Positions 1-23,747 of a stretch of 23,747 nt of DNA are shown here, in pieces. How positions within the stretch are numbered: position 1 is the first letter of the stretch; each line of letters starts with the position of its first letter. The notes below the pieces were generated by a model. The model did no database searches. It was given only the letters and a program-made list of their open reading frames with translations, and had not been told where the DNA came from. Where the stretch lies: NCBI GenBank assembly GCA_048941285.1, contig JBHLNS010000048.1, positions 1 to 23,747 on the forward strand. The letters run 5' to 3'. Origin of the DNA: Promethearchaeota archaeon (GTDB lineage: Archaea > Asgardarchaeota > Lokiarchaeia > Sigyniarchaeales > SOKP01). Made by a program: the position numbers and the translations under genes.

Positions 1-668
1 CTTAATTTCTTTTGGAAATCTAAATTAATAAATGTATCAAAGATGTTATAAGCATGTCCAAGAAGGAGAAATCTAAGATCTCCCTTATTTTTTTTCTTCG
101 GTAAAGTAAACGGTCGATTATATTCTACAAGCCTTAAAGCATGATTTACAGGTGCTCCATCCTGTAAAAATTTATGATATTTATCAAAATATTTTTGTGC
201 TTCTCTATAAGCATTCAGTGATTCATTTTGATTTCTGCCTAATTCTTTACCTAATTCAATAGCAGAAGTAGCAATTGGAAACTCTTTTACATTCACTTCA
301 AAATTTAAAATTTTGGGGACTTCTGGCAATATTTTGATAACATCTGGCAAGGATAAAGATTTTGGGCAGAAAAAGGCTTCTTTAACTTCTGCTACATATC
401 TAGGTACAAAAATATAATCTAAATCTGGATGGTCGCGGACTAATTTTAATACTTGACCATAATAAATTTTAACAGGAATACAGAGCTCTCCAAATCCGTG
501 AGTTACACCCTCTTCAACGATTTTTTTATTAGTCGGAGGACTTAAAATGATTTCAGCATCTAATTCCTCAAGAAGCTTTTTCCAAAAGGGAAAATATCTA
601 TAAAAATGAAGCGCTCGTGGAATACCAACTTTTATCTTTTTCTTGCTCGATTGTTCACTCGATTCCAT
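1..668 (-). CDS. Partial gene running off the left edge: CoA-substrate enzyme activase-related / DUF2229-like protein (2-hydroxyacyl-CoA dehydratase activator-associated family)
   Basis: Not in the ORF track. ATG at 668 has GAGG upstream and opens MESSEQSSKKKIKVGIPRALHFYRYFPFWKKLLEELDAEIILSPPTNKKIVEEG...ELCIPVKIYYG...FFCPK...LLLGHAYN, with no stop before position 1. The VGIPRAL, C-x-PVK and CPK motifs are typical of this family. It starts 20 bp after the upstream stop. Confidence 0.8.
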   Translation of the reverse strand, partial: MESSEQSSKKKIKVGIPRALHFYRYFPFWKKLLEELDAEIILSPPTNKKIVEEGVTHGFGELCIPVKIYYGQVLKLVRDHPDLDYIFVPRYVAEVKEAFFCPKSLSLPDVIKILPEVPKILNFEVNVKEFPIATSAIELGKELGRNQNESLNAYREAQKYFDKYHKFLQDGAPVNHALRLVEYNRPFTLPKKKNKGDLRFLLLGHAYNIFDTFINLDFQKKL

Positions 669-688
669 TTATTTAATTCCTCAGTACC

Positions 689-2365
689 TTATGCGTCCGG
701 TGTATCATAAAGAAGCAGATCTCTAATTTGGTCCATCAAATTTGCCGTTAATCTTTTAAGTTCGTCATAATCTGGCATAGGCTTATCCCAATATTTTTGA
801 TGCTCCATAAATGGCGGACCAGCTTTTAAAATCTGACCTTTGTAAAATTTCAGCATTTTAGCATGCTTTGGATAAGTTCTTTCGGTACCTGTTATTCCTA
901 TGGGAATTATAGGTACTTTTGTTTGAATTGCTAATCGCATGGGACCCGTATGGCCCTCTAAAAGTTGACCATTTCCCAGATTGGTAGTCCCTTCTGGATA
1001 TGTGCACACACATTCTCCTTGTTCAAGAAGCTCTCTTGCATATGTAAACGCATCCACGTCGTGCATTCCTCGTTTTAATGGAAATGCATGATGATTTCGT
1101 ACCCATGCATTAACGAGTGGTATTTTAAAGAGTGATTGTTTTGACATCTGCCACATTATTCTTCTTGGTTCATGATGAATTAGAGTTGTAGCCAGTATGA
1201 GTACATCCCATTCAGAATTATGACTTGGGCAAAGAAGAACGCCGCCTTCTTTTGGTACATATTTATCAAAATCTATAGCTTTGTATGGCATCATTAGATC
1301 AGACCAACCACTTACTAATTCACCTGAGAATGCCATCACAGTTTTTTGAAATTGTCTTCGCACTCCAAACTCTTCTAAGGTTTTTAAAAGAGCATACCAT
1401 GAATCATCTATGAGCCTAAGAAATCCTTTTCCTTGATCTTTCAAATAAGTCATGAAATCAAATTTTGGTTTTTTCTCAACTTCTTCAGGTGAACCTATGG
1501 AAAGTGCTTCATTTTCTTCCCTTCCATAAATATTTTCCCGTAATTCCCATACAATACTCCTTAAATCATCAGTTAATCTACGAATATCATCATATGATAC
1601 AGTGTTAATATCATAGTCATGATAATAAATTGGATCACCTACTCGAACTATTACTTGAGTTGGTTTCATTACCAGATTGCCTTTTGGTAATGCATTTCTA
1701 GATCCAATAACAGCCATAGGAACTATTGGAACATCCATTTCAATAGCAAGCCGAACTGCACCAGTTTTAAATTCTCCTAATTCTCCATCATAACTCCTAG
1801 TTCCCTCTGGAAATATTCCAACCCACTCTCCGCCTTGGATAATGTTTTTAGCTTTTTCCCAACCCAATTCTGGATTTTCCCTGTCTATTTTAAAAGCTCC
1901 AAGGTTATTGAAGAGAGTTCTTACTATTGGTGTCTTAAAATTGTCAAGTTTGCTCATGTAGCGAATTCTACGATGGCAAGCCGCTCCATAGAAGAATGGG
2001 TCAATATGTGATTCGTGATTTCCCACCAAAATACCTGGGCCATATTCTGGGAACATATTCCCTTTAGGATACTCCGCTTTAAAATTCCAGAATGTCCGGA
2101 CAGCCCATTTAATATAAATATATGCCGCCCACCATTGTAAACGTCCTTCTATTTGCTTTAAATCTAATCGTTTAATTATATAACGATATAAATCATTCAG
2201 AGGATCGATAGGGTTATATTTTAAAATTTTATACAACCAATTTTGGTGGCGTTTCTCTAACCTTAGTTCTTCTTGCATTTTTTCTTCGATATGCTTTTTG
2301 AGATCTAACTCTCGAGCAGTTTCGGCTCCAGTTTTACTTACTTTTTCTAATTCCATAATTTTCAC
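689..2365 (-). CDS. Tandem two-domain lysophospholipid / 1-acyl-glycerol-3-phosphate acyltransferase (2x PlsC-like)
   Basis: Two complete motif sets: NHESHID...FPEGTRS...IVP and SHNSEWD...YPEGTT...IIPIG (HX4D and PEGT blocks). The real start may be the ATG at 2356. Confidence 0.9.
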   Translation of the reverse strand: MKIMELEKVSKTGAETARELDLKKHIEEKMQEELRLEKRHQNWLYKILKYNPIDPLNDLYRYIIKRLDLKQIEGRLQWWAAYIYIKWAVRTFWNFKAEYPKGNMFPEYGPGILVGNHESHIDPFFYGAACHRRIRYMSKLDNFKTPIVRTLFNNLGAFKIDRENPELGWEKAKNIIQGGEWVGIFPEGTRSYDGELGEFKTGAVRLAIEMDVPIVPMAVIGSRNALPKGNLVMKPTQVIVRVGDPIYYHDYDINTVSYDDIRRLTDDLRSIVWELRENIYGREENEALSIGSPEEVEKKPKFDFMTYLKDQGKGFLRLIDDSWYALLKTLEEFGVRRQFQKTVMAFSGELVSGWSDLMMPYKAIDFDKYVPKEGGVLLCPSHNSEWDVLILATTLIHHEPRRIMWQMSKQSLFKIPLVNAWVRNHHAFPLKRGMHDVDAFTYARELLEQGECVCTYPEGTTNLGNGQLLEGHTGPMRLAIQTKVPIIPIGITGTERTYPKHAKMLKFYKGQILKAGPPFMEHQKYWDKPMPDYDELKRLTANLMDQIRDLLLYDTPDA

Positions 2366-2472
2366 TTAGTATTATTAAAAGAAGTGTGAAAATTTAATAA
2401 AAATATAATCTTTTCAGCTGAATTAATTTTACTTAAAGACTTGTTTATTTAAAAAATTAATGGTTAGAGTAA

Positions 2473-2583
2473 TACGCTAAAAAGTATGATTATTTTGGGG
2501 GCTGAAATTAAGAGATCATTAGCAATTAAATCATAAATACCTAAAAACCACCAAAATTCGTCACTTGAAATTAGTTTAGCGTA
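2473..2583. repeat. Long imperfect inverted repeat / hairpin in intergenic DNA
   Basis: TACGCTAAA (2473-2481) is the perfect reverse complement of TTTAGCGTA (2575-2583). Inner arms AAGTATGATTATTTTGGGGG and ACCACCAAAATTCGTCACTT pair imperfectly. Confidence 0.5.
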
Positions 2584-2601
2584 AATGGTTTAAAAAGGGC
2601 T

Positions 2602-3336
2602 CTAATTTTTTAATATGCTTAATAAATCATCTAAAGACTTAATTAAAAGGTCAGGTTTATATTCAGTTAAAATTTCAGATTTACTTACTCCACTTGCTAC
2701 CGCAATAGTCCAAAAACCTGCTTCTCGACCAGCTGTGATATCTGAAGGCATATCACCTATCATCAAAAATTCATCTCTGCGGCGTTTCTCATAATTTTCT
2801 AAAGTTGGCTGAAGTGCCATTGGATCCGGCTTTTGAATAGGTATTTTATCGCTTCCATAAACTCCTTTAAATGCTTTCTCAAATCCTACTTTTTCTAAAT
2901 GTTCGATTATTGTCTTTGTCTTATTATGAGAAACAATAAATAAATCAGAATTTTTGCCTAATTCTTTTAATAAGGATTTCACAGCTGGGAAAAAAAGAGC
3001 TTCCTTAGCATACTCAAGATATTTAGCAAAAATTTTAACAGCTATTTGCAATTTTTTAAAATAAGTTAATCCTTCAAGTGCACTTATATGATTAAATATA
3101 TTGTAAGATTCAAGCAAGACCTTAGGAAGTGGATATCCCTGAATGGTTTCCAATAAAGCACCGATTTCTTGTATTGTAGTTTCCATATCTATAGTTAAAT
3201 TTTTTTCTCCTAAAATTTCTTCAATTGATTTTTCAATAATTTCTCTGATATCAAGTAAAGTTCCATCAAAATCGAATATTATCCCACGGAGTGAACCTTT
3301 TTGAAGTAATTCTATTAATTGCTTATCTCTACTCAT
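2602..3336 (-). CDS. HAD-superfamily phosphatase (phosphoglycolate-phosphatase-like, subfamily IA)
   Basis: Motif I IIFDFDGTL, motif II VSH, motif III KPDP, motif IV IGDMPSDITAG. Confidence 0.9.
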   Translation of the reverse strand: MSRDKQLIELLQKGSLRGIIFDFDGTLLDIREIIEKSIEEILGEKNLTIDMETTIQEIGALLETIQGYPLPKVLLESYNIFNHISALEGLTYFKKLQIAVKIFAKYLEYAKEALFFPAVKSLLKELGKNSDLFIVSHNKTKTIIEHLEKVGFEKAFKGVYGSDKIPIQKPDPMALQPTLENYEKRRRDEFLMIGDMPSDITAGREAGFWTIAVASGVSKSEILTEYKPDLLIKSLDDLLSILKN

Positions 3337-3382
3337 ACTGTTAAAAAAGGTGGAACTGTTAAAAATTTTTTGTAATATCGAA

Positions 3383-4066
3383 TCAAGAAAGGAGTTGTTT
3401 TATAGCACCAAAAGCTTGATAAATTTCACATATAAGGAGTGTATAAATTATTACTTTTTGCCCTGTAACATAAATAAATAGAACAGCTGAGATATTATTA
3501 TTTGGAATAAAAAATAAAGCTATATAATATATTATCAAAACACCTGATGTAATTGCACATACAATTGCATAAGATTTTGGATAATCCTTATTCTGAAATA
3601 GTACAATTGTGAATAAACTTATAGATATAAAAATAGATCCAAATCCAAGTAGCACAAAAAAATCATGCCAAAAACCAAGAATATCTGAGGGTGTGAAAGC
3701 AATACCGATAAAAAAAATTCCAGTAAGAATGCCAAAAAGGGAACTAATGATACTTATAAATTTTATTCTTCTAGTCTTTTTAAAAAAACTAGGTAAAGCC
3801 ACATAAAATGGGATTTGAAATATTCCCCATAAATTTAATGTTATCATAAATAGAAGAGAAGAAATTATATTTGGATTTCCCGAATGTGCAGAAATCCGCC
3901 CTAAATCGCTAAAATAGTTATACCAGAAGATGTAACCTTGAGTAAAAGGATCAGCATAAGTCCCTCCTCCATAATAAAACATAGCAATACTCGTCAAGAT
4001 AATGAATTGACTACAGCCAAAAATGTTTAAAATAAAAGCCCAGAATTTCCAATTTCTTTGGTGCAT
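3383..4066 (-). CDS. Multi-pass membrane protein, DUF998-like
   Basis: About 6 hydrophobic segments, NYFSDLG motif after the first helix, and G..P.D....H in the middle (GIAFTPSDILGFWH). Confidence 0.65.
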   Translation of the reverse strand: MHQRNWKFWAFILNIFGCSQFIILTSIAMFYYGGGTYADPFTQGYIFWYNYFSDLGRISAHSGNPNIISSLLFMITLNLWGIFQIPFYVALPSFFKKTRRIKFISIISSLFGILTGIFFIGIAFTPSDILGFWHDFFVLLGFGSIFISISLFTIVLFQNKDYPKSYAIVCAITSGVLIIYYIALFFIPNNNISAVLFIYVTGQKVIIYTLLICEIYQAFGAIKQLLS

Positions 4067-4189
4067 TGAATATTTTTTGATAATCTTACTTAAAATTTAA
4101 ATAATCACAGAATCAATAAATTAAAAACTTAAAAAAAATTTAGATTTGTAATTAGGAGATATTTTGGTAATACGAGAAAATTACTTAAA

Positions 4190-4957
4190 GTGGTTTTTAT
4201 GAGCGAATTTTTTATATTTAACATTTTAATGATCACTTTTAGTTTATCTTCAATAATAGTTTTTATTCTTTTATTCCAGATTCCTGCTGGGTATGGGCAA
4301 CATATTAATAAAAAATGGGGGCCAAGTATTAATAATAGACTTGGATGGGTTTTGATGGAAATTCCTACAGTTATTATTTATTTAATTTACTATCTCATTG
4401 GAGATCGAAAGCTAGAAATAGTTCCACTCATTTTTACGGCAATATGGATGCTACATTACATTCACCGTACATTTATCTTCCCATTATTAATTCGTGGTAA
4501 TCAATCAATGCCTATAACAATTATTTTGATGGGAATTATATTTAATGGAGTCAATTCTTACTTACAAGCAAGATGGATTTATAAATTTTCATTTTCATAT
4601 GCCATATCTTGGATATTAAACCCGCTTTTTATAACGGGAATTTTAATATTCTTTATTGGTTTTTTTATTAATCTCCATTCCGATTATCTAATCCGTAATT
4701 TAAGAAAACCCGGAGAAACTGAATACAAAATCCCATACGGTGGAATGTTTAAATATGTTAGTTGTCCTAGTTATTTGGGTGAAATAACAGAATGGACTGG
4801 TTGGGCAATTATGACATGGTCATTTCCAGGACTTGTATTCGCTATATGGACGTTTGCAAATTTAGCACCTAGAGCCCGAACTAATCATTTATGGTATATT
4901 AGAACATTTCCAGAATATCCCAATAATCGAAAAGCACTGATTCCCTATCTTTTTTAG
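4190..4957 (+). CDS. 3-oxo-5-alpha-steroid 4-dehydrogenase (SRD5A/DET2-like membrane enone reductase)
   Basis: YGQH, GWVLMEIP, HYIHRTFIFP, NLHSDYLIRNLRKPGETEYKIPYGGMFKYVSCPSYLGEITEWTGWA and ANLAPRA match SRD5A1/2 signatures. The start may be the ATG at 4199. Confidence 0.9.
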   Translation: MVFMSEFFIFNILMITFSLSSIIVFILLFQIPAGYGQHINKKWGPSINNRLGWVLMEIPTVIIYLIYYLIGDRKLEIVPLIFTAIWMLHYIHRTFIFPLLIRGNQSMPITIILMGIIFNGVNSYLQARWIYKFSFSYAISWILNPLFITGILIFFIGFFINLHSDYLIRNLRKPGETEYKIPYGGMFKYVSCPSYLGEITEWTGWAIMTWSFPGLVFAIWTFANLAPRARTNHLWYIRTFPEYPNNRKALIPYLF

Positions 4958-4961
4958 GCGA

Positions 4962-5024
4962 ATTATTAAGGATCATGCCAATAAAATAGGGTTCTTCTCC
5001 TGTGGTACAAGGGCTTGCTAATGT
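4962..5024 (-). pseudogene. Short remnant resembling the CheR methyltransferase SAM-binding motif
   Basis: Minus-strand translation TLASPCTTGEEPYFIGMILNN against the CheR consensus WSAGCSTGEEPYSIAMLL. An in-frame TGA precedes it and the similarity does not continue. Confidence 0.45.
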
Positions 5025-5305
5025 TCACAAAATAAAGATATACAACTTCAAATTTACAGTTCAATAATATAAATCTTGAATTAATACTTTAAAAGAAAAA
5101 AAATAAGAATCAAAATAAAATTTAAAATTCTTCAAATATTAGTTACTTTTTTAGATTTCTAAAAGCTCTCTAAAACTTTTCAATTCCACTATTCTTAGTT
5201 CATTTTCCTCCATATTTTCATTAACTACATATTGTTTAACAATTGAAATAAATTCCATAGATTTCAACCCTTTCAAAGCTGTTGAATTACAAAGTAAAAA
5301 GAGTT

Positions 5306-7666
5306 CTAAATTAATGTATGTTCTGTTCTTTTAATAATCTCATCTTGTAAAGTTGAGCCTAGATTCACAAAATAATCACTATACCCTGCAACTCTTACAA
5401 TTAAATTTCTATATTTTTCTGGATTTTTTTGTGCTGCTCGGAGTGTGTCTGCTGAAACTACATTAAATTGAATGTGATGACCATTCATTTCAAAGTATGC
5501 TCTAATTAAGTGCCCAAGTTTATTAATTCTATTCTCATCTGAAAGAAAATGCGGAGTAAATTTTTGATTTAATAATGTTCCACCAGTTCGTAGGTGATCT
5601 ATTTTTCCAGCTGATTTAATAACAGCAGTTGGGCCTTTAATATCCATTCCTTGAACTGGAGAAATTCCCTCTGATAATGGCATATATGCTTTTCTCCCAT
5701 CTGGAGTAGCTCCTGTTACTTGACCAAAATAAACATGTACTGTTGTAGGAAGTAGATTAATACGATGTACACCGCCTTTTGTATTAGGGCGGTTATCGAT
5801 TGCATCATAAACAATTTCAAAAACTTGAGTAGTTATTGAATCAGCATAATCATCATCATTTCCATATTTAGGAGTTTTATAGAGTAATTTCTGGTGAATA
5901 GTATCGTATCCTTCAAAATTCTTATCTAAAACTTTTAACATATCTTCCATAGAGATAATCTTCTTATCGAATACATTATATTTAATAGAAGTCAAGCAAT
6001 CAGTAATACTACCTATTCCTACTATTTGTATATAAGAAGTGTTATATTTTGCACCACCGTCATTATAATCCTTCCCATTCTTGATACAATCATCAATCAA
6101 TATCGATAAGAATGGTGCGGGATTTTGTGCCCAAATACGCTCGATAATCTGATTTCCCTTTATTTTAACATCTACAAAATGCTTAATTTGCTTGTTGAAT
6201 GCTTCAAATAAGTCATTAAACGTTCTAAATGTCACAGGATCACCAGTTTTCAATCCAATCTGCTTTTTAGTCAGAGGATCAAAACCATTATTATGTGTTA
6301 TTTCAAGAATTTTTACTAAATTAAAATAACCTGTTAAAATATAGGCTTCTTTTCCAAAAGCTCCGGATTCAACGCAACCACTTGCTCCCCCATTTCGAGC
6401 ATCTATTATAGATTTTCCTTGTCTCGTTAATTCATGAATAATTGCATCAGTATTAAAAATTGAAGGTTGTCCAAAACCAGTTTTCACAATTTCAAGAGCT
6501 CGTCTTAAAAACTTGTCTGGGGTCTTTTTACTAATTTGGACATTACTACTTGGTTGTAATATACGCATTCCCTCAATTACATCTAGTAGCATGTAAGACA
6601 TTTCATTAACTCCGTCAGATCCATCCTCCTTAAGGCCACCAATATTAATATTGCAAAAATCAGTATAAGTATTGCTTTCTTCTGCTGTAACTCCAACTTT
6701 TGGAGGTGCTGGTTGATTATTAAACTTGATCCAAAATGCTTGAAGTAGCTCATACGCCTCTTCTTTTGTTAAGATTCCCTTTTCAATATCATTTTTGTAG
6801 AATCGATAGAGATGCTGATCTAAGCGTCCAGGATTGAAAGAATCCCACGTATTATACTCAGTTATGACACCTAAATGAATAAACCAATAATGTTGAAGTG
6901 CTTCCCAAAATGTTCTAGGTGCTTTTCTGGGGACATTAGAACAAATAGCAGATATTTTTTCTAACTCTTTTCTTCTGTCTGGGTTTGATTCTATACTTGC
7001 TAATCGATTAGCCTCTTTAGCATAGCGATCAGCAAAATTAATTATTGCATCAGCGGCAATATTCATTGCTCTTAATTGCTCTCTCTTATTATAGGCAGTG
7101 GGATCATTGTAAAAATCTAAAATTTCTATGCTTTCTTTTATTTCTTGCTTGAAATCTAAAAATCCTTTTTCCCATATATTTTTCCCAGCAACAGTATGTC
7201 CAGGTGCTCTCTGTTCCATAAATTCTGTGAAAATACCTGCTTCATAAGCGGTAATCCACTCATTATCAACTTGAGAGAAGATTTTATCCCGAATAGATCT
7301 TCCTTTCCAAAAAGGTATTATAATCTCTTTTGTTTTTTGTTTTACTTCTTCAGATACTTTAAAGGAAATTTTTTCACGGGTATTTAGGATGTCTAAATCT
7401 TGCAAACTGTGACAACAAACTTCTGGATATGTAGGAGTTGCCTTAGGTTCTGGACCGCGTTCCCCTACAATTAGCTCTCCTTCATTAATACATATCTTTT
7501 TATTTTGTATTATATATTTAAATGCTTTAGCTCTGGCAATTGGAGCAGAAAATTTATGAGCCGCACCAGTTTTATAAAAATCTGTTATTAAAAGAGCTCG
7601 TTCTAATGAAAAGTAAGGAATAGCATTGCGACTTTGATTTCGTAATTTCCTTATTCGTTCATTCAT
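5306..7666 (-). CDS. hypD: Glycyl radical enzyme, trans-4-hydroxy-L-proline dehydratase (HypD type)
   Basis: Gly loop IVRVAGYS and Cys loop GCVE. HypD-specific stretches PTYPEVCCH, FTEFMEQRAPGHTV, WDSFNPGRLDQHL, KFNNQPAPPKVG...ESNTYTDF, AYILTGY and LPTT closely match the Clostridioides HypD sequence as I recall it. Confidence 0.88.
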   Translation of the reverse strand: MNERIRKLRNQSRNAIPYFSLERALLITDFYKTGAAHKFSAPIARAKAFKYIIQNKKICINEGELIVGERGPEPKATPTYPEVCCHSLQDLDILNTREKISFKVSEEVKQKTKEIIIPFWKGRSIRDKIFSQVDNEWITAYEAGIFTEFMEQRAPGHTVAGKNIWEKGFLDFKQEIKESIEILDFYNDPTAYNKREQLRAMNIAADAIINFADRYAKEANRLASIESNPDRRKELEKISAICSNVPRKAPRTFWEALQHYWFIHLGVITEYNTWDSFNPGRLDQHLYRFYKNDIEKGILTKEEAYELLQAFWIKFNNQPAPPKVGVTAEESNTYTDFCNINIGGLKEDGSDGVNEMSYMLLDVIEGMRILQPSSNVQISKKTPDKFLRRALEIVKTGFGQPSIFNTDAIIHELTRQGKSIIDARNGGASGCVESGAFGKEAYILTGYFNLVKILEITHNNGFDPLTKKQIGLKTGDPVTFRTFNDLFEAFNKQIKHFVDVKIKGNQIIERIWAQNPAPFLSILIDDCIKNGKDYNDGGAKYNTSYIQIVGIGSITDCLTSIKYNVFDKKIISMEDMLKVLDKNFEGYDTIHQKLLYKTPKYGNDDDYADSITTQVFEIVYDAIDNRPNTKGGVHRINLLPTTVHVYFGQVTGATPDGRKAYMPLSEGISPVQGMDIKGPTAVIKSAGKIDHLRTGGTLLNQKFTPHFLSDENRINKLGHLIRAYFEMNGHHIQFNVVSADTLRAAQKNPEKYRNLIVRVAGYSDYFVNLGSTLQDEIIKRTEHTLI

Positions 7667-7744
7667 TATTTAAATACTAAATGAAATATTAAAACTATAT
7701 AATTATTGAACATAAAGAATTGAAGTTATAAAAAAATAATCCCA

Positions 7745-9430
7745 CTATTTTCTTCTTTTTTCAGCCTTTTTAGCTTCCTTGTCTCGGATCACTCGTCTTA
7801 GGACTTTACCTACTGCACTTTTTGGAAGCGAAGAAACAAATTTCACTACTCTTGGATATTTATATGCAGCCATATTTTTCTTCGACCAATCAATGATTTC
7901 TTGTTCAGTGATTTTTCCTTTAAATTCATTCCTAAGAATAATATGTACCATTATATTTTCACCCCTTTCTGGATCTTTAACACCGATTACAGCACATTCT
8001 TGAATTGCTGGATGTTCATACAAAATCTCTTCAATTTCTCTTGGATAAACACTATGCCCTTTATATTTTATCATGTCCTTAACTCGATCAATTAAGAAAA
8101 TATAGCCTTCTTCATCCAATTTTGCATAATCCCCTGTTCGTAGCCATTTATAACCCCCCGCTTTAAAAAATACCTTTTTATTCTCTTCAGGTCGATTATG
8201 ATACCCGAGCATAATCTGAGGGCCTGATGCAACTAATTCTCCAGGTTCTCCAATTGGTACAAAATTTAAATTTTCATCAATAATGCCAATTAAAGTACTA
8301 GCTATGGGAATACCACAACTTCCTAGCTTTTTCTTACTCCATGGAGGAGAATTTGAAACACAGACTGTTGATTCGCTTAAACCATATCCTTCTCCTAAAG
8401 GAAACCCAGTTTTCTGTTCCCATTCTTTTGCAACTTCAATTGGCATTGCAGATGCTCCTACATTGCAATATTTAAGATTAGAAAAATCAACATCTTTACT
8501 TAATGGGGAACCTAATATATTGATAAACATAGTAGGTACCCCAAGTATGAAATTAGCTTCTTTTTTTTTTATAGTCTCAATCATTCGAGGTATATCAAAT
8601 GTTGGAAAAATAATACCTTTCCCTCCATTTAAAGGACCTTGTAGAAGCTCACAAATTTGACCATATACATGATACCAGGGGAGCACAGAGAGTCCTATGA
8701 GATCTCCCTTAATATAATGTTCTTTCATATAATCTGAGATTTGTTTAATTTGTAAAAGATTTGATAGAGCATTATAATGAGATAGTTCAGCACCTTTTGG
8801 ATCACCTGTCGTACCACCTGTATATTGAATAATAGCAATATCTTTTTTTGGATCAATCTTTACCTTGAAATCTGCTATAGCTTTCGGGTTTGAATCCATC
8901 AATGTATTAAAATGGATTAATTTGTCTGTTTCGGGTATCTCAGGGACTTTTCCTTCTACATTCACTAAAATCACTTTTTCGAGATTTAATCGATTTTCAG
9001 CTTTCTTATATTCTCCATAAAATCTATCAATCATTATGAGATATTTTACGCCTGAATCTTCTATTTGATAAATCATCTCTCTTGCCACAAATAAGGGGCT
9101 AATTGCAGTTAAAGTAGCTCCAAGACCTAATGTGGCAAAATAGCAAATGCTAAAATGTGGGCAATTTGGTAACCAAAGTGCAACTACATCTCCCTTTTTT
9201 ATCCCTAATTTAAAGAGAGCGGTGGCAAATCTTCTTGTTAATTGATCCAATTCCCCATATGTGAATTCTCTTCCAAAGTAATCAAATGCTACTTTATGGG
9301 CATAATCCTTAGCGCCCGTTTCAAATACATCAATTAAAGATTTATCTTCAGGGATTTCTACTTCAATAGTCATCCCCTCGGGTAAATAATCCTTCCAAAT
9401 TCGATTTTTAATATAATCTGGTAGTTCCAT
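7745..9430 (-). CDS. fadD: Long-chain-fatty-acid--CoA ligase (FadD-like, ANL superfamily)
   Basis: YTGGTTGDPKG P-loop, GYGLSE, LRTGD, DRVKDMIKYKGHSVYPREIEE, LPKSAVGK. Confidence 0.9.
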   Translation of the reverse strand: MELPDYIKNRIWKDYLPEGMTIEVEIPEDKSLIDVFETGAKDYAHKVAFDYFGREFTYGELDQLTRRFATALFKLGIKKGDVVALWLPNCPHFSICYFATLGLGATLTAISPLFVAREMIYQIEDSGVKYLIMIDRFYGEYKKAENRLNLEKVILVNVEGKVPEIPETDKLIHFNTLMDSNPKAIADFKVKIDPKKDIAIIQYTGGTTGDPKGAELSHYNALSNLLQIKQISDYMKEHYIKGDLIGLSVLPWYHVYGQICELLQGPLNGGKGIIFPTFDIPRMIETIKKKEANFILGVPTMFINILGSPLSKDVDFSNLKYCNVGASAMPIEVAKEWEQKTGFPLGEGYGLSESTVCVSNSPPWSKKKLGSCGIPIASTLIGIIDENLNFVPIGEPGELVASGPQIMLGYHNRPEENKKVFFKAGGYKWLRTGDYAKLDEEGYIFLIDRVKDMIKYKGHSVYPREIEEILYEHPAIQECAVIGVKDPERGENIMVHIILRNEFKGKITEQEIIDWSKKNMAAYKYPRVVKFVSSLPKSAVGKVLRRVIRDKEAKKAEKRRK

Positions 9431-9617
9431 TTTTAGATTCTCTTATATAATATCATATTATTAATTAATGAATATAATATCAAAATTTAAATTTTTAATT
9501 CTCCATTTCTTTAATTTAACTTTACAAATGATTTTTTAATGATTTATTATTATACATTCACGTATCTTTGAAAAACTCAAAATAAAATTTCTAATTTTAA
9601 TTTATAGGTTTAATATT

Positions 9618-11234
9618 TTGAAATCACAAGAGGAGTTAGGCGTAGCAGTTCCGGCAAATAAACCATTGGTTGTTAGAACAATCAAACAAGTTACAAAAGA
9701 GCAACGTGAATATGTACTTAAAAAAACTGAATACAGTATGTTTTCCTTTCCTGCAGATTTAATTTTTGTAGACTTTTTATCTGATTCCGGCTCTGGAACG
9801 ATGACAGATTTTCAATGGGCTGCTCTTTTTCATGGAGATGAATCTTATGCACGCAATAAAGGATATTATGTTCTCTTGGAGGCAATAAGAGACACATTTG
9901 AAAGAGGTGATAATCCTAAAAAGTCAATAGATCTAATTCTTACAGGTGAAACTAATGTAAAAAAGCTCATGGATGAGCTATATATTACCTCATATGAGGG
10001 AGGATTTGTAAATGGAGGAAAATATCAACTAATTCGTCCTAATGCCTTTATTGTTCCACAAGGACGATGCGCTGAACACTTACTATTTTCAACCATCGCC
10101 CCTATTTTAAAAGAAAAAAAAGATGTTATATATTACATCCCAAATAATGGGCACTTTGACACAACAGAAGCAAATATAGTTGCGAATGGCATTCAAGCTG
10201 TAAATCTATTTTCAAAAAATTTATTCGATGATTTTCCTTATACTGAAATGGATAAAACTAACCCATTTAAAGGGAATATGGATATTGAAGCATTGGAAAA
10301 ATTAATTCAAGAAAAAGGAGTAGAAGCAATTCCATTGATTTACATTACAATTACTAATAACACAGCTGCAGGTCAACCGGTTTCAATGAAAAACATAAAA
10401 GAAGTTCATAAAATTGCCGAAAATTACGATATACCGTTGTTCTTTGATGCCTGTCGTTTTAGTGAAAATGCAAATTTTATTAAAGAATTTGAAGCTGGAT
10501 ATAAAAATTGGTCAATACAAAGAATTGTAAAAGAAATGTTTTCTTATGTTGATGGTTTCACTATAAGTTTCAAAAAAGATGGATTAGCCAATATGGGCGG
10601 TGGATTTTTCTTTAGGGACAAAGGAGTTTTTCATGAGAAGTTTTCCATCAATGGAGACATCGGGATTAGATTAAAAGAAAGACAAATACTAACATTTGGA
10701 AATGATTCTTATGGTGGAATGAGTGGTAGAGACATAATGGCTTTAGCAGCAGGTTTATATGAAGTAGTAAAAGAACCATATTTAAATGAAAGAAAGACGC
10801 AAGTAAGAGAGTTTGCCAGAAAACTCGCTCAGAATGGTATACCTGTTATTCTCCCCGCAGGAGGTCATGCAGTTTACATTAATATGGATAAATTTTTTGA
10901 GGGTACGGACATGAAAATCGATGATTTTGGGGGGGTAGGATTTACTATTGAACTATTAAGACATTATGGTATCAGAGCTGTAGAATTAGGTCCATTTGCT
11001 TTTGAATGGGATAAAAAGACACCTGAACAACAAAAAGGAATTTTGAATTTGGTGCGTTTTGCAATGCCTCGGAATGTGTATAGCACTTCTCATGTTGATT
11101 ATACTGTTGCTGCAATCACAGAAATTTATAATAATAAAGATAAAATTCCAAAAGTAAAGATTTCGCGAGGTGCAGAATTACGATTACGACATTTTCAAAC
11201 AGGTCTTCAGCCAATTTATAAAAAATCAGCATAA
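9618..11234 (+). CDS. tnaA: Tryptophanase (PLP beta-eliminating lyase) with an internal insertion
   Basis: DFLSDSG, GDESY, QGRCAE, HFDTT, FFDACRF and PLP-lysine motif SFKKD. RAVELG and LRHF are tryptophanase-type rather than tyrosine phenol-lyase-type (MERG / LRFF). TTG start. Confidence 0.8.
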   Translation: MKSQEELGVAVPANKPLVVRTIKQVTKEQREYVLKKTEYSMFSFPADLIFVDFLSDSGSGTMTDFQWAALFHGDESYARNKGYYVLLEAIRDTFERGDNPKKSIDLILTGETNVKKLMDELYITSYEGGFVNGGKYQLIRPNAFIVPQGRCAEHLLFSTIAPILKEKKDVIYYIPNNGHFDTTEANIVANGIQAVNLFSKNLFDDFPYTEMDKTNPFKGNMDIEALEKLIQEKGVEAIPLIYITITNNTAAGQPVSMKNIKEVHKIAENYDIPLFFDACRFSENANFIKEFEAGYKNWSIQRIVKEMFSYVDGFTISFKKDGLANMGGGFFFRDKGVFHEKFSINGDIGIRLKERQILTFGNDSYGGMSGRDIMALAAGLYEVVKEPYLNERKTQVREFARKLAQNGIPVILPAGGHAVYINMDKFFEGTDMKIDDFGGVGFTIELLRHYGIRAVELGPFAFEWDKKTPEQQKGILNLVRFAMPRNVYSTSHVDYTVAAITEIYNNKDKIPKVKISRGAELRLRHFQTGLQPIYKKSA

Positions 11235-11320
11235 AAAGCGGATTTATTTAAAAATCAATTAAAATTAAATTAAAATTTCTAAATACTCTTAAAAAGATTA
11301 AAAAGGTTAGATTAGAAAAA

Positions 11321-11680
11321 TTAAATATCTAACATCCTTAGCTTTTGTGAGATATTCTTCCTTCTAAGAATTTTCATGAAATCGTCTTTTCTCTGTTGTA
11401 ATCGTGTTAGAAACGAATCAAGTTTATCAAAATTATTAAAAAAATATTCTTTGCCTTCTACCATAATTTTGACACCTTTCCTTTCGTTTTGAAGAATTGC
11501 ATAAATTCCCCCTACTTCTGAATCATGCTTAATAAACACTTTTTCCGCCTCAGGATACTTTTCATTTCCTTTTTTTGCCCAAAAATTATTTTTTAATAAA
11601 TATGATCGATACATACTCATTTTACAACACACAACCTTTATTCTATAATTATGATGAGTCATCGAGATATGCTTATTCAT
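11321..11680 (-). CDS. Small hypothetical protein (true start probably the ATG near 11620, MSMYRSYLL...)
   Basis: ORF converging on tnaA with plausible composition and no recognisable motif. The N-terminal extension overlaps a palindrome and looks non-coding. Confidence 0.55.
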   Translation of the reverse strand: MNKHISMTHHNYRIKVVCCKMSMYRSYLLKNNFWAKKGNEKYPEAEKVFIKHDSEVGGIYAILQNERKGVKIMVEGKEYFFNNFDKLDSFLTRLQQRKDDFMKILRRKNISQKLRMLDI

Positions 11681-12045
11681 ATGCTCAATATGACTATCGA
11701 CATATAGCTCCTAGTAATATAAACTTCAAGTCAATTATAACTCCGTGTAATATGCAAAGAACATATCACATAGATAATATACTGCTTTTACTTTATATTA
11801 CACAAGAAAAATAGTCACAGAAAATCCTTATAAATCACTAAGTAAAAAGCCCAGAACCATTTACTAAAAAATTTTTACTTGGGGTCAATTCAAAAAAAAT
11901 TCAATTGGAAAATTTGGCTATTAGAATACGAAAAAATAATACTTGGTAAATACTGGAAAAACAATACATATTTATAAGAAAATAATTGAATGGAAGACTA
12001 GTAAATAAAAAAATGAAGGAGAAATTATTAAGATTAAATCTCAAA

Positions 12046-12837
12046 TTAAGGGTATTTTTCATTTAAACCCTTTATGAAATCCTCTAATTCTTTCATCGTA
12101 AATTTCTTTGGGTTATACGCAACCTTCCCACACTCATCTTCTAAATCCATGCACGATTTAATATAGGCCTTATTCATAATTCTTAGCATAGTCTTGGTGA
12201 AAAAGCTAAATTCTTTTTGATATTTTGCTATTTGCTTAGCGAAATTATAAGTTTCAGCTTCAAGTTCTTCAAGTGGAAAAATGCGGGTTGGAAAGTTAAT
12301 ATTCTTTAGTTCCTCTAAACCAATTTTATCAGTGGTAAAAAGTAAATTCTTAGCATATGTTAAACCAAATGCTAATAAAGGTAAAAGAGTTGCTCCAGTT
12401 TGAGGAAAAGCAGAAATAGCTAGTTCTGGTAATCTTAAATATAATTCTTCCTTAGATCTATCGGCAAAAACCTTCAAATCAGAAGCCAAAATTATCATAA
12501 ATCCAAACCCTATCGCGATACCTTGAACTTGAGTAATGATTGTTTTTTTCATAAGAATTATGGTTTCATTTACTTTTCTACCCCATTCAGTTATCTGTAC
12601 CACATTTTCAGGAGCACCCTGAATCTCTTTGAGATCATAGCCAGCAGAAAAAAACCTTTCGCCTTTACTCTTTATAATAATACATTCAACTTTCTCATCT
12701 TCATCTGCTTTTATCAAATTTTGATGTATTGCTTTTAGCATCGAAATATTACATGAATTTGCTTTATCTGGTCTATTTATTGTTAAGGTTGCAATACGCC
12801 CCTTTGCTTCATACAGGATAAAATCTTGATCACTCAT
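12046..12837 (-). CDS. Enoyl-CoA hydratase/isomerase (crotonase) family protein
   Basis: IATLTINRPDKANS, FFSAGYDLKE, VQGIAIGFG, ASDL, LPE. Confidence 0.88.
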   Translation of the reverse strand: MSDQDFILYEAKGRIATLTINRPDKANSCNISMLKAIHQNLIKADEDEKVECIIIKSKGERFFSAGYDLKEIQGAPENVVQITEWGRKVNETIILMKKTIITQVQGIAIGFGFMIILASDLKVFADRSKEELYLRLPELAISAFPQTGATLLPLLAFGLTYAKNLLFTTDKIGLEELKNINFPTRIFPLEELEAETYNFAKQIAKYQKEFSFFTKTMLRIMNKAYIKSCMDLEDECGKVAYNPKKFTMKELEDFIKGLNEKYP

Positions 12838-13004
12838 AATATCTTTAACACTAAATTTAATTTAAAACATATTAAATTTGTAAGATAAATTTACAACAAG
12901 AAAATTGAGTAAAATCCATATGCAATAACTTTTAATTTAAAAATAACTAACCTTTTACTAACTTAAAACTAGTCTATATTGCAAATTTTATTAGAAACTA
13001 AGAA

Positions 13005-13748
13005 ATGGATCTAAGAATTATAAAAAAATCTATAGTTGTCATTTTGAGTATTTTTTTAATTTTAATCTCATCAATACCTAACTCATTAGGGAATAATTAT
13101 AATTACGGCGTTGAGGAAGGAGAAGAACACATTTGGACAGTTATGATAGGTAATCCTGCTATTTTACTAAGCCAAGGGTCGAAATTTAGAGTAGTTGTCG
13201 AAGATATTTATAATGGAACGTGGATTGAGGCCACTTCCTATTACAAAGGGACAATACTAAATTATTCGATTGAAGTCTATAGCACGTTTTACACCAATCC
13301 TGTATGGGCTTTAGTATTCAACGGAAGTGCAATGTTTTTCAATGAGACTACAAGGAATTTGTACACAGGATTTACAACTGATTGGCATATTGCACTTTTT
13401 GGTATGTTATTTTTTGTCCCAACACCATTAAACCTGACTTGGATAGGTGATTATTTAAATCGAACTTCTTTATTTCTATTTGATGATTATTCTATCAATG
13501 GAAATACCTTAACAATGCAAAATGTTACTTCTAGTATTGATTTCTCTTTCAATTTTAATAATAATGGTACTTTAACAGAATATAAAGTAAGTTTAGGAGA
13601 TTCAATTGGATATCATATAAAATATGGCAATATTCCTATAATAAATCAAATTTCCTTTGGGAGTTATTATCTATTCTTTATTCCATGTACAATAGTAATA
13701 ACTTTTGCTTTTATCCATCATAAATTTAAAAAAAGGAATCATACCTAG
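13005..13748 (+). CDS. Secreted/surface protein with N-terminal signal peptide and C-terminal membrane anchor
   Basis: Starts with IIKK plus a hydrophobic stretch. Many N-x-S/T sequons (NGT, NYS, NGS, NET, NLT, NRT, NVT). Ends ISFGSYY, hydrophobic helix, KFKKR. Confidence 0.75.
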   Translation: MDLRIIKKSIVVILSIFLILISSIPNSLGNNYNYGVEEGEEHIWTVMIGNPAILLSQGSKFRVVVEDIYNGTWIEATSYYKGTILNYSIEVYSTFYTNPVWALVFNGSAMFFNETTRNLYTGFTTDWHIALFGMLFFVPTPLNLTWIGDYLNRTSLFLFDDYSINGNTLTMQNVTSSIDFSFNFNNNGTLTEYKVSLGDSIGYHIKYGNIPIINQISFGSYYLFFIPCTIVITFAFIHHKFKKRNHT

Positions 13749-14154
13749 TATCCTAGAATTTATTATATCACTTTTATCATCTTAAAATTATAAAAATACT
13801 GATTTTAAATAATTAGACCACCGTTTAATGTATTTTATCTAACATAGGTATTTGGATATTATTGGATTTTTAATTGGTTGTTTATCAAATCATTCTAATA
13901 ATTTCAGACTATTGATGCTAATATACAAAAAAGTTAAGCAGAATATACAAAATTGAAAAAAATATTGAAATATTGAACGATTTCGAAAATAATTATGTGA
14001 TAAAGTGATTATTTTCGTTCATATAAAGAAAGATCTAAAATGTTAGTATTATCATAACGGAAAATGTCTGAAACAATTGAATTCAAATATATTAATGGAT
14101 AACTATATAATTGCAGTTGCAAGGGAGAAATGTGTATTTTTCAGCACATAAGGG

Positions 14155-14475
14155 TTGAGGTGGTATAGGCTAAAATTGATCTCAGAAGTAGAGTTTTTTG
14201 GTGAAATTCTTGAAGATTTTTTGGGTTTGGATGGCAATTTCTATGAGAATGAATTATGGACTTCACATTCAATCATTAAATTAATGCACACTTCAGATGA
14301 ATTTGAAGATATAAATATTGTAGAAGAAGGGTTAAATATTATCATCAACTTAAGTAAATTTAAAGAATCCGGTGCTTTATCTGACTATTATGAAAAAGAA
14401 AGTCATCCTGTTAATGAATTAGCACAATCAGAAAAAACTCTAATTGGATCAATTTTGAAAGCGGAATTTATTTAA
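14155..14475 (+). CDS. Hypothetical acidic protein, possibly the 3' part of an eroded gene
   Basis: TTG start just after an in-frame TAA. An upstream ATG at 14064, in another frame, opens a protein-like stretch interrupted by a stop. Overlaps the convergent PUA gene by 8 bp. Confidence 0.35.
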   Translation: MRWYRLKLISEVEFFGEILEDFLGLDGNFYENELWTSHSIIKLMHTSDEFEDINIVEEGLNIIINLSKFKESGALSDYYEKESHPVNELAQSEKTLIGSILKAEFI

Positions 14476-14974
14476 ACTGCTTCTCAAATTCCCATATAGA
14501 ATCTTGAATTGTGTGAAGATTCTTTAAAACTTTTCCAGAATCTTTTAATTCCATTTCTGAAGCATCAAATAATGCTTTACCAACAGCTAAGGCTCTATTT
14601 TTTGTTTCTTCGACTATACTCACAATATCTCCTTTTTTAATAGAAGGATCTATCTTAGTTATTCCTGGACGCATTATATCAGCACCATTTGTGACATATC
14701 GAACAGCACCGAAGTCTACGATAATAGTCTTCATATCTATCTGGTTATTTAATAACAAAGTCAAAACAGGGATGTATCCTTCCTTGGATTTCCATAATTT
14801 TAATATATTGTTAACTACGAATAAAGTATCTCCTGTTTCTGTTTCAATAACTTCAACATTACATTTGTTAGGAAAAATCTGATTAACAAATTTTTGATCA
14901 TAATGCTTCGAAATTTCATCTTTTAAAGGTTTAAGTTCGGATTTTCGAATGAAATGCCTATTTTTTATCTTCAT
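14468..14974 (-). CDS. PUA-domain RNA-binding protein (archaeal DUF1947+PUA; MCT-1/Tma20-like)
   Basis: N-terminal KIKNRHFIRKSELK, PUA motif IVDFGAVRYVTNGADIMRPGI, and GKVLKNLHTIQDSIW. Confidence 0.9.
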   Translation of the reverse strand: MKIKNRHFIRKSELKPLKDEISKHYDQKFVNQIFPNKCNVEVIETETGDTLFVVNNILKLWKSKEGYIPVLTLLLNNQIDMKTIIVDFGAVRYVTNGADIMRPGITKIDPSIKKGDIVSIVEETKNRALAVGKALFDASEMELKDSGKVLKNLHTIQDSIWEFEKQFK

Positions 14975-15033
14975 TTCTTAAATTAGAAGTAAAATTTTCT
15001 AAAATAAAAATCTTTTAATTTAAAATTATAAAA

Positions 15034-15588
15034 ATGATTATTATGAGTAAAGTTTTTACTTCTGCTGTTGTAATAATTCCGCCAGAAGCTAAATGGGTAC
15101 CAATCCAAAAAATTCGTATAAAATTTGATCGCCAATTTAATCGATGGATGCCTCATATTATATTATTATATCCATTTAGATCGGAAAATGAATATCCAAA
15201 ACTTGAAAAAGATTTTTCCAATAAGTGCAAAACTATTGAAACTTTTAAAATTCATTTAAAGAACTTCAATTATTTTAACCATGGGAAACAGAGATATACC
15301 TTATGGTTAAAACCAGAACCAATTGAATTAATTACTAATCTGCAATTAAAAATTCTAAAGATTGTGCCAGATTGTAATGATGTAAATAAATATAAACATG
15401 GATTTAGACCTCATTTGAGTGTAGGACAAATACAAGGTAGAAAAAATATCATAGATATCATGACGACTTTACAGAACACCTGGAATAAAATTCATTTTCC
15501 CTTAAATGAAATATTTTTTATATCTCGAGAGAGGAGTAAAACTTCAAAATTTGAAATTAAAAAACGAATTAAACTTAAAAAAGAATGA
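15034..15588 (+). CDS. 2H phosphoesterase / 2'-5' RNA ligase family protein
   Basis: SAVVIIPP...IQKIR...DRQFNRWMPHIILLYPF and FRPHLSVGQ are the two H-x-(T/S) positions; the first is degenerate. Confidence 0.8.
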   Translation: MIIMSKVFTSAVVIIPPEAKWVPIQKIRIKFDRQFNRWMPHIILLYPFRSENEYPKLEKDFSNKCKTIETFKIHLKNFNYFNHGKQRYTLWLKPEPIELITNLQLKILKIVPDCNDVNKYKHGFRPHLSVGQIQGRKNIIDIMTTLQNTWNKIHFPLNEIFFISRERSKTSKFEIKKRIKLKKE

Positions 15589-15666
15589 TTAAAATTTTTA
15601 TATTCGTAACTCATTAATTAATTAATTAAAAACTTAAAATTTTCAAAAAGATACTTTATCAAAATC

Positions 15667-16248
15667 ATGACGGATGATAAGGGAAAGGGAGACATTGTCT
15701 TTCAAGGAAGAACTGAGATGATATTTAAGATAATAGTCATCGGAGACCCTGCGGTCGGAAAAACAAGCCTTTTAACAAATTTCTGTGGTGAAAAATTTAC
15801 CTATGAATATGTACCGACAGTAGGAGTAAATATTACTAAGGAACCAGTCACAATTAAGGATGATATGGGTAAAGATGCCACTGTAAATCTTATGATTTGG
15901 GACATTGCAGGACAACCACAATTTTACATGTTACATCGACCTTATTTTAATGGGGCTGATGGAATGATGTTAGTTTATGATATAACTCGCTCAAGCTCAT
16001 TTTCTAATATAAACAATTGGTGGAGTACTAGCGTTAAGTATGGGTTATCATCGATCCCTCGTATCCTAATAGGGAATAAGGTTGATTTAAAAGACGAAAG
16101 AAAGATTATATTACCTATGGCTGAACATTTAAGTGAAAAATTAGCTGCACCTTTTTTTGAAACTTCAACATTAACGGGAGAAAATGTAAAATTAATCTTT
16201 CAGAAAATAGCTGAACTCACTTTACGTTCAAAACTAGAAGAAAAATAA
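15667..16248 (+). CDS. Rab-like small GTPase (Ras superfamily)
   Basis: G1 GDPAVGKT, G2 YVPTVG, G3 IWDIAGQ, G4 GNKVD, G5 FETST, and a Rab-like YFNGADGMMLVYDIT. No C-terminal cysteines. Confidence 0.93.
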   Translation: MTDDKGKGDIVFQGRTEMIFKIIVIGDPAVGKTSLLTNFCGEKFTYEYVPTVGVNITKEPVTIKDDMGKDATVNLMIWDIAGQPQFYMLHRPYFNGADGMMLVYDITRSSSFSNINNWWSTSVKYGLSSIPRILIGNKVDLKDERKIILPMAEHLSEKLAAPFFETSTLTGENVKLIFQKIAELTLRSKLEEK

Positions 16249-16385
16249 TAATTATTTTTCCGGGCCAATTATTATAATTTCCTTTTTTAATTAATTTCTT
16301 TTAAATGATGCTATTTTTGATGCAAATGTATCTATATTATGCTATCATGAGGGAATTCGAAAATTCACAAAGTAATTTTTTACCT

Positions 16386-16511
16386 ATGCTCGAAAGAAAA
16401 ATTGAAATTAATGCTCCCTTTTTTGAAACTTCGGGGTTAACAGGGGAGAATATCTAGTTTATTTTTCAAAAAATTACGGTACTTACTTTACGAGCAAAAT
16501 TAGAAGAATAA
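16386..16511 (+). pseudogene. Chimeric gene remnant: SRPBCC-like N-terminus fused to a diverged copy of the Rab C-terminus, with an in-frame TAG
   Basis: Reads MLERKIEINAPFFETSGLTGENI*FIFQKITVLTLRAKLEE*. From APFF onward 25 of 32 residues match the adjacent GTPase C-terminus. KIEINAP is identical to residues 7-13 of the downstream gene. Confidence 0.8.
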
Positions 16512-16615
16512 AGTATTCTTTTTTAAAACTCTACTTTTATATTCTTTATTATAAATATTAATTTTGACAGTAATGTATAAAAACAAAAATGACTTTAAGT
16601 ACACTATAAATTTAT

Positions 16616-16622
16616 GAGGTGA
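16616..16622 (+). promoter_or_regulatory. Shine-Dalgarno-like ribosome-binding site
   Basis: GAGGTGA 4 nt upstream of the ATG at 16627. Confidence 0.65.
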
Positions 16623-16626
16623 GTAT

Positions 16627-17058
16627 ATGACTAAAGTTATGGCGAAAATAGAAATAAATGCCCCCCCTAATAAAATTTATAATATTTTAACTGATCTATC
16701 TCTCAGTTCTAAATGGGATCCTGCTACACTAGAAATTAAAGAAACTGGTCCAAATATGAGAGCTGTAAAAACTCAGAATGAAGATTATACATTTACAATA
16801 ATAGAGAAAAAAGAAAATAAAGGTTTTACATGTAAGGCGGTAAGCGAAAATTTTAATTCATTTGGTTATTCATTGAAAGCGAGGGGAGATATAACAGAAG
16901 TATCTTCTTGGATTGATTATAAAATTGTAAAACATGAAAAAATCCTTCAGAGGGGAATTAAATACATTTTACGTGGATTAAAGAGTTTTGTTGAGTTTAT
17001 GGAAGATGGTGGAGATCCAGACGAATTTGACAAAAAACAAATACTGGTAGAACATTAA
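16627..17058 (+). CDS. START/SRPBCC (polyketide-cyclase-like, helix-grip) ligand-binding protein
   Basis: KIEINAPPNKIYNILTD....KWDP N-terminal signature and C-terminal helix LRGLKSFVE; 143 aa. Confidence 0.8.
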   Translation: MTKVMAKIEINAPPNKIYNILTDLSLSSKWDPATLEIKETGPNMRAVKTQNEDYTFTIIEKKENKGFTCKAVSENFNSFGYSLKARGDITEVSSWIDYKIVKHEKILQRGIKYILRGLKSFVEFMEDGGDPDEFDKKQILVEH

Positions 17059-17325
17059 TTCAATTCAATTATAATTTGTTCTTAAAAATTACATGGAATT
17101 TAAATAATTACGATAGTAAATTTTAATAGCCACTTCGATCACTATTTACTTTTTTTGAACTGAGAAAATAGAGAGAAAATACAATCACGTTGAATTCATA
17201 AAAATTCTTTTTAACTTTGTTTCTCCTTAATTCTCTCTAAAATTATTTTAAATTAATAAACAATTTAAATTACCAGAGAAATTTATTTTGTTGGATTAGA
17301 AAATTAGTTAAAAAATTAAGAGTAA

Positions 17326-17889
17326 TTATAATTTATTTATCCAAAAAACTATTTTTTCCTTTAATAAGTCTTTAATATCATCTGGAATGGTTTCTAATCC
17401 ATTTAATTTCTTTACAAATTGTGAAATTTCATAAAGAATTTTATGCCCACCTTTAAATACAAAAATGTCTTCCTTAATTTTACCAAGTTTTTCAATTATT
17501 AATTCAGGATCGTTAATTTGATCAAAATTTTCTTTAAGATGGTTGAATTGTTCAACAATTATTTGTTTTTTATCAGTTACAGACGTATCCCGGGCAATTT
17601 CTTCACTTTCCATATATTTGGATGATAATGAAATTTCTGATCTTTGGATTAAGGATCTAATTAAGTCAAGTTCAGCCTCAAGTATCTTTTGATTTTCAAT
17701 TACATTATTTAATTGAGGGGCTAATGCTTTTATATCAAGTGTTGCCTTACTAAGCTCTTCAATTTTAGCAGTTAACATATTAATTTTGAGATTAGTCTGC
17801 CCCATCTTAGTAATGATATCTAGTCCAAATTTCTCGAGAATTGAGGCGAATTTATCCAATTTATCATCAGAATTACCTGAGTCAGTCAT
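17326..17889 (-). CDS. Hypothetical helical protein with N-terminal coiled coil
   Basis: Heptad pattern over about residues 30-85, helical C-terminal domain ending KIVFWINKL, GAGG upstream of the ATG. Confidence 0.75.
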   Translation of the reverse strand: MTDSGNSDDKLDKFASILEKFGLDIITKMGQTNLKINMLTAKIEELSKATLDIKALAPQLNNVIENQKILEAELDLIRSLIQRSEISLSSKYMESEEIARDTSVTDKKQIIVEQFNHLKENFDQINDPELIIEKLGKIKEDIFVFKGGHKILYEISQFVKKLNGLETIPDDIKDLLKEKIVFWINKL

Positions 17890-18028
17890 CTATCCTCTTC
17901 TCTTAATTCGCCATTATAAAAGTTTTTAGTAATTGTAATTAAGAACTTTTACAAAATTTATTTTTTATTGAAATATAATTTTATTTGATATTAAATTTTG
18001 TTATTAGTAATAAACTTGTAATTTTAAT

Positions 18029-18907
18029 GTGATAACAATTATACAATATATAAATATTCTTACGAAAGACGGTAAATCGTTACTCTTTAGGAATTATGGG
18101 ACATCTGATGTAGATAGGGATCTTTTAGCTGGATTTTTAAGTGCTTTTTCAGGATTTATGAAGGAAATTAGCCAGAGTGAAATTAAAAACACACAAACCG
18201 AGGATTTTAAGTACTTTTATACTATCATTGATAATATCATAATAGTTTTATGTGCTGATCTAGACGAGGACGACACCCAAATAAATTCTAAAATATTGAG
18301 TATTAGAACTAAATTTTTAGAAAAATATGGTAACATTCTTGAAAATGGGAGTTGGGCTGGAAACCGAAGTATTTTTACTGAATTTGAAAAGGAATTAGAC
18401 GATATTATTTTGGGAGCAATTAAAGTATCTATTATAGGATTTGGAGGGGTAGGGAAAACCACTTTGACAAAATTGATCTGTGGAAAGGATGTAGATCTTG
18501 AATACGTGCCAACAATCACAGCCGATATTGCTTCCTATGAGGGTGATGAATTTGAGAGAAGTATTACTCTTTGGGATTTTGCGGGTCAAGCTCAGTTCAG
18601 GTCCCTTTGGCAAAGTCTTCTACAAGGTACAGACATAACTCTTCTCGTAACAGATTCCACATATGAAAATATAATTAACTCAAAAGAGATAATTCATGAA
18701 ATATTAGATAAATTCTATCAAGATAAACTCGTAATTGGTATCGCAAACAAACAAGATTTAGCAAATAGGCTAACTCCACAATTCTGTGAAAAATATCTTT
18801 CTAGTGAAAAACGAGTAATTAAAACTCATGGGATGATTGCCATCGAACCCATATATCGAGAAAAGATATTAGAAATATTAAAAAAAGCAATAAAAGAAAT
18901 TAGTTGA
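18029..18907 (+). CDS. Longin-like domain fused to a small GTPase (Arf/Rab-like)
   Basis: N-terminal IQYINILTKDGKSLLFRNY...DLLAGFLSAFSGFMKEI...IIIVLCAD...FLEKY fits the longin pattern. C-terminal G1 GFGGVGKT, G2 YVPTI, G3 WDFAGQ, G4 NKQD. Confidence 0.85.
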   Translation: MITIIQYINILTKDGKSLLFRNYGTSDVDRDLLAGFLSAFSGFMKEISQSEIKNTQTEDFKYFYTIIDNIIIVLCADLDEDDTQINSKILSIRTKFLEKYGNILENGSWAGNRSIFTEFEKELDDIILGAIKVSIIGFGGVGKTTLTKLICGKDVDLEYVPTITADIASYEGDEFERSITLWDFAGQAQFRSLWQSLLQGTDITLLVTDSTYENIINSKEIIHEILDKFYQDKLVIGIANKQDLANRLTPQFCEKYLSSEKRVIKTHGMIAIEPIYREKILEILKKAIKEIS

Positions 18908-18940
18908 AATTAATAAAAACCCAATTTAAGACTGTAAAAA

Positions 18941-20701
18941 GTGATTTCTTTGTTGAATTTTGAAATTGAAGATTTTAAACTAGATCAATTAGAAGAAGAA
19001 TCTAGTATTATTAAGTTGCCGGAAATAACAGAAGAAGAGAGAAATATTATTGATCCTATTGTTGCTCCTACTTCTGGACTGAGAATTCAAATTCTTGAGG
19101 TTCATAAACTAGCAGAGGGAGAAAAATACATTCTAACAAAGAGAAATTTATTTTTATTTCTTAGGATGTTCAAAGCTATTAGTTTGAAGTTTAAAGAAAT
19201 GAAGAATAACCAAAATTTGAATGTTTTAATCTTTACAGATGATAGACCAACTAAAGATATCTTACTTCAATTTTGTTCTAAAATCTTTGCATTTGATGAA
19301 TTTAAGATTTATTATCAAACAGATAGTCCAGGTGAATCAAAGATATCTTCTCCCTACGGAGCTGCATCTGTAGCATTATTTAAAGACATAAATTTAGTTT
19401 TGGTATTAACTGCAAGCCATAATGATTTAACTTGGAACGGAATCAAACTATATATAGATTATCCTATTCCTATGTCTGGTAGTTTATTGAAGGACATTTC
19501 TAAAATAGCCCTTGAAGTGAAAGAAATTCCTTTAAGATCAGATTTTTCACCTATTAGACTAGATGCTGAAGAAGAGAATAATAATTATGTAATTCGCCTC
19601 TTATCAAAAGTTATAGAAATTAAAAGCATAAAAAATGAGAATATTGTAATTTGGCCTTATTTAGGCAAAGCAAGAGGGATTGTAAATCTTTTTAAACAGT
19701 ATGGTGCAAATCTTACCGTTGTCGAAGAGGAACTTAATCCTCCTAATCCTCTAAAGAACGTACAAGAAAAGAAGCTACAAGAAATAATGGGTCAAGCTAA
19801 TTCTACGATTGCAATACTTTTGGATGCAGATAGAGATAGAATTGTTTTATATGTCAAACAGAATGGAAAATATTATACATATATTCCTAATGAGATTTAC
19901 TCAGCAATGCATAATATTTTAGCAAAAGACTTCAATAAAAAAATTGTTAACGTTAGAACGATTCCAAGTGATTTACGAGGAGATAAGACAAGTTTTATTA
20001 ATATTTTAACGGGAGTTGGATATAAACATCTGGGTGTGATCATGTATTTTCTTCTTGGAATCCAAGTCGACCAATCAAAGATTGATACAGCAATACTTTA
20101 TTACCAAGATGAAAATGGAAATTTAATTAAAATTAACAATGCAACACCTCTTAAGCAACAAATAATTAAAATGATGGAAGAACAACATTTGGAGAAAGAA
20201 TCCTTCTTGATGGTCTATTGGGAAGAGAGTGGAGGTCATACTTTAAATATATTGGATGTATTTAAAGACGACAACACTGGAAAATATAGTTTTACTACTG
20301 ATTTTACAATTTTAGCCGATAAATACCCTGTTCCTGCTTTAGTGTTGATAACAGAACTTATATCTCGAGGATATATCATTTCTGAAGCCATAAATTGGAG
20401 TGTTAAAGGCATCAATGATACTATTCATGCAGTTGATGAAGAGAAAATCAGAATTATGAAAAATTTTGAAAAAAATGATGGAAAAATCATTACCATTCAT
20501 GATAAATCCTATAGAGTCAATGCATTATCAGATAACAATAATATGATTGATATTTATCAATTAAAAAGTGACGATTCAACGCTTTATTTTAGACCGAGTG
20601 GAACTGGACCAGACGTTAGGTTTTATATTTTTGGGAATGTAGATACTTACTTAGATGAAATGAGAAGAGTGCAAAATTATGTGAGAAATAATTATAGTTA
20701 A
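18941..20701 (+). CDS. Divergent alpha-D-phosphohexomutase (PGM/PMM family)
   Basis: PTSGLR, catalytic TASHN...NGIK, metal loop DADRDR, TGVGYK, WEESGGH, FRPSGTGP. Confidence 0.85.
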   Translation: MISLLNFEIEDFKLDQLEEESSIIKLPEITEEERNIIDPIVAPTSGLRIQILEVHKLAEGEKYILTKRNLFLFLRMFKAISLKFKEMKNNQNLNVLIFTDDRPTKDILLQFCSKIFAFDEFKIYYQTDSPGESKISSPYGAASVALFKDINLVLVLTASHNDLTWNGIKLYIDYPIPMSGSLLKDISKIALEVKEIPLRSDFSPIRLDAEEENNNYVIRLLSKVIEIKSIKNENIVIWPYLGKARGIVNLFKQYGANLTVVEEELNPPNPLKNVQEKKLQEIMGQANSTIAILLDADRDRIVLYVKQNGKYYTYIPNEIYSAMHNILAKDFNKKIVNVRTIPSDLRGDKTSFINILTGVGYKHLGVIMYFLLGIQVDQSKIDTAILYYQDENGNLIKINNATPLKQQIIKMMEEQHLEKESFLMVYWEESGGHTLNILDVFKDDNTGKYSFTTDFTILADKYPVPALVLITELISRGYIISEAINWSVKGINDTIHAVDEEKIRIMKNFEKNDGKIITIHDKSYRVNALSDNNNMIDIYQLKSDDSTLYFRPSGTGPDVRFYIFGNVDTYLDEMRRVQNYVRNNYS

Positions 20702-20827
20702 TATTATCACTAAAGAATTCTTTTTATCTGATTTTTAAAATCAAAAATTTAATTGTAATAAAAGATTTAGACTAATTAATATAAATGCTTTCAATTTATA
20801 AAAAATATAATCTAAATTGACGAAAAT

Positions 20828-22087
20828 ATGTTTCAAGAGAAAATTATTGATGATAAAATTCTTGAAAAGATGTCATTGGAAAATGTATTTAAAATCTTTA
20901 ACGACAACGTTTTTCCAATGTTAAATGAAGAGGAACGAGAGTATTGTCAAGGTTTACAAGATTTTTGCTTAGATCTGCATCCTAGAATTGATAAATCAAA
21001 GGATGTATATAGTCTACTCCCCGAACTTGGAAAAAGAGGATATATACAAAGAATAAACCCATGGAAAGACTTTAAACCGTATGGAATGAAAAAAGAAATA
21101 CTTTTAGGAACTCATATCTCGTTATTAGACCCACAATTAGAATTAGCACGAGTAGCAAGTGGGATTTTATGTGGTAATCCTACTTTTCATTATTATGAAC
21201 ATGGTGGTGATTCTGATATTCCCTCAAAAGTGCAAGATGAGCTATTATCAGGACAAAAAATTGGTTGTATTGGCATCACAGAACCTGAAAGAGGTTCAGA
21301 TGCTGTAAATATGACAACCAAGTGTACCAAAACTGGTGATGGGGTGATTTATAATGGAGAAAAAGTGTATACTACCAATGGGGCTGTTGCAGATTATTTT
21401 GCATGTTATGGGGTCTATGATGAAGCAAATCCAAGAGATACGATGGTACAAGCTATTATTGCACGTGAATTTGGTGTAAAAACTGAGAGGTTAAAAATAA
21501 ATTCTGTTCCAAGGGTCCAAATATCACACACAATATTAGACAATGTATTAGTTCCAAAAGAGTACATACTCGCAGATGATGGACTTGGATATAAAAGACT
21601 TTTTGAAGGTTTAGTTCCTGAAAGGCTTTCAATTATGGGAAGTGGCGTAGGAATTTGTTGGGCAGGAGTAATTTATGGTATTATTTATACAAATTTAAGG
21701 AAACAATTTGGCAAACCTGTAATCAGGTATCAAGGTGTAGGTTATGGTTTAGCAGATTTATTGACAAAATCTAATGCGGCAACAGCTTTAGCTCTACAAG
21801 CTGCCACTGTGTATGACGAGAGAATTTTATTCAGTGAGAAACCTTCAAAAGAAGCAGAAAAATGGGTTGCATCAATTTCCTCTCAAGGAAAATACTATTT
21901 AGCTAAGCTTACGCATGAAGTCTGTTATGAAGTTCAACAGCATATGGGAGGAGTAAGTGTTACAGATAATACGCCTATTGATGAGTATTGTGATGTAAGT
22001 AAAATTGAAGAAGTTATTGGTGGAGCAAGGAATATTCAGTTACTTCTTATACAATCCCAAATTCAAAGATATACTGGATTACTATAA
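20828..22087 (+). CDS. Acyl-CoA dehydrogenase
   Basis: IGCIGITEPERGSDA, YNGEKVYTTNG, RKQFGKPV..YQGV, QHMGGVS. Confidence 0.92.
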   Translation: MFQEKIIDDKILEKMSLENVFKIFNDNVFPMLNEEEREYCQGLQDFCLDLHPRIDKSKDVYSLLPELGKRGYIQRINPWKDFKPYGMKKEILLGTHISLLDPQLELARVASGILCGNPTFHYYEHGGDSDIPSKVQDELLSGQKIGCIGITEPERGSDAVNMTTKCTKTGDGVIYNGEKVYTTNGAVADYFACYGVYDEANPRDTMVQAIIAREFGVKTERLKINSVPRVQISHTILDNVLVPKEYILADDGLGYKRLFEGLVPERLSIMGSGVGICWAGVIYGIIYTNLRKQFGKPVIRYQGVGYGLADLLTKSNAATALALQAATVYDERILFSEKPSKEAEKWVASISSQGKYYLAKLTHEVCYEVQQHMGGVSVTDNTPIDEYCDVSKIEEVIGGARNIQLLLIQSQIQRYTGLL

Positions 22088-22099
22088 TCGTCTCTTAAA

Positions 22100-22126
22100 T
22101 TTCTTTTCCTTTTTTATTTTTTCTTT
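22100..22126 (+). terminator. Oligo-T tract, probable archaeal intrinsic terminator
   Basis: TTTCTTTTCCTTTTTTATTTTTTCTTT directly after the acyl-CoA dehydrogenase stop, between convergent genes. Confidence 0.45.
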
Positions 22127-22170
22127 AAATTTAAATTCTCTTTGGATAATGTAGAATTAGTGCTGTTAAA

Positions 22171-22734
22171 TTAAAAATATAATTCAGGGAAGCTAATAAA
22201 ATTTAATAATAACATGATAGGGCTATAAATATTAATAAGAAGAGCCATTGGTAAGTTTGCTAGAAATGATATTAATGCTATTTTTTTTCTGGATAATTCT
22301 TTATTAATTGATCTTCTTTTTAAGAGTCTTTGAAATTGAAAACAATAAAATAGCCATTCCAAGTAAAAGAATAGAAAAGTAATTGCTAAAGTGTAGAAAG
22401 GGTAAATTATAATATACCATGCCAGTAAAAGATAAGCTACTGTTTGAATTGGGAGAAATATTGCAAGATTGACTATTAAAACAGAGAGAAATAAATCTTT
22501 TTTAATTAAATCGGGGGACCTGAGAAAACCATATATAATAGCAAATTCAACCACGACTACAATAAAAAGTGAACCGATTATGTTTACTAATATAAAGATT
22601 GGGTCATTGAATGGAATGCCGTAATATTGAGTAATATAAAATGACCCAAATAATAAAAAAATGAGAGAACCTAACAAATAGATGAAAATTAAAACTATTT
22701 TAATTTTAGATTTCACATTGAATTTTAAAGACAC
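22171..22734 (-). CDS. Hypothetical multi-pass membrane protein
   Basis: About 5 hydrophobic segments, no recognised motif, GTG start. Confidence 0.65.
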   Translation of the reverse strand: MSLKFNVKSKIKIVLIFIYLLGSLIFLLFGSFYITQYYGIPFNDPIFILVNIIGSLFIVVVVEFAIIYGFLRSPDLIKKDLFLSVLIVNLAIFLPIQTVAYLLLAWYIIIYPFYTLAITFLFFYLEWLFYCFQFQRLLKRRSINKELSRKKIALISFLANLPMALLINIYSPIMLLLNFISFPELYF

Positions 22735-22796
22735 ATCAATTTATAAGTATTTTGTGAAAAGAAACTAATATGTCAGCAAATCTCTAAACTTATCCT

Positions 22797-23564
22797 TTAA
22801 TATATCTGGAGTAAAGTAAAAGTTGATAAAATTATTGATTTTAAGCTAATCCCTATTAGAAAGAAAAAGATAATAATCTGAAATTTCTTAACGGGTATTT
22901 TAGGGGTAATCCTATGACCTAATTTAGTTCCAAGGAATATAATAGGAAATGCTAAAACAAATACTAGAAGTAGTTCGTATGGAAATACATCAGTAGTAAA
23001 ATAAAATGGGATTCTTGAAATAGATAATATAGTTCCAATAGCCGCAAAATTTTCAATAAAGCTTTCTCTATAATGCCCTGTTTTTTCTAATAAAGCGACA
23101 TTTATTGGTCCAGCAGCACTAATTAATCCAGTTAACAAACCATACGAGAAACCGCCAATAAAAATGAGGGGGGATTTTGTATTAATTTCATTCTTTATTT
23201 CAAGATTTTCAGAATTCCTATAATAATTAATGAGCTTCAATGAAGAATAAAAAAATATAAAACCCCCTAATATTAATTCTATCCATTCCACCTTTATATT
23301 TATAACGAGAAAAGTCCCAAAAATAGTTGCAGGAACACCCAATGACAGGAATCGGAAAAAATAACCTTTATCCAAGTATTTCCGGTATTTAATAAAATTT
23401 AGCAAAGCAGGAAATGCACCCCAGATATTAACAAGTATCACAGCATTTCTAATTCCAATTATTGGAGTGATAATAGGTATTAAAACTAAGGCATCACCAA
23501 ATCCAATGATTCCATAAACCATACTTGAGAAAAATATTGCGATTAATGAGAGATATATAATCAT
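22797..23564 (-). CDS. TauE/SafE (sulfite exporter, TSUP) family membrane protein
   Basis: GIIGFGDALVLIP and the repeated GLLTGLISAAGP glycine motifs; about 8 TM segments; 255 aa. Confidence 0.85.
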   Translation of the reverse strand: MIIYLSLIAIFFSSMVYGIIGFGDALVLIPIITPIIGIRNAVILVNIWGAFPALLNFIKYRKYLDKGYFFRFLSLGVPATIFGTFLVINIKVEWIELILGGFIFFYSSLKLINYYRNSENLEIKNEINTKSPLIFIGGFSYGLLTGLISAAGPINVALLEKTGHYRESFIENFAAIGTILSISRIPFYFTTDVFPYELLLVFVLAFPIIFLGTKLGHRITPKIPVKKFQIIIFFFLIGISLKSIILSTFTLLQIY

Positions 23565-23663
23565 GTATAAGAACTCAAAATTATCTTTAGGTATAAGCTT
23601 TTAGATTAACATTTTTTTCCAAATAAGTTAAAAAGTATAAAATAAAATATAAAGAAAAAAAAA

Positions 23664-23747
23664 TTAGGGTTTATAACGAGCGTATCCATTCATAATTTTT
23701 CCATCTAAAATCATATCGTTAACTTGCATTCCAGAAAGCAAGCATGC
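23664..23747 (-). CDS. C-terminal end of a gene entering from the right edge; possibly an FAD-dependent oxidoreductase (phytoene-desaturase-like)
   Basis: Open frame ...ACLLSGMQVNDMILDGKIMNGYARYKP* with TAA at 23664-23666. ACLLSG resembles the C-terminal (GG)V.A..SG FAD-binding helix. Only 27 codons are visible. Confidence 0.4.
   Translation of the reverse strand, partial: ACLLSGMQVNDMILDGKIMNGYARYKP

What the first reader, a model, noticed from the sequence alone, without database searches (positions are those of the whole stretch)
689..2365. Two intact PlsC-type acyltransferase domains in one polypeptide in an archaeon
Seen: two full catalytic sets (NHESHID/FPEGTRS and HNSEWD/YPEGTT), clearly diverged from each other. 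Established: HX4D acyltransferases make fatty-acyl ester glycerolipids, whereas canonical archaeal lipids are isoprenoid ethers; single PlsC homologues are known in Lokiarchaeia. Inference: a tandem enzyme could do both acylations (GPAT then LPAAT) and replace the PlsB or PlsX/Y plus PlsC pair. That would give an Asgard archaeon a one-protein route to phosphatidic acid or hybrid ether/ester lipids, relevant to the lipid divide.
Basis: partly seen in the sequence, partly recalled or inferred. Interest (0 to 1): 0.75.

Follow-up and report, generated by a model that had tools for sequence, protein, structure and literature searches.

The report
Fused double acyltransferase in Lokiarchaeia
An Asgard (Loki-type) archaeon encodes one protein made of two different bacterial-type lipid acyltransferase units, both apparently active, sitting beside genes related to bacterial enzymes that turn ester lipids into ether lipids, which gives a testable role for the puzzling "bacterial" lipid genes of these archaea.

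Summary
ORF 689..2365 (-) encodes 558 aa with two PF01553 domains, each far above threshold on its own (103.4 and 91.7 bits, cut-off 23). Both His/Asp pairs are kept in 117 of 117 full-length orthologues.

It is a fusion of two old paralogues, not a recent duplication or a bacterial import of a ready-made tandem. The halves are 32% identical. In a sister Lokiarchaeia family the two lie as adjacent separate genes in the same order. A formal AU test did not reject a single origin (p 0.096).

The C-domain lineage lacks the Arg of EGTR throughout and has lost the catalytic His in the split form.

The gene sits in a conserved cluster: a HAD phosphatase upstream (60 of 67 loci) and a DUF2229/HGD-D gene downstream (66 of 70). 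Further downstream lie BcrAD-type ATPases, the domain set of the bacterial ester-to-ether reductases Ger/PlsA-PlsR.

The genome also has PlsY. PlsX and ACP were not found.

My reading is a two-site, acyl-CoA-dependent glycerolipid acyltransferase feeding a Ger-like reductase. A self-sufficient phosphatidic acid synthase is possible but not specifically supported. No activity has been shown.

The parts
689..2365 (-). ORF of the fused double acyltransferase (558 aa from GTG; the likely true start is ATG at 2356, giving 555 aa)
1709..2059 (-). N-terminal PF01553 domain (ATa type, residues 103-219), canonical PlsC motifs
   Evidence: 103.4-105.4 bits
2000..2017 (-). Block I HX4D of domain 1 (HESHID, H117...D122)
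   Evidence: H and D present in 117 of 117 sequences
1880..1903 (-). Block II of domain 1 (LGAFKIDR; F158, R162)
1793..1813 (-). Block III of domain 1 (FPEGTRS, with Arg190)
   Evidence: R190 in 116 of 117 sequences, 1 gap
1466..1516 (-). Low-confidence acidic linker between the two units (residues about 284-300)
   Evidence: (pLDDT under 50)
893..1264 (-). C-terminal PF01553 domain (ATb type, residues about 368-491)
   Evidence: 91.7-93.4 bits
1205..1222 (-). Block I HX4D of domain 2 (HNSEWD, H382...D387)
   Evidence: present in 117 of 117 sequences
1070..1093 (-). Block II of domain 2 (HHAFPLKR; F428, R432)
980..1000 (-). Block III variant of domain 2 (YPEGTTN; Thr461 in place of the Arg of EGTR, followed by the lineage-specific N.GNG)
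   Evidence: T461 and N462 in 117 of 117 sequences; shared with single-domain ATb proteins
3..668 (-). First 222 codons of the downstream DUF2229 gene, cut by the contig end. It starts 20 nt after the acyltransferase stop. In relatives it is a 352-aa DUF2229 + HGD-D protein.
2602..3336 (-). Upstream HAD-family phosphatase gene (244 aa), conserved neighbour, separated by a 236-nt AT-rich spacer

Best explanation
The gene encodes a peripheral (non-transmembrane) protein made by end-to-end fusion of two anciently diverged PlsC-family acyltransferases.
- ATa is the N-terminal half, with the canonical HX4D, FxxR and FPEGTRS motifs.
- ATb is the C-terminal half, with HX4D and FxxR but YPEGTTN.GNG, so it lacks the Arg of EGTR.

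It is the Lokiarchaeia 'PlsC'. The fused form is nearly universal in one family of that class. It belongs to a conserved gene cluster with a HAD phosphatase upstream and, downstream, a split ATP-driven iron-sulfur enzyme with the domain set of the bacterial ester-to-ether lipid reductases Ger/PlsA-PlsR.

Proposed mechanism:
1. Each domain uses its His/Asp pair to transfer a fatty acyl group onto a hydroxyl of a glycerol-phosphate-based acceptor. The donor is most likely acyl-CoA, since no ACP was found and the genome has 18 AMP-binding ligase-type genes.
2. The N-domain acts like an LPA-type (sn-2) acyltransferase.
3. The C-domain acylates a second, different acceptor: glycerol phosphate itself, or a lyso or mono-ether lipid.
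4. The ester lipid made is then the substrate of the neighbouring Ger-like reductase, giving alkyl or alk-1-enyl ether lipid.

Shown here: the architecture, motif conservation, fusion origin and synteny. Inferred: the substrates, that both sites work, the acyl donor, and the link to ether lipids.
For: Architecture and family
- Two PF01553 domains, each well over threshold alone.
- The best solved relative of each half is T. maritima PlsC 5KYM: E 2.3e-14 with the whole protein as query (match in residues 91-249) and E 5.4e-8 with the C-terminal half. By fold, Foldseek gives E 1.2e-9 and TM on target 0.66-0.68; the model has pLDDT 76.1 and pTM 0.73.
- No 19-residue window reaches a transmembrane-like hydropathy (maximum 1.48).

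Conservation
- Over the window protein plus 116 full-length homologues (61-88% identity, plus one at 50%), H117, D122, H382, D387, F158, F428, R432, T461 and N462 are kept in 117 of 117. R190 is kept in 116 of 117.

Fusion origin
- 37 of 40 other genomes of the family have the gene, 31 of them as one near-full-length frame.
- Two of three genomes of the sister family examined carry ATa-like and ATb-like genes side by side in the same order, followed by DUF2229+HGD-D, DUF2229-like and BcrAD_BadFG genes.
- In domain trees the tandem N-domains group with ATa-type single genes, and the tandem C-domains with ATb-type single genes (SH-aLRT 93-100).
- The C-domain shares the EGT[TIL]N.GNG signature with ATb singles.
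- A complex prediction of split ATa with ATb gave weak support only. The score was 0.39 against 0.01 for the best of 3 controls. The mark was reached by 116 of 157 solved complexes and 2 of 215 mismatches, but at 0.60 or under by only 18 of those 157 and by both mismatches that passed. The runs agree in at least 74% of contacts and the partner's pLDDT is at least 78.

Cluster (80 loci kept of 106 relatives found)
- HAD on the same strand upstream in 60 of 67 loci with room (45 within 600 nt).
- The DUF2229/HGD-D gene downstream in 66 of 70 loci with room (59 within 400 nt).
- A BcrAD-type ATPase gene downstream in 23 of 32 loci with at least 5 kb.
- In locus L010 the downstream genes are DUF2229+HGD-D (352 aa) and 2x BcrAD_BadFG+DUF2229 (974 aa). 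This matches the BBD plus D/H architecture given for Ger, whose expression in anaerobic E. coli made 1-alkyl glycerol ethers. That paper also reports Ger homologues in Lokiarchaeota (PMC13159169, passages read).
- The genome's third PF01553 gene also lies next to DUF2229-like and BcrAD genes.

Donor
- PF00550 (ACP) gave 0 matches, PlsX gave 0, and AMP-binding gave 18 ORFs, one of them in this window.
Against: - No activity, substrate or product has been measured for any member.
- The only lipid analysis I could read for a cultured Lokiarchaeon (MK-D1) found isoprenoid chains after ether cleavage. Its authors state that genome lacks ester-lipid genes (PMC7015854, passages). So the pathway, if real, is lineage-specific, minor or conditional.
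- The C-domain lineage lacks the Arg of EGTR. Its split relatives in the sister family (2 of 2 clusters read) and P0151 have Phe in place of the catalytic His and no EGT. The cluster can therefore work there with one active site in this pair.
- The AU test did not reject holding the N- and C-domains together as one clade (lnL 49.2 lower, p 0.096; the group was named after seeing the tree).
- Each half alone is below the NCBIfam TIGR00530 cut-off (93.5 and 67.8 against 102.95).
- In the window's own assembly the cluster is cut by the contig end, and no orthologue of the 974-aa ATPase protein was found (best 36% identity; genome 94% complete).
- Relatives of the neighbours (2-hydroxyacyl-CoA dehydratases, benzoyl-CoA reductases) act on CoA thioesters, not lipids.
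- In three other Asgard families, 0 of 16 acyltransferase loci had DUF2229 or BcrAD genes within about 7 kb.
Confidence: 0.5

Rival explanations
1. The tandem is a self-sufficient phosphatidic acid synthase: one domain acts as the GPAT and the other as the LPAAT. It replaces PlsB or PlsX/PlsY plus PlsC and makes diacyl ester membrane lipid, independent of the neighbouring genes.
For: - Both His/Asp pairs and both block II Arg residues are kept in 117 of 117 sequences (R162 in 115 of 117).
- PlsX and ACP were not found in a 94% complete genome, so the acyl-phosphate donor that PlsY needs has no evident source.
- GPATs and LPAATs share this fold; squash, algal and human GPATs are among the Foldseek matches.
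Against: - A PlsY homologue is present (119.8 bits).
- No GPAT/PlsB model appeared among the NCBIfam matches at E up to 0.01.
- The ATb lineage lacks the EGTR Arg and is a pseudoenzyme in the split form.
- The tight, conserved linkage to Ger-like genes argues that the product goes on to further conversion.
- Cultured MK-D1 showed archaeal isoprenoid lipids only.
Confidence: 0.2
2. One working site plus a partner domain. Only the canonical N-domain catalyses acylation. The C-domain is mainly a scaffold, lipid-binding or regulatory partner, a fused pseudo-heterodimer, as its relatives are in the sister family.
For: - Split ATb genes of the sister family and P0151 have lost His and EGT yet are retained next to ATa.
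- The third acyltransferase paralogue of this genome, and domain 3 of the triple-domain proteins P0130 and P0271, also lack HX4D.
- There is weak predicted ATa-ATb association (0.39 against 0.01 for the best control, with the caveats stated there).
Against: In the fused form H382, D387, E458, T460 and T461 are kept in 117 of 117 sequences, and G459 in 116 of 117, across sequences down to 50% identity. That is hard to explain without catalysis.
Confidence: 0.15
3. A non-glycerolipid or non-lipid role. The acyltransferases act on another acceptor (an amino-lipid, a glycolipid as for PatA, or a hydroxy-acid or CoA-linked metabolite). They would work alongside a 2-hydroxyacyl-CoA-dehydratase-like fermentation enzyme rather than a lipid reductase.
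For: - The neighbours' nearest solved relatives are activators of 2-hydroxyacyl-CoA dehydratases and benzoyl-CoA reductase subunits.
- The window is rich in acyl-CoA metabolism: a ligase-type gene, an enoyl-CoA hydratase and an acyl-CoA dehydrogenase.
- PatA and LpxM are among the fold matches, and there are weak OlsA hits.
Against: - The best sequence and fold matches of both halves are to PlsC, and the top NCBIfam model is TIGR00530.
- In the papers I read (PMC13159169 and PMC9702350, passages), the enzymes of this BcrAD/DUF2229/HGD-D type with a shown function, Ger and PlsA/PlsR, act on lipid esters.
- A PlsY homologue elsewhere in the genome fits a glycerolipid context.
Confidence: 0.12

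Closest known systems
[quoted passage not shown]
   Same: Both halves match it best by sequence (E 2.3e-14 with the whole protein as query, match in the N-half; E 5.4e-8 with the C-half) and by fold (Foldseek E 1.2e-9). Both halves have HX4D and block II. The N-domain has EGTR. Helices precede each catalytic core, and there is no transmembrane segment.
   Different: Two units sit in one chain, about 20% identical to PlsC. The C-unit has EGTT in place of EGTR. Each half alone is below the TIGR00530 cut-off. Activity is untested.
'PlsC homologues' of Lokiarchaeota reported from metagenomes (Villanueva 2017, as cited; Coleman 2019, PMC6431249; Manoharan 2019, PMC6737245)
   Same: Very probably the same gene family. 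P0066 from the LCGC14 sediment metagenome is 78% identical and 551 aa. Those papers discuss it as the sn-2 ester-forming enzyme (passages).
   Different: In the passages I read, none mentions two domains, a fusion, or linkage to Ger-like genes. Coleman 2019 built its tree on 57 positions and concluded the genes are unlikely to work in membrane synthesis.
Ger (glycerol ester reductase, T. maritima Tmari_0479) and PlsA/PlsR (anaerobic plasmalogen synthase, C. perfringens): for the neighbouring genes
   Same: The domain set is the same: 2x BcrAD_BadFG plus DUF2229, and DUF2229/HGD-D (compared with PMC13159169). Ger homologues have been reported in Lokiarchaeota.
   Different: Here the set is split over two or three genes and in two layouts: a 974-aa BBD protein, or separate D and B proteins. 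I did not test orthology to the characterised enzymes. Linkage to acyltransferase genes was not mentioned in the passages I read.
Other multi-domain PF01553 proteins: two-domain proteins of 434-470 aa (P0145, P0152, P0220; P0239 named Patescibacteria), three-domain Promethearchaeota/Helarchaeota proteins (P0130, P0271), and AMP-binding + carrier + 2x acyltransferase (P0266)
   Same: More than one PF01553 domain per chain.
   Different: In P0145, P0152 and P0220 the two domains are each other's closest relatives (SH-aLRT 99, 99 and 83), so they are independent internal duplications. None groups with the Loki N/C pair. The third domain of the triple proteins lacks HX4D.

Membership tests
PlsC/AGPAT-type acyltransferases (Pfam PF01553) | Profile match over the gathering score, for each domain on its own | tested here: met
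   103.4 and 91.7 bits against a cut-off of 23; 105.4 and 93.4 bits in the genome search
PlsC/AGPAT-type acyltransferases (Pfam PF01553) | Block I HX4D catalytic pair (motif definition recalled from the literature on PlsB/PlsC) | tested here: met
   HESHID and HNSEWD; kept in 117 of 117 sequences for all four residues
PlsC/AGPAT-type acyltransferases (Pfam PF01553) | Block II F/G-x-x-R (recalled) | tested here: met
   LGAFKIDR and HHAFPLKR; R162 in 115 of 117 sequences, R432 in 117 of 117
PlsC/AGPAT-type acyltransferases (Pfam PF01553) | Block III EGTR (recalled) | tested here: inconclusive
   The N-domain has FPEGTRS (R190 in 116 of 117). The C-domain has YPEGTTN, with Thr in place of Arg in 117 of 117. 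So it is met by one domain and not by the other.
PlsC/AGPAT-type acyltransferases (Pfam PF01553) | PlsC-like fold | tested here: met
   Foldseek top hit 5KYM: E 1.2e-9, TM on target 0.66-0.68, model pLDDT 76.1
NCBIfam TIGR00530 (1-acylglycerol-3-phosphate O-acyltransferase domain) | Score over the curated cut-off of 102.95 | tested here: inconclusive
   The whole protein scores 158.2, summed over two stretches. The halves alone score 93.5 and 67.8, both below the cut-off.
LPA acyltransferase (EC 2.3.1.51) / G3P acyltransferase (EC 2.3.1.15) activity | Acyl transfer to LPA or to glycerol phosphate | not testable with these tools
   Needs an enzyme assay or complementation
PlsB-type GPAT | Match to a PlsB/GPAT model | tested here: not met
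   No PlsB/GPAT model appeared among NCBIfam matches at E up to 0.01 for the protein or its halves. GPAT structures appear only as weaker fold matches.
Ger / PlsA-PlsR ester-to-ether reductases (neighbouring genes) | Domain set: 2x PF01869 + PF09989, with PF09989/PF06050 modules (as given in PMC13159169) | tested here: met
   L010: 974 aa with 2x BcrAD_BadFG + DUF2229; 352 aa with DUF2229 + HGD-D. In the window only the first 222 aa of the DUF2229 gene are present.
Ger / PlsA-PlsR ester-to-ether reductases (neighbouring genes) | Orthology to the characterised enzymes, and ester-to-ether activity | not tested
   I had no reference sequences to hand. The paper reports Ger homologues in Lokiarchaeota.

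The most novel reading that the evidence does not exclude
One family of Lokiarchaeia runs a dedicated operon (phosphatase, fused double acyltransferase, Ger-like reductase) that builds fatty-acid-derived ester lipids and converts them to non-isoprenoid ether or mixed ester/ether glycerolipids. Close archaeal relatives of eukaryotes would then make 'bacterial-type' lipids by a route of their own. The fused enzyme would place both acyl chains, possibly on either glycerol-phosphate stereoisomer.
Probability: 0.3. Interest if true: 0.85.

Novelty: new variant of a known kind. Interest (0 to 1): 0.6.

Why it matters
The function of the PlsC and PlsY homologues of Lokiarchaeia is described as an open question in reviews of the lipid divide (PMC9385802 and PMC13400652, passages).

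This work adds three things:
- The 'PlsC' is really two different acyltransferases fused.
- Both sites are conserved.
- The gene is locked into a cluster with ester-to-ether reductase-like genes.

Together these turn a vague gene presence into a concrete pathway hypothesis with a defined set of 4-6 genes. The genes can be expressed together in anaerobic E. coli, as was done for Ger. The hypothesis also says what lipid chemists should look for in Lokiarchaeum cultures and sediments: non-isoprenoid alkyl or alkenyl glycerols, not only diacyl lipids.

If the hypothesis is wrong, the fused protein is still a clean case of paralogue fusion, with pseudoenzyme decay in the unfused lineage.

Tried and rejected
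- **Recent internal duplication.** Disfavoured by the trees and by synteny, but the AU test did not reject N+C as one clade (p 0.096). The 'careful' tree search did not finish in time, so quick trees were used.
- **Import of a ready-made bacterial tandem.** Rejected. The other tandems are independent duplications and do not group with this one. Named nearest single-domain relatives are Lokiarchaeota, Promethearchaeota or 'archaeon' MAGs.
- **The rest of the cluster in the window's own genome.** The contig ends inside the DUF2229 gene. The best match to the 974-aa ATPase protein is 36% identical, on another contig. So the full cluster is shown only in relatives.
- **Depth of the linkage.** In three other Asgard families, 0 of 16 best-hit acyltransferase loci had DUF2229 or BcrAD genes within about 7 kb (tblastn E 1e-5).
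- **Expression.** Four sediment metatranscriptome runs of one study hold short contigs (151-255 nt, mostly 95-99% identical). They cover parts of the acyltransferase gene, the DUF2229 gene and the end of the HAD gene. Contigs from RNA libraries do not prove transcription, and other parts had no cover. This is presence only.
- **G1P dehydrogenase and GpsA.** Only weak Rossmann or Fe-ADH matches (37.5 and 40.6 bits), so undecided.
- **The extra C-terminal half of PlsY.** The protein atlas gave scores of 0.88 and a CTP_transf_1 label on 14% of one cluster. This is a lead only. The first try failed because the machine was busy.
- **Earlier scan notes.** Searches by place and by words found nothing.
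- **Literature.** Searches for a described tandem or fused PlsC, or a PlsC-Ger cluster in Asgard archaea, found none in the library searched. Subscription papers such as Villanueva 2017 and Jackson 2021, and all supplements, were not seen and may bear on this.
Full report
**Observation**

The minus-strand ORF 689..2365 is open for 558 codons from a GTG. Homologues begin at its fourth codon (MELE...), and an ATG lies there. The real start is therefore probably 2356, giving 555 aa.

Pfam finds PF01553 twice. Scanned separately, the N-half scores 103.4 bits (residues 103-219) and the C-half 91.7 bits, against a cut-off of 23. The whole-genome search places the two matches at 1709..2059 and 893..1264.

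- HESHID at 2000..2017
- FPEGTRS at 1793..1813
- HNSEWD at 1205..1222
- YPEGTTN at 980..1000

The halves are 32% identical over 180 aa.

**Who has it**

A search of 5.8 billion proteins gave 578 hits. The best 120 are almost all 550-562 aa and 61-88% identical. Where they are named, they come from Promethearchaeota/Lokiarchaeota-type MAGs. They include a 551-aa protein of the LCGC14 marine sediment metagenome (P0066, 78% identity).

Among 201 genomes sampled from the phylum, 61 had some match:
- In the window's own family, 37 of 40 other genomes had it.
- In 31 of these it is one near-full-length frame, two of them with an in-frame TAA.
- In the other six it is broken over contig ends or frames.

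At 50% clustering, only one other full-length representative exists among 1.84 billion proteins (P0121, 561 aa). The fused form is thus close to universal in one Lokiarchaeia family and, with these queries, was not seen outside it.

**Origin**

In two of the three sampled genomes of the sister family, the query's N-half and C-half match two adjacent, separate genes on one strand and in the same order (344+274 aa and 314+260 aa). These are followed by DUF2229+HGD-D, DUF2229-like and BcrAD_BadFG genes.

I built a domain tree of 186 rows with IQ-TREE (quick search, LG+G4). Before building it I dropped:
- near-duplicate cluster members (P0272-P0276);
- P0140 and P0122;
- some close A1 members;
- envelopes covering fewer than 140 profile positions.

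In this tree the tandem N-domains group with the ATa-type single genes, and the tandem C-domains with the ATb-type single genes (SH-aLRT 93-100). The two groups lie far apart. An 82-row tree gave the same picture.

The named nearest singles are Lokiarchaeota, Promethearchaeota or 'archaeon' MAG proteins. The C-domain shares a one-residue insertion and the EGT[TIL]N.GNG signature with ATb singles, while the N-domain shares FPEGTRS.-DG with ATa singles.

Against this, an AU test did not reject a tree holding all N- and C-domains together (lnL 49.2 lower, p 0.096; the group was named after seeing the tree). I read the gene as a fusion of two old neighbouring paralogues. Fission in the sister family is not excluded, because no root was inferred.

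Other proteins with two PF01553 domains exist: P0145, P0152, P0220, and P0239, which is named Patescibacteria. In the first three the two domains are each other's sisters, so these are independent duplications.

**Are both sites alive?**

I aligned the window protein with 116 full-length homologues; of the 121 available, I dropped 5 shorter than 530 aa. Conservation is as follows:
- H117, D122, H382, D387, F158, F428, R432, Y456-E458, T460, T461 and N462 are kept in 117 of 117.
- R190 is kept in 116 of 117 (one gap).
- G459 is kept in 116 of 117.

This is what purifying selection on two active sites looks like.

The ATb lineage is peculiar, however. None of its members has the Arg of EGTR. The split ATb genes of the sister family (2 of 2 read) and P0151 have Phe in place of the catalytic His and have lost EGT. 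The genome's third PF01553 gene, and the third domain of the triple-domain proteins P0130 and P0271, lack HX4D altogether.

Members of this paralogue set can therefore persist as non-catalytic partners. A complex prediction for split ATa with ATb gave weak support only:
- The score was 0.39, against 0.01 for the best of 3 controls.
- The mark was reached by 116 of 157 solved complexes and 2 of 215 mismatches. At 0.60 or under it was reached by only 18 of the 157 and by both mismatches that passed.
- The runs agree in at least 74% of contacts, and the partner's pLDDT is at least 78.

**Structure**

The AlphaFold model, built on a 22-row alignment, has mean pLDDT 76.1 and pTM 0.73. It shows a disordered N-terminus and a disordered linker at residues 284-300. 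Each catalytic core is preceded by long helices.

Foldseek's best match is T. maritima PlsC 5KYM (E 1.2e-9, TM on target 0.66-0.68). PatA, LpxM and plant, algal and human GPATs follow. By sequence, 5KYM is the only solved relative found, both with the whole protein as query (the match lies in the N-half) and with the C-half alone.

No 19-residue window reaches transmembrane hydropathy; the maximum is 1.48. This fits a peripheral, interfacial enzyme.

**Neighbourhood**

I examined 80 loci, the best of 106 relatives found in species-representative genomes:
- A HAD phosphatase gene lies upstream on the same strand in 60 of 67 loci with at least 1.2 kb of room, and within 600 nt in 45.
- A DUF2229/HGD-D gene lies downstream in 66 of 70 loci with at least 0.9 kb of room, and within 400 nt in 59.
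- A BcrAD-type ATPase gene follows on the same strand in 23 of 32 loci with at least 5 kb downstream.

The ATPase comes in two layouts: a 974-aa protein (2x BcrAD_BadFG + DUF2229) in the window's closest relatives, or separate DUF2229-like and BcrAD genes as in the sister family.

In the window the acyltransferase stop and the DUF2229 start are 20 nt apart. The contig ends 222 codons into that gene. The 974-aa gene was not found in this 94%-complete assembly. The genome's third, motif-less acyltransferase lies directly after DUF2229-like and BcrAD genes on another contig.

The ATPase domains resemble activators of 2-hydroxyacyl-CoA dehydratases and benzoyl-CoA reductase subunits.

This domain set (BBD plus D/H modules) is the one described for Ger, the glycerol ester reductase of T. 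maritima. Ger made 1-alkyl glycerol ethers when expressed in anaerobic E. coli and is a modified form of the plasmalogen synthase PlsA. The same paper notes Ger homologues in Lokiarchaeota (PMC13159169, passages; PMC9702350, passages). In the passages I read, no linkage to acyltransferase genes is mentioned.

The linkage did not extend to three other Asgard families, where 0 of 16 loci had it.

**Genome context**

Searches of the window's own genome gave:
- one PlsY homologue, unusually long at 404 aa;
- one GGGPS, as expected for archaeal lipids;
- 18 AMP-binding ligase-type ORFs, one in this window;
- no PlsX and no PP-binding/ACP match, although the genome is 94% complete, so absence is not proven.

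Acyl-CoA is therefore the likeliest donor.

A recent paper reports that bacterial PlsY and PlsC accept both glycerol-phosphate stereoisomers. It notes that the Asgard plsY/plsC genes are unexplained (PMC13400652, title, abstract and one passage).

The cultured MK-D1 gave only isoprenoid chains after ether cleavage, and its genome was said to lack ester-lipid genes (PMC7015854, passages).

**Reading**

The best-supported account is a two-site, acyl-CoA-dependent glycerolipid acyltransferase whose ester products feed a Ger-like reductase. The N-domain is the canonical LPAAT-like unit. The C-domain acts on a different acceptor.

PlsX and ACP were not found, and both sites are conserved. Nothing here favours it specifically, and PlsY is present. 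The rivals are a catalytic-plus-scaffold pair and a non-glycerolipid role.

All functional steps are inferred. Only the anatomy, conservation, origin and synteny are shown.

**Novelty**

PlsC homologues in Lokiarchaeota have been discussed in print since at least 2019, citing Villanueva 2017. Ger homologues there were noted in 2022. Databases already name this protein a lysophospholipid acyltransferase.

In the library searched, I found no description of the two-domain fusion, of its split or pseudoenzyme relatives, or of the acyltransferase-Ger-like cluster. Subscription papers and supplements were not seen.

Three earlier notes of this scan, on other genomes, reached the same reading. They agree with mine but are not independent evidence.

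Noticed in passing
L089:844-2058 (-) = G000 contig C72: The genome's only PlsY homologue is 404 aa. A PlsY domain occupies residues 15-186, followed by about 200 further hydrophobic residues with no Pfam match. The protein atlas gave only a weak lead to CTP_transf_1 (score 0.88, on 14% of one cluster).
   Followed up: partly
L092:5314-8493 (+) = G000 contig C59: A second small cluster: a DUF2229-like gene (396 aa), BcrAD_BadFG (353 aa), then a 233-aa PF01553 protein that lacks HX4D and EGT, so it is probably a pseudo-acyltransferase. Its relatives form the third domain of the triple-domain proteins P0130 and P0271.
   Followed up: partly
L093:4428-5252 (-) and L094:3979-4761 (-): In the sister family the separate ATb gene has Phe in place of the catalytic His (NFQS.LD) and YPEMRPN/YPELNPN in place of PEGT. 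It is still retained between ATa and the DUF2229 gene.
   Followed up: partly
window 5306..7666 (-): A 786-aa glycyl radical enzyme scores 1312.7 bits on the NCBIfam trans-4-hydroxy-L-proline dehydratase model (cut-off 1100). This would be an amino-acid fermentation enzyme in an Asgard archaeon. I did not look for its activase.
   Followed up: no
window 4190..4957 (+) and 3383..4066 (-): A steroid-5-alpha-reductase-family membrane protein (PF02544, 173 bits) and a DUF998-like membrane protein lie just upstream of the HAD gene. Both recur near the cluster in many relatives.
   Followed up: no
window 7745..9430 (-), 12046..12837 (-), 20828..22087 (+): An AMP-binding ligase-type gene, an enoyl-CoA hydratase and an acyl-CoA dehydrogenase-like gene lie in the same window. 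These are acyl-CoA metabolism genes near the acyltransferase.
   Followed up: no
window 15667..16248 (+), 18029..18907 (+): Two Ras/Roc/Arf-family small GTPase genes, as is typical of Asgard genomes.
   Followed up: no
G099:C206:2418-4085 and G135:C65:27057-28709: Two orthologues of the fused gene carry a single in-frame TAA within an otherwise full-length match. This could be a sequencing error, a pseudogene or recoding.
   Followed up: no
L010:5357-7771 (+) and L010:14017-15429 (+): An 804-aa ORF with no Pfam match is inserted between HAD and the acyltransferase in some relatives. A 470-aa ORF with no Pfam match follows the 974-aa ATPase gene; it was seen in 9 of 29 loci with room.
   Followed up: no
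G031:C6:1580-2338: A genome of another family of the phylum (76% complete) holds only a C-half fragment, 71% identical to the query. This may be a binning error rather than true presence.
   Followed up: no
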